Assembly: GCA_030390025.1 (NCBI GenBank)
Contig: CM059432.1
Span: forward strand, 1,736,001 to 1,800,000
Source: Squalus acanthias
Lineage: Eukaryota
Reading direction: 5' to 3'
Length of the DNA: 64,000 bases
The notes under the pieces were generated by a model. That model searched no databases. It was given only the letters and a program-made list of their open reading frames with translations, and was not told the DNA's origin. This document shows, piece by piece, positions 1-64,000 of the stretch. How positions within the stretch are numbered: the first letter of the stretch is position 1; each line of letters starts with the position of its first letter. Made by a program: the position numbers and the translations under genes.

Positions 1-308
1 GATAGTCAGCTGTCCACTTGTGCTCCCGCCAGGTTTCACTGGCGTGTTTCACATCAGGCGTACTTCACGTTGGAAAAGGGTTAAACTAGCTAAAACGTTT
101 CAAAATGGCATTACAGAGCCAATTTAGGGCTTGTTAAGGGCTTTAATGGCCTCTCCCGCCTCTTGGAGGCGGGACGGAGTCGGGAACCCCACGACCGATT
201 TTGTCAAAATTGCGTGGAGTCGGGATGGGGTCGGGACCCCCGAATCTGCAACTTTAACCCCCCACACGCCTCCAAACCTGACTCCACGGGTCATTGAAAA
301 TCCAGCCC
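1..308. mobile_element. Right end of a non-autonomous Harbinger-type element (same family as 49189-49875), cut by the window edge
   Basis: Closely matches about 49568-49875. Ends in the TIR AAAATCCAGCCC, followed by TTA. Confidence 0.85.
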
Positions 309-1575
309 TTATTGTCCAAGCAGTTATCCTCCAACTACAACCTTAGTCGCTAGTACAACTCGAAACCCAGCGTGATTAATTCTTCTGTTTCGTGAGGCCG
401 AGGGGTTAATTCTGCGTTGACCTCTTCCTTGGTCTCTGCTCCTGGTCTGTCTCCTCGCACTTACATAAATAGCTTTGCTTTTATATATCACTCGTTGCTG
501 GCAAAACAGTTTATCCCTTCACCCACTTTCTCACGGTTCGAAAAGGCAGCTGTCATCGTCGTCATGGCTTCCTTATCTCGCCGTGTCCTTCGAAAGTGCA
601 GCAAATCTTGCCTGGCCTTTGCAGCTGTACTGAGGCTAAGACAGCAGTCAGTCTTCAGCAGTCTGAAGCAATGATAATAATCCAGGACGCCGATTGGAAC
701 CTGATCAAGCTTCCCAGCATGCCTTCTGAATGGCCAAGTTTAACAGTTCTGTGTTCAATTCTTTGTTGATAATACTTTTAACCGCACGCTGCTCTTTGAG
801 CAAGTAATCCAGGGTTTCGAGCCCATCCTTTTAGTTTTCCTTAAAACGGGTATTAAAATTCCATATTGAAAAGTCCATAATGCTCCATTAGTGGGTGTGT
901 CACGATCTAGCCTTGGGCTCTTGTGGACCTCGGGCCGCCTTCTTTCGTCTCGTACCACCTAAACCACGCGATACCGTACATGTTGCATTTAAAAAAAAAA
1001 CAAAGCAGTGTGAAACAAGTTGGCATCCCAAACTTTTTCGGAACTAAATATGAAAATTTGAAATATTATGGATCTTTTAAGACAATGTAATAAGAACATA
1101 AGAAACAGGAGCAGGAATAGGCCACTTGGCCCCTCGAGCCTGCTCCGCCATTCAATAAGATCATGGCTGATCTTGGGCTCAAAGCCACTTCCCCGCCCGC
1201 TCCCCATAACCCTTCACTCCCTTATCTTGCAAAAATCTGTCTATCTCCACCTTAAATGTATTTAATGACCCAGCCTCCACAGCTCTCTGGGGCAGAGAAT
1301 TCCACAGATTTACGACCCTCTGAGAGAAGAAATTCCTCCTCATCTCAGTTCTAAAAGGGCGACCCTTTATTCTGAGACTGTGCCCCCGAGTTCTTGATTT
1401 TCCCCACGAGGGGAAACATCCTCTCTGCATCTACCCTGTCGAGCCCCCTCAGTATCTTATATGTTTTGATAAGATCACCTCTCATTCTTCTAAATTCCAA
1501 TGAGTATAGGCCCAGCCTGCTCAACCTTTCCTCATAAGTCAAACCCCTCATCTCTGGAATTAACCTAGTGAATCA

Positions 1576-2003
1576 CGGCAACACGGTGACATAGTGGTTA
1601 GCACTGGTGCCTCACAGCGCCAGGGACCCGGGTTCGAATCTGACCTCAGGTGACTGTCTGTGTGGAGTTTGCACATTCTCCCCGTGTCTACGTGGGTTTC
1701 CTCCAGGTGCTCCGGTTTCCTCCCACAGTCCAAAAATGTGCGGGTTAGGTTGATTTGGCTATGATAAATTGACCCTTAGTGTTAGGGGGGGGATTAAATA
1801 TGTGGGGTTATGGGGATAGGATGGGATATGTTAGGGGGAATTAAATACGTGGGGTTACAGGGGTAGGGTGGGATATGTGTACTGTGGGGATTAAAGCAGG
1901 GACAGGGTACTGGACTTGGATGATCAGCCATGATCGTATTGAATGGTGGAGCAGGCTCGACGGGCCGAATGGCCTACTCCTGCTCCTAGATTCTATGTTT
2001 CTA
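1576..2003 (+). mobile_element. HE1-type tRNA-derived V-SINE with CR1-derived 3' tail
   Basis: tRNA-like head with B box GGTTCGAATC, V domain (GTGTGGAGTTTGCACATTCTCCCCGTG...CCTCCCACAGTCCAAA), CR1-type tail ending TTCTATGTTTCTA, TSD TGAATCA at 1569-1575 and 2004-2010. Confidence 0.9.
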
Positions 2004-4597
2004 TGAATCATCTCTGAACTGCCTCCAATGCAAGTATATCCTTCCTTAAATAAGGAGACCAAAACTGTACACAGTACTCAAGGTGTGGTCTCACCAATAC
2101 CTTGAACAGTTGTAGCAGGACTTCCCTGCTTTTATACTCCAACCCCTTGAAATAAAGGCCAACATTCCATTTGCCATTTTGATTACTTGCTGTACCTGCA
2201 TGCTAACTTTTTGTGTTTCATGCACAAGGACCCCCAGGTCCCTCTGAACTGTAGCATTTTGTAATCTCTCTCCATTTAAATAATAGTTTGCTTTTTTATT
2301 TTTCCTGCCAAAGTGGATAACCTCGCACTTTCCCACATTATACTCCATCTGCCAAATGTTTGCCCACTCACCTAGCCTGCCTATATCCCTTTGCAGATTC
2401 TTTGAGTCCTCTGCACAACTTGCTTTCCCACCCATCTTTGTATCATCCGCAAACTTGGCTACATTACACTCGATCCCTTCATCCAAGTCATTAATGTAGA
2501 TTGTAAATAGTTGGGGCTCCAGCACCGATCCTTATGGCACCCCACTAGTTACTGTTTGCCAACCGGAAAATGACCCATTTATCCCGACTCGCTGCTTTCT
2601 GTTAGTTAGCCAATTCTCTATCCATGCTAATATATTACCCCCAACTCCGTGAGCTCTTATCTTATGCAGTAAACTTTTATGTGGCCCTTATCGAATGCCT
2701 TCTGGAAATCCAAATACACCACATCCACTGGCTCACCCTTGTCCACCCTGCTTGTTACATCCTCAAAGAACTCCAGCAAATTTGTTAAACATGATTTCCC
2801 TTTCCTAAAACCATGCTGACTCTGTTTGACTGCAGTATGTTTTTCTCAATGCCCTGCTACTGCTTCCTTAATGAAGGACTCCAGCATTTCCCAACGACAG
2901 ATGTTAGGCTAACTGGTCTATAGTTTCCTGCTTTCTGTCTCCCTCCTTTCTTAAATAGGGGTGTTACATTAGCGGTTTTCCAATCCGCTGGGACCTCTCC
3001 AGAGTCCAGGGAATTTTGGTATATTGCAACCAATGCATCCACTATCTCTGCAGCCACTTCTTTTAATACCCTGGGATGCAGGCCAGGGGACTTGTCATCT
3101 TTTAGTCCCATTATTTTACTGAGTACTATTTCCTTAGTGATAGCGATTGTCTTTAGTTCACCACTCCCTGTGGCCCCTTGATTATCCATTATTGGGATGT
3201 TGTTAGTGTCTTCTACAGTGAAGACAGATGCAAAATATTTGTTCAGAGTCTCTGCCATTTCCCCGTTCCCCGTTATTAATTCCCCAGTCTCATCCTCTAA
3301 GGGACCAACGTTTACTTTAGCTACCCTCTTCCTTTTTATTTACCTGTAGAAGCTCTTACTATCTGTTTTAATGTTTCTTGCCAACTTACTCTCATAATTC
3401 CTCTTCTCTCTCTTTATTATTTTTTTAGTCATCCTTTGCTGGTTTTAAAAATTTTCCCAATCCTCTGGTCTCCCACCAATCTTGGCAACATTGTATGCCT
3501 TCGTTTTCCATTTGATGCCATCCCTTACTTCCTTAGTTAGCCACGGATGGTGCTCCCTTCTCTTAAAATCTTTCTTTCTCACTGGAATATATTTTTGTTG
3601 AGAGTTATTAAATATCTCCTTAAATGTCCGCCACTGCATTTCAACTTCCTTACCCTTTAATTTATTTTTCCAGTTCACTTTAGCCAGTTCTGCCCTCATG
3701 CCATTATAATTGCCTTTGTTTAAGATCAGGACACTGGTATGGGATACAACTTTCTCACCCTCCTACTGAATTTGAAATTCAACCATGCTATGATCACTCT
3801 TTCCTAGAGGATCCTTTACTATGAGATCATTTATTAATTCTGTCTCATTACATAGTACCAGATCCAAGATAGCCTGCTCCCTGGTTGGTCCATTACATAC
3901 TGTTCTAGGAAAACATCCCGGATGCACTCTATGAACTCCTCCTCCAGGCTACCATGGCCAATTTGATTTGTCCAATCAATATGGAGATTAAAATCACCCA
4001 TGATTATTACCGTACCTTTTTTACAGACCTCCATTATTTGTTGATTTATACTCTGTCCAACAGCATTGCTACTGTTCGGGGGCCTGTAGACTACGCCCAC
4101 CAGAGACTTTTTCCCCTTATTATTTTTTATCTTCACCCAAACCGATTCTACATCTTGATCTTCTGAGCCAATATCACTTCTCACCACTGCACTGATCCCA
4201 TCCTTTACCAACAAAGCCACCCCACCTCCCTTTCCTTTCTGTCTATCCTTCCGAATTATCATATACCCTGGAATATTCAGTTCCCAGCCCTAGTATCCTT
4301 GCAACCACGTCTCTGTAATGGCGATCAGATCATATCCATTTGTATCTATTTGTGCCGTCAACTCATTTATCTTGTTACGAATGCTGCGTGCATTCAGATA
4401 TAGAGCTTTTAACTTTGTCTTGTTACCATTTTTCCTTGTTTTGGCATTTTTTTCTGTTACACTCTTATTTTTAAACATTCTGTTCCTTCCTGTTAGACTC
4501 TGGTTATTATTTCCCCCATCTCTAGCCTGCTCTATTGCTTTCTCATTTCTCATTGACTTTTTATTTTCCCGCTCACCTGGATCCTTCCCCCCACTAT

Positions 4598-5377
4598 TTA
4601 GTTTAAAGCCCTCTCTACAGCCCTAGTTATTCGATTTGCCAGGACTCTAGCCCCAGCATGGTTCAAGTGAAGCCCGTCCAAACGGAACATCTCCCTCTTA
4701 TCCCAGTACTGGTGCCAGTGCCCCACAAATCGAAACTCATTTCTCCCACACCAGTCTTTGAGCCACTCGTTCATTTCTCTGATCTTATTTGCCCGATGCA
4801 AATTCGCTCGTGGCTCAGGTAGTAATCCAGAGATTATTACCTTTGTGGTTCTGCTTTTTAATTTAGCCCCTAGCTGCTCATACTCTCTCAGCAGAACCTC
4901 TTTCTTTGTCATACCTATGTCATTGGTACCTACGTGGACCATGACAACTGGATCTTCCCCCTCCCACTCCAAGTTTCTCTCCAGCCCAGAGGAGATGTCC
5001 TTAACCCTGGCACCGGGCAGGCAACACAGCCTTCGGGACTCACACTCTCGGCTGCAGAGAACAGTATCTATCCCCCTCACTATCCTGTCCCCAATCACTA
5101 CAACATTTCTTTTTGCTCTCCCCACTTGAATGGCTCCCTGTACCACGGTGCTGTGGTCAGTTTGCTCATCCTCCCTGCAGTCCCTGGCCTCGTCCACACA
5201 GGGAGCAAGGAACTCGTACCTGTTGGACAAGGCCAAGGGCTGAGATTCCTCCACCACTACCTCCTGGAACCCAATACCTGCCTCGCTTGTAGTCACACCC
5301 TCCTGTCCCTGACCATGGGCCAAATTGGAAGTAATTATTCTAGTGAGTGTGACTGCCTCCTGGAACATAGTGTCCAT
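4598..5377 (-). CDS. CR1 ORF1p, SGNH/GDSL esterase domain (N-terminal zinc-finger part missing)
   Basis: Motifs VVVIGDRIVR (GDS block, S replaced by R), CLPGARV, HVGTND and DGLHLN. Ends in RALN*. Confidence 0.85.
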   Translation of the reverse strand: MDTMFQEAVTLTRIITSNLAHGQGQEGVTTSEAGIGFQEVVVEESQPLALSNRYEFLAPCVDEARDCREDEQTDHSTVVQGAIQVGRAKRNVVVIGDRIVRGIDTVLCSRECESRRLCCLPGARVKDISSGLERNLEWEGEDPVVMVHVGTNDIGMTKKEVLLREYEQLGAKLKSRTTKVIISGLLPEPRANLHRANKIREMNEWLKDWCGRNEFRFVGHWHQYWDKREMFRLDGLHLNHAGARVLANRITRAVERALN

Positions 5378-5526
5378 TTAACGCTCCCCCTCCCTAATGT
5401 GTTGCAGTGTCTGAAGCGACATTGCGCCAAACTGTGGAGATTGAAAAGATGGAAAATACAAAGCTTTTTGCCACTTGAGCAACTCAGACACACTTGAAGT
5501 TTGTTATGTTCCCATTCCAAGATGGC

Positions 5527-6088
5527 TTTTTAAATATTTATTCACGGGTGTCGCTGGAAAGGCCGGCATTTATTGCCCATCCCTAATTGCCCTTGAGAAG
5601 GTGCTGGTGAGCCACCTTCTTGAACCGCTGCAGTCCGTGTGGTGAAGGTGCTCCCACAGTGCTGTTAGGGAGAGAGTTCCAGGATTTTGACCCAGTGACG
5701 ATTAAGGATCAGCGATATATTTCCAAGTAGGATGGTGTGTGACTTGGAGGGGAACTTGGAGGTGGTGGTGTTCCCATGCGCCTGCTGCCCTTGTCCTGCT
5801 AGGTGGAAGAGGTCGCGGGTTTGGGAGGTGCTGCCGAAGAAGCCTTGGCGAGTTGCTGTAGTGCATCTTGTAGATGGTACACACTGCAGTCATGGTGCGC
5901 TGGTGGTGGAGGGAGTGAATGTTTAAGGTGGTGGATGGAGTGCCAATCAAGCGGACTGCTTTGTCCTGGATGGTGTCGAGCTTCTTGAGTGTTGTTGGAG
6001 CTGCACTCATCCAGGCAAGTGGAGAGTATTCCATCACACTCCTGACTTGTGTCTTGTACATGGTGGAAAGGCTTTGGGGAGTCAGGAA
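5527..6088 (-). mobile_element. 3' fragment of a second CR1/L2-group LINE family (YKxQVRSVMEY type)
   Basis: ORF 5702-6166 reads LSTMYKTQVRSVMEYSPLAW...IQDKAVRLI, a LINE RT C-terminus. The same family recurs near 36871-37305, 42810-42985, 43215-43315, 44705-45115 and 55670-55765. Confidence 0.8.
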
Positions 6089-6913
6089 GTTGAAAGAATG
6101 AAAGCGTGACGCTGGCACAAACATCGCGTTATGACTTGATTTGATTTGATCTAGACTTCTCTTCAACTCTTAATGCTGTCCTGCCCTGTGGGTGTGGACA
6201 CTTACTCAGTCTAAAGAAATGCTCCATTGCTGGATTATGGTGTCACGATGTATAAATTGGGCTAAAACATTGCAAGGTATAACCTTTATGAATCACTGGT
6301 TAGACCTGAGCTGGAGTATTGTGTCCAGTTCTGGGCGCCACACTTTAGGAAGGATGTCAATGCCTTGGAGACGGTGCAGAGGAGATTTACCAGAATGGTA
6401 CCAGGGATGAGGGTTTACAGTTGTGGGGAGAGACATAGCGAAGCTGTGGTTATTCTCCTTAGAGCAGTGAAGGTTCAGAGGAGATTTAATAGAAGTGTTC
6501 AAAATAATGAGGTTTTTTTTTCAGAGGCCGGTGTCGGGAGCGGCAGGGAGTGGGGGTACAGTGAGTATTTAAACTCACTTTTGCGGGCTTTTTTCAGAGG
6601 CTTACCAATCTCGCAGACCGGCGGCGGCGTTACAGAGCCACGTCATGATTCAAAAAGTGACGCGGGCAAGAGGAAGCAGCTGATTGGGTGAGTACGGCCA
6701 GGTGAGTATTTATACTACTCTATAGTTTGACAGTTAAGGTTAATAGTTTATAAAGTTTAGAAGGTCTTAATTTTGTGGTTATAGTTTCTAAGGTCTCTGT
6801 TGTGTAGCAGGGAGTGCTAGTAAACAAGGGCCCTTGAATATATCATTTAATTGTAGTGTAATTAGTGGTAATGATTTGCTTTAATTTAATTTAAATTAAT
6901 TAAAGGGTAAGTC

Positions 6914-7863
6914 ATGGCAGCACAGCTCGGCCCCGTGGCATGCTCCTCCTGCACTATGTGGGAAATCAGGGACACTTCCTGTGTCCCTGACGACCATGTG
7001 TGCGGGAAGTGTATCCAGCTGCAGCTACTGGCAGACCGCATTGCGGCGCTGGAGCTGCGAATGGATTCATACTGGAGCATTCGCGATGCTGAGGACATCG
7101 TGGATAGCACGTTTAATGAGTTTGGTCACACCGCAGGTAAAGGCTGCACAGGCAGGAAGGAAATGGGTGACCGCCAGGCAGAGTAGTAGGCACAGGCAGG
7201 TAATGCAGGGGTCCCCTGTGGCCATCCCCCTCTCAAACAGATATACCGCTTTGGATATTGTTGAGGGAGATGGCTTATCGGGGGAAGGAAGCAGCAGCCA
7301 ACTTCCTGGCACCATGGGTGGTTCTGCTGAACAGGATGGGAGGAAAAAGAGCGGAGAGCTATAGTGATAGGGGATTCTATAGTAAGGGGAATAGATAGGC
7401 ATTTCTGCGGCCGCAAACGAGACTTCAGGATGGTATGTTGCCTCCCTGGTGCAAGGGTCAGGGATGTCTCGGAGCGGCTGCAGGGCATTCTGGAGGGGGA
7501 GGGTGAACAGCCAGTTGTCGTGGTGCATATAGGTACCAACGATATAGGGAAAAAATGGGATGAGATCCTAAAAGCTGAATATAGGGAGTTAGGAGGTAAA
7601 TTAAAAAATAGGACCTCAAAGTTAGTAATCTCAGGATTGCTACCAGTGCCACGTGCTAGTCAGAGTAGAAATAGAAGGATATTTCAGATGAATACGTGGC
7701 TAGAGGAATGGTGCAAGGGGGAGGGATTCAAATTCCTGGGACATTGGAACCGGTTCTGGGGTAGGTGGGACAAGTACAAACTGGACGGTTTGCACCTGGG
7801 CAGGACCGGGACCGATGTCCTGGGGGAGTGTTTGCTAGTGCTGTTGGGAAGGGTTTAAACTAA
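6914..7863 (+). pseudogene. CR1 ORF1p: zinc finger (CxxC...CxxC), coiled coil and SGNH esterase, frameshifted
   Basis: MAAQLGPVACSSCTMWE...HVCGKC, LADRIAALEL, IGDSIVRG, HIGTND and DGLHL lie in ORFs 6914-7186, 6981-7364 and 7364-7858. Natural stop TAA at 7861-7863, by comparison with the 59143 copy. Confidence 0.85.
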
Positions 7864-7985
7864 AATGGCAGGGGGTTGGGAACCTGTGCAGGGAGACAGA
7901 GGAAAGGGAAGCAAGGATAGAAGCAAAAGACAGGAAGGAGAAAAGCAAAAGTGGAAGTCAGAGAAATCAAGGGTGTAAATCAAAC

Positions 7986-10900
7986 ATGGCCACAGTAAAC
8001 AATAATTCTAAAAGGTCTAAGAGTGTTAAAAAAACAAGCCTGAAGGCTTTGTGTCTTAATGCAAGGAGCATTCGTAATAAGGTGAATGAATTAGCTGCAC
8101 AAATAGATGTAAACGGATATGATATAATTGGGATTACGGAGACATAGCTCCAGGGTGACCAAGGCTGGGAATTCAACATCCAGGGGTATTCAATATTCAG
8201 GAAAGACAGGCAAAAAGGAAAAGGAGGTGGGGTAGCATTGCTGGTTAAAGAGGAGATTAATACAATAGTAAGGAAGGATATTAGCTCTGATGATGTGGAA
8301 TCTGTATGGGTAGAGCTGAGAAATACCAAGGGGCAGAAAACGTTAGTGGGAGTTGTATACAGACCCCCAAATAGTAATGCTGAGGTTGGGGATGGCATTA
8401 AATGGGAAATTAGAGACGCGTGCAATAAGGGCACAGCAGTTATCATGGGTGACTTTAATCTACATATAGATTGGGCTAACCAAATTAGTAACAATACTGT
8501 GGAGGAGGAATTCCTAGAGTGTATACGGGATGGTTTCCTGGACCAATATGTTGAGGAACCAACTAGAGATCAGGCCATCTTAGACTGGGTATTATGTAAT
8601 GAGAAAGGATTAATTAGCAATCTTGTTGTGCGAGGCCCCTTGGGGAGGAGCGATCATAATATGATAGAATTCTTCATTAAGATGGAGAGTGAAGTAGTTG
8701 ACTCAGAGACTAGGGTCCTGAATTTAAATAAAGGAAACTATGATGGTATGAGGCGCGAATTGGATAGGATGGATTGCGGAACGTTACTTAAAGGGTTGAC
8801 GGTGGATAGGCAATGGCAAACATTTAAAGATCGCATGGATGAACTACAGAATTTGTTCATCCCTGTTTGGCATAAAAATAAAACAAAAAAGGTGACTCAA
8901 CCGTGGCTAACAAGGAAAATTAGGGATAGCATAAGATCCAAGGAGAGGACATGTAAATTGGCCAGAAAAAGCAGCAAACCTTCGGATTGGGAGCAGTTTA
9001 GGATTCAGCAAAGGAGGACAAAGGGATTAATTAAGAGGGGGAAAATAGAGTATGAGAGTAAGCTTGCAGGGAACATAAAAACTGACTGTAAAAGCTTCTA
9101 TAGATATGTGAAGAGAAAAAGATTGGTGAAGTCAAGCGTAGGTCCCTTGCAGTCAGAATCAGGGGAATTTATCATGGGGAACAAAGAAATGGCAGACCAA
9201 TGAAATACATACTTTGGTTCTGTCTTCACAAAGGAGGACACAAATAACCTCCCAGCGATGTCGGGGAACATAGGGTCTAATGAGAGGCAAGAACTGAATG
9301 AAATCAGTATTTGTAGGGAAATGGTGTTAGGGAAATTGACGGGATTGAAGGCCTGATAATCTACATCCTAGGTTACTTAAGTAAGTGGCCCTATAAATAG
9401 TAGATGCATTGCTGGTCATCTTCCAAAATTATATAGACTCTGGAACAGTTCCCATGGATTGGAGGATAGCTAATGTAACCCCACTATTTAAAAAAGGTGG
9501 TAGAGAGAAAACAGGGAATTTTAGACCGGTAAGCCTGACATCGGTAGTGGGGAAAATGCTAGAGTCCATTATAAAAGATGTCGCACAACACCAGGTTATA
9601 GTCCAACAGTTTTATTTGAAATCACAAGCTTTTGGAGCGCTGCTCCTTCGTCAGGTGAAGGGGCAGCTGCTCCGAAAGCTTGTGATTTCAAATAAAACTG
9701 TTGGACTATAACCTGGTGTTGTGCGACTTCTCACTTTTGTCCACCCCAGTCCAACACCGGCATCTCCGCATCATTATAAAAGATGTAACAGCAGAGCACT
9801 TGGAAAACAGTGACAGGATCGGACAAAGTCAACATGGATTTACAAAAGGTAAATCATGCTTGACTAATCTACTGGAAGTTTCTGAGGACGTAACTGGTAG
9901 AATAGATAAGGGAGAACCAGTGGATGTGGTGTATTTGGACTTTCAGAAGGCTTTCGATAAGGTCCCGCATAAGCAATTAGCGTGCAAAGGTAAAGCACAT
10001 GGGATTGGCGGTAAGGTACTGATTTGGATAGAGAACTGGTTGGCAGACAGAAAGCAAAGAGTTGGAATAAACGGGTCTTTTTCCGAGTGGCAGGCAGTGA
10101 CTAGTGGGGTACCGCAGGGATCGGTGCTAGGACCCCAGTTATTCACAATATATATTAATGATCTAGACGAGGGAACTAGATGTAGCATCTCCAAGTTTGC
10201 AGACGACACAAAGCTGGGTGGGTGTGTGTGCTGTGAGGAGGCTGCAGAGAAACTCCAATATGATTTGGACAGGTTGGGTGATTGGGCAGATGCATGGCAG
10301 ATGCAGTATAATGTGGATAAATGCGAGGTTATCCACTTTGGTGGCAAAAACAGGAAGTCAGATTATTATCTGAACGGCAATAGATTGGGAGAAGGGGAAG
10401 TGCAACGAGACCTGGGTGTCCTTGTGCACCAGTCACTGAAGGTAAGCATGCAGGTGCAGCAGGCGGTTAAGAAGGCAAATGGTATGTTGGCCTTCATAGC
10501 GAGAGGATTCGAGTACAGGAGCAAGGATGTCTTGCTGCAGTTGTACTGGGCCTTGGTGAGACCACACCTTGAGTATTGTGTGCAGTTTTGGTCGCTTTAT
10601 CTGAGGAAGGATGTTCTTGCCATGGAGGGAGTGCAGCGATGATTCACCAGACTGATACCTGGGATGGCAGGAATGACGTATGAAGAGAGATTGGGTCGAT
10701 TAGGCTTATATTCGCTTGAGTTTAGAAGAATGAGAGGGGATCTCATTGCAACTTATAAAATTCTAACAGGACTAGACAGACCAGATGCAGGAAGGATGTT
10801 CCCGATGGCGGGGGAGTCCAGAACCAGAGGTCACAGTCTAAGGATAAGAGGTAAGCCATTTAGGACTGAGATGAGGAGGAATTTCTTCACCCAGAGAGTG

Positions 10901-11035
10901 GTGAACCTGTGGAATTCTCTACCACAGAAGGCAGTTGAGGCCAATTCATTAAATATATTCAAGAAGGAGTTAGATATATTTCTTAAGGCTAAAGGGATCA
11001 AGGGATATGGGGAGAAAGCAGGGACAGGGTACTGA
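7986..11035 (+). pseudogene. CR1 ORF2p (APE endonuclease plus reverse transcriptase), disrupted
   Basis: [47 protein letters not shown] and FADDTK. Contains in-frame stops (for example 8146, 9201, 10640) and a PLE insertion. Confidence 0.92.
9582..9771. mobile_element. Penelope-like element terminal fragment with an inverted (palindromic) pLTR arrangement
   Basis: 15-bp TSD CATTATAAAAGATGT at 9567-9581 and 9772-9786, a 148-bp hairpin at 9580-9727, and a hammerhead-like core on the minus strand. Related copies at 24370-24480 and 63948-64000. Confidence 0.8.
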
Positions 11036-14000
11036 ATTTGGATGATCAGCCATGATCTCATTAAATGGCGGAACAGGCTCGAGGGGCCGAATGGCCTACT
11101 CCTGCTCCTATCTTCTATGTTTCTATGTTTCTATGATAGAGTAAATAAGCAGAAACTGTTTCCACTGACAGGAGGGCTGGTAACCAGAGGACACAGATTT
11201 AAGGTAATTTGCAAAAAAGTCAGAGCGGAGATGAGGAGAAATTTTTTGACGCTGTGAGTTGTTGTGATCTGGAAGGCACTGCCTGAAAGGGTGGTGGAGG
11301 CAGATTCAATAATAACTTTCAAAACGGAATTGGATAAATACTTGTAAAGGAATATTTTTCACGGCTAAGGGGAAACAGCAGGTGGGAGTGTGACTAATTG
11401 GAGAGCTCTCCGAGATAAGTGGGGGGAAGGGTCCCGGTGGAGAGAAATCTGGAATGCTAAAGAGAAAAGACAAGGAAGCAGTGCAGGAAAGTGATTGGGG
11501 TAAGGATAACCAGATTGTGTCAGGAAGGGACAGAGCGTACAAACAAAGGAGTGCACTAACAAATAGGGTCCGGGTAAGAAAAAATGGTTATAAGACAAAT
11601 ATGGCCAGAGTACAAAAAAATGTTAAGATGTCTAAAAATGTTAAAAAGACCAATCTAAAGGCACTGTATCTGAATGCACGAAGCATTCGTAATAAGGTAG
11701 ATGAATTAACAGCACAAATAGATGTAAATGGATATGATATGATTGCGATTACGGAGACATGGCTGTAGGGTGACCAAGGCTGGGAGCTGAATATCCAAGG
11801 ATATTCGATATTTAGGAAGGACAGGCGAAAAGGAAAAGGAGGTGGGTGGCATTGTTCGTAAAGGATGAAATCAGAGCAATAGTGAGAAAGGATATTGGCT
11901 CAGAAAATCAAGATGCAGAATCAGTCTGGGTGGAGCTAAGAAGCACCAAGGGGCAGAAAACATTGGTGGGAGTTGTCTATAGGCCTCCAAACAGTAGTGG
12001 TAATGTAGGGGATGGCATCAAACAGCAAATTAGAGATGCATGTAACAAGGGTACTACAGTAATCATGGGAGACTTTAATCTACATATAGACTGGCCAAAC
12101 CAAATTAGCAATAATACTGTGGAGGATGAATTCCTGGAATGTGTACGAGATGGTTTTTTAGAGCAGTACGTTGAGGAGCCAACTAGGGAACAGGCTATCC
12201 TAGGTTGGGTATTGTGCAATGAGAAGGGGTTAATTAATAATCTTGTTGTGCGGGGTCCTTTAGGGAAGAGTGACCATAACATGATAGAATTCTTCATTAA
12301 AATGGAAAGTGAAGAAGTCCAATCCGAAACTAGGGTCCTAAATCTAAATAAAGGAAACTACGATGGTATGAGGAGTGAGTTGGCTATGATAGATTGGGGA
12401 GCTTCATTAAAAGGCATGATGGTGGATAGGCAATGGCTAACATTTAAGGAACGAATGCATGAATTGCAACAGTTATACATTCCTTTCTGGCGCAAAAACA
12501 CAAAAGGAAAAGCGGCCCAACCATGGATAACAAAAGAAATTAAGGATAGTATTAGATCCAAAGAGGAGTCATGTAAAGTTAACAGAAAAAGTAGCAAGCC
12601 TGAGGATTGGAAGCAGTTTAGAGTTCATCAAAAAAGGACAAAGAGATTGATTAAGAGGGGAAAAATAGAGTATGAGAGTAAACTTGCAAGGAACATAAAA
12701 GCGGATTGTAAAAGCTTCTACAAGTATGTAAAAAGAAAAAGATTAGTGAAGACAAATGTAGGTCCCTTACAGTCAGAAACGGGAGAATTGATAATGGGGA
12801 ACAAGGAAATGGCGAGCAATTAAACAAATACTTTGGTTCTGTCTTCACGGAAGAGGACACAAATAACTTCCCAGAAATGCTAGGGAACCAAGGGTCTAGT
12901 GAGAAGGAGGAATTAAAGGAAATTAGTATTAGTAAAAAAATAGTGCTGGAGAAATTAATGGGACTGAAAGCTGATAAATCCCCAGGGCCTGATAATCTTC
13001 ATCCCAGAGTACTAAAAGAGATAGGCATGGAAATAGTGGATGCATTGGTTGTCATCTTCCAAAATTCTATAGATTAGTTCCTGCAGATTGGAGGGTGGCA
13101 AATGTAACCCCACTATTTAAAAAAAAAGGAGGGAGAGAGAAAACAGGGAACTACAGACCGGTTTGTCCTAACATCAGTAGTAGGGAAAATGCTAGAGTCT
13201 ATTATAAAGGAGGTGATAACAGGACACTTAGAAAATATCAACGGGATTAGACAAAGTCAACATGGATTTATGAAAGGGAAATCGTGTTTGACAAACCTAC
13301 TGGAGTTTTTTGAGGATGTAACTGGCAGAATAGATAAGGGAGAACCAGTGGATGTGGTGTATTTGGATTTTCAGAAGGCCTTTGATAAAGTCCCACATAA
13401 GAGGTTAGTGTGCAAAATTAAAGCACATGGGATTGGGGGTAATATACTGGCATGACTGAAAATTGGTTAACAGACAGGAAACAGAGAGTAGGAATAAATG
13501 GGTCTTTTTCGGGGTGGCAGGCGGTGACTAGTGGGGTACCGCAGGGATCAGTGCTTGGGCCCCAGCTATTCACAATATATATCAATGATTTGGATGAGGG
13601 AACCAAATGCAATATTTCCAAGTTTGCTGACGACACGAAACTAGGTGGGATTATGAGTTGTGAGGAGGATGCAAAGAGGCTTCAAGGCGATTTAAACAAG
13701 TTGAGTGAGTGGGCAAATACATGACAGATGCAGTATAACGTGGATAAATGTGAAGTTATAGAGTCATAGGGGGAGAAATTCAGTATCACCCCATTTGGGG
13801 CGCAATTATCGGCCGGGCGCAAAGATTAGCGCCTGGCGCTAATTATCGCCACCGACGGCAAACTTGACTTTTAACGCCCCTGGAGGTGATTGGAGCGCTA
13901 AATCAGGCGCTACACACCTGTCTTAAGGCGCAAAGGCCGAGGAGCGAGGCGCTAACTCAGAGCGCGGGCGCAGCGCAGGTGCTGTCAGTTAGCGATGGAA

Positions 14001-14129
14001 CACAGACACACTGGCGCCGGACAGTTCTTAAAGGGGAGGGTCGATCTTGCACTCCAGCCACACCCTGCTCATTGGAGCCTTGAATCTCGGCCTGGAGAGA
14101 CCTGTGCCTAAATCTTCCAGCCAAGGACT

Positions 14130-15982
14130 ATGGAGAGGGTGAGAGAACGAGCTCAGCGCTTCAGCGAGCGGGCCTTGGATGCTCTGGTTGGCGCGGTGGA
14201 GCGCAGAAGATCAATACTGTACCCAGAGAGTGGCAGGAGGCCTTTGCCGCGTGAGTACAGAAGAGTGTGGAGGGAGGTGGCTCAGAGCGTCTCCTGCAGG
14301 AGCATGGTGCCCAGGACCCATGTATAATGTCGGAAAAAGTTCAACGACCTCACTCGGGTCGTCAGGGTGAGTGGCTTTTTTTCAATACCTCTCCATCCCT
14401 CCATCTCAACCTCACTCTATGGCCAGAGGGTCTTAAAACCCCAATGCACAACACTCATCCAACACCTATGGGCCTCTCATGAAACACACACGCACATTCC
14501 ACACTATGCATACAGTAAGGGCTATTCACCTATGGGAGGCAAATCAGGCAAGACCATGGCTGCATACAGTAAGGGCTATTCACCTATGGGAGGCACATCA
14601 GGCAAGACCATGGCTGCATACAGTAAGGGCTATTCACCTATGGGAGGCACATCAGGCAAGACCATGGCTGTATATTTACTCAGACGCCGTCCTTTTTCTT
14701 GCAGGCCAAGCTATCTCATAATAGGAGACAGCAGCAACGGACGGGTGGAGGGCGGCCTCAGCTGCAACCCCTCAGCGATCTTGAGGCGCGCGTCCACAGG
14801 ATTGTGGCAAGCCGGGTGATCGGTCCCGTCGCCACTGGAGACGCCGACCCCGTTCTGGACAGCAATGGTAAGGTCATCACCTTTTTGTCCTCTGTCCTTC
14901 CACTTGTCCCTCACAACACCAGCCTTTGACACTTTCAATCCAACTTACTAAATCGCTGCACTCATTCCTCCCTTACTGCCACCCTGTCCTCATGCTAAAG
15001 CCACTCTTGTACCTCCCTGCTTTCAGATGGTGATTCACCAGCTGAGGAGACGGGCCTTCAAGCTGCCAGTGGGAGTGAAGCTGCAGGCGAGGAGGAAGAT
15101 GAAGGCGGAGCATCAGTGCCACCCTCTCCCGAGGAAGCCCATGCCCACACTGGGAACACGCCTTCCCTGGAGGGGAGCAGGGGAGAAGGGTCTGATGAGG
15201 GTGAAGCTCCAGGACCCAGCGGGCTTCAGCAACGCGATGGGGGTAGGGAAGCTCGGGGGCCTTCTCCCCAGAGGGAGAGTAGGCCAGCGAGTCCTGCTGC
15301 ACTGGACGCAGAGGAGGAGCGGCTCATCGCTGAAATGAACACCCAGGCGGTGGACATGCACACTGAGCTCATGGGTGCAGTGGGAAGGGTGCCCAAATGC
15401 ATTGAATCACTGGCAAGGAGTGTGGAGCACTTCGCTGTAGCACAGGCGGATGCCACGCTAAAGCTTAGTGCTGCAATTCAGTCTCAGACTGCTGTCATGC
15501 AGACTCAGATTGAGGCCATGCGAGCACTGACTGCTGCCATCCTCGATGGTTCGGACACATTTCCCCGGGGCTCTCACCGCGCCGCAGCAGGCCAGCAATC
15601 TGTGCTCCAGCAGATTGCTCCGGATGCTGAAGTGCTGCCCCGTGGGAGTGCCAGTGTGTCGGTCGAGCAGGGAGTTGCTGTCCTCTCTCAAGATGACAGC
15701 ATTCCTGCTGCCACCACTGTCACTTCTCCATTGCACTTGCCACCGCCTGTAGGACAGACTGCTGCCGCCCATGCAGAGTTGGTGCAGTCTGCAGCCGGGC
15801 CCTCCAGGCCCAGAGCTGGTCGAGGCCGTCCTTCAAGGGCATCTGCAGTCTCAGGTTATGAGAATCAGCAGCCTTCCACCAGCCTTGCTGCAGCCACTGG
15901 GGTCCCATTACGGAGGAGCAGTAGGGTGGGAAGGGGGGAAGTGCGCAAGGGAAGGAGATCACCCTCGAAGGGCAAAAAGTAG
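14130..15982 (+). pseudogene. Harbinger Myb/SANT-like (trihelix) DNA-binding protein; predicted exons 14130-14366, 14705-14867 and 15027-15982 (about 451 aa), with a premature TAA at 14325
   Basis: RFSERALDALV...VWREVAQSVS...RTHV*CRKKFNDL is a Myb_DNA-bind_5-like signature, followed by RTGGG in exon 2. Canonical junctions AGG|GTGAGT, TTCTTGCAG|G, G|GTAAGG and TTTCAG|AT keep the frame. Basic C-terminus. Confidence 0.85.
14507..14670 (+). repeat. 54-bp tandem repeat (3 copies) in intron 1 of the Myb-like gene
   Basis: Unit TGGCTGCATACAGTAAGGGCTATTCACCTATGGGAGGCACATCAGGCAAGACCA. Confidence 0.9.
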
Positions 15983-16293
15983 GAGGTGTGACAAAATGTA
16001 TGTCAATTTTTTATTAAAGGCCGAGGTTCGTGTTTAAACTTTTGTTTAGTGTTTTGGACATTATCTCCAGGTTGTGAGAACCAGTTATGTTAATGACTGT
16101 TTTTTTGTATTTCTTTCTATTAGTTTGTCATGAAGAAATGACACACACAGAGTTTGTAAAATAAATAAGTTTTTGTATTCAAAATGTACATGTTTGGTCT
16201 TTGGAATCATTACTGCCTTGGCCGGCTTAGGGGTTGCGGGTTGGTTTCATTCATGTTGTTCTCAATGGTAGAAGCCATTTCCTCAGCAGGGGC

Positions 16294-17445
16294 CTAGAAG
16301 CGGCTTGCTATCAGCCGTTGACGGACGGCCCTTGCAGTTTCAACATTGTGGGCCGCCCTCCCGCCTTGGTGCTGCTGATGATCATCCTCCTCCTCCTCTT
16401 CCTCCTCCTCCTCTGGTGGTGCTCCAAGGCCTGGTGGCATTGGCTGGGTCCTGAGGATTGCCATGTTATGCAGCATGCAGCACACAACTACGAAGTGGGA
16501 AACTCGCTCAGGCGAGTACTGCAGGGCTCCTCCAGAATGGTCCAGACAGCGGAACCGTTGCTTCAGCACGCCGATTGTGTGCGCAACGATGTTCCTGGTA
16601 GCTTGATGGCTCTCGTTGTACCGCAGCTCAGCAGGGGTGTTGGGCGTACGGAGCGGTGTCATCAGCCAGGTGCTCAATGGATACCCCTTGTCCCCGAGAA
16701 GCCAACCAACTGGCTGATGCGGTGCCTCGAAAAGTTCTGCCACAGTAGTCTGGCGCAGGATGAAAGCATCGTGGCAGCTGCCAGGATAGTGGGCATTGAC
16801 AGCGAGTATCAGCTGTCTGTGGTCACAGACCAACTGAACATTCAAGGAATGGAACCCCTTTCTGTTCCGGAAATCCTCGGCATTCACATGCGGAGCACGC
16901 AAAGCCACATGCGTGCAGTCAATGGCGCCCTGCACCATGGGGAAGCCCGCTATCCTGGCAAAGCCCAGAGCACGTTCATGCTGCTTGTCTGGGGTCATGG
17001 GGAAAGAGATGTACTCTCGTCTCCTTTTAAAGAGGGCATTTGTGACGTGACGGATGCAGCAATGCACCGCGAACTGGGAGATATTGGCGATGTCCCCAGC
17101 AGCAGATTGAAATGAGCCAGTAGCATAAAAGTTCAGAGCCACTGTAATCTTCACTGCCACCGACAGAGACGTCCTGGACCTCAGTTGAGGCTGCAGATCT
17201 GGCTGCTGCAGGTGGCAGAGCTCAATGACCACCTCCTTGCTGAAGCGCAGCTTTCACAAACACTGCTCCTCAGACATATGAATGTAGGAGAGCTGTTCAC
17301 GATATACCCTGGGAGGGTAAGCTCTCCTGTACAGACGCCTGTTGGCCCTCCTCCGTCTGGCCATCATTGCCACTCTCTCTCTGCGTCTCTGTGTCCTCCG
17401 ATTCAGCTGGCGCAGGACGACGCCCCCAATCAGTGTAGCCCCCAT
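16294..17445 (-). pseudogene. Harbinger (HARBI1-like) DDE transposase, 383 codons, with a premature TGA at 17254-17256
   Basis: ORFs 17254-17445 and 16294-17232 are in the same frame (EQCL*KLRFSKEV). Motifs FYATGSFQ, GAIDCTHV, NRKGFHSLNVQ, YPGSCHD, LLGDKGY and IGVLKQRFRCL. Confidence 0.93.
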
Positions 17446-17967
17446 AGTCTCCTAGCAAGCAAAGTTATGAAGGCCAAAAACCAAAGTACCTGCCAAGTTA
17501 TGATCAGTAGCCAAAAGTACCTCACACAGCGTTGACTCAATGCAGAAGTCTCTCTTTCTCTCTCTCCAAATCTCTCTCTCTCTCTCAGAACGAGTGGTGC
17601 AAAAATGTCAACCACAGAGAAAGACAGGAAGAGGCCCCCTTTAAATAGCGCCCCCCCCAGCCCCACAGCGACTGATAGCGTTTCAGTCTTCCGGTCGTTG
17701 GATGCGCCAGGCGGAAAGGATGGGGGCGCCATTCAATTTCCGCTCCGGGGCGCCACAAGGGCGTTGCACCCTCGTATGACATCAAGATCTGCGTGCGCAG
17801 GAGATCGCGGCGGTAAATTTTAGCGCTGCCGCAAAATGTCTAGTTAAGTTTGCGAGCGGCGCAAACATCGCTGCGCCCAGGCGCTAGCTGCTTTGCACCC
17901 CATTAACGCCCTCTTAAGGCGCTAACGGGAGGCGCAACCAACTGAATTTTTACCCCATAGAGTCATA

Positions 17968-18860
17968 GGGGGAAAAATTCAGTTGGTTGCGCCTCCCGTT
18001 AGCGCCTTAAGAGGGCGCTAATGGGGCGCAAAGCATCTAGCGCCCAGGCGCGGCGAAGTTTGCGCCGCTCGCGAAATTAACTAGACATTTTGCGGCGGCG
18101 CTAAACACTACCGCCACGATCTCCTGCGCCGGCAGATCATGACATCACTCGAGTGCGCAACGCCCCGGTATCGCCCCGGAGCGGATATTGAGTGGCGCCC
18201 CCTGCCTTACCGCCTGACGCGAGCAACGACAGGTTGAGGGGAGCGTTCTGCAGTCATGAAGGGACTGGGGGAGTGCTATTTAAAGGTGTCCGCTTCCTGC
18301 CTTTTATTGTTGGTGCCATTTTTGAACTACGCATTCTGAGAGAGAGAGGGAGAGACTTCTGGAGAGATTCAACGTTGTGTGAAGGAGTTTTGGGTACTGA
18401 GCAGCACTTTGCAGGTTCATTTTGATTTGCCATTCCTTGTATCGATTTAGCAGAGACTGTGGGGGCTGCGCTCTGAGCTCTTTGCCTGGTACTCTCCATT
18501 GTTCTTTCCAGCAGATTTGATGTACAGGTCTCTCCAGGCCGAGATTCAAGGCTGCAATGAGCAGGATGTGGATGGAAAGCAAGATTAACCATCCCCTTTA
18601 AGAACTGGCCCGTGCCATTGTGTGTGTGTTCCATTGCTGACTGACATTACATGAGCTTCGCCAGCACTCTGAGGTAGCGCCTCGCTCCTCGGCATTTGCG
18701 CCTTAAGACAGGTGTGAAGCACCTGATATAGCGCTGCAATCACCTCCAGGGGCGATAAAAGTCAAGTTTGCAGTCGGTGGCGATAATTAGCGGCAGGCGC
18801 TAATCTTTGCGCCCGGCCGATAATTGCGCCCCAAATGGGGCGATACTGAATTTCTCCCCC
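17968..18860 (-). mobile_element. Internal-deletion derivative (MITE) of the Harbinger family, inverted relative to 13769-17956
   Basis: TIRs GGGGGAAAAATTCAGT and ACTGAATTTCTCCCCC, flanked by ATA/ATT. Both ends are homologous to the autonomous element. Confidence 0.92.
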
Positions 18861-21130
18861 ATTGAGTTATACAGCACAGAATGAGGCCCTTCGGCCCATC
18901 GTGTCTGCACCGGCCATCAAGCCCCATCTATTCTAATCCCATTTTCCAGCACTTGGTCCGTAGCCTTGTATGCTATGGCGTTTCAAGTGCTCATCTAAAT
19001 GCTTCTTGAATGTTGTGAGGGTTCCTGCCTCTACCACCCTTTCAGGTAGTGAGTTCCAGATTCCAACCACCCTCTGGGTGAAAAAGTTTTTCCTCAAATC
19101 CCCTCTAAACCTCCTGCCCCTTACCTTGAAACTATGCCCCCTGGTTATTGACCCCTCTACTAAGGGGAAAAGTTCCTTTCTATCTACCCTATCTATGCCC
19201 CTCATAATTTTGTACACCTCAATCAGGTCCCCCCTCAGCCTTCTCTGCTCTAAGGAAAACAACCCCAGCCTGTCCAGTCTCTCTTCATAGCTGAAGCGCT
19301 CCAGCCCAGGTAACATCCTGGTGAATCTTCTCTGCACCCTCTCTAATACAATCACATCCTTCCTATAGTGTGGTGACCAGAACTGCACACAGTATTCCAG
19401 CTGTGGCCTAACTAGCGTTTTGTACAGCTCCATCATAACCTCCCTGCTCTTATATTCTATGCCTCAGCTAATGAAGGCAAGTATCCCATATGCCTTTTTA
19501 ACCACCTTATCTACCTGTCCTGCTGCCTTCAGGGATCTATGTACATGCACACCAAGGTCCCTCGATCCTCTATCCTTCCTAGGGTCCTACCATTCATTGT
19601 GTATTCCCTTGCCTTGTTAGTCCACCCAAAATGCATCACCTCACACTTTTCAGGGTTAAATTCCATTTGCCACTGTTCTGCCCATCTGACCAACCCGTCT
19701 ATATTGTCCTGTAGCCGGAGGCTTCCCTCCTCGCTATTTACCACCCCACCAATTTTCGTGTCATCTGCGAACTTACTGATCATACCTCCTACATTCATAT
19801 CTAAATCATTAATGTACACTACAAACAGCAAAGGACCCAGCACCGATCCCTGCGGTACACCACTGGACACAGGCTTCCAGTCACAAAAACAACCTTCGAC
19901 CATCACTCTCTGCCTCCTGCCACTGAGCCAATTTTGGATCCAATGTGCCAAGTTGCCCTGGATCCCATGGGCTTTTACCTTCTTGACCAGTCTCCCATGC
20001 AGGACTTTGTCAAAAGCCTTACTGAAGTCCATGTAGACCACATCAACTGCGCTACCCTCATCCACACACCTAGTCACCCCCTCTCAAAATTCAATCAAAT
20101 TGGTCAGACATGATTTCCCCCTGACAAAACCATGCTGACTATCCTTGATTAATCCTTGCCTCTCCAAGTGGAGACTAATTCTGTCCCTCAGAATTTTTTC
20201 CAATAATTTCCCTACCACTGATGTTAGACTCACTGGCCTGTAATTCCCTGGTTTATCCCTACTACCCTTCTTGAATAATAGTACTATGTTAGCTGTTCTC
20301 CAGTCCTCTGGCACCTCCCCTGTGGCCAGAGAAGTTCTGAACCACTTCGGTAGGAAAAACAGAAAGGTAGAGTATTATTTAAATGGTGATAGATTGGGAA
20401 ATGCTGATGTATAAAGGGACTTGGGTGTTCTTGTACACCAGTCACTGAAAGCAAACATGCAGGTGCAGCAAGCAGTTAGGAAGGCAAATGGTATGTTGGC
20501 CTTCAATTTAAGAGGATTTGAGTACAGGAGCAAGGATATCTTACTACAGTTGTACAGGACCTTGGTGAGACCACACCTGGAGTACTGTGTGCAGTTTTGG
20601 TCTCCTTACCTGAGAAAGGATATACTTGCCATAGAGGGAGTGCAGCAAAGGTTCACCAGACTGATTCCTGGGATGGCAGGACTGTTGTATGAAGAGAGAT
20701 TGGGTCGACTAGGCCTGTATTCACTAGAGTTTAGAAGATAAGAGGGGATCTCATTGAAACGTATAAAATTCTGACAGGGCTAGACTGGATGCAGGGAGGA
20801 TGTTTCCCCTGGCTGGGTGGTCTAGAACGTGGGGTCACAGTCTCAGGATACGGGGTAGGACATTTAGGACTGAGATGAGGAGAAATTTCTTCACTCAGAT
20901 GGTGGTGAACCTGTGGAATTCTCTACCACAGAAGGCTGTGGAGGCCAAGTCACTGAATATATTTAATAAGGAGATAGATAGATTTCTAGACGCAAAAGGC
21001 ATCAAGGGGTATAGGGAGAGAGCGGGAATATGGTATTGAGATAGAGGATCAGCCATGATCATATTGAATGGCGGAGCAGGCTCGAAGGGCCGAATGGCCG
21101 ACTCCTGCTCCTATTTTTCTATGTTTCTAT

Positions 21131-21388
21131 GAGGAGCAATTTCTTCACTCAGAGGGTTGTGCATCTTTGGAATTCTCTACCCCAGGGGGCTGTGGAGGCT
21201 CGGTCGTTGAGTATATTCAAGACAGAGATCGATAGATTTTTGGATATTAAGGGAATCCAGGGATATGGGGATAATGCAGGAAAGTGGAGATGAGGTAGAA
21301 GATCAGCCATGATCTTATTGAATGGAGGAGCAGGCTCGAGGGGCCGAATGGCCGACTGCTGCTCCTATTTCTTATGTTCTTGTGTTCT
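21131..21388 (+). mobile_element. CR1 3' fragment
   Basis: Encodes an FFTQRVVxLWNSLP-type segment, followed by a CR1 3' UTR and tail. Confidence 0.8.
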
Positions 21389-22094
21389 AGCGCTTTGAAA
21401 GAGCCAGCACAGTCATGAATGGGCCGAATGGCCTCCTTCTGTGCTGTATGATTCTATGGTAACTCTCTTTGGGACCTATGAGGGGAACATAGGATCGGTT
21501 GTACATCATAACTTCACAAAGCAATAACACAAAACAGGCTTTAAAATTAAAGGAATCAATTGTTTTCTCTGTAACCTTAGTTGTCTAAATGATATATAAC
21601 AATTCCTTAATGACAGTAGAAGAAAATAGACCACACATTTACAAGACAACAAGTGAGCAGTAATCTGCTCTCACAAATTGAAGGCAAACCAACCCAACAT
21701 TATAAACAATACAATGGAAAAGAATATCAATATGACTGTGTACAGAGAGAGAATGGGCCGGAATTTGCTGGAGTGGGGCATCTCTGGACACGCCCTGTTA
21801 GTTCGACTTTTTCCCTCACCCTTACGCTCGTAAACTTTTTTGCACCGAAACTCGCTGGGAGTGCGAGCTGATAACGGCGCGACCAGGGCAGCGGGGCGTC
21901 TGGGACCTCGGTGAACGACGGGACCAACAGTCTATCTCCTTAACCGGTGAGATTTAAGGATTGAGAAAGAAACAGAGGAACGACGGAGCAGGAAATAGAG
22001 TGAATTAGAGTCAAATCAGGTACAGAAAGAGAAAGAAAGAGAAAGAAAGATTGGTTTAAGAGTGAGAGAAAAAAGAGACAGAAATGAAGAGTAA

Positions 22095-22886
22095 GGGCTG
22101 GATTTTCTCAGCCCCGAGGAGGCGGGACTGCCGGTAAAGTTGCTGAATTTGGGGGCGGCTGGCAAACCTGCCCCCATCCCGCCCCCATGCCCTTTTGCCA
22201 GGAGGCGGAAGCCGTCCTGTCCCGGGTCCCGTCTCCTCGAGGCGGGAAAGGGATTAAATCCTTTTAACTGCCTGTTAACCAGTAGTTAACAGGCAGAAAA
22301 TAGGATTATCCCCATTTTTCGTCCTGAAGTGCGGGCTTCCCGACCTGGGTGAACCCCACCGGGGTGTAGGAGGTGAGTAGGAGGTCTGCGGGGGTCGGAG
22401 GGGTCTGAAAGTGCAATGTAGAGGTGAGTGATGGATGCAAGTGTGGAGTGGTAAGTATGTGAGGTGAGTGTAAAGTGTTAGAAAATGTTCACTTACCTTT
22501 GTTTCTGCCTACAGCCTTCAGCCGCTGTGGATCCGGAGTCCCGACATCTTCATTGTAGATTTCACAGACTGGCTGTTGCATCCTCCGATCCAACAGCCAG
22601 GTGATTTCTGCAAAGTTGAAAGGTTTGATGAGTCCTGAACACAAGCACTCATCAAACTACACAGAATGTCAAACGCTAACATTTCTTCTTTCAAAAAATC
22701 TTGACAGATGGCACGCCAGACGTTGACGTGCTCTGTCACTGACTTCCCCCTAATTGGCCTGCTGAGGTTAACAAGGTCAATCAGGGGAGAATCCCGCTGG
22801 TTGGCCAGAAGCTGATGGAGGCGGGACTGAAAGCCGGCAAGCAGCAGTCCCGCCTCCAAAAGGTTCCCATTGACAAAATCCAGTCC
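22095..22886. mobile_element. Harbinger-type MITE (792 bp)
   Basis: TIRs GGGCTGGATTTT and AAAATCCAGTCC, TSD TAA at 22092-22094 and 22887-22889. Confidence 0.85.
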
Positions 22887-23104
22887 TAAGAGTTTTTTTT
22901 TAAATCCCCTGAAAAGTTCAAAAGCTGAAGGAATGAGACTCCACACTTGTAATAGTTAATTTTCAGTGCAAGAGATGCTGTTTGGCAGTAATTAACAATT
23001 TGAATTTCGTTAAAAGGGTACTTATGCTTGAATTGGCAAGTCTTAACTTTCTGTGGCGAATTTAGCTCGTAACTCCCGTGCAAATACAACAACTTCACGC
23101 CATT

Positions 23105-23490
23105 CAACAACAACAACAATTTTAACACAGTAAAACGTCCCAGGGCGCTTCACAGGAGCGATTATCTAATAAAAGTTGACACCGAGCCACATAAGGAGAT
23201 ACTAGGACAGGTGACCAAAAGCTTGGTCAAAGAGGTAGGTTTTAAGGAGCGTCTTAAAGGAGGAAAGAGCGGCGGAGAGGTTTAGGGAGGGAATTCCAGA
23301 GCTTGGGGCCCAGGCAGCTGAAGACACAGCCGCCAATGGTGGAGCGGGGGATGTGCAAGAGGCCAGCATTGGAGGAGTGCAGAGATTTCGGAGGGTTGGA
23401 GGGCTGGAGGAGGTTACAGAGATAGGGAGGCGGCGAGGGCCCGTGGAAGGAGTTGAAAACAAGGATGAGTATTTTAAAATCGAGGTGATG
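23105..23490 (-). mobile_element. L2 LINE 3' fragment
   Basis: LDFKILILVF...YLCNLLQP...FSCLGPKLWNSLP and a (GTT)n tail. Confidence 0.85.
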
Positions 23491-24369
23491 GTGAGCCAGC
23501 GAGCAAACTGTTTTTGCGAAGCTAACAGCGAATTGGCGCAACTTGGCCAGCAACGTCTGGATTTCCCCGTTTAACCGCGCATCTGCCCCTCGCCTGAAGT
23601 TGCTGTACCGTTTATGCATAAATAATGGCGAGCGCCGTTAGCCTCAACGTTATCTTAACCGGAAGATCTGACCCCAATATGTTTCTATTCAGAGGAACAT
23701 TCAGGACAAATCTCCTGCACATAAATTAGGGTGAATTTAGAGAAGGCTGCATATAGAGACACCACAATCCCGACCAATTCCCCCGACAATCATGCCTAGA
23801 TTTGTAACTCAGATGCTGAAATAATCTTTAACGAGTTAAATAGTCTTTGATGCTTGAAGGCAATTCTAGAGCAGAGAATATTTCGGATCATTCCCCTACT
23901 GAGAACAGCAACAGAAAGTGATTGAACTTCCTAAGCCAGTGGCAGAGAGGTGCTTAGCTATCTCACAAGGTTTATTTAATCATCAATAACTTGCCTTTTT
24001 AGGTCCTTCCCTTTGAATCCAAAGTCTGCATTTCCAATGCCATCCTAAATCCACCGTGTAGAGCAAAGCCTTTGAAATCATTTTACCTCCAAGAAAGTAC
24101 TCCACAATATAATTCTTCATCGGAGACAGACAGTTGCGTACCACTCCCAAGTTTCGATCGTATCATTGCATGATTCTGGCCAGTCCTCCATAGAATCATA
24201 GAATGATACAGCATAGAAGGAGGCCATTTGGCCCATCGTGCCTGTGCCGGCCCGATGAAAGAGCTCTCCAACTAGTCCCACTCCCCCCTGCTCTTTCCTC
24301 ATAAGAACATAAGACACAGGAGCAGGAGTCAGCCATTTGGCCCCTCGAGCCTGCCCCACCATTCAATAA

Positions 24370-24480
24370 TTGTAAACCATTGTAACTTTACCTGAGGAAG
24401 GGGCGACAGCTCCGAAAGCTTGTAATTTTAAATAAATCTGTTGGACTATAACCTGGTGTTGTGCGACTTCTCATTTTTGT
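24370..24480 (+). mobile_element. Penelope-like element terminal fragment
   Basis: 14-bp TSD CCACCATTCAATAA at 24356-24369 and 24481-24494. Homologous to 9657-9742. Confidence 0.8.
24388..24425 (+). ncRNA. Minimal type I hammerhead ribozyme motif
   Basis: UUAC-CUGAGGA-A-GGGGC(GACA)GCUCC-GAAA-GC-UU-GUAA. Stems I and II pair, and stem III is the palindrome AGCU. Confidence 0.7.
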
Positions 24481-25194
24481 CCACCATTCAATAAGATCAT
24501 GGCTGATCTGATCTTGGCCTCAACTCCACTTTCCTGCCCACTCCCCATAACCCTCGACTCCCCTGTTTTTCAAAAATCTGTCTATCTCATTGCCCTGCAA
24601 TTTTTTCCCTTCAAGTATTTATCCAATTGCCTTTTAACCTTAATATTGAATCTGCTTCTACCGCCCTTTCAGGCAGTGCATTCCAGATCACAACAACTCA
24701 CTGCGTAAAAAAATTTCTGCTGACCTCCCCTTTGGTTATTTTGCCAATTACCTTAAATCTGTGTCCCCTGGTTACCGACCCTCCTGCCTGTGGAAACAGT
24801 TTCTCCTTATTTACTCCATCAAAACCCTTCATAATTTTGAACATCTCTATTAAATCTCCCCTTATCCTTCTCTGCTCTAAGGAGAACAATCCCAGCTTCT
24901 CCAGTCTCTCCACGTAACTGAAGTCCCTCATCCCTGGAACCATTCTGGTCAATCTCCCCTTAACCTTCTCTGCTCTAAGGAGAACAATCCCAGCTTCTCC
25001 AGTCTCTCCACGCAACTGAAATCCCTCATCCCTGGAACCATTCTGGTAAATCTCCTCTGCACCCGCTCCAAGGCCTTGACATCCTTCCTAAAGTGTGGTG
25101 CCCAGGATTGGACACAACACTCTAGCTGAGGCCTAACTATTGATTTATAAAGGTTTAGCATAACTTCCTTGCATTTGTTTATGAATGAAAGCGT

Positions 25195-26118
25195 GAAAGA
25201 CTTGCATTTATGATACCCGGACTCCAAGGGTTAAATTACGAGGAGAGATTACACAAACTAGGGTTGTATTCCCTGGAATTTAGAAGGTTAAGAGGTGAGC
25301 TGATCAAAGTTTTCAAGATATTAAGGGGAACAGATAGGGTAGATAGAGAGAAACTATTTCGCTGGTTGGGGATTCTAGGACTAGGGGGCATAGTCTAAAA
25401 ATTAGAGCCAGACCTTTCAGGAGTGACGTTAGGAAACACTTCTACACACAAAGGGTGGTAGATGTTTGGAACTCTCTTCCGCAAACAGCAATTGATGCTG
25501 GGTCAATTGTTAATTTTAAATCGGAGATTGATAGTTTTTTGTTAACCAAAGGTATTAAGGGATATGGGGCAAAGGCGGGTATATGGAGTTAGGTCGCAGA
25601 TCATCCATGATCTCATTGAATGGCGGAACAGGCTCGAGGGGCCCAATGGCCTCTTCCTGTTCCTATGTTTATATGGCGCCTTTCACGACCTCAGGATGTC
25701 CCAAAGCGCTTGACAGCCAATGAAGTACTTTTTGAAGTGTAGTCACTGTTGTAATGTGGGAAACGCAGCAGCCAGTTTGCACACAGCAAGCTCCCACAAA
25801 CAGCAATGTGATAATGACCAGATCATCTGTTTTAGTGATGTTGGTTGAGGGATAAATATTGGCCAGGATACTGGGGAGAACTCCCCTGCTCTTCTTCAAA
25901 ATAGTGCCATGGGATCTTTTAAATCCACCTGAGAGAGCAGACGGGACCTCGGTTTAATTTCTCATCCGAAAGACGGCCCCTCCGACAGTGCAGCACTCCC
26001 TCAGCACTGCACTGGAGTGTCAGCCTAGATTTTTGTGCTCAAGTCTCTGGAGTGGGACTTAGAACCCACAACCTCCTGACTCAGAGGCGAGAGCGCTACC
26101 CACTGAGCCACGGCTGAC
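25195..26118 (-). mobile_element. tRNA-derived Deu-domain SINE (SacSINE1/AmnSINE1-like) with a plus-strand CR1 3' fragment (about 25210-25668) inserted in its tail
   Basis: Head GTCAGCCGTGGCTCAGTGGGTAGC...GGGTTCTAAGTCCC, Deu core GCCGTCTTTCGGATGAGA...AAAGATCCCATGGCAC, L2-like tail AAAGGCGC...AAATGCAAGTC. Confidence 0.88.
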
Positions 26119-26410
26119 ATACCCACTAATTATTAGATTGGCCTATCAGATCAGACACAGGTCGACCTGCTATGAATCTGCAGCATTTTCTGGGGTTGTT
26201 TGTTATCGCTGTCTGGGAGGAGACGCTGTGTGTGAAGTTTCTCTGGTTGCATTTTCTGAAATGATTCTATAAAGATATCTGTGAGTATTATTGTTGTAGA
26301 ATTGACGTGGCTGTAGGGAGGCCATCTTTGAATTGTTCTCTTTCAACAGAGTGTCGATTGACACCACTCTGTCAGTCAATGAGTTGGAGGCAGGGCAGGG
26401 CGTAACTCAG

Positions 26411-26875
26411 CTTCACCAGAATGATACCGGGGCTAAAAGGGTTAAATTACGAGGACAGGTTGCACAGACTGGGCTTGTATTCCCTCGAGTATAGAAGATT
26501 AAGGGGTGATCTAATCGAGGTGTTTAATATGATTAAAGGAGTTGATAGGGTAGAGAGAGAGAAACTATTTCCTCTGGTGGGGGGAGTCCAGGCATGACCT
26601 TAAAATTAGAGCCAGGCCGTTCAGGGGTGATGTCAGGAAGCACTTCTTCACACAAAGGGCAGTGGAAATCTGGAACTCTCTCCCCCAAAGAGCTGTTGAG
26701 GCTGGGGGTCAATTGAAAATTTTCAAATCTGAGCTTGATAGATTTTTGTTGGACAAGGTTATTAAGAGATACGGAACCAAGGCGGGTAGATGGAGCTAAG
26801 ATACAGATCAGCCATGATCTAATTGAATGGTGGAATAGGCTGGAGGATTCAATAGCCTACTCCTGTCTTCCTATA
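26411..26875 (+). mobile_element. CR1 3' fragment
   Basis: Encodes an FTRMIPGL...LYSLEYRRLRGDLIEVF segment, followed by a CR1 3' UTR. Confidence 0.85.
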
Positions 26876-26965
26876 GGACTGAATCTTTACTGTCCCACTC
26901 AACTGAGAAGAAGTTACTTCAATTCAAAAGCCAATCCTAAATTTCACACAGCAAACACAGCTATT

Positions 26966-28687
26966 GGGCTGAATTTTGCCGGCGCTCAGAGTGCGGGTTT
27001 GGAGGCGGGTCCCCTGTCAAAATCACAAAGATTGACAGCGGGGTCGGTGTCCCGCTGTAAACCTGCCTCCTTGTCAGTTTCCCAAGTGTCGGGTCGGTCA
27101 TCCCCGAACAGACCCGACTCCAAGCGGCGGGTCAGCCAATTTAGATTGTTAAAAGCTTCTTAAAAGGTCGTTAAGAACCATTTTCCCCATGTACTTACCA
27201 TTTTACCAGGTTTTCAATGAGGTTCCCAGAGAGTATGCCAGGTTCTCAGTGACTGTGGATTGCTGTGAATAGGTGAAAGCTGAAAAAGTGGTTTAAAACC
27301 TACCATTTCACAGCTGGTCACTTCCCAATCTTAGAAGCTGCAGCATTAATGATTTGGAACCCACTTGTGAGCTTTATGCACTTTTGAAGTGTTTGGAGTA
27401 ATCTCTCTGTCCACTGTCACTTCCTTGGAACAACCTCTCTCAACATTGACAGATTACTTCTGTCATCTCAACCTCACCTGCCATCTATTCCATCAGCATC
27501 GGTGCCCTTGAAAAAATCTCACCTTGGTCCTCAGATCAGCCCCAACACCAGCATCACCGGGCACACCAGCAGCACCAACAACACCAACCTTCTCCGCAAT
27601 CAGCTGGTGCTGCACAGGACACGGCATCAGTACCCGACCACATTGCTGCCTGGGACGCCAGCGATGGCCTCATCATGTCCAGATTTGCTTTACTTAACCC
27701 TGTACACCCTGGCTGCCACATGATGCACCAGGTTGGCACCACCCCAGACCAACACCATAAAGCATCCCTACAATGCCCAAGACATTCCTTTCACACTCAT
27801 CACCATTGGAGGGGGGGGGGGGGGGGGACGTTATGTCTCACCATTCACTGGAACTCACTGAGACACTTTCATAGGTGCACACGAATCTGTCCAAGTAGGC
27901 AAAGTGGTGAAAATAAGGATTTCAATGCTTGACAGCACATTAACAGAAGGTTTACACAAACATTGGCTAAAACATCCAGGTGCCTACCCTTGTGTGCTGT
28001 TAGTTGTTATGATTGGTCTAGGATGAGGGTGAGTGTGAGGGGTGGCTAGTGAGATGGGGATGTGATAATGTAGATAGAGAGGGATGGGTGGAGGTGCAAG
28101 GTAAGTTGGTGTGAGTAAGGATGTGCAGGAGTAGGGTAGGGAAGGCAGAGTGATGGGGATGTGATGAGTGGCACAGCAGGATGAGGTTGAGTGTGGATTT
28201 ACAGTAACGTTTCGTGATCTACTGAGATCATTGAAAGGTTTGCGCCACTGCAGCCTGGTCCTCCTGACGACATCCCTGCTTGTGTCCTCCTGTGCAATGT
28301 GCAACCAGGCTGCGTTAATCTCCTGGGGAGGTCCCTTCCGCCCATTGGAAGGGAAGAGAACGTCCCTGCGTGCTGTGACTCCCTCCCTAAGCATAGGGAG
28401 GGATTCATGGGAGAGCCTGGGTACAGCCCTGAACCTCTGTGCAGCGCTTGTCAGTGTTTGATGCACCTCAATGCTGCAGAACACTGACAGCACAACTGTC
28501 AAAATCAATGTGGACATGGCCCCTTTAAGGAAACCGGCTGATGACGCCTCATCAAGTGATGTCATCGGACCCGCTTCCTATTAATTGGCCGGGAACCTCG
28601 CAGGGCGGGGCTTAACAAGCCCTAGTAACGTAAAACCTTGATGGAGGCCGGGATCGAGACAGATGCGAGGTTGGAAAAATCCAGCCC
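26966..28687. mobile_element. Non-autonomous Harbinger element (1722 bp) with a Myb/SANT-like remnant
   Basis: TIRs GGGCTGAATTTT and AAAATCCAGCCC, TSD ATT at 26963-26965 and 28688-28690. Minus ORF 27984-28565 contains PRLSHESL...RRDVLFP...AWLHIAQE...RTRLQWRKPFNDL, homologous to exon 1 of 14130-14366. Confidence 0.88.
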
Positions 28688-30251
28688 ATTAGTGGCTCAA
28701 AAATCACCTTTATTATCTCTGTCATCAAAAATCCAGTAGTTGCTTCGCAGTGGCAGAAAACCTCGAGAAGATGCAAATTAACATTCGGAAAGTAGAGTGA
28801 AAATCAGTAACTGGCCTATTTCATGACTGATCACTGTGAGTGAACTGCATCTCTCTGTGCTTGAGCAAGTCTCCAGACAGCTTGTCCATACTAATAGAAA
28901 CACCAAATATCTTTCTTTCACTCACTTTAGATTGCGGTTTTGAAAGACAAACTGAAATTGAACTCCCCACTGTTTGCATCGTGTCTGATCTGCAAATGAA
29001 TTCATGTTTTCAGAGAAAACAAAGCTACCAAATCATAAAGTGTAAGAGGTGTTCGTGGGGCAGGACATGAGTGTGTGTGTGTGTCTGTCTGTCTTTGCGA
29101 AAGAGAGCAGCTAGTTTAGGCTTGTTTATATCAAACTGATTAACATCAAGCATCCTGCTTCTTTGGTGCATGTCTTCAACACTGGGAGGTGTGAGTGTTG
29201 AAATATTCACACAGTTTAGGCAGCGCATTTTAATCTGCAACCACTGAAACGTTTTGAGCCCAAACCTATGAAAGAAAAGCAGGGCTTCGCCGAATGCCTG
29301 CGGAGGATCACAAACCCAGTGCTCAACTGCCGACAAAAATGCCGCCCATCTCCTTCTGGAATGTGCGGTTGCAAAGATGGTCTGGAAAGAGCGATGCAGT
29401 GGTTTTTTTGTCGAGGTTCATCCCGAGCAGCTCCGTAACGCAGGACTCTGTGCTCTACGGACTGTTCCTAGGGACGCACACTGAGACGTAAGAACATAAG
29501 AATTAGGAGCAGGAGTCGGCCATTCGGCCCCTCGAGCCTGCTCCGCCATTCAATAAGATCACGGCTGATCTTCGACCTCAACTCCACTTTCCCGCCCGAT
29601 CCCCATATCCCTTGATTCCCCCAGAGTCCAAAAATCTGTCAATCTCAGCCTTGAATATACTCAATGACTCAGCATCCACAGCCCTCTGGGGCAGAGAATT
29701 CCAAAGATTCACAACCCTCTGAGTGAAGAAATTCCTCCTCATCTCGATATTAAATGGCCGATCCCTTATACTAAGACTATGCTCCCTAGTTCTAGACTCT
29801 CCAGCCAGGGGAAACAACCTCTCAGCATCTACCCTGTCAATCCCCTTCAGAATCGTATATGTTTCAATGAGATCGCCTCTCATTCTTCTAAACTCCAGAG
29901 AGTATAGGCCCAATCTACTCAATCTCTCATCATAGGACAGCCCTCTCATCCCAGGAATCAATCTAGTGAACCTTCGTTGCACCGCCTCTAAGGCAAGTAT
30001 ATCCTTCCTCAGATAAGGAGACCAAAACTCTGCACAGTACTCAAGGTGTGGTCTCACCAAAGCCCTGTACAATTGTACCAAGACTTCCTTACTCTTGTAC
30101 TCCAACCCCCTTGCAATAAAGGCCAACATGCCATTTGCCTTCCTAATTGCTTGCTGTACCTGCATGCTAACTCTCTATGTTTCCTGTATGAGGACACCTA
30201 AATCTCTCTGAACACCAACATTTAATAGTTTCTCACCATTTAAAAAATATT

Positions 30252-31140
30252 GGGGGAGAAATTCAGTATCGCCCCATTTGGGGCGCAATTATCGGCCGGG
30301 CGCAAAGATTAGCGCCTGGTGCTAATTATCGCCACCGACTGCAAACTTGACTTTTATTGCCCCTGGAGGTGATTGCAGCGCTAAATCAGGCGCTTCACAC
30401 CTGTCTTAAGGCGCAAAGGCCGAGGAGCGAGGCGCTACCTCAGAGCGCTAGCGAAGCTCATGTGATGTCAGTCTGCAATGGAACACACACACAATAGCAC
30501 GGGCCAGTTCTTAAAGGGGATGGTTGATCTTGCTTTCCATCCACATCCTGCTCATTGCAGCCTTGAATCTTGGCCTGGAGAGACCTGCACATCAAATGTG
30601 CTGGAAAGAACAATGGAGAGTACCAGGCAAAGAGCTCAGAGTGCAGCCCCCACAGTCTCTGCTAAATCGATACAAGGAATGGCAAATCAAAATGAACCTG
30701 CAAAATGCTGCTCAGTACCCAAAACTCCTTCACACAACGTTGAATCTCTCCAGAAGTCACTCTCTCTCTCAGAATGCATAGTTCAAAAATGGCACCAACA
30801 ATAAAAGGCAGGAAGCGGTCACCTTTAAATAGCGCTCCCCCTTTCCCTACATGACTGCAGAACGCTCCCCTCAACCTGTCGTTGCTAGCGTCAGGCGGTA
30901 AGGCAGGGCGCGCCACTCAATATCCGCTCCGGGGCGATACCGGGGCGTTGCGCACTCGAGTGATGTCACGATCTGCCGGCGCAGGAGATCGTGGTGGTAA
31001 TGTTTAGCGCTGCCGCAAAATGTCTAGTTAATTTCGCGAGCGGCGCAAACTTCGCCGCGCCTGGGCGCTAGATGCTTTGCGCCCCATTAGCGCCCTCTTA
31101 AGGCGCTAACGGGAGGCGCAGCCAACTGAATTTTTCCCCC
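30252..31140 (+). mobile_element. Harbinger deletion derivative (889 bp), same family as 17968-18860
   Basis: TIRs GGGGGAGAAATTCAGT and ACTGAATTTTTCCCCC, TSD ATT at 30249-30251 and 31141-31143. Confidence 0.93.
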
Positions 31141-31252
31141 ATTATGTTTTTCTATTCTTCCTACCAACGTGAATAACCTCACATTTCCCCACATTATACT
31201 CCACCTTATTGCCCACTCACTTAGTCTATCTATATCCCTTTGCAGACTCTTT

Positions 31253-32407
31253 GGCCGCGATTTTTTCAATGGGTGCGGGTCAGGTGGTTTCCGGCTTCCA
31301 GTCCAGCCCCCAACTTCATCCGGCCCACAGACGTGATTTTACGTTGATTGACCTTGTTAACCCCACCCTGCGGGCTTGCCAGCCAATTAAGAGGAAGCCG
31401 GTCAGATGACATCATTTGATGACGTGTCATCTGCCAGTTTTCTTAAAGGGACCACGCACAATTTTTTTTTGACAGCTGATTTCTCAGTGTTTGACAGCAT
31501 TGAGGTGCTGAAAACATTGACAATCACTGTACAAAGGTGAGCTCTTGCACCCAGGCTCTCCAATGACTCCCTCCATAGGCTGGAATAGATGGCAGCTGCA
31601 GGTGAGGTGACAGAAGCGATCTGTCACTGGTGAGAGAGGTTCTCCCAATGAGATGGCACTGGACATGGATTTCAAAACTTGTTACCTAAAGAAATGTGTA
31701 AATGCATTAAAAATGAATTTCCCAACATTTTCTTACCTCTGAGACTCACCAGTGCACCATTGGATCCTTCACACCACTTCTGCAGCTGTCATCAATCCAG
31801 AAACATTACAGCAGACTCACAACACGCCGCACTTACCTGGCATGGTGTCCGGACGTCGGGAAACCCGAGGCAGAAGCGGCAAAATTGAAAAAGAGCCTGT
31901 TAACTACTATCAACTACCTGTTAACAGGCAGGTAAGTAGCTTTAATCCTCTTCCTGCCGCTAGGTGTCGGGTCCATGTGCAAATCGGGGACCCGACACTT
32001 GGGAAAATTGTTTGGAGGTGGGTTGACGGCGGGATCACACAGTGCCATGGAGATCAATTAGGTTAGATACAATACATGGCACTCTAGGTTGTCTCATTCC
32101 AGTTTCAGTGCTGTTTACATCTACATTAACATTAGCTGTCAGCCGTGTCTCAGTGGGTAGCACACTTGCCTCTGAGTCAGAAGGTTGTGGGTTCGGAGTC
32201 CCACTCCAGAGGCTTGAGTGCAAAAATCTAGGCTGACACTTCAGTGCAGTGCTGAGGGAGCGCTGCAGTGTCAGAGGTGCCGTCTTTTGGATGAGATGTT
32301 AAACCGAGGTCCTGTCTGCTCTCTCAGGTGGATGTAAAAGATCCCACGGCACTAGTTCGAAGAAGAGCCTCCAAACCCGCCCTCTCAGTGCTGATAAAAT
32401 CACGGCC
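31253..32407. mobile_element. Harbinger-type non-autonomous element carrying an insertion of about 330 bp (32035-32368)
   Basis: TIRs GGCCGCGATTTT and AAAATCACGGCC, TSD TTT at 31250-31252 and 32408-32410. Removing it restores the CR1 RT reading. Confidence 0.8.
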
Positions 32408-33081
32408 TTTGTGTTCTCCTCACAGCTTCCTGTCCCACCTAGCTTTGTATCGTCAGCAAACTTGGATACATTGCACTCGGTCCCTTCATCTAGGTCATTA
32501 ATAATTGTAAATAGCTGAGGCTCCAGCACTGATCCTTGCGGCACCCCACTAGTTACAGCCTGCCATCAACTGCTGTTGGAAACCATCAACTCGGTGAAAG
32601 ACGGCCTTTGGTCTGCCTGAAATCTTGCTGGTCTTCCAGTGCAGGGAGCTGTCCACGCCCGAGTGTCGCACATTCCAAGGCCCAGGACTACCCGCTGAGG
32701 GACGCACTGAAGCTTGGTGCAGCCGCCGCAAAGGCTGAATGGGGAAAGGCCACAGGTTAAGGCCCTCCCGCCATTGTACACCGAGGATCTGGAACCAGCG
32801 GAAAACCCCTCGGGCTGTATGTAGCAGAAAATGTTTAATGAAAAGAAAACCGTTGACTAAACCCTTGCTGCATGACTAAACCCTTCGTGATTTTGAACAC
32901 CTTTATCAAATCTCTCCTTATCCTTCTCTGCTCTAAGAAGAACAACCCCAGCTTCTCCACATAACTGAAGTGCCTCATCCCTGGTAAATCTCCTCCGCAC
33001 CCTCTCCAAGGCCTTGACAGCCTTCCTAAAGTGCGGTGCCCAGAATTGGACACAATACTCCAGCTGGGGCCGAACCAGTGA

Positions 33082-34010
33082 AAGAAGAAAGACTTGCATT
33101 TCTATAGCGCCTTTCACAACCACGTCACAAAGCACTTTACTGCCAATGAAGTACTTTTTGAAGTGTAATCACTGTTGCAATGTAGGAAATGCAGCAGCAA
33201 TTTGCGCACAGCAAGCTCCCACAAACAGCAATGTGATAACATAGAAACATAGAATCTAGGAGCAGGAGTAGGCCATTCGGCCCGTCGAGCCTGCTCCGCC
33301 ATTCAATACGATCATGGCTGATCATCCAAATCCAGTACCCTGTCCCTGCTTTAATCCCCACAGTACACATATCCCACCCTACCCCCGTAACCCCACGTCT
33401 TTAATTCCCCCTAACATATCCCATCCTATCCCCATAACCCCACATATTTAATCCCCCCTAACACTAAGGGTCAATTTATCAAGCCAAATCAACCTAACCC
33501 ACACATTTTTGGACTGTGGGAGGAAACCGGAGCACCCGGAGGAAACCCACGCAGACACGGGGAGAATGTGCAAACTCCACACAGACAGTCACCCGAGGTC
33601 AGATTCGAACCCAGTGCTAACCACTATGCCACCGTGATGCCCAGGTAATCTGTTTTTTAGTGATGTTGATTGAGGGCTAAACATTGGCCCCAGGACACCG
33701 GGGAGAATTCCCCTGCTCTTCTTCGAAATAGTGTCATGGGATCTTTTATGTCCACCTGAGAGAGCAGACAGGACCTCGGTTTAACATTTCAGCCGAAAGA
33801 CAGCACTTCCGACAGTGCGGCGCTCCTTCAGTACTGCCCCTCCGACAGTGCGGCGCTCCCTCAGTACTGCCCCTCCGACAGTGCAGCACTCCCTCAGTAC
33901 TGTACTGGAGTGTCAGCCTAGATTTTTGCACTCAAGTCTCTGGAGTGGGACTTGAACCCACAACCTTCTGACTCAGAGGCGAGGGTGCTACCCACTGAGC
34001 CACGGCTGAC
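33082..34010 (-). mobile_element. Deu-domain SINE interrupted by an HE1-type SINE; three 33-bp units at about 33808-33900
   Basis: tRNA head near 34010, Deu core, L2-like tail near 33082. Confidence 0.88.
33240..33642 (-). mobile_element. HE1-type V-SINE
   Basis: Reverse complement of 1576-2003, with a small deletion in the tRNA head. Confidence 0.9.
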
Positions 34011-34159
34011 AGCTAATGTTAACGTAGATATAAACGGCACTGAAACTGGAATGAGACAACCTCGAGTGCCATGTATTGTATTTAACCTAATTGATCGCCA
34101 TGGCACTGTGTGAATTGTGACATTTGGATTATACTGTAATGTATCTTTACAAATTTTAT

Positions 34160-34750
34160 GAACATAGGAACAGGAGGAGGCCATTTAGCCCCTCCAGCCT
34201 GTTCCGCCATTCAATGAGATCATGGCTGATCTGTGACCTAACTCCATATACCTGCCTTTGGTCCATATCCCTTAATACCTTTAGTTAACAGAAATCTACC
34301 AATCTCCGATTTAAAATCAACAATTGATCGAGCATCAATTGCCGTTTGCGGAAGAGGGTTCCAAACTTCTACCACCCTTTGTGTGTAGAAGTGTTTCCTA
34401 ATTTCACTCCTGAAAGGTCTGGCTCTATATTTTAGACTATGCACCCTAGTCCTAGACTCCCCAACCAGCGGAAATAGTTTCTCTCTATCTACCCAATATG
34501 TTCCACTTAATATCTTGAAAACTTCGATCAAATCACCCCTTAACCTTCTAAATTCCAGGGAATACAACCCTAGTTTGTGTAATCTCTCCTCGTAATTTAA
34601 CCCTTGGAGTCCGGGTATCATTCTGGTAAACCTACGCTGCACTCACTCCAAGGCCAATATATCCTTCCTAAGGTGTGGTGCCCAGAACTGCTCACAGTGC
34701 TCCAGGTGTGGTCTAACCAGGGCTTTGTACAGCTGCAGCATGACTTCTGT
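34160..34750 (-). mobile_element. CR1 3' fragment
   Basis: ORFs 34238-34642 and 34643-34825 encode the RT C-terminus. Confidence 0.88.
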
Positions 34751-35204
34751 CCCTGAATAAAGTATATTTTTGAAACACAAGAAATGAGGGAAAAGTGAGC
34801 ACCAAGTTATTGTAGATAAATCCAATTCAATAACCCGTTGTTACAAGGCTGATTTAAGATGATTTCTGATATAACACCTGTTGTTATGTTTCTGTGACTA
34901 ATAAGGTGCACAAACTAACAGTTACTTCTCACTTCAGTACATCTCCCACATGACTCACAAAGGCAGTGTAATAGTGAGGGGCTGCTGTAAGTGTTATATT
35001 TACTCCATTATCATCAATCAATCAATTTTGTCAAGCATTTTCTTTTTTTTCTCTATTAAACAATGAGTGTTCTTCAGACTTTATTGTCGCAATAAAATTA
35101 TGAAGGGGCTGTGATAGAGTAGATAGGGAGAGACTGTTTCCACTGGCAGGAGGGTTGGTAACCAGAGGACACAGATTTAAGGTAATTGGCAAAAGAACCA
35201 GAGA

Positions 35205-35659
35205 CAAGAAAGACTTGCATTTCTATAGCGCCTTTCACAATCACCAGACGTCTCAAAGCGCTTTGTAGCCAATGAAGTGTCGTCACTGTTGTAATGTGGG
35301 AAACACGCAGCCAATTTGCGCACAGCAAGCTCCCACAAACAGTAATGTGATAATGACCAGATAATCTGTATTTTAGTGATGTTGATTGAGGGATAAATAT
35401 TGGCCCCAGGACAAACTCCCCTACTCTTCTTCGAAATAGTGGCCATGGGATCTTTTACGTCCAACCTGAGAGGGCAGATGGGGCCTCGGTTTAACATCTC
35501 ATCCGAAAGACAGCACCTCCGACAGTGCAGCACTCCCTCAGCACTGCACTGGGAGCATCAGCCTGGCTATTTATGTGTTACAAGTCCACTGGAGTGGGAA
35601 TTAGAACCCACAACCTTCTGACTCAAAGGCGAGGGTGCTAACCACTGAGCCACGGCTAA
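35205..35659 (-). mobile_element. Deu-domain SINE inserted in a plus-strand CR1 3' fragment (about 35095-36345)
   Basis: Complete head, core and tail, with CR1 sequence on both sides. Confidence 0.85.
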
Positions 35660-35842
35660 CATTTGGAACGCGCTGCCTGAAAGGGCAGTGGAAGCAGATT
35701 CAATAGTAAATTTCAAAAGGAAATTAGATAAATATATGAAAAGGAAAAGATTTGCAGGGCTCTGGGGAAAGAGCGGGTGGAGTGGGACTAATTGAATAGC
35801 TCTTTCAAAGAGACAAAACAGGCATGATGGGCTGAATGATTC

Positions 35843-36315
35843 GCACCAAGTCCCGTTCATCCATCACCCACTGTGCTCGCTGACCCACATTGGCTCCCGA
35901 TCCAGCAATGCCTCGATTTCAAAATTCTCATCCTTGTTTTCAAATCCCTCCATGGCCTCGCCCCTCCCTATCTCTCTAATCTCCTTCAGCCCCACAACAA
36001 CCCCCTCGAGAGCTCTGCGCTCCTCTAATTCTGCCCTCCTGAGCATCCCCGATTATAATCGCTCAACCATTGGCGGCCGTGCCTTCAGCTGCCTGGGCCC
36101 CAAGCTCCCTAAACCTCTCCACCTCTCCACCTCTCTCTCCTCCTTTAAGAGGCTCCTTAAAACCTACCTCTTTTACCAAGCTTTTGGTCACCTGCCCTAA
36201 TTTCCCCTTATGTGGCTCGGTGTCAAATTTTTTGTCTTAAAATACTCCTGTGAAGCGCCTTGGGACGTTTTACTACGTTAAAGGCGCTGTATAAATACAA
36301 GTTGTTGTTGTTGTT
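35843..36315 (+). mobile_element. L2 LINE 3' fragment
   Basis: HWLP...DFKILILVFKSLHG...RSTIGGRAFSCLGP, with tail AAGGCGCTGTATAAATACAA(GTT)n. Confidence 0.88.
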
Positions 36316-36794
36316 GAATGGCCTCCTTCTGTGCTGTATGTTTCTGTGATAATATATCAGCATGTTTTAAACATCCGAATATCAGTTGCGGGATGCACCG
36401 GAACACACGATTGTTTTGCCAGCGCGTCAGTCCTGGTTTGTCTTGGAAAGGCGAGCAGTAAAGTCTGTCGAGGGCGGGATGTTAAGAATGGCACAGAGAG
36501 TGACAGCAACCATGATTGCAGGTATCAGGAATCAGGAGAGGCGAAGGAAATCGGGTTCATTCACTGCAGAACAGGAGGCCATAGGGTGACCTAACTGAAA
36601 TCTGCAAGATTAGAAAAGGAAATTGATAAATTTGATCCAGGCAAATTGTTCACTGTGCTGAGAGCTTGAAATACTAGGGGCCATAAGTTAACAATTAGAA
36701 AGGTAGGAGTATGGAAGAAAGTAGAGGAGATTTTTCTTTCACACACACAATGGAAAATAGAGCAGTGGAGCAGGGAAGGCCATGGAAGAGAAGT

Positions 36795-37368
36795 CTGAAT
36801 GTGTTCAAGAGACATATCGAGGTGTGTCTGGAAAGAGAAGGGGTTCAGGGACGCAGTGAGAAAGCAGCTAGGTTTTTTTTTATTCGTTCCTGGGATGTGG
36901 GCATCACTGGCAAGGCCCAGCATTTATTGCCCATCCCCAGTCGCCCTCAAGAAGGTGGTGGTGAGCCGCCTTCTTGAACCGCTGCAGTCCGTGTGGTGAA
37001 GGTGCTCCCACAGCGCTGTTAGGGAGGGAGTTCCAGGATTTTGACCCAGCGACGATGAAGGATCGGCCGATATATTTCCAAGGCAGGATGGTGTGTGACT
37101 TGGAAATATATCGGCCGTTCCTTCATCGTCGCTGGGTCAAAATCCTGGAACTCCCTCCCTAACAGCGCAGTGGGAGCACCTTCACCACACGGACTGCAGC
37201 GGTTCAAGAAGGCGGCTCACCACCACCTTCTCGAGGGCAATTAGGGATGGGCAATAAATGCTGGCCTTGCCAGCGACGCCCACATCCCATGAATGAATAA
37301 AATAAAAACCTAGCAGCTTTCTCACTGTGTCCCTGAAATTCCTCTATGTGTCCCTTGAACACATTTAG
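36795..37368. repeat. Imperfect palindrome of about 570 bp: two head-to-head LINE 3' ends plus shared flanking DNA
   Basis: 36871-37082 is the reverse complement of 37099-37310. The flank TTCAGGGACGCAGTGAGAAAGCAGCTAGG is mirrored as CCTAGCAGCTTTCTCACTGTGTCCCTGAA. Confidence 0.9.
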
Positions 37369-37707
37369 GTATCGTTGGCTTATCACAAGATCATAGAATC
37401 ATAGAATGATACAGCACTGAAGGAGGCCATTCGGCCCATCGTGCCTGTGCCGGCTCTTTGAACGAGCTCTCCAATTAGTCCCACTCCCCCTGCTCTTTCC
37501 CCCACAGCCCTGCAAATTTCTCCTTTTCAAGTATTTATCCAATTCCTTTTTGAAAGTTACTGTGGTATCTGCTTCCACCGCCCTTTCAGGCAGTGCATTT
37601 CAAGCATCATTATTTACACTACTGCTACATGTGATGATGTTTCCCGTATATTTTTAATGGTTACGTGGAATCCACTACTATTTTAGCAATTCTTCCACCA
37701 ACAATTA

Positions 37708-38570
37708 AAAAAAAGACTTGCATTTCTATAGCGCCTTTCATGACCACTGAAAGTCTCAAAGCGCTTTACAGCCAATGAAGTACTGTTTTGAAGTGGAGTC
37801 ACTGTTGTAATGTGGGAAACGCGGCAGCCAATTTGCGCACAGCAAGCTCCCACAAACAGCAATGTGATAATGACCAGATAATCTGTTTTTAGTGATGTTG
37901 GTTGAGGGATAAATATTGGCCCCAGGACACTGGAGATAACTCCCCTGCTCTTCTTCGAAATAGTGCCCTGGGATCTTTTATGTCCAACTGAGCGGGCAAC
38001 GGGGTCTCGGTTTAACGTCTCATCCAAAAGACGGCACCTCTGACAGTGCGGCGCTCCCTCAGTACTGACCCTCCGACAGTGCAGCACTCCCTCAGTACTG
38101 CCCCTCCGACAGTGCGGCGCTCCCTCAGTACTGACCCTCTGACAGTGCAGCGCTCCCTCAGTACTGCCCCTCGACAGTGCAGCATTCCCTCAGTACTGCC
38201 CTTCCGACAGTGCAGCGCTCCCTCAGTACTGCCCCTCCGACAGTGCAGCGCTCCCTCAGTACTGCCCCTCCGACAGTGCGGCGCTCCCTCAGTACTGCCC
38301 CTCCGACAGTGCAGCGCTGCCTCAGTACTGCCCCTCCGACAGTGCAGCGCTCCCTCAGTACCACCCCTCCGACAGTGCAGCACTCCCTCAGTACTGCCCC
38401 TCCGACAGTGCAGCGCTGCCTCAGTACTGCCCCTCCGACAGTGCGGCGCTCCCTCAGTACTTTACTGGAGTGTCAGCTTAGATTTTCGTGCTCGAGTCTC
38501 TGGAGTGGGGACTTGAAGCCACAACCTTCTGACTTGGAGGCGAGGGTGCTGCCCACTGAGCCGCCATGAC
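37708..38570 (-). mobile_element. Deu-domain SINE with an internal 33-bp minisatellite (about 13 units, about 38040-38460)
   Basis: Head near 38570, tail near 37708, unit CCCTCCGACAGTGCRGCGCTCCCTCAGTACTGC. Confidence 0.9.
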
Positions 38571-39034
38571 TAATGGTAGCTCACACTCTCAAGACTTTAG
38601 GTTCAGATGAGGGAGACGATTCAACCCAGCTTTGCTCAGCCACAAAGCAGGGTGGGAGGAGGCTGGTGTGGAGCATTAAACACCGGCATGCACCAGTCGG
38701 GCCGAATGGCCTGTTTCTGTGCTGTAAATACGATGTAATTCTATTTAATACAAACTCTCATCATAGCATCAAACCGTTTCTTAAAAGATTCTAGTGGTTT
38801 TTGCCTGTGGCTGTGTCTTTGTGAGACGGAGAATGCTTGTCAAGGCAGAGGGACAGATTTCCGTTCCTAACAACGGACACTATTTTGTTTTTTTTAGCTT
38901 TAACACCCATCACGAAAAGAAAACTTTTTTAGTTGCCAATCAGATGATATCTGAGCCCGGTTTCTTAATCGAGAATCAGTGTCACGGATTGATATTCCAA
39001 ACAGTGGAAGCACTTATCATCCCCACCCTTTTTA

Positions 39035-40470
39035 CAGAGAATGTACAGCACAGAAACAGGCCATTCGGCCCAACTGCCGGTGTTTCTGCTCCACATGAGC
39101 CTCCTCCCACTCCTCTTCATCTCACCCCATCATCATGCCCTTCTATTCCTTTCTCCCTCATGTGTTTATCCAGCCTGCCCATAAATGCATCTGTGCTATT
39201 CACCTCAACCACTCCCTGTGGGAGCGAGTTCCACATTCTCACCACTCTCTGGGCAAAGATGTTTCTCCTGAATTCCCTATTGGATTTATTAGCGACTCTC
39301 TTATATTTATGGCCCCTAGTTTTGGATTGCCCCACAAGTGGAAATATCTTCTCTACATCTAAAAATCTAGGCTGACTCTCCCAGTGCAGTACTGAGGGAG
39401 CGCCGCACTGTCGGAGGGGCAGTACTGAGGGAGCGCTGCGCTGTCGGAGGGGCAGTACTGAGGGAGTGCTGCACTGTCGGAGGGGCAGTACTGAGGGAGC
39501 GCCGCACTGTCGGAGGGGCAGTACTGAGGGAGTGCCGCACTGTCGGAGGGGCAGTACTGAGGGAGCACCGCACTGTCGGAGGGGCAGTACTGAGGGAGCG
39601 CCGCACTGTCAGAGGGGCAGTACTGAGGGAGTGCCGCACTGTCGGAGGGGCAGTACTGAGGGAGCACCGCACTGTCAGAGGGGCAGTACTGAGGGAGTGC
39701 CGCACTGTCGGAGGGGCAGTACTGAGGGAGCGCCGCACTGTCGGAGGGGCAGTACTGAGGGAGCGCCGCAGTGTCGGAGGGGCAGTACTGAGGGAGTGCC
39801 GCACTGTCGGAGGGGCAGTACTGAGGGAGTGCCGCACTGTCGGAGGGGCAGTACTGAGGGAGCGCCGCACTGTCGAAGGGGCAGTACTGAGGGAGCACTG
39901 CACTGTCGGAGGGGCAGTACTGAGGGAGCACTGCACTGTCGGAGGGCGGTACTGAGGGAGCGCCGCGCTGTCGGAGGGGCAGTACTGAGAGAGCGCCGCA
40001 CTGTCGGAGGGGCAGTACTGAGGGTGCGCCGCGCTGTCGGAGGGGCAGTACTGAGGGAGCGCCGCACTGTCGGAGGTGCCGTCTTTCAGGATGAGACGTT
40101 AAACCGAGGCCCCGTCTGCTCTCTCAGGTGGACGTAAAAGATCCCACGGCACTATTTCCAAGAAGAGCGGAGGAGTTCTCCCCGGTGTCCTGGGCCAATA
40201 TCTATCCCTCAACCAACATCACTAAAACAGATTATCTGGTCATTATCACATTGCTGTTTGTGGGAGCTTGCTGTGCGCAAATTGGCTGCAGCGTTTCCTA
40301 CATAACAACAGTGACCACACTTCAAAAAGTACTTCATTGGCTGTAAAGCGCTTTGTAACATCCTGAGGTGGTGAAAGGCGCTATAGAAATGCAAGACTTT
40401 CTTGTTTTCTTTATCTACCCTATCGAACCCCTTCATAATTTTAAAGACAAGTGTTAGGTCACTCCTCTCT
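39035..40470 (-). mobile_element. CR1 3' fragment split by the SINE at 39361-40400
   Basis: ORF 39117-39335 reads QRVVRMWNSLP. The CR1 sequence continues at about 40405-40470. Confidence 0.75.
39361..40400 (+). mobile_element. Deu-domain SINE (head truncated) with an internal 33-bp minisatellite (about 21 units, about 39387-40075)
   Basis: Unit CAGTACTGAGGGAGCGCCGCACTGTCGGAGGGG, followed by the Deu core and L2-like tail. Confidence 0.9.
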
Positions 40471-41349
40471 ATATTAATTAAATTTAATGCAACCTGGCAG
40501 TCATTCACACTGGGCAGTTAACGCGAATGATTTAACAACCAATCATTAATGTTTTAGAACAGGCTGCAGTTTGACGATAATTTATTAAATATTAGGCACC
40601 AGCCAACCAATGTGTTTCTGCTGACATTTTCAAAAAAGAAACACATATTACTTAAATAGGTCTCCTGAGATTGGCGGCACAAAAACTGATAATTATATTA
40701 AATATACATAAACAGTAAGTGTATGTTTATGTAAGTAGATTGTTTTAAAAACCTGATTTAGTAGTCATTGTTTTCGAACTCTTTTAACAGCGCTCCCAAT
40801 GGAATCCAATTTAATGACACGATGGGATGAAAGATGTCACACAGCCTTGTTCCATATTTAATTAACTTTCTTTTTTTTTTAAAACACAAGACAATAACAA
40901 ATAGCTTAGGAAAAAAAAAGGGAAAGAAAGCTTTGAGACATCAGCGAGACCTTGTCATGCGTTGTGCGAGATACATGATACAAGATTTGCATATAAGTGA
41001 CTGTGGCCGGGGAATTCCAGCCCCCCCGGGACTCGATTACCAGAATCTTCATGGCTTACTAATAAAAATTAGAAACTTGAATTAGAAAACAAAGCAATTA
41101 AAGATCGCCAGAGATTAAAAGCAAAAAAAAACAGAATCCTGCATTTTGGCCGCACAGCAGAAAGCCTCGGCTGATCACTGCAAGAATAGAGAGAGCCTTT
41201 AGCTAAATACCGTTAACCCATTCCTCTCCAAATCTGGCACACCGCACTAATTGTTGCATTTATAACTGACATCGCACAATCGTCACCTGAGATTTGCCCT
41301 TCTGGAGACGTTCCTGCATTTACACAAGAAATAGTAACAAGATATTACG

Positions 41350-41755
41350 TAGAATTATATGGAACGTACGGCACAGAAACAGGCCATTCGGCCCAACTGC
41401 TCCGTGCCGGTGTTTCTGCTCCACACGAGCCTCCTCCCGCCCCTCTTCATCTCACCCCATCAGCATAACCTTCCATTCCTTTCTCCCTCATGTGTTTATC
41501 CAGCTTCCCCTTAAATGCATCTCTGCTATTCGCCTCAACCACCCCCTGTGGGAGCGAGTTCCACATTCTCACTACTCTCTGGGTAAAGGAGTTTCTCCTG
41601 AATTCCTTATTGGATTTATTAGTGACTATCTTATATTTATGGCCCCCAGTTTTGGAATTCCCCACGAGTGTAAACATCTTCTCTACGTCTACCCTTTCAA
41701 ATCCTTTCAGAATTTTAAAGACCTCTATTAGGTCAGCCTTCAGCTTTCTCTTTTC
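41350..41755 (-). mobile_element. CR1 3' fragment
   Basis: ORF 41447-41677 plus a CR1 3' UTR. Confidence 0.85.
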
Positions 41756-42192
41756 TAGAGTCAGAAGGTTGTGGGTTCAAGTCCCCACTCCAGAGACCTG
41801 AGCGCAAAATGTAGGCCGACACACCGGTGCAGTGCTGAGGGAGCGCTGCGTTGTCGGAGGTGCCGTCTTTCGGATGAGACGTTAAACCGAGGCCCCGTCT
41901 GTTCTCTCAGGGGGATGTAAAAGATCCCATGGCCACTATTTTGAAGAAGAGCAGGGGAGTTATCCCCCGGTGTCCTGGGGCCAATACTTATCTCTCAATT
42001 AACATCACTAAAAACAGATGATCTGGTCATTATCACATTTCTGTTTATGGGATCTTGCTGTGCGCAAATTGGCCACCGCGTTTCCTACATTACAGCAGCG
42101 ACTACACTTCAAAAAGTACTTCATTGGCTGTAAAGCGCTTTGGGACGTCCTGAGGCCGTGAAAGGTGCTGGAGAAATGCAACTCTTTCTTTC
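41756..42192 (+). mobile_element. Deu-domain SINE with a single 33-bp unit
   Basis: B box GGGTTCAAGTCCC, Deu core and tail. Confidence 0.88.
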
Positions 42193-44322
42193 TATTTGCC
42201 AAATTGCCAGTTTTGATTTCAACAATCGAGAAGTACTTTAACTACCTGTCTGTTAATTTGGCTACAAAGTGCCGTCACAAGTTCCTTCAAAAAAACAACC
42301 CATCGCAGAGCACAAAAACATTTAAAACAACTCGATTGTCTTAAATGAACAAATCCATCTCTCAAACATTGTGACTAATGTGTCAGAGCGAACGCAGGAG
42401 CGGAAAGAAAATTATGACAAGGTCAAAATACTTAAAACGTCTTGTTGAAAAACGATTTTGAAAGCTGCATAATTTTAACGGTTGAATCTTAAGTGGTAAC
42501 CAAAACGGTTTTGTGAATTTGACAAGACAGAAAAGATGGAACAAATGTTCTGCGCTTAAATACTTAATGCGAGAACTGGGCTCTTAGCTATTTTGAGAAT
42601 GATGCTAAGATCCTGCCTGTACAATATTGCTGTGCAGTATAGCGGGGTTCACTCAATAGCCTGCAAGGGTATTGACTATAAGTAGTTGAACGCTAGGTTG
42701 GGGCAGATAGATCCTGAGCTTTATAATAGAGGTGTAGAGTACAAAAGCAAGGAATTTATGCTCAACCTTTATAAAACACTGGTTAGGATCCAGCTGGAGT
42801 ATTGTGTCCGGTGGTGGAGGGAGTGAATGTTTAAGGTGGTGGATGTGGTGCCAATCAAGCGGGCTGCTTTGTCCTGGATGGTGTCGAGCTTCTTGAGTGT
42901 TGTTGGAGCTGCAGTCATCCAGGCAAGTGGAGAGTATTCCATCACACTCCTTACTTGTGCCTTGTAGATGGTGGAAAGGCTTTGCTTGCGGCAGTGTCCT
43001 GGAGATTAATCTTCAATTCCTGGAGACTCCAGGCCAATCCTGGAGCATTGGTAACGCTCACTCAAAGATTTGTATTTCTCTTGGTTACATAGGGTTAGTA
43101 CTAAATGATTAATTGCAATGCCCATCCAATTTTTGTTCTCTAAAACTGAACTGGGGCTTATTTACTTTTTTATAATCAAATATATGAGTCCTGCTCAAGT
43201 GTTTTTTTAAAAATGTATTTGTTCGTGGGATGTGGGCATCACCAGCAAGGCCAGCATTTATTGCCCATCCCTAATTGCCCTTGAGAAGGTGGTGGTGAGC
43301 CGCCTTCTTGAACCGTTGTTCTTTGTAGCGGTTTGGAACAACTGAATGGCTTGCTGGGCCATTTCAGAGGGCAGTTAAGAGTCAACCACATGGCTGTGGG
43401 TCTGGATTCACATATCGGCCAGACCGGGTAAGGGCGACAGATTTCCTTCCCTAAAGGACATTAGATGTTTGATCTTATTTCAAAGACAGTTAATTATCCA
43501 GTGATTACTCAGTGGAACCAGAAGGGCGTTTGAAAAGTACAGCATGTAAAATATCTTGGGCCAGTATTAATTTGTTTTTAAAACATTGTGAAATCAGAGT
43601 ATCATAGAAACTTACAGCACAGAACGAGGCCATTCGGCCCATCGTGCCTGTGCTGGCTCTTTGAAAGAAATGATTGTTAATAATATTTGTACTAAAGTAT
43701 AGTCTCGTTAGGTTATTACTTCGTTAATATTTGATTCAGATTAAAATGTTACATAGAATTCACACAGTATTTACAGCACAGAAACAGGCCATTCGGCCCA
43801 ACTGGTCTGTGCCGATGTTTATGCTCCACACGAGCCTCCTCCCACCCCTCTTCATCTCACCCTATCACCATATCCTTCTATTCCTTTCTCCCTCATGTGT
43901 TTATCCAGCTTCCCCTTAAATGCATCTCTGCTATTCACCTCAACCACTCCCTGTGGTAGCGAGTTCCACATTCTCACCACTCTCTGGGTAAAGAAGTTTC
44001 TCCTGAATTCCCTATTGGATTTATTAGTGACTACCTTATATTTACGACCCCTAGTTCTGGTCTCTCCCACAAGTGGAAACATCTTCTCTACCTCTACCCT
44101 ATCGAACCCCATTCATAATTTTAAAGACCTCTATAAGGTCACCTTCTCTTCTCTTTTCTAGAGAAAAGAGACCCAACCTGTTCATCCTTTCTTGATAGCT
44201 ATAACTGCTCAGTTCTGGTTTCAAGCCTTTAAATCTTTTTTGCACCTTCTCCAGTGCCTCCCTATCCTTTTTATAATAGGGAAAACAGAACTGTGCACAG
44301 TACTCCAAGTGTGGTCTAACCA

Positions 44323-44363
44323 AGGGTTCTGATGAAAGGTCATCGACCTGAAACGTTAACTCT
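44323..44363 (+). ncRNA. Minimal type I hammerhead ribozyme motif
   Basis: AGGGUU-CUGAUGA-A-AGGUC(AUC)GACCU-GAAA-CG-UU-AACUCU. Stem I has 6 bp, stem II has 5 bp, and stem III is the palindrome ACGU. Confidence 0.75.
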
Positions 44364-44463
44364 GTTTCTCTCTCCACAGATGCTGCCTGACCTGCTGAGT
44401 ATTTCCGGCATTTTCTGTTTTTATTTCAGATTTCCAGCATCCGCAGTATTTTGCTTTTGTGTT
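44326..44463 (+). mobile_element. Penelope-like element terminal fragment (second family)
   Basis: 17-bp TSD GTGTGGTCTAACCAAGG at 44309-44325 and 44464-44480. Starts with a hammerhead core. Confidence 0.8.
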
Positions 44464-45468
44464 GTGTGGTCTAACCAAGGTTCTGTATAAGTTTAATGCA
44501 ACTTCCCTGCTTTTCTATTCTATTCTTCTACGAATGAACCCAGTACTTGGTTTGCATTTTTTATGACCTTATTAACCTGCGTCACTACTTTTATTGATTG
44601 GTGTAACTGTAACCCCGGATCTCTCTGCTCCTCTACCCCATTTAGACTCTTATTATCCAAGGAGTGTGTGGCCTCCCTATTCCTTCTACCAAAAGACTTA
44701 TCGATATTGAACATTTACTCCCTCCACCACCGGCGCACCGTGGCTGCAGTGTGTACCATCTACAAGATGCACTGCAGCAACTCGCCAAGGCTTCTTCGGC
44801 AGCACCTCCCAAACCCGCGACCTCTTCCACCTAGAAGGACAAGGGCAGCAGGCGCATGGGAACACCACCACCTGCAAGTTCCCCTCCGAGTCACACACCA
44901 TCCTGACTTGGAAATATATCGGCCGTTCCTTCATTGTCGCTGGGTCAAAATCCTGGAACTCCCTCCCTAACAGCACTGTGGGAGCACCTTCACCACACGG
45001 ACTGCAGCGGTTCAAGAAGGCGGCTCACCACCACCTTCTCAAGGGGCAACTAGGGATGGGCAATAAATGCTGGCCTTGCCAGCGACGCCCACATCCCATA
45101 AATGAATATATTAAATAAAAATTAATTTGCCATTTACACGCCCTTTCTGCAAGTTTATTAATGTCTTGATTGTATTTTGTCACAGTCCTCCTCTGAATTA
45201 ATTACAACCCCCCCGCCCCCCCAATTTTGTGTACTCAAATTTTGAAATTGTACTTCCAAATCTTGAGTCCAAATAATTGATGTAAGAGCATGCATAGGTC
45301 ATAGAATCACAGCAGCATGCAGCATTCGGCCCATCGTGGCTGTGCCGGCTCTTTGAAAGAGCTCTCCAATTAGTCCCACTCCCCCCTGCTCTTTCCCCAC
45401 AGCCCTGTAAATTTTTTCTTTTTTTAATTATATATCCAATTCCCTTCCTTAGTATTAACTATACCCTG

Positions 45469-45697
45469 TGACGTAAGAAAACTACTAGGCACTTGGTCTA
45501 AGCGTTAAACAAAGCTTTAATCAACTGTTTTTCAACATGGAGGTCTAGTTGTGTCCTTCACTAGTTCCTGTTAAAGAATGTCCTGAGCAAGCTGGGCCCA
45601 TGCCCGAGTATTTATACTCTCCCTGGACAGCGCCACCAGCAGGCCGCCCAGTATTATTTCAGAAGTCATTTCCACATGAATGACCAGATTCATGTCA
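45469..45697 (-). mobile_element. Candidate solo LTR (229 bp)
   Basis: TG...CA ends (TGACGT/ATGTCA), 5-bp TSD CCCTG at 45464-45468 and 45698-45702. On the minus strand, TATAAATA (about 45610-45617) precedes ATTAAA (about 45517-45522). Confidence 0.7.
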
Positions 45698-46397
45698 CCC
45701 TGCACCCCCCACCCCACCGCCCACCAATTTGGTGTCATCTGCAAATTTTGATACATTACTTCCAATTTCCAAGTCTAAATCATTTATGTAAATGGCGAAC
45801 AACATTGTTCGCAGCACCGATCCCTGTGGATCACCACTTCCCACCTTTTGCCACTCTTGAGTAACTACCCTTAACCCCTACTCTCTGTTTCCTGTTTTGT
45901 AGCCAGTTTGCTGTCCATTCTGCTCCCTGACCCCTGACTCCACACGCTCTGACCTTTAGTCAGGAGTCTAAACTGTGGTGCCTCATTGAAGGCCTTTTAA
46001 AATCCAAGAAAATCAAAAACAGAAACCTTATTTACTTGAGAAACAAGTCAAGCTGCGGAGGATGAATCCAACAAGTGTGTCAGGGGTACTTTGATCTTAA
46101 ACTTCAACAGGGGAACAAGTGAGGTGAAGCTGAGTTACTGCAAAGGTGCAGGAAGGAGACCTTTTTCCCCGTGCTATGAAATAAAGGCTCGGGGGCGAGG
46201 GACGGGTGGAGGGTCGGGGGATCTACGAGGCAAGCAGCAAAGCACCCTGACCTCAGCACAGTGAGGCCTGAGTGAATTTAACCTCATCCACCACCGCCCG
46301 CCCCCCCCAACCGTTTCCCCCCCCCCCCAACCCCGATCGGTTGCCCATCTGAAGCTGGCGGTTCGCGACACTCGCGTTATTTGTGGGGAAAGAAAAA

Positions 46398-46942
46398 AAG
46401 AAAGACTTGCATTTCTATAGCGCCTTTCACGACCACCGGACGTCCCAAAGCGCTTTATGGCCGCTGAAGTACTTTTGGAAGTGTAGTCAACATAAGAACA
46501 TAAGAAATAGGAGCAGGAGTAGGCCATTCGGCCATTCGAGCCTGCTCCACCATTCAATGAGATCATGGCTGATCTTCTGCCTCAACTACATTTACCGGCC
46601 CTATCGCCATATCCCTTGATGCCCTTACTAGTCAGAAATCTATCGACTTCTGTTTTGAATATATCCAATGACTGAGCCTCCACAGCCCTCTGGGGTAGAG
46701 AATTCCAAAGGTTCACCACCCTCTGTGTGAAGAAATTTTTCCTCATCTCAGTCCTGAATGGCCTACCCTTTATCCTGAGGCTGTGGCCCCTGGTTCTAGA
46801 CTCCCCAGCCAAGGGAAACATTCTCCCAGCATCCACCCTATCAAGCCCTGTAATAATTTTGTATGCTTCAATGAGATCACCTCTCATTCTTCTGAATTCA
46901 AGAGAATTCACTGCTGTAATGTGGGAAACGCGGCAGCCAATT
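46398..46942 (-). mobile_element. Deu-SINE 3' part split by a CR1 3' fragment (about 46490-46903)
   Basis: SINE ...GTGTAGTCA | CR1 ORF 46582-46911 | CACTGCTGTAATGTGGGAAAC. Confidence 0.8.
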
Positions 46943-47174
46943 TGGGGAGTGTGTTTTCGGCGGGTCCTGGAAATTGGGAATTATGTGGTGGGGGTGGGGG
47001 GTGGGGGCGACGAAGAGAGAGGCTGGGGCAGAGTGGAGGCCTAAACTTTCTTCGTATGGGTTTGAGGAGCACTCGTGCCCCCCCCACATGGAAAGTTTTA
47101 AACAAGTTATCTCTTTGGGCCGCTGCTGGAGCCGACTCTTCTGCCATGAGTTTCACCTGGCGGGAGAGCCAATC

Positions 47175-47864
47175 CAGCGCCTTTCACTGCCTCAGGACCT
47201 CCCAACGTGCTTCACAGCCAATGACATACTTTTGGAAGTGTAGTCACTGTTGTAATGTGGGATAACTTTGGACACATGAAGCTCCCACAAACAGCAATGT
47301 GATGATGGCCAGATAATCTGCTTTTGTGATGTTGTTTGAGGGATAAATATTGGCCCCAGTACACTGGGAAGAACTCCACTGCTCTTCTTCGAAATAGTGG
47401 CCATGGGATCTTTTATGTCCACCTGAGAGGGCAGACGGGGCCTCGGTTTAACATCTCATCTGAAAGATGGCACCTCCGACAGTGCAGCACTCCCTCAGTA
47501 CTGCCCCTCCGACATTGCTGCGCGCTCTCAGTACTGCCCCTCCGACAGTGCAGCACTCCCTCAGTACTGCCCCTCCGACAGTGCGGCGCTCCCTCAGTAC
47601 TGTCCCTCCGACAGTGCAGCGCTCCCTCAGTACTGCCCCTCCGACAGTGCGGCGCTCCCTCAGTACTGACCCTCCGACAGTGCAGCACTCCCTCAGTACT
47701 GTCCCTCCGACATTGCTGCGCTCCCTCAGTACTGCCCCTCCGACAGTGCAGCGCTCTCTCAGTACTGCCTCTCCCGAAAGTGCAGCGCTCCCTCAGTACT
47801 GAGCTGGGAGTGTCAGTTTAGACTTTCTGCTCAAGTCTCTGGAGTGGGTCTTGAACCCACAACC
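47175..47864 (-). mobile_element. Deu-domain SINE with a 33-bp minisatellite (about 10 units, about 47474-47800)
   Basis: Same unit and same position within the SINE as the other arrays. Confidence 0.9.
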
Positions 47865-47865
47865 T

Positions 47866-49396
47866 GTAAAGCAATTACAAAGGTATGAAGACAGAGTTGG
47901 CTAAAGTGGACTGGGAAAATAGATTAAATGGTAAGACGGTTGATAAGCAGTGGCAGACATTTAAGGAGATATTTCATAACTCTCAACAAAGATATATTCT
48001 AGTGAGAAAGAAAGACTCTACGAAAAAGGATGAACCATCCGTGGCTAACTAAGGAAGTTAAGGATGGTATCAAATTGAAAGAAAAGGCATACAATGTTGC
48101 AAAGATTAGTGGTAGGCCAGAAGATTGGGAAAATTTTAGAAACCAGCAAAGGATGACTAAAAAAATAATAGAGGGAGAAAATAACTTATGAGAGTAAACT
48201 AGCAAGACATGTAAAAACAGACAGTAAGAGCTTCAAGAAGTATATAACAAGGAAGAGAGTAGCTAAAGTAAACATTGGTCCCTTAGAAGATGAGACTGGG
48301 GAATTAATAATCGGAAACAAGGAAATGGCAGAGACTTTGAACAAATATTTTGTATCTGTCTTCATGGTAGAAGACACTGAAAGCATCCCAATAATAGTAG
48401 ATAATCAGGGGGCTATAGGGAGGGAGGAACTTAAAACAATCACTATCACCAGAGAAAAAGTACTAGGCAAACTAATGGAACTAAAGGTGGACAAGTCCCT
48501 GGACCCGATGGCCTGCATCCTAGGGTTTTAAAAGAGGTGGCTGCAGAGATAGTGGATGCATTGGTGGTGATCTTCCAAAATTCCCTAGATTCTGGAGAGG
48601 TCCCTGCGGATTGGAAAACCACAAATGTAATGCCCTTATTCAAGAAAGGAGGGAGACAGAAAGCAGGAAACTATAGGCCGGCTAGCCTAACATCTGTCAT
48701 TGGGAAAATGCTGGAATCCATTATTAGGGGAGTAGTAGTAGGACATTTAGAAAATCATAAGACAATCTAGCAGTCAACATGGTTTTATGAAAGGGAAATC
48801 GTGTTTGACAAATTTACTAGAGTTCTTTGAGGATGTAACGAGCAGGGTGGATAAAGGGGAACCAGTAGATGTGGTGTATTTGGATTTCCAGAAGGCATTC
48901 GATAAGGTGCCACATAAAAGGTTACTGCACAAGAGCTCACGGTGTTGGGGGTAATATATTAGCATGGATAGAGGATTGGTTAACTAACAGAAAACAGAGA
49001 GTCAGGATAAATGGGTAATTTTCAGGTTGGCAAACTGTAACTGGTGGGGTACTACAGGGATCAGTGCTGGGGCCTCAACTATTTACAATCTATATTAATG
49101 ACTTGGATGAAGGGACCGAGTGTACTGTAGCCAAATTTGCTGACGATACAAAGATAGGTGGGAAAGCAAGTTGTGAGGAGGACACAAAGGGCTGGATTTT
49201 GATACTGGGGCGGGTTGGGGTCGTGTCATCCGCATTTCGTGTTATCCACCCGACTGCAATTGGATGTGGGAGATTGATGCAATTTTCACCTAATTGGGCA
49301 ATTGAGTTCCAGCATGTGGGAACCCATGAACCAATTAGTGGTTTCAGTCTGAAAGTCAAGACCTGGATGCAAAATGAGGAGAGAGAGAGAGAGAGA

Positions 49397-49435
<39 letters not shown>

Positions 49436-50760
49436 ATCCAGCTCCTCTCACAGCAAAGGCCAGGCAGTCTCTGAAGACATTCAATGCAGCAGCATCAGAG
49501 GCGACTTTCAGACCTAATACTACTACTACCTTCATCGCATCTCCGTTGTAATAGTGGACCTGCAGCTGATAGTCAGCTATCCACTTGTGCTCCCGCCAGG
49601 TTTCACTGGAGTGTTTCACATCAGGCGTGCTTCACGTCGGAAAAGGGTTAAACTAGCTAAAACGTTTCAAAATGGCATTACAGAGCCAATTTAGGGCTTG
49701 TTAAGGGCTTTAATGGCCTCTCCCGCCTCTTGGAGGCGGGAAGGAGTCGGGAACACCGCACACGATTTTATCAAAATTGCGTGGCGGCGGGATCAGGTCC
49801 GCCCGCCACTTTTCGCAATTTTTACCCCCCACACGCCTCCAAACCCGTCTCCACGGCCCTATGAAAATCTAGCCCAAAGAGTCTGCAAAGGGATATAGAT
49901 AGGTTAAGGTAGTGGGCAAAAATTTGGCAGCTGGAGTATAATGTGGGAAAATGTAAGGTTATCCACTTTGGTAGGAAGAATAGAAAAGCAAAATATTATT
50001 TAAATGGAGAGAGACAACAGAATGCTGCGGTACAGAGGGATCTGGGTGTCCTCGTACATGAAACACAAAAAGTTAGCATGCAGGTACAGCAAGTAATTAG
50101 GAAGGCAAATGGAATGTTGGCCTTTATTTCAAGGGGGATGGAGTATAAAAGTAGGGAAGTCTTGCTACAACTGTACAGGGCGTTGGTGAGACCACACCTG
50201 GAGTACTGCGTACAGTTTTGATCTCCTTATTTAAGGAGGGATATACTTGCATTGGAGGCAGTTCAGAGAAGGTTCACGAGGTTGATTCCTGGAATGGAAG
50301 GGTTGTCTTATGAGGAAAGGTTGAGCAGGTTGGTCCTATACTCATTGGAGTTTAGAAGAATGAGAGGTGATCTTATTGAAACATATAAGATTCTGAGGGG
50401 GATTGACAGGGTAGATGCTGAGAGGATGTTTCCCCTCGTGGGGGAATCTAGAACTAGGGGGCACAGTCTCAGATAAGGGGTCGCCCATTTAAGACGGAGA
50501 TGAGGAGGAATTTCTTCTCTCGGAGGGTCGTGAATCTTTGGAATTCTCTACCCCAGAGAGCTGTGGAGGCGGAGTCAGTGAATATATTCAAGGCGGAGAT
50601 AGACAGATATTTGAGCTACAGGGGAGTCAAGGGTTATGGGGAACAGGCAGGAAAGTGGAGTTGAGGCCAAGATCAGATCAGTCATGATCTTATTGAATGG
50701 CGGAACAGGCTGAAGGGGCCGAATGGCCGACTCCTGCTCCTATTTCTTAAGTTCTTTTGT
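47866..50760 (+). mobile_element. 5'-truncated CR1 ORF2 plus 3' UTR (related to 1092-5415), interrupted by a MITE
   Basis: ORFs 48325-48531, 48537-48770, 49064 onward, 49943-50221 and 50252-50476. Tail near 50760. Confidence 0.92.
49189..49875. mobile_element. Harbinger-type MITE (687 bp) with an internal (GA)n tract
   Basis: TIRs GGGCTGGATTTT and AAAATCTAGCCC, TSD AAA at 49186-49188 and 49876-49878. Removing it restores EDTKSLQRDID. Confidence 0.92.
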
Positions 50761-51061
50761 AACCTTCAGACTCCGAGCTGAGGGAAGGACCCAGTGGGAA
50801 GGGGGCAGATTTAACTGTCCAGACACCCAGTTCTTGCCAGGTGAGCAGGGTTAAAATTGCCTCTAAAGTTTTTTGTTTAAATCTTCACTAGGAGAGCACG
50901 TGTGTCTATTGTTAAATCTGCATCAGGTGGGACTTCTTTATTTAAATGAATTTAGTACTTGGGGAGAAAAAGATCATTCGTATTTTCTTTTAGCTTTTTA
51001 AAAAATTAGTTGCATTAGTGTGCTTGCTGACCTTCATTGGCTCCCGGTCCAGCAACCCATA

Positions 51062-51799
51062 GGGGTAAAAATTCAGTTGGTTGCGCCTCCTGTTAGCGCC
51101 TTAAGAGGGCGCTAATGGGGCGCAAAGCCGCTAACGCCCGGGCGCAGCGATGTTTGCGCCGCTCCGGAACTTAACTAGACATTGTGCGGCGGCGCTAAAC
51201 TTTACCGCTGCGACCACCTGCGCGCGCAGATTGTGACGTCATTCCATGGTGCAACGCCCTTGTGGCGCCCCGGAGCGGAAATTGAGTGGCGCCCCCTGCC
51301 TTACCGCCTGGCGCATCCAACGACTGGAAGACTGGAACGCTATCAATCGCTGTGGGGCTGGGGGGGGCGCTATTTAAAGGGGGCCTCTTCCTGTCTTTTT
51401 CTGTGGTTGACATTTTTGCACCACTCGTTCTGAGAGAGAGAGAGAGATTCGGAGAGAGAGAGAGACTTCTGCATTGACTCAACGCTTTGTGAGGTAGTTT
51501 TGCCTACTGATCCTAACAGTTGGCCCCCCCCCCGCTTTAAGAACTGGCCGGCGCCAGTGTGTCTGTGTTCCCTCGCTAACTGGCAGCACCTGCGCTGCGC
51601 TCGCCCGCTGAGTTAGCGCCTCACTGCTCGGCCTTTGCGCCTTAAGACAGGTGTGCAGCGCCTGATTTAGCACTCCACTCACCTCCCGGGGCGGTAAAAG
51701 TGAAGTTTCCAGTCAGTGGCAATAATTAGCGCCAGGCGCTAATATTTGCGTCCAGACGATATTTGCGCCCCAAACGGGGCGCGACCTAATTTTTCCCCC
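51062..51799 (-). mobile_element. Harbinger deletion derivative (738 bp, different breakpoints) inserted in an L2 fragment (about 51020-52187, plus)
   Basis: Ends GGGGTAAAAATTCAGT and AATTTTTCCCCC. 51062-51500 mirrors 17510-17956 and 51530-51799 mirrors 13769-14035. The TSD is not clean (ATA/AAC). Confidence 0.88.
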
Positions 51800-52699
51800 A
51801 ACGAGTTTTAAATTCTCACCCTCGTGTTCAAATCCCTCCATGGCCTCGCCCCCCCTCTATCTCTGTAATCTCCTCCAGCCCTACAACCCCCCGAGATCTC
51901 TGCGCTCCTCCAATTCTGGCCTCTTGAGCATCCCCGATTTCCTTCGCTCCACCATTGGCGGCCGTGCCTTCAGCTGCCTGGGACCTGAGCTCTGGAATTC
52001 CCTCCCTAAACCTCTCCGCCTTTATACCTCTCCTCCTTAAAACCTCTTTGACCGAGCTTTTGGTCACCTGTCCTAATATCTCCTTACGTGGCTCGGTGTC
52101 AAACTCTGGTCTGATAATCGCTCCTGTGAAGCGCCCTGGGACGTTTTTACTGTGTTAAAGGCGCTAGATAAATACAAGTTGTTGTTTTATTGCTAAATAA
52201 GACAAGAAACAATCTAGAATTGTTGAAATCTTGTTTATTTCAAGGAGAAACCCAGAGGCTACAAGACTTACTGTACCATGTCAATTTTGAAAACCAAAGT
52301 ACCTAATGTACAATACTATAAGTCTCCCCGGTTGTTTATTTATACCCATAGTGGGCACAGTGGGCATTCGTGACTTCACTTTGAACAATGCAAACCTGCC
52401 GCCCGTGCCTCGCTGATGTACGCACTGCTCCGTTATACCTACAGCGCTTAGAAAAAGAAATTTGAAAACTGCAGCTTGTACGTCCGTATTTTACAGTAGC
52501 ATAAATTGGCACCCATACTGTGTTAGTTACGGGTCATGCACTCCAGGACATCTGACGGGGAGGGGAGGAGAGGTGGCAGGGTCGAAGGTCGGGGTGGGGT
52601 GCGGGGCGGGGCGGGGCGGGGCTGGGGGATGTGTCTTGCTGGTTTCCAAGGTCTCCTTGAACCTTTAAGCAGCTAACCATCGAAAAACAAAAAAAAAAG

Positions 52700-53365
52700 C
52701 ACGTCAATGATACATGGGTTTATTTCTTAATATGAACACAGTAATTCCAGTAAAATCCAGTTTCAAACAGCAGAATAAACACTAATAACAGTTATGGATA
52801 AGCATGATTTAATTTGACTGGAAAGTTGATTGTACAGAATTTTGTTAAAGAAAGTTTGAACACAGGGAGCCGCCGATGATTTCTATAAGGAAAGGCTTGA
52901 TGTTTGCTATACATTACATCTATCACATGTATGGTAATGCTATTGGTATTATGGCAACGCCCACAAATACGGTCCATGTTTGTTGGCGGGGGGGGGGGGG
53001 GGAAGAGGGGAATGAGTCAGCTTTGGACTGGCCAAAGGGATCAGTAACATAACGCATGTGTAACACTTTATATATACTATATATAGTATATATATATACA
53101 CACAGAGAAAATCTGTATGTTGCCTTAAAGGGTCGAACAACATGAAAAAAAATCAATTATTTTGACTGATGCAAGTTGTGTGTGTGTGTTTTTATATTAT
53201 AATACAATGCTTTTTTTTTTCCCTCTCTCCAAAATGTCCGTCTTTGAAAACATTCTCGTGCAAAGAGTGAGAAAGTCGTATACTTTCAGTGATGTCGCCT
53301 TCCCAAAGCAAGCTGTTTGGCACCGTATCGTATCATTAACTGCTGTGTTGCGTCATTGCATGGTT
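52700..53365 (-). other. Probable terminal exon / 3' UTR of an unidentified host gene
   Basis: Strong acceptor TTTCCTTTTTTGTTTTTACAG|AACCATG at 53365, TE-free AT-rich body, AATAAA at 52724-52719, then a U-rich tract at 52698-52683. Confidence 0.55.
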
Positions 53366-53598
53366 CTGTAAAAACAAAAAAGGAAATTACATGTTGAGGT
53401 GAGTCTGTTGAACGACACGTCCGCTCAACTCACACTTATTTTGGCAATAACAATGGTTTGGCGCGTAGCAGCAATCGTACCGCAACTGCTCTTGAGGGGG
53501 AGTGAAGTTGTTACCCACATTTCATTGTTACTGCTGCCAACTGTGGCCCCGATTTTAACTTCAGGTGGATTCACCGCTCAGGCCTGAGTTAAAATTAC

Positions 53599-54070
53599 AG
53601 TCAGCCGTGTCTCACTGGGCAGCACCCTTGCCACTAAGTCAGAAGGTTGTGGGTCCAAGTCCCACTCCAGGGACTTGAGCACAAAAATCTAGGCTGACAC
53701 TCCCAGTGCCAGTGCTGAGGGAGTGCTGCAGTGTCGGAGGTGCCGTCTTTCGGATGAGACGTTAAACTGAGGCCCCGTCTGCTCTCTCAGGTGGACGTAA
53801 AAGATCCCATGGCGCTATTTCAAAGAAGAGCAAGGGGAGTTCTCCCGCGGTGTCCTGGCCAATATTTATCACTCAATCAACATCACTAAAACAGATTATC
53901 TGGTCATTGTCACATTGCTGTTTGTGGGAGCTTGCTGTGCGCAAATTAGCTGCCGCATTTCCTACATTACAACAGTGACTACACTTCAAAAAGTACTTCA
54001 TTGGCTGTGTGTAAAGCGCTTTGGGACGTCCTAAGGTTGTAAAAGGCGCTGTAGAAATATAAGTCTTTCT
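53599..54070 (+). mobile_element. Full-length Deu-domain SINE, apparently inside a short TIR element (about 53544-54287)
   Basis: Complete tRNA head, Deu core and tail. The outer ends GGCCCCGATTTTAAC and GTTAAAATCGCCCC resemble inverted repeats. Confidence 0.85.
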
Positions 54071-54548
54071 TGACAGTCGGGTCTCAATGATGTCACCGGG
54101 CTGCAACATGCATATGTAAAGAAGGACCCCGTTGGCTCCGGGCGGGTGTCCTTGCTGCCTGCTCAGGAGAGCGGGTTAAAAATCGCAGACGTTGCGATCA
54201 TGGCGGCTTCTGCCAGGTAAGAGCCAGAGAGACTTTAACTGCCCACCTGCCAGGTTCCTGCTCAGCGAGTAGGGTTAAAATCGCCCCAGGTATCTGCAGT
54301 GTCTTTCCTTTTTTTTCTCTCCTCCTTAAGTTGAATGGTTTTTGCTGGGGAACGGTTCTAGAGCTGTAAGTTTCACCAGCAGAACAAGTTTCTCTTTATC
54401 TCCCCTATACCTGGCTGGATCATTAACTATCGCTTTATTAAATACTCACCTATGTTTGGGCTGAGTTTATTCAGATGCTCCTCAAGTATCGTGACAGCCG
54501 AATGCCAATACTATATTTCACCTTTTCTTTAAAGCATTTAAACCTCTT

Positions 54549-55439
54549 GGAGGAGAAATTCGGTATCGCCCCGTTTGGGGCGCAATTATCGGCCGGGCGC
54601 AAAGTTTAGCGCCTGCCGCTAATTATCGCCTCCGACTGCAAACTTGACTTTTATCGCCCCTGGAGGTGATTGGAGCGCTAAATCAGGTGCTACACATCTG
54701 TCTTAAGGCGCAAAGGCCGAGGAGCGAGGCGCTACCTCAGAGCGCTGGCAAAGCTCATGTGATGTCAGTCAGCAATGGAACACAGACACACTGGCACCGG
54801 CCAGTTCTTAAAGGGGAGGGTCGATCTTGCTCTCCATCCGCACCCTGCTCATTGCAGCCTTGAATCTCGGCCTGGAGAGACCAGTACATCAAATCTGCTG
54901 GAAAGAACAATGGAGAGGCCCAGGGAAAGAGCTCAGAGTGCAACCCCCACAGTCTCTTCTAAATCGATGCAAGGAAGGTCAAATCAAAATGAACCTGCAA
55001 AGTGCTGCTCAGTACCCAAAACTCCTTCACACAACGTTGAATCTCTCCAGAAGTCTCTCTCTCTCTCAGAATGCGTGGTGCAAAAATGTCGCAGAGAAAA
55101 AAAGGCAGGAAGCGTTCGCCTTTAAATAGCACTCCCCGAGTCCCTTCCTGACTGCAAAACGCTCCCCTCAACCTGTCGTTGCTAGCGGCAGGTGGAAAGG
55201 CAGGGGGCGCCACTCAACATCTGGTCTGGGGCGCTACCGGGGCGTTGCACTCTCGACTGACGTCACGATCTGCCGGCGCAGGAGATCGTGGCTGTAGTGG
55301 TTAGCGCCGCCGCAAAATGTCTGGTCAATTTCGCGAGTGGCACAAACATCGCCGCACCCGGCGCGCCAGTTGCTTTGCGACCTATTAGCGCCTCCTTCGG
55401 GCGCTAACGGGAGGCGCAAAGCAACCAAATTTTTTCCCC
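54549..55439 (+). mobile_element. Harbinger deletion derivative (same family as 17968-18860 and 30252-31140)
   Basis: Ends GGAGGAGAAATTCGGT and AAATTTTTTCCCC, TSD CTT at 54546-54548 and 55440-55442. Confidence 0.9.
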
Positions 55440-56151
55440 CTTTTCTCCAGTGCATATCTGGCCACATATCCAGCTAAATGGGTGACATGCATTCCAATCA
55501 ATCAATGAGTTAATTACTTTACTATGTCAAATATGTCACACGGCTCAAAATATACCCATAAATGGCTAAATTTAACCCAATAGTTAGCAATTCACTTTAA
55601 CCTCTATATTGCCGAGGCTTAATGACAAAGCTGTGAGATTGTTCTCCACCTGTACTCTCAGAAGGAGTTGCGCAGCCAAGGCTTCTTCGACAGCACCTCC
55701 CAAACCTGTGACCTCTACCGCCTAGAAGGACAAGGGCAGCAGGCGCATGGGAACACCACCACCTCCACGTTACCAAGCTCTGGGAGTGTTTTTCTTTCTC
55801 TGTTATTTATTTTCTAGCTAAGTGGAAATGGTTCCTAATGGAAAATCAATTACAGTGGAACAGACAAGAAAGAAAGACTTGCATTTCTCCAGCGCCTTTC
55901 ACGACCACCGGACGTCTCAAAGCGCTTTACAACCAATGAAGTACTTTTTGAAGTGTGGTCACTTTGTAATGGGGGAAACGAGGCAGCCAATTTGCACACA
56001 GCAAGCTCCCACAAACAGCAATGTGATAATGACCAGATAATCTGTTTTTAGTGATGTTACATAGAAACATAGAAGATAGGAGCAGGAGTAGGCCATTCGG
56101 CCCCTCGAGCCTGTTCCGCCATTTAATGAGATCATGGCTGATCATCCAAAT

Positions 56152-59020
56152 TCAGTACCCTGTCCCTGCTTTCTCCCCATATCCCTTGATCCCTTTAGCC
56201 TTAAGAAATATATCTAACTCCTTCTTGAATATATTTAATGAATTGGCCTCAACTGCCTTCTGTGGTCGAGAATTCCACAGGTTCACCACTCTCTGGGTGA
56301 AGAAATTCCTCCTCATCTCAGTCCTAAATGGCTTACCCCTTATCCTTAGATTGTGACCCCTGGTTCTGGACTCCCCCGCCATCGGGAACATCCTTCCTGC
56401 ATCTAATCTGTCTAGTCCTGTTAGAATTTTATAAGTTTCAATGAGATCCTGAGATCCCCTCTCATTCTTCTAAACTCTAGCGAATACAAGCCCAATTTTC
56501 CCAATCTCTCTTCATACGTCATTCCTGCCATCCCAGGTATCAGTCTGGTGAATCTTCGCTGCACTCCCTCCATGGCAAGAACATCCTTCCTCAGATAAGG
56601 CGACCAAAACTGCACACAATACTCAAGGTGTGGTCTCACCAAGGCCCTGTACAACTGCAGCAAGACATCCTTGCTCCTGTACTCGAACCCTCTCGCTATG
56701 AAGGCCAATATACCATTTGCCTTCTTAACCGCCTGCTGCACCTGCATGCTTATCTTCAGCGTCTGGTGCACAAGGACTCCCAGGTCTCATTGCACGTCCC
56801 CTTTTCCCACTCTATTGCCGTTCAGATAATAATCTGCCTTCCTGTTTTTGCCACCAAAGTGGATAACCTCGCATTTATCCATATTATACTGCATCTGCCA
56901 TGCATCTGCCCAATCACCCAACTTGTCCAAATCATACTGGAGTTTCTCTGCATCCTCCTCACAACACACATGCCCACCCAGCTTTGTGTCGTCTACAAAC
57001 TTGGAGATATTACATCTAGTTCCCTCGTCTAGATCATTAATATATATTGTGAATAACTGGGGTCCTAGCACCGATCCCTGCGGTACCCCACTAGTCAGTG
57101 CCTGCCACTCGGAAAAAGACCCGTTTATTCCAACTCTTTGCTTTCTGTCTGCCAACCAGTTCTCTATCCAAGTCAGTACCTTACCCCCAATCCCATGTGT
57201 TTTAACTTTGCACACTAATCTCTTATGCGGGACCTTATCGAAAGCCTTCTGAAATTCCAAATACACCACATCCACTGGTTCTCCCTCATCTATTCTAACA
57301 GTTACATCCTCAAAAAATTCCAGTAGATTAGTCAAACATGATTTACCTTTTGTAAATCCATGTTGACTTTGTCCGATCCTGTCACTGTTTTCCAAGTGCT
57401 CTGCTATTACATCTTTTATAATGGACTCTAGCATTTTCCCCACTACCGATGTCAGGCTTACCGGTCTATAATTCCCCGTTTTCTCTCTCCCACCTTTTTT
57501 AAATAGTGGGGTAACATTAGCTACCCTTCAATCCATGGGAACTGTTCCAGAGTCTATAGAATTTTGGGAGATGACCAGCAATGCATCTACTATTTCTAGG
57601 GCCACTTCCTTAAGTACCCTAGGATGTAGATTATCAGGCCCTGGGGATTTATCGGCCTTCAATCCCGTCAATTTCCGTAACACCATTTCCCTACAAATAC
57701 TGATTTCATTCAGTTCTTCCCTCTCATTGGACCCTATGTTCCCCGACATCTCTGGGAGGTTATTTGTGTCCTCCTTTGTGACGACAGAACCAAAGTATGC
57801 ATTTAATTGGTCTGTCATTTCTTTGTTCCCCATTATAAATTCCCCTGATTCTGACTGCAAGGGACCTACGCTTGACTTCACCAATCTTTTTCTCTTCACA
57901 TATCTATAGAAGCTTTTACAGTCAGTTTTTATGTTCCTCGCAAGCTTACTCTCATATTCTATTTCCCCCCTCTTAATTAATCCCTTTGTCCTCCTTTGCT
58001 GAATCCTAAACTGCTACCAATCCTCAGGTTTGCTGCTTTTTCTGGCCAATTTATATGTCCTCTCCTTGGATCTTATGCTATCCCTAATTTCCCTCGTTAG
58101 CCACGGTTGAGTCACCTTTTTTGTTTTATTTTTATGCCAAACAGGGATGAACAAATTCTGTAGTTCATCCATGCGATCTTTAAATGTTTGCCATTGCCTA
58201 TCCACCGTCAACCCTTTAAGTAACGTTCCCCAATCCATCCTAGCCAATTCGCGCCTCATACCATCGTAGTTTCCTTTATTTAAATTCAGGACCCTAGTCT
58301 CTGAGTCAACTACTTTACTCTCCATCTTAATGAAGAATTCTATCATATTATGATCACTCCTCCCCAAGGGGCCTCGCACAACAAGATTGCTAATTAATCC
58401 TGTCTCATTACATAATACCCAGTCTAAGATGGCCTGATCTCTAGTTGGTTCCTCGACATATTGGTCCAGGAAACCATCCCGTATACACTCTAGGAATTCC
58501 TCCTCCACAGTATTGTTACTAATTTGGTTAACCCAATCTATATTTGATTAAAGTCACCCATGATAACTGCTGTGCCCTTATTGCACGCGTCTCTAATTTC
58601 CCGTTTAATGCCATCCCCAACCTCAGCATTACTGTTTGGGGGTCTGTATACAACTCCCACTAACGTTTTCTGCCCCTTGGTATTTCTCAGCTCTACCCAT
58701 ACAGATTCCACATCATCAGAGCTAATATCCTTCCTTACTATTGTGTTAATGTCCTCTTTAACCAGCAATGGTACCCTATCTCCTTTTCCTTTTTGCCTGT
58801 CCCTCCTGAATATTGAATACCCCTGGATGTTGAATTCCCAGCCTTGGTCACCTTGGAGCCATGTCTCCGTAATCCCAATTATATCATATCCGTTTACATC
58901 TATTTGCGCAGCTAATTCATCCACCTTATTACGAATGCTCCTCGCATTAAGACACAAAGCCTTCAGGCTTGTTTTTTTAACACTCTTAGACCTTTTAGAA
59001 TTATTATTTACTGTGGCCAT
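56152..59020 (-). pseudogene. CR1 ORF2p (APE plus RT), disrupted
   Basis: ORFs 58538-59020, 58014-58508, 57528-57899, 56787-57443, 56421-56771 and 56152-56391. Confidence 0.92.
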
Positions 59021-59142
59021 GTTTGATTTACACCCTTGATTTCTCTGACTGCCACTTTTGCTTTTCTCCTTCCTGTCTTTTGCTTCTATCCTTGCTTCCC
59101 TTTCCTCTGTCTCCCTGCACAGGTTCCCAACCCCCTGCCATT

Positions 59143-60093
59143 TTAGTTTAAACCCTCCCCAACAGCACTAGCAAACACTCCCCCAAGGACATCAGTCCTG
59201 GTCCTGCCCAGGTGCAAACCGTCCAGTTTGTACTGGTCCCACCTCCCCCAGAACCGGTTCCAATGTCCCAGGAATTTGAATCCCTCCACCTTGCACCATT
59301 CCTCTAGCCACGTATTCATCTGAAATATCCTTCTATTTCTACTCTGACTAGCACGTGGCACCAGTAGCAATCCTGAGATTACTACCTTTGAGGTCCTATT
59401 TTTTAATTTACCTCCTAACTCCCTATATTCAGCTTTTAGGACCTCATCCCGGTTTTTACCTATATCGTTGGTACCTATATGCACCACGACAACTGGCTGT
59501 TCACCCTCCCTCTCCAGAATTCCCTGCAGCCGCTCTGAGACATCCTTGACCCTTGCACCAGGGAGGCAACATACCATCCTGGAGTCTCGTTTGCGGCCGC
59601 AGAAACGCCTATCTATTCCCCTTACAATAGAATCCCCTATCACTATAGCTCTCCGACTCGTTTTCCTCCCGTCCTGTGCAGCAGAACCACCCATGGTGCC
59701 AGGAAGTTGGCTGCTGCTGCCTTCCCCCGATAAGCCATCTCCCTCAACAATATCCAAAGCGGTATATCAGTTTGAGAGGGGGATGGCCAAAGGGGACCCC
59801 TGAACTACCTGCTTGCACCTACTACTCTGCCTGTCGGTCACCCATTCCCTTCCTGCCTGTGCAGACTTTACCTGCAGTGTGACCAACTGATTAAACGTGC
59901 TATCCACGACGTCCTCAGCATCGCGAATGCTCCAGTATGTATCCATTCGCAGCTCCAGCGCCACAATGCGGTCTGCCAGTAGCTGCAGCTGGATACACTT
60001 CCCGCACACATGGTCGTCAGGGACACAGGAAGTATCCCTGATTTCCCACATAGTGCAGGAGGAGCATGCCACGGGGCCGAGCTGTGCTGCCAT
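59143..60093 (-). pseudogene. CR1 ORF1p (zinc finger plus SGNH esterase), frameshifted
   Basis: ORFs 59767-60093 and 59143-59757, with GDS, GTND and DGLH motifs. Ends in EGLN*. Confidence 0.87.
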
Positions 60094-61059
60094 GACTTAC
60101 CCTTTAATTAATTTAAATTAAATTAAATCAAATCAATGCCACTAATTACACTACAATTAAATAATATACTCAAGGGCCCTTGTTTACTAGCACTCCCCGC
60201 TACACAACAGAGACCGTAGAAAATATAACCACAAAAATATTGGCCAGGACACCGGGGATAATTCCCCTGCCTTTGTTCGGAATAGTACCATGGGATCTTT
60301 TACATCCACCTGAGAGAACAGACGGGGCCTCAGTTTAACGTCTCATGTGAAAAACGGCACTGCCGACAGCACAGCGCTCCCTCAGCACTGCATTGGGAGC
60401 GTCAGCCTAGCTTTATGTGCTACAAGTCCCTGGAATGGGATTTGAACCCACACAACCTTCGGACTCAGAGGCGAGTGTGCTACCAAGTGAGCCACAGCTG
60501 ACACTGTCACTGACAATAGAAAGAGCGAGGGGGGAGTGGGACTGATTGGAGAGCTCTTTCAAAGAGCCGGCACAGGCACGATGGGCCGAATGGCCTCCTC
60601 CTGGGCTGTGCCATTCTATGATACTGAGCTTGGATACGGTACGATGAATGCTGCTGTCCCAAACTCACTTAACTCTGAATGGAATGACGCCCTGCTCTTA
60701 TGAAATAAGGGCTAATATCTATTTAAGGAACAGTTTTGCTGAGTTTGTCTCATTCATGAACATTTTAATTAATTTGGTTGATGACACAAGGAGAAGCTAC
60801 TCATGCAAACAAACAGTGGAATTCTGAAGCAGAACCAAATTATTTGAAGCTAATACAGACTTATCATTGTTAGAAAAGAGGAAGGGAAAAGTGGAGGATT
60901 AAACAGAGTTGTATCTACGTACATTACCACAGTGACTACACTTCCAAAGTACTTCATTGGCTGTGAAGCGATTTGGGACATCCTGAAGTCATGAAAGGCG
61001 CTATAGAAATGCAAGTCTTTCTTTCACCGATCAGTGCAGAAGGAGGCCATTTGGCCCAT

Positions 61060-61560
61060 TGGGGCGGTGCAACGAAGGTTCACTAGATTGATCCCTGGGA
61101 ATGAGAGGGCTGTCCTATGATGAGAGATTGTGTAGAATGGGCCTATACTCTCTGGAGTTTAGAAGAATGAGAGGTGATCTCATTGAAAAACAAGATTCTG
61201 AAGGGGATTGACGGGGTAGATGCTGAGAGGTTGTTTCCCCCTGGCTGGAGAGTCTAGAACTTTGGGGGCATAGTCTCAGGATAAGGGGTCGGCCATTTAA
61301 GACTGAGATGAGGAGGAATTTCTTCACTCAGAGGGTTGTGAATCTTTGGAATTCTCTGCCCCAGAGAGCTGTGAATGCTGAGTCTTTGAGTATATTCAAG
61401 GCTGAGATCGATAGGTTTTTGGACTCTAGGGGAATCGAGGGATATGGAGATTGGGCGGGAAAGTGGAGTTGAGGTCGAAGATCAGCCATGATCTTATTGA
61501 ATGGCGGAGCAGGCTCGAGGGGCAGTATGGCCGACTCCTGCTCCTAATTCTTATGTTCTT
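61060..61560 (+). mobile_element. CR1 3' fragment
   Basis: Encodes a VQRRFTRLI...LEFRRMRGDLIE segment, followed by the 3' UTR and tail. Confidence 0.85.
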
Positions 61561-61944
61561 GTGTTATTTATCCAATTCCCTTTTGAAGGCTACTATTGAC
61601 TCTGTATCCAACACCCTATCAGGCAGTGCGTTCCAAATCCTAACCACTAGCTGCGTAAAAAAGTTTTTCCTCACGTCGCCTCTGGTTCTTTTGCCAATCA
61701 CCTGAAACCTTTTTTTTTAAAAGGGTAATGCCGCCCGCACTTAAATAAAATAAATAAAAGTAGCTTATTTAAATCTGCTTCCAGAATGGCCATCTGTCAG
61801 AAAACGCCGGCACGTGGCAGGAAGCCCAGCGTTTACGGTAAGAGACTGTTTGCAAAACTCTGGTTTTTCCGCCATTTGCAAGAGCTGTGCTGAGTCCGAG
61901 AGCCATTGAGAGACTTGCCACTGAGTGTCACTATTAGTAGGAGC

Positions 61945-62545
61945 ACTACAACAACAGCTTGCATTTATATAGCGCCTTTAATGTAGTAAAATGTCCCAAG
62001 GAGATATTAGGGCAGGTGACCAAAAGCTTAGTCAAAGAGGTAGGTTTTAAGGAGCGTCTTAAAGGAGGAAAGAGAGGTAGCGAGGCGGAGAGGTTTAGGC
62101 AGGGAATTCCAGAGCTTAGGGCCCAGGCAACAGAAGGCACGGCCACCAATGGTTGAGCGATTATAATCAGGGATGCTCAAGAGGCCAGAATTAGAGGAGC
62201 GCAGAGATCTCGGGGGGTTGTGCGGCTGAAGAAGATTACAGAGATAGGAAGGGGCGAGGCCATGGAGGGATTTGAAAACAAGGATGGGAATTTTGAAATC
62301 GAGGCATTGCTTAACCGGGAGCCAATGTAGGTCAGCGAGCACAGGGGTAATGGGCGAACAGGACTTGGTGCGAGTTAGGACACGGGGCAGCCGAGTTTTG
62401 GATGACCTCAAGTTTACGTAGGGTGGAATGTGGGAGGCCAGCCAGGAGTGCGTTGGAATAGTCAAGTCTAGAGGTAACAAAGGCATGGATGAGGGTTTCA
62501 GCAGCGGATGAGCTGAGGCAAGGGCGGAGACAGGCGATGTTAGGG
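61945..62545 (-). mobile_element. L2 LINE 3' fragment
   Basis: ETLIHAFVTSRLDYSNALL...QNSAA and ITPVLADLHWLPV...LWNSLP. Confidence 0.92.
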
Positions 62546-62694
62546 ATAGTCAGCATCGCTTAATGCACTTCTGAGTGTCTGACCAACCACCAGGAAAACC
62601 CATTTCACTTTATTTTTCGTACGGGCGACATTACTTTAAAAAAAATCTTCCCTAATGGCTCCACAGGTTTAGGCAGCAAGTGGCTGATTGTAAA

Positions 62695-63160
62695 GAATCA
62701 GAGAAATTCAGGACACAAAGGAGGCCATTCGGCCCATCGTGTCCGTGCTGGCCGACAAAGAGCTATCCACCCTAATCCCACTTTCCAGCTCTTGGTCCGT
62801 AGCCCTGCAGGTTACAGCACTTCAAGTGCACATCGAAGCACTTTTTAAATGCGATGAGGGTTTCTGCCTCTACCACCCTTTCAGGCAGTGAGTTCCAGAC
62901 CCCCACCACCCTCTGGGTGAAAAAAGTTCTCCTCAAATCCCCTCTAATCCTTCTACCAATTACTTTAAATCTCTGCCCCCTGGTTACTGACCACTCTGCT
63001 AAGGGAAATAGGTCCTTCCTATCCACACTATCTAGGCCCCTCATAATTTTATACACCTCAATCAAGTCTCCCCTCAGCCTCCTCTGTTCCAAAGAAAACA
63101 ACCCCAGCCTATCCAATCTTTCCTCACAGCTAAAATTCTCCAGTCCCGGGAACATCCTCG
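62695..63160 (-). mobile_element. CR1 3' fragment (family of 18861-20339)
   Basis: ORF 62772-63155. Confidence 0.88.
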
Positions 63161-63249
63161 TCTGTAGAATTTTGAGAGAATGAAGAGCAGGAAGATCGCA
63201 GGATTAGTTCCCCAGCCTGTGCCGAGTTAGTTAGGGCAGAGTTACAGAT

Positions 63250-63735
63250 GATATAAGAGAGTCAGCAATAAATGCAATCGGGAATTCAGGAGAAACTTCT
63301 TTCCCCAGAGAGTGGTGAGAATGTGGAACTCGCTACCACAGGGAGTGGTTGAGGCGAATAGTATAGATACATTTAAGGGGAAGCTAGATAAACACGTGAG
63401 GGAGAAAGGAATCGAAGGATATGTTGATGGGGTGAGGTGAAGAGGGGTGGGAGGAGGCTCGTGTGGAGGTGAGAGAGGCGGAGAGGTTTAGGGAGGGAAT
63501 TCCAGAGCTTAGGGCCGAGGCAGCTGAAGACACGGACGCCAATGGTGGGGCGAAGGAAACCGAGGCCAGAACTGGAGATGTGCAGAGATCTCGGAGGGTT
63601 GTGGGCTGGAGGAAGTTACAGAGAAACGGAGGGGGGCGAGGCCATGGACGGATTTGAAAACAAGGATGAGAATTTTTAAATCAAGGCGTTGCCAGACTGG
63701 GAGCCAATGTGGGTCAGCGAGCACAGGGGGTGACG
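63250..63735. mobile_element. CR1 fragment (plus, about 63250-63465) next to an L2 fragment (minus, about 63465-63735)
   Basis: A QRVVRMWNSLP-coding segment, and ORF 63509-63724 reading HWLPVWQRLDLKIL. Confidence 0.8.
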
Positions 63736-63947
63736 GCCCCTTGTGTATGTAAATGAGGGTCCTAAAGCATGTTCCAGGACCCCTCTGGGAAATTTGGCAG
63801 CACAGAGCAGAGCTGACCTACAATACCTGGTCTACACTTTTAACGGAGGTGCAGTGACAGAGAGACCTGGGGGTGTATGCACACAAATCCTTGAAGGTCG
63901 CAGGACAAGTTGATAAGCATACGGGATCCTGGGCTTTATAAATAGAC

Positions 63948-64000
63948 ATGATGTGGAGATGCCGGTGTTGGACTGGGGTGGACAAATGTGAGAAGTCGCA
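63948..64000 (-). mobile_element. End of a Penelope-like fragment (family of 9582-9771), cut by the window edge
   Basis: The reverse complement TGCGACTTCTCACATTTGTCCACCCCAGTCCAACACCGGCATCTCCACATCAT matches 9722-9774. Confidence 0.8.

Follow-up and report, generated by a model that had tools for sequence, protein, structure and literature searches.

How ribosomes reach the second gene of a LINE whose first gene ends upstream of it in another reading frame is the question raised by this locus. The interval proved to be the ORF1/ORF2 junction of an element with an SGNH esterase in ORF1 and an endonuclease and a reverse transcriptase (RT) in ORF2. The esterase was recognised by PF13472 in a sister copy (E = 2e-12, above the cut-off), and ORF1 gave a profile match to a solved relative, 4C1B (E = 4e-41); PF03372, PF14529 and PF00078 were found in ORF2, corresponding to an APE endonuclease followed by the RT. 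Two CxxC pairs are visible in the translated ORF1 N-terminus, a region with no Pfam match, and the copy closes with a tail of 8-nt tandem repeats ending near 11137. CR1 elements have short tandem repeats as their 3' tail. The SGNH esterase in ORF1, the APE endonuclease and RT in ORF2 and the microsatellite tail are shared with vertebrate CR1 LINEs of ORF1 type IVB (CR1 subgroup 7), as these appear in the part of PMC4120745 consulted; the Cys pairs are a candidate for the N-terminal zinc finger / leucine zipper of that type. The features on which the analysis rests, numbered along the window (the whole 64,000-nt stretch of DNA analysed), are the following:

6914..7863, + strand: ORF1 of the focal copy (Cys-pair N-terminus, SGNH esterase), with 1-nt indels near 7121, 7352 and 7821
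7836..7838, + strand: last -1-frame stop upstream of the site, capping the ORF1/ORF2 overlap 22 nt before the ORF1 stop
7854..7860, + strand: slippery heptamer U_UUA_AAC, predicted -1 shift site, in ORF1 phase in unshifted copies
7861..7863, + strand: ORF1 stop, abutting the heptamer (TAA in 10/13 subfamilies, TAG in 3/13, TGA in 0)
7865..7867, + strand: +1-frame ATG of a 37-codon mini-ORF, rejected as a feature, being present in 3/13 subfamily representatives only
7868..7889, + strand: weak hairpin of the focal subfamily (-10 kcal/mol, z -2.4), shared by only one other of the 13 subfamilies
7871..7880, + strand: G-run G5-TT-G3, candidate unstructured stimulator, beginning 11 nt past the heptamer, conserved in position
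7854..8039, + strand: stop-free, purine-rich -1-frame linker into the endonuclease
7986..7988, + strand: in-frame, lineage-specific ATG, present in 23/29 modal-length copies of the focal subfamily
8040..11137, + strand: what is left of ORF2 (endonuclease, RT), then the 3' end and its microsatellite tail; broken by a stop at 8145 and more lesions
59143..59152, - strand: sister copy, heptamer and stop, esterase frame ending in phase; 10-mer shared with the focal copy at 59155-59146
4598..4607, - strand: third CR1, of another lineage, heptamer and TAA; ORF1 52% identical, 188-nt linker

The positions that a first-pass annotation of this DNA had given for TTTAAAC (7854-7860) and the adjoining TAA (7861-7863) were borne out. 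As it had also claimed, the -1 frame of the focal copy runs open through the ATG at 7986, the other two frames are closed, and the sister copy is laid out alike, its 10-mer at 59155-59146 being followed by an ATG at 59020. In the focal copy the stop-free stretch of the -1 frame extends from 7839 to 8144, whereas stops close frame 0 at 7861 and at 7918 and the +1 frame at 7856 and at 7976. The ending GGT TTA AAC TAA ascribed to ORF1 is found in 28 of the 30 closest copies and not in the focal copy itself, whose esterase frame misses the heptamer phase and stops at 7856-7858 because of a 1-nt deletion near 7821; the extra base is present in 28/30 closest copies and absent from the window copy and from one other (L012). 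Given the ORF1 frameshifts near 7121 and 7352 and the ORF2 stop at 8145, the focal copy is a relic, and all CR1 copies in the 64-kb window are dead. The third one (4607-4598) has a G-run at +9 and an open -1 frame. A donor-like GGTAAGT lies just upstream of the ORF1 ATG.

A single heptamer means little, since XXXYYYZ motifs occur at 272 of the 64,000 plus-strand positions of the window; the weight of the proposed signal rests on the fixed place and phase that the heptamer holds across divergent subfamilies. Random sampling of 400 kb of the genome had earlier yielded only two further junctions. Copies were therefore judged on a junction-blind pattern, the esterase core, located more than 300 nt upstream of the junction, which gave 19,359 genome matches and none in a reversed control, and the first 100 matches listed formed a blind sample. 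To this sample were added copies recovered in similarity searches, whose queries all but once included the junction or the terminal LN, and 28 pooled loci without the esterase core pattern were left out. Clustering produced 20 clusters of at least two copies and 8 singletons; 13 subfamilies were analysed in detail, leaving out a decayed +1 cluster, a near-duplicate and a recombinant-looking cluster. The ORF1 cores of these 13 subfamilies are 45-94% identical and their four-fold sites differ by a median of 41%, and because of their shared ancestry they do not count as independent trials.

The exact heptamer was present in 78 of the 100 blind copies and a version with 1-2 mismatches in 9; in the remaining 13 no site was located within the 50-nt search window, some of these copies being visibly indel-shifted and others cut or interrupted. 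In the youngest subfamily (1.1% mean distance) the site was kept in 28/28 copies. The low copy-level deviation at the heptamer was left unused, since junction detection favours matching copies. The possibility that the Leu and Asn codons vary freely among synonyms was refuted, as TTA was found in 13/13 and AAC in 13/13 subfamilies, while none of the 11 other Leu positions invariant across the 13 subfamilies kept a single codon, and elsewhere TTA makes up 29/194 Leu codons and AAC 38/85 Asn codons. Codon invariance alone is not decisive, since 5/41 other invariant degenerate sites are also single-codon. The heptamer's first U falls at a third codon position and stays the same whether the codon specifies Gly, Ala, Asp or His (GGT in 5, GCT in 5, GAT in 2 and CAT in 1 of the 13 subfamilies); with GGT before TTA in only those 5/13, the overlapping L-A-type site G_GGU_UUA, which the first-pass annotation had pointed out, is not conserved.

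These data bear on the main rival, in which ribosomes terminate and then, independently of an AUG, reinitiate near the ORF1 stop and so translate ORF2 as a protein of its own, a route proposed for mammalian L1, with heptamer, stop and G-run serving coupling or protein constraint (ORF1 ...LN, ORF2 FKL...G). We consider it unlikely, though ahead of splicing and other routes. Reinitiation does not predict an invariant TTA AAC, nor a first U kept under four amino acids, and two further points count against the rival: the esterase match to 4C1B stops before the LN columns, and the 35 esterases of a sister clade lack the terminal LN. Judged from the compared sequences, the junction feature is real and conserved across the CR1 family.

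The linkers that separate the site from the endonuclease have eight lengths (116, 131, 137, 155, 161, 179, 182 and 188 nt), all of them 2 mod 3. A varying ORF2 offset would have spoken against a fixed shift, and the endonuclease was in the -1 frame in 15 of the 16 clusters in which two or more copies share a linker length, the exception being a four-copy decayed cluster with a +1 modal length of 187 nt. Nor did consensus stops interrupt the linker, the -1 frame being open in 116/121 modal-length copies, with frame 0 and the +1 frame closed in 121/121. The open -1 frame, the closed other frames and the lengths of 2 mod 3 together indicate that the linker evolves as coding sequence starting at the site. 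Among the blind copies with both anchors (n = 82), the endonuclease lay in the -1 frame in 58, in frame 0 in 16 and in the +1 frame in 8, and we read the 24/82 off the -1 frame as indels in decaying copies of -1 parents. The count of linker stops (0 against 46.9 expected) was not relied on, representatives having been picked stop-free where possible. On the upstream side, the distance from the last -1 stop to the ORF1 stop is usually 22 nt; in one subfamily it is just 10 nt, the -1 stop lying directly in front of the site, so that entry into ORF2 must take place at or after the heptamer.

The ATG at 7986, to which the first-pass annotation had led the -1 frame, is present as claimed but proved lineage-specific, which makes the case for a frameshift stronger. 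Five of the 13 subfamilies have no -1-frame AUG upstream of what we take, going by APE endonucleases, to be the first catalytic Asn of the endonuclease, and the other 8, the focal one included, carry an in-frame linker AUG at differing codons, from 7 to 57. The youngest subfamily is AUG-less: of its 20 copies picked for an open ORF1, 5 have a frame that begins at the heptamer and stays open for 965-968 codons, RT motif included, and the first Met of these open ORF2 frames is codon 166. A UAAUG or AUGA stop-start overlap in the ORF2 frame was found in 0/13 subfamilies. For reinitiation it can be said that near-cognate codons occur in every linker, that an AUG does so in 8/13, and that L1 ORF2 is thought, in the sections seen of PMC5009743 and PMC2881922, to use an unusual AUG-independent initiation; against it, no start-like codon stands at a shared position, and the UAAUG/AUGA overlap is missing.

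The G-rich run downstream of the site had been proposed as a stimulatory hairpin or quadruplex. Its conserved placement stood. A run of at least 4 G starting 9-13 nt past the heptamer was present in 15/16 representatives, including three metagenomic loci described below (L167, L176 and L182), against a background of 4% of positions, and 164/169 copies have one within 8-13 nt of the heptamer. Gly codons at the G-run are GGG in 25/31 cases, versus 11/56 elsewhere in the linker, a preference pointing to constraint on the RNA and not on the protein. The hairpin role did not stand as a general one: there was no consensus fold, with z ranging from -2.0 to +1.9 across the 16 representatives, RNAalifold returned no consensus pairs downstream of or across the site, and secondary-structure folding, with pseudoknots outside its direct modelling, revealed neither a stem-loop nor a pseudoknot that is conserved at 5-9 nt past the site. 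The hairpin of the focal subfamily begins 8 nt past the site. Long-range pairing of the G-run was rejected, its best partners lying at different places in different subfamilies, and so was a recurring C-rich ORF1 stretch some 550-650 nt upstream, which is explained by proline codons. With a two-tier quadruplex preferred by ViennaRNA in 2/16 representatives only, a quadruplex at the G-run is a candidate, if a weak one. A heptamer without a stimulator shifts only weakly, and the lack of a structured stimulator among these sequences is a point in favour of reinitiation.

ORF2 might also be translated from an RNA that is spliced or starts internally, for instance via the AG at 7837-7838, where the -1 frame opens. 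TAG at this AG site is the majority state in about 10/13 subfamilies, and the GGTAAGT just before the ORF1 ATG resembles a donor. However, three subfamily representatives and L167 lack the AG, a pyrimidine tract is missing, in one subfamily a -1 stop separates the AG from the heptamer, and contigs of 8 presumed-RNA runs from other organisms, which show presence only, contain no recurring joint at the junction among the matches listed; we regard this route as very improbable. Marginally less probable still is that the tract T3-A3 causes transcriptional slippage, or that a formerly working -1 shift is now merely inherited. That all window copies are dead would fit the latter, but the youngest subfamily keeps the site in all 28 copies together with open AUG-less ORF2 frames. 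As to the former, runs of three are short for polymerase slippage, and the same presumed-RNA contigs have no indel at the site, with no change at 7854-7859 among the matches listed.

In a quick tree built on the esterase and not on the RT, the element groups with reptile, frog, eel, shark and ray proteins, and among named proteins those of sharks and rays are the nearest to its ORF1. Within this vertebrate clade (95% SH-aLRT) 48/51 protein rows end in LN, and ten LN-ending proteins, picked for LN, include those of lizards, a snake, turtles, a frog and an eel. Among 54 proteins, a residue without a U-ending codon precedes LN in 1; at the next two positions such residues number 23 and 16, and at the position after these again 1, so helix geometry may contribute. 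The tetrapod evidence is at the protein level only: no tetrapod junction DNA was found in viral contigs, plasmids or prokaryote genome contigs (one unrelated match in the last), and the searched supplements of PMC4316615 gave two matches, both outside the junction.

The same esterase-core pattern applied to metagenomes retrieved 17 loci, 8 of them with a complete ORF1 end. L167 has U_UUA_AAC_UAG and a -1 frame that runs without Met into the endonuclease. In L176 and L182 ORF1 ends in Gly-Asn on G_GGA_AAC_UAG; the -1 frame of L182 is open into the endonuclease, with a Met near it, and L176 is cut short. Both belong to a distinct esterase clade of 22 rows, in which all 11 rows ending in GN are found, and in the 9 GN-ending proteins the residue before GN is Gln or Ser, both with codons able to end in G. 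This swap, seen at two loci of which one is cut short, changes the residues while XXXYYYZ stays, which neither protein constraint nor reinitiation predicts. In four loci of an L2-type group (L169, L170, L173 and L181) ORF1 ends on UGA and frame 0 continues, which indicates that neither LN nor a -1 offset is a requirement of the esterase as such. L175, the locus nearest to this group, has a terminal LN encoded by non-slippery codons, and its downstream frame is +1. In L168, L171 and L172 the sequence ends before or within the site.

We therefore favour, with a probability of about 0.8, the reading that U_UUA_AAC, the adjoining stop, the G-run and the open -1 frame constitute a programmed -1 frameshift signal that would yield an ORF1-ORF2 fusion. 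The earlier suggestion that these CR1s may make a gag-pol-like fusion thus gains support at the sequence level, the codon, offset and linker-stop tests having failed to refute it. Most ribosomes would decode Leu-Asn and then stop, releasing ORF1p. A minority, slowed by the stop codon and by the G-run at the mRNA entry channel, would slip back one base on the heptamer, read CUA (Leu) and cross a linker of 40-65 residues into the endonuclease and RT. The predicted outcome is a high ORF1p:ORF2p ratio, with the enzyme tethered to ORF1p. In the focal subfamily the fusion would have about 1,280 residues, its trans-frame peptide linking the ORF1 ending ...G-L-N to L-K-W-Q-G...

Such an arrangement resembles the cassettes of coronaviruses (IBV, U_UUA_AAC), retroviruses and animal LTR retrotransposons, which have an in-phase XXXYYYZ, the structural protein first and the polymerase in the -1 frame; U_UUA_AAC and G_GGA_AAC are named among the most shift-prone heptamers in mammalian ribosomes (both in the covered text of PMC5009743). 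Unlike the viral cassettes, CR1 lacks a conserved stem-loop or pseudoknot 5-9 nt downstream and has a G-run at 9-13 nt, a spacing nearer to the 11-14 nt spacers of arterivirus and cardiovirus signals given there. The same 2016 review, in the portion available, states that no natural quadruplex stimulator was known, and it has no whole-word CR1. Translation of the second LINE gene is called unclear in passages of two reviews (PMC3708506 and PMC2881922), and the worked-out cases, L1 and SART1, use reinitiation. L1 reinitiation and the UAAUG coupling of SART1 share with CR1 a bicistronic LINE RNA and an ORF2 dependent on ORF1 translation, whereas CR1 has no overlapping AUG, a coding-like linker in fixed -1 phase and a predicted fusion. 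LINE frameshifting is not without precedent, since a figure legend in PMC5911963 says that ORF2 of the Dictyostelium elements TRE5-A and TRE3-A, also APE-type non-LTR retrotransposons, needs a -1 frameshift; these differ in being amoebal and tRNA-gene targeted with an unrelated ORF1, and the passage names no shift site. The part of PMC5006619 consulted holds nothing further on this shift. For Paramecium LINEs, +1 shifting, reinitiation or readthrough has been suggested (PMC5405496, as excerpted).

The literature search returned no description of a frameshift, or of ORF2 translation, for CR1, the original CR1 papers lying outside its coverage. In the covered text of PMC4120745, on CR1 type IVB, 'frameshift' and 'overlap' each have 0 occurrences, 'frameshift' goes unmentioned in that of PMC2881922, PMC3708506 and PMC3905857, and that of PMC11835228 mentions frameshifting for retroviruses only. 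A CR1 frameshift is probably new in print, though the original papers may contain an early mention that the CR1 ORFs overlap.

If this reading is true, the LINE that dominates in many vertebrates shares with retroviruses the solution of a -1 frameshift, on a signal about 30 nt long. On a broader view, which we advance tentatively and at somewhat below even odds, the main LINE clade of sharks, reptiles and birds would make its RT as a Gag-Pol-like fusion by -1 frameshifting, an unstructured G-run starting 9-13 nt beyond the site and acting through a bound protein, contact with rRNA or a quadruplex would be a new kind of stimulator, and esterase-type LINEs would have switched among U_UUA_AAC, G_GGA_AAC and UGA readthrough. 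A G-run that stimulates shifting without a hairpin would add a further type of stimulator. The real CR1 ORF2 protein would be an esterase-endonuclease-RT fusion, and ORF2 starts annotated at the first AUG would be wrong for lineages such as the AUG-less ones.

The window holds further CR1 copies besides the one whose ORF1/ORF2 junction carries the U_UUA_AAC heptamer at 7854-7860, and the features concerned are as follows.

2011-5500, minus strand, and 6500-11137, plus strand: two CR1 copies of different lineages, lying head to head with about 1 kb between them
6700-6710 and 6905-6913, plus strand: splice-donor-like sequences in the 5' region of the latter copy, one of them directly 5' of the ORF1 ATG
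11411-12823, plus strand: a fourth CR1, 5'-truncated, which begins about 270 nt past the tail of the preceding copy; its 5' end falls almost exactly at the G-run and the heptamer is lost

Throughout the 13 CR1 subfamilies, and in the metagenome loci L167, L176 and L182, ORF1 was found to end in TAA or TAG, with TGA in none. In the CR1 copy L069, most of the linker between heptamer and endonuclease has been deleted, leaving 32 nt, and the -1 frame into the endonuclease is still kept. Near the GN clade, the esterase clade holding L176 and L182, the ORF1 proteins P0154, P0174, P0203, P0144 and P0194 terminate in KN, EN or SN; the KN ending, known here from protein alone, could be encoded by A_AAA_AAC, a third shift-prone heptamer. 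One public database lists P0004, a shark-like CR1 ORF1 protein, as an SGNH hydrolase from Pseudomonas aeruginosa, a species label probably due to contamination.

UGA followed by C is a context for stop-codon readthrough, and ORF1 ends in this way in the four L2-type esterase LINEs L169, L170, L173 and L181 (UGA CAU, UGA CAA, UGA CUA G). Frame 0 stays open past the UGA in all of them, reaching an endonuclease-like motif in three. Judging from sequence, these elements look like they would produce the same type of ORF1-ORF2 fusion by readthrough of the stop codon.
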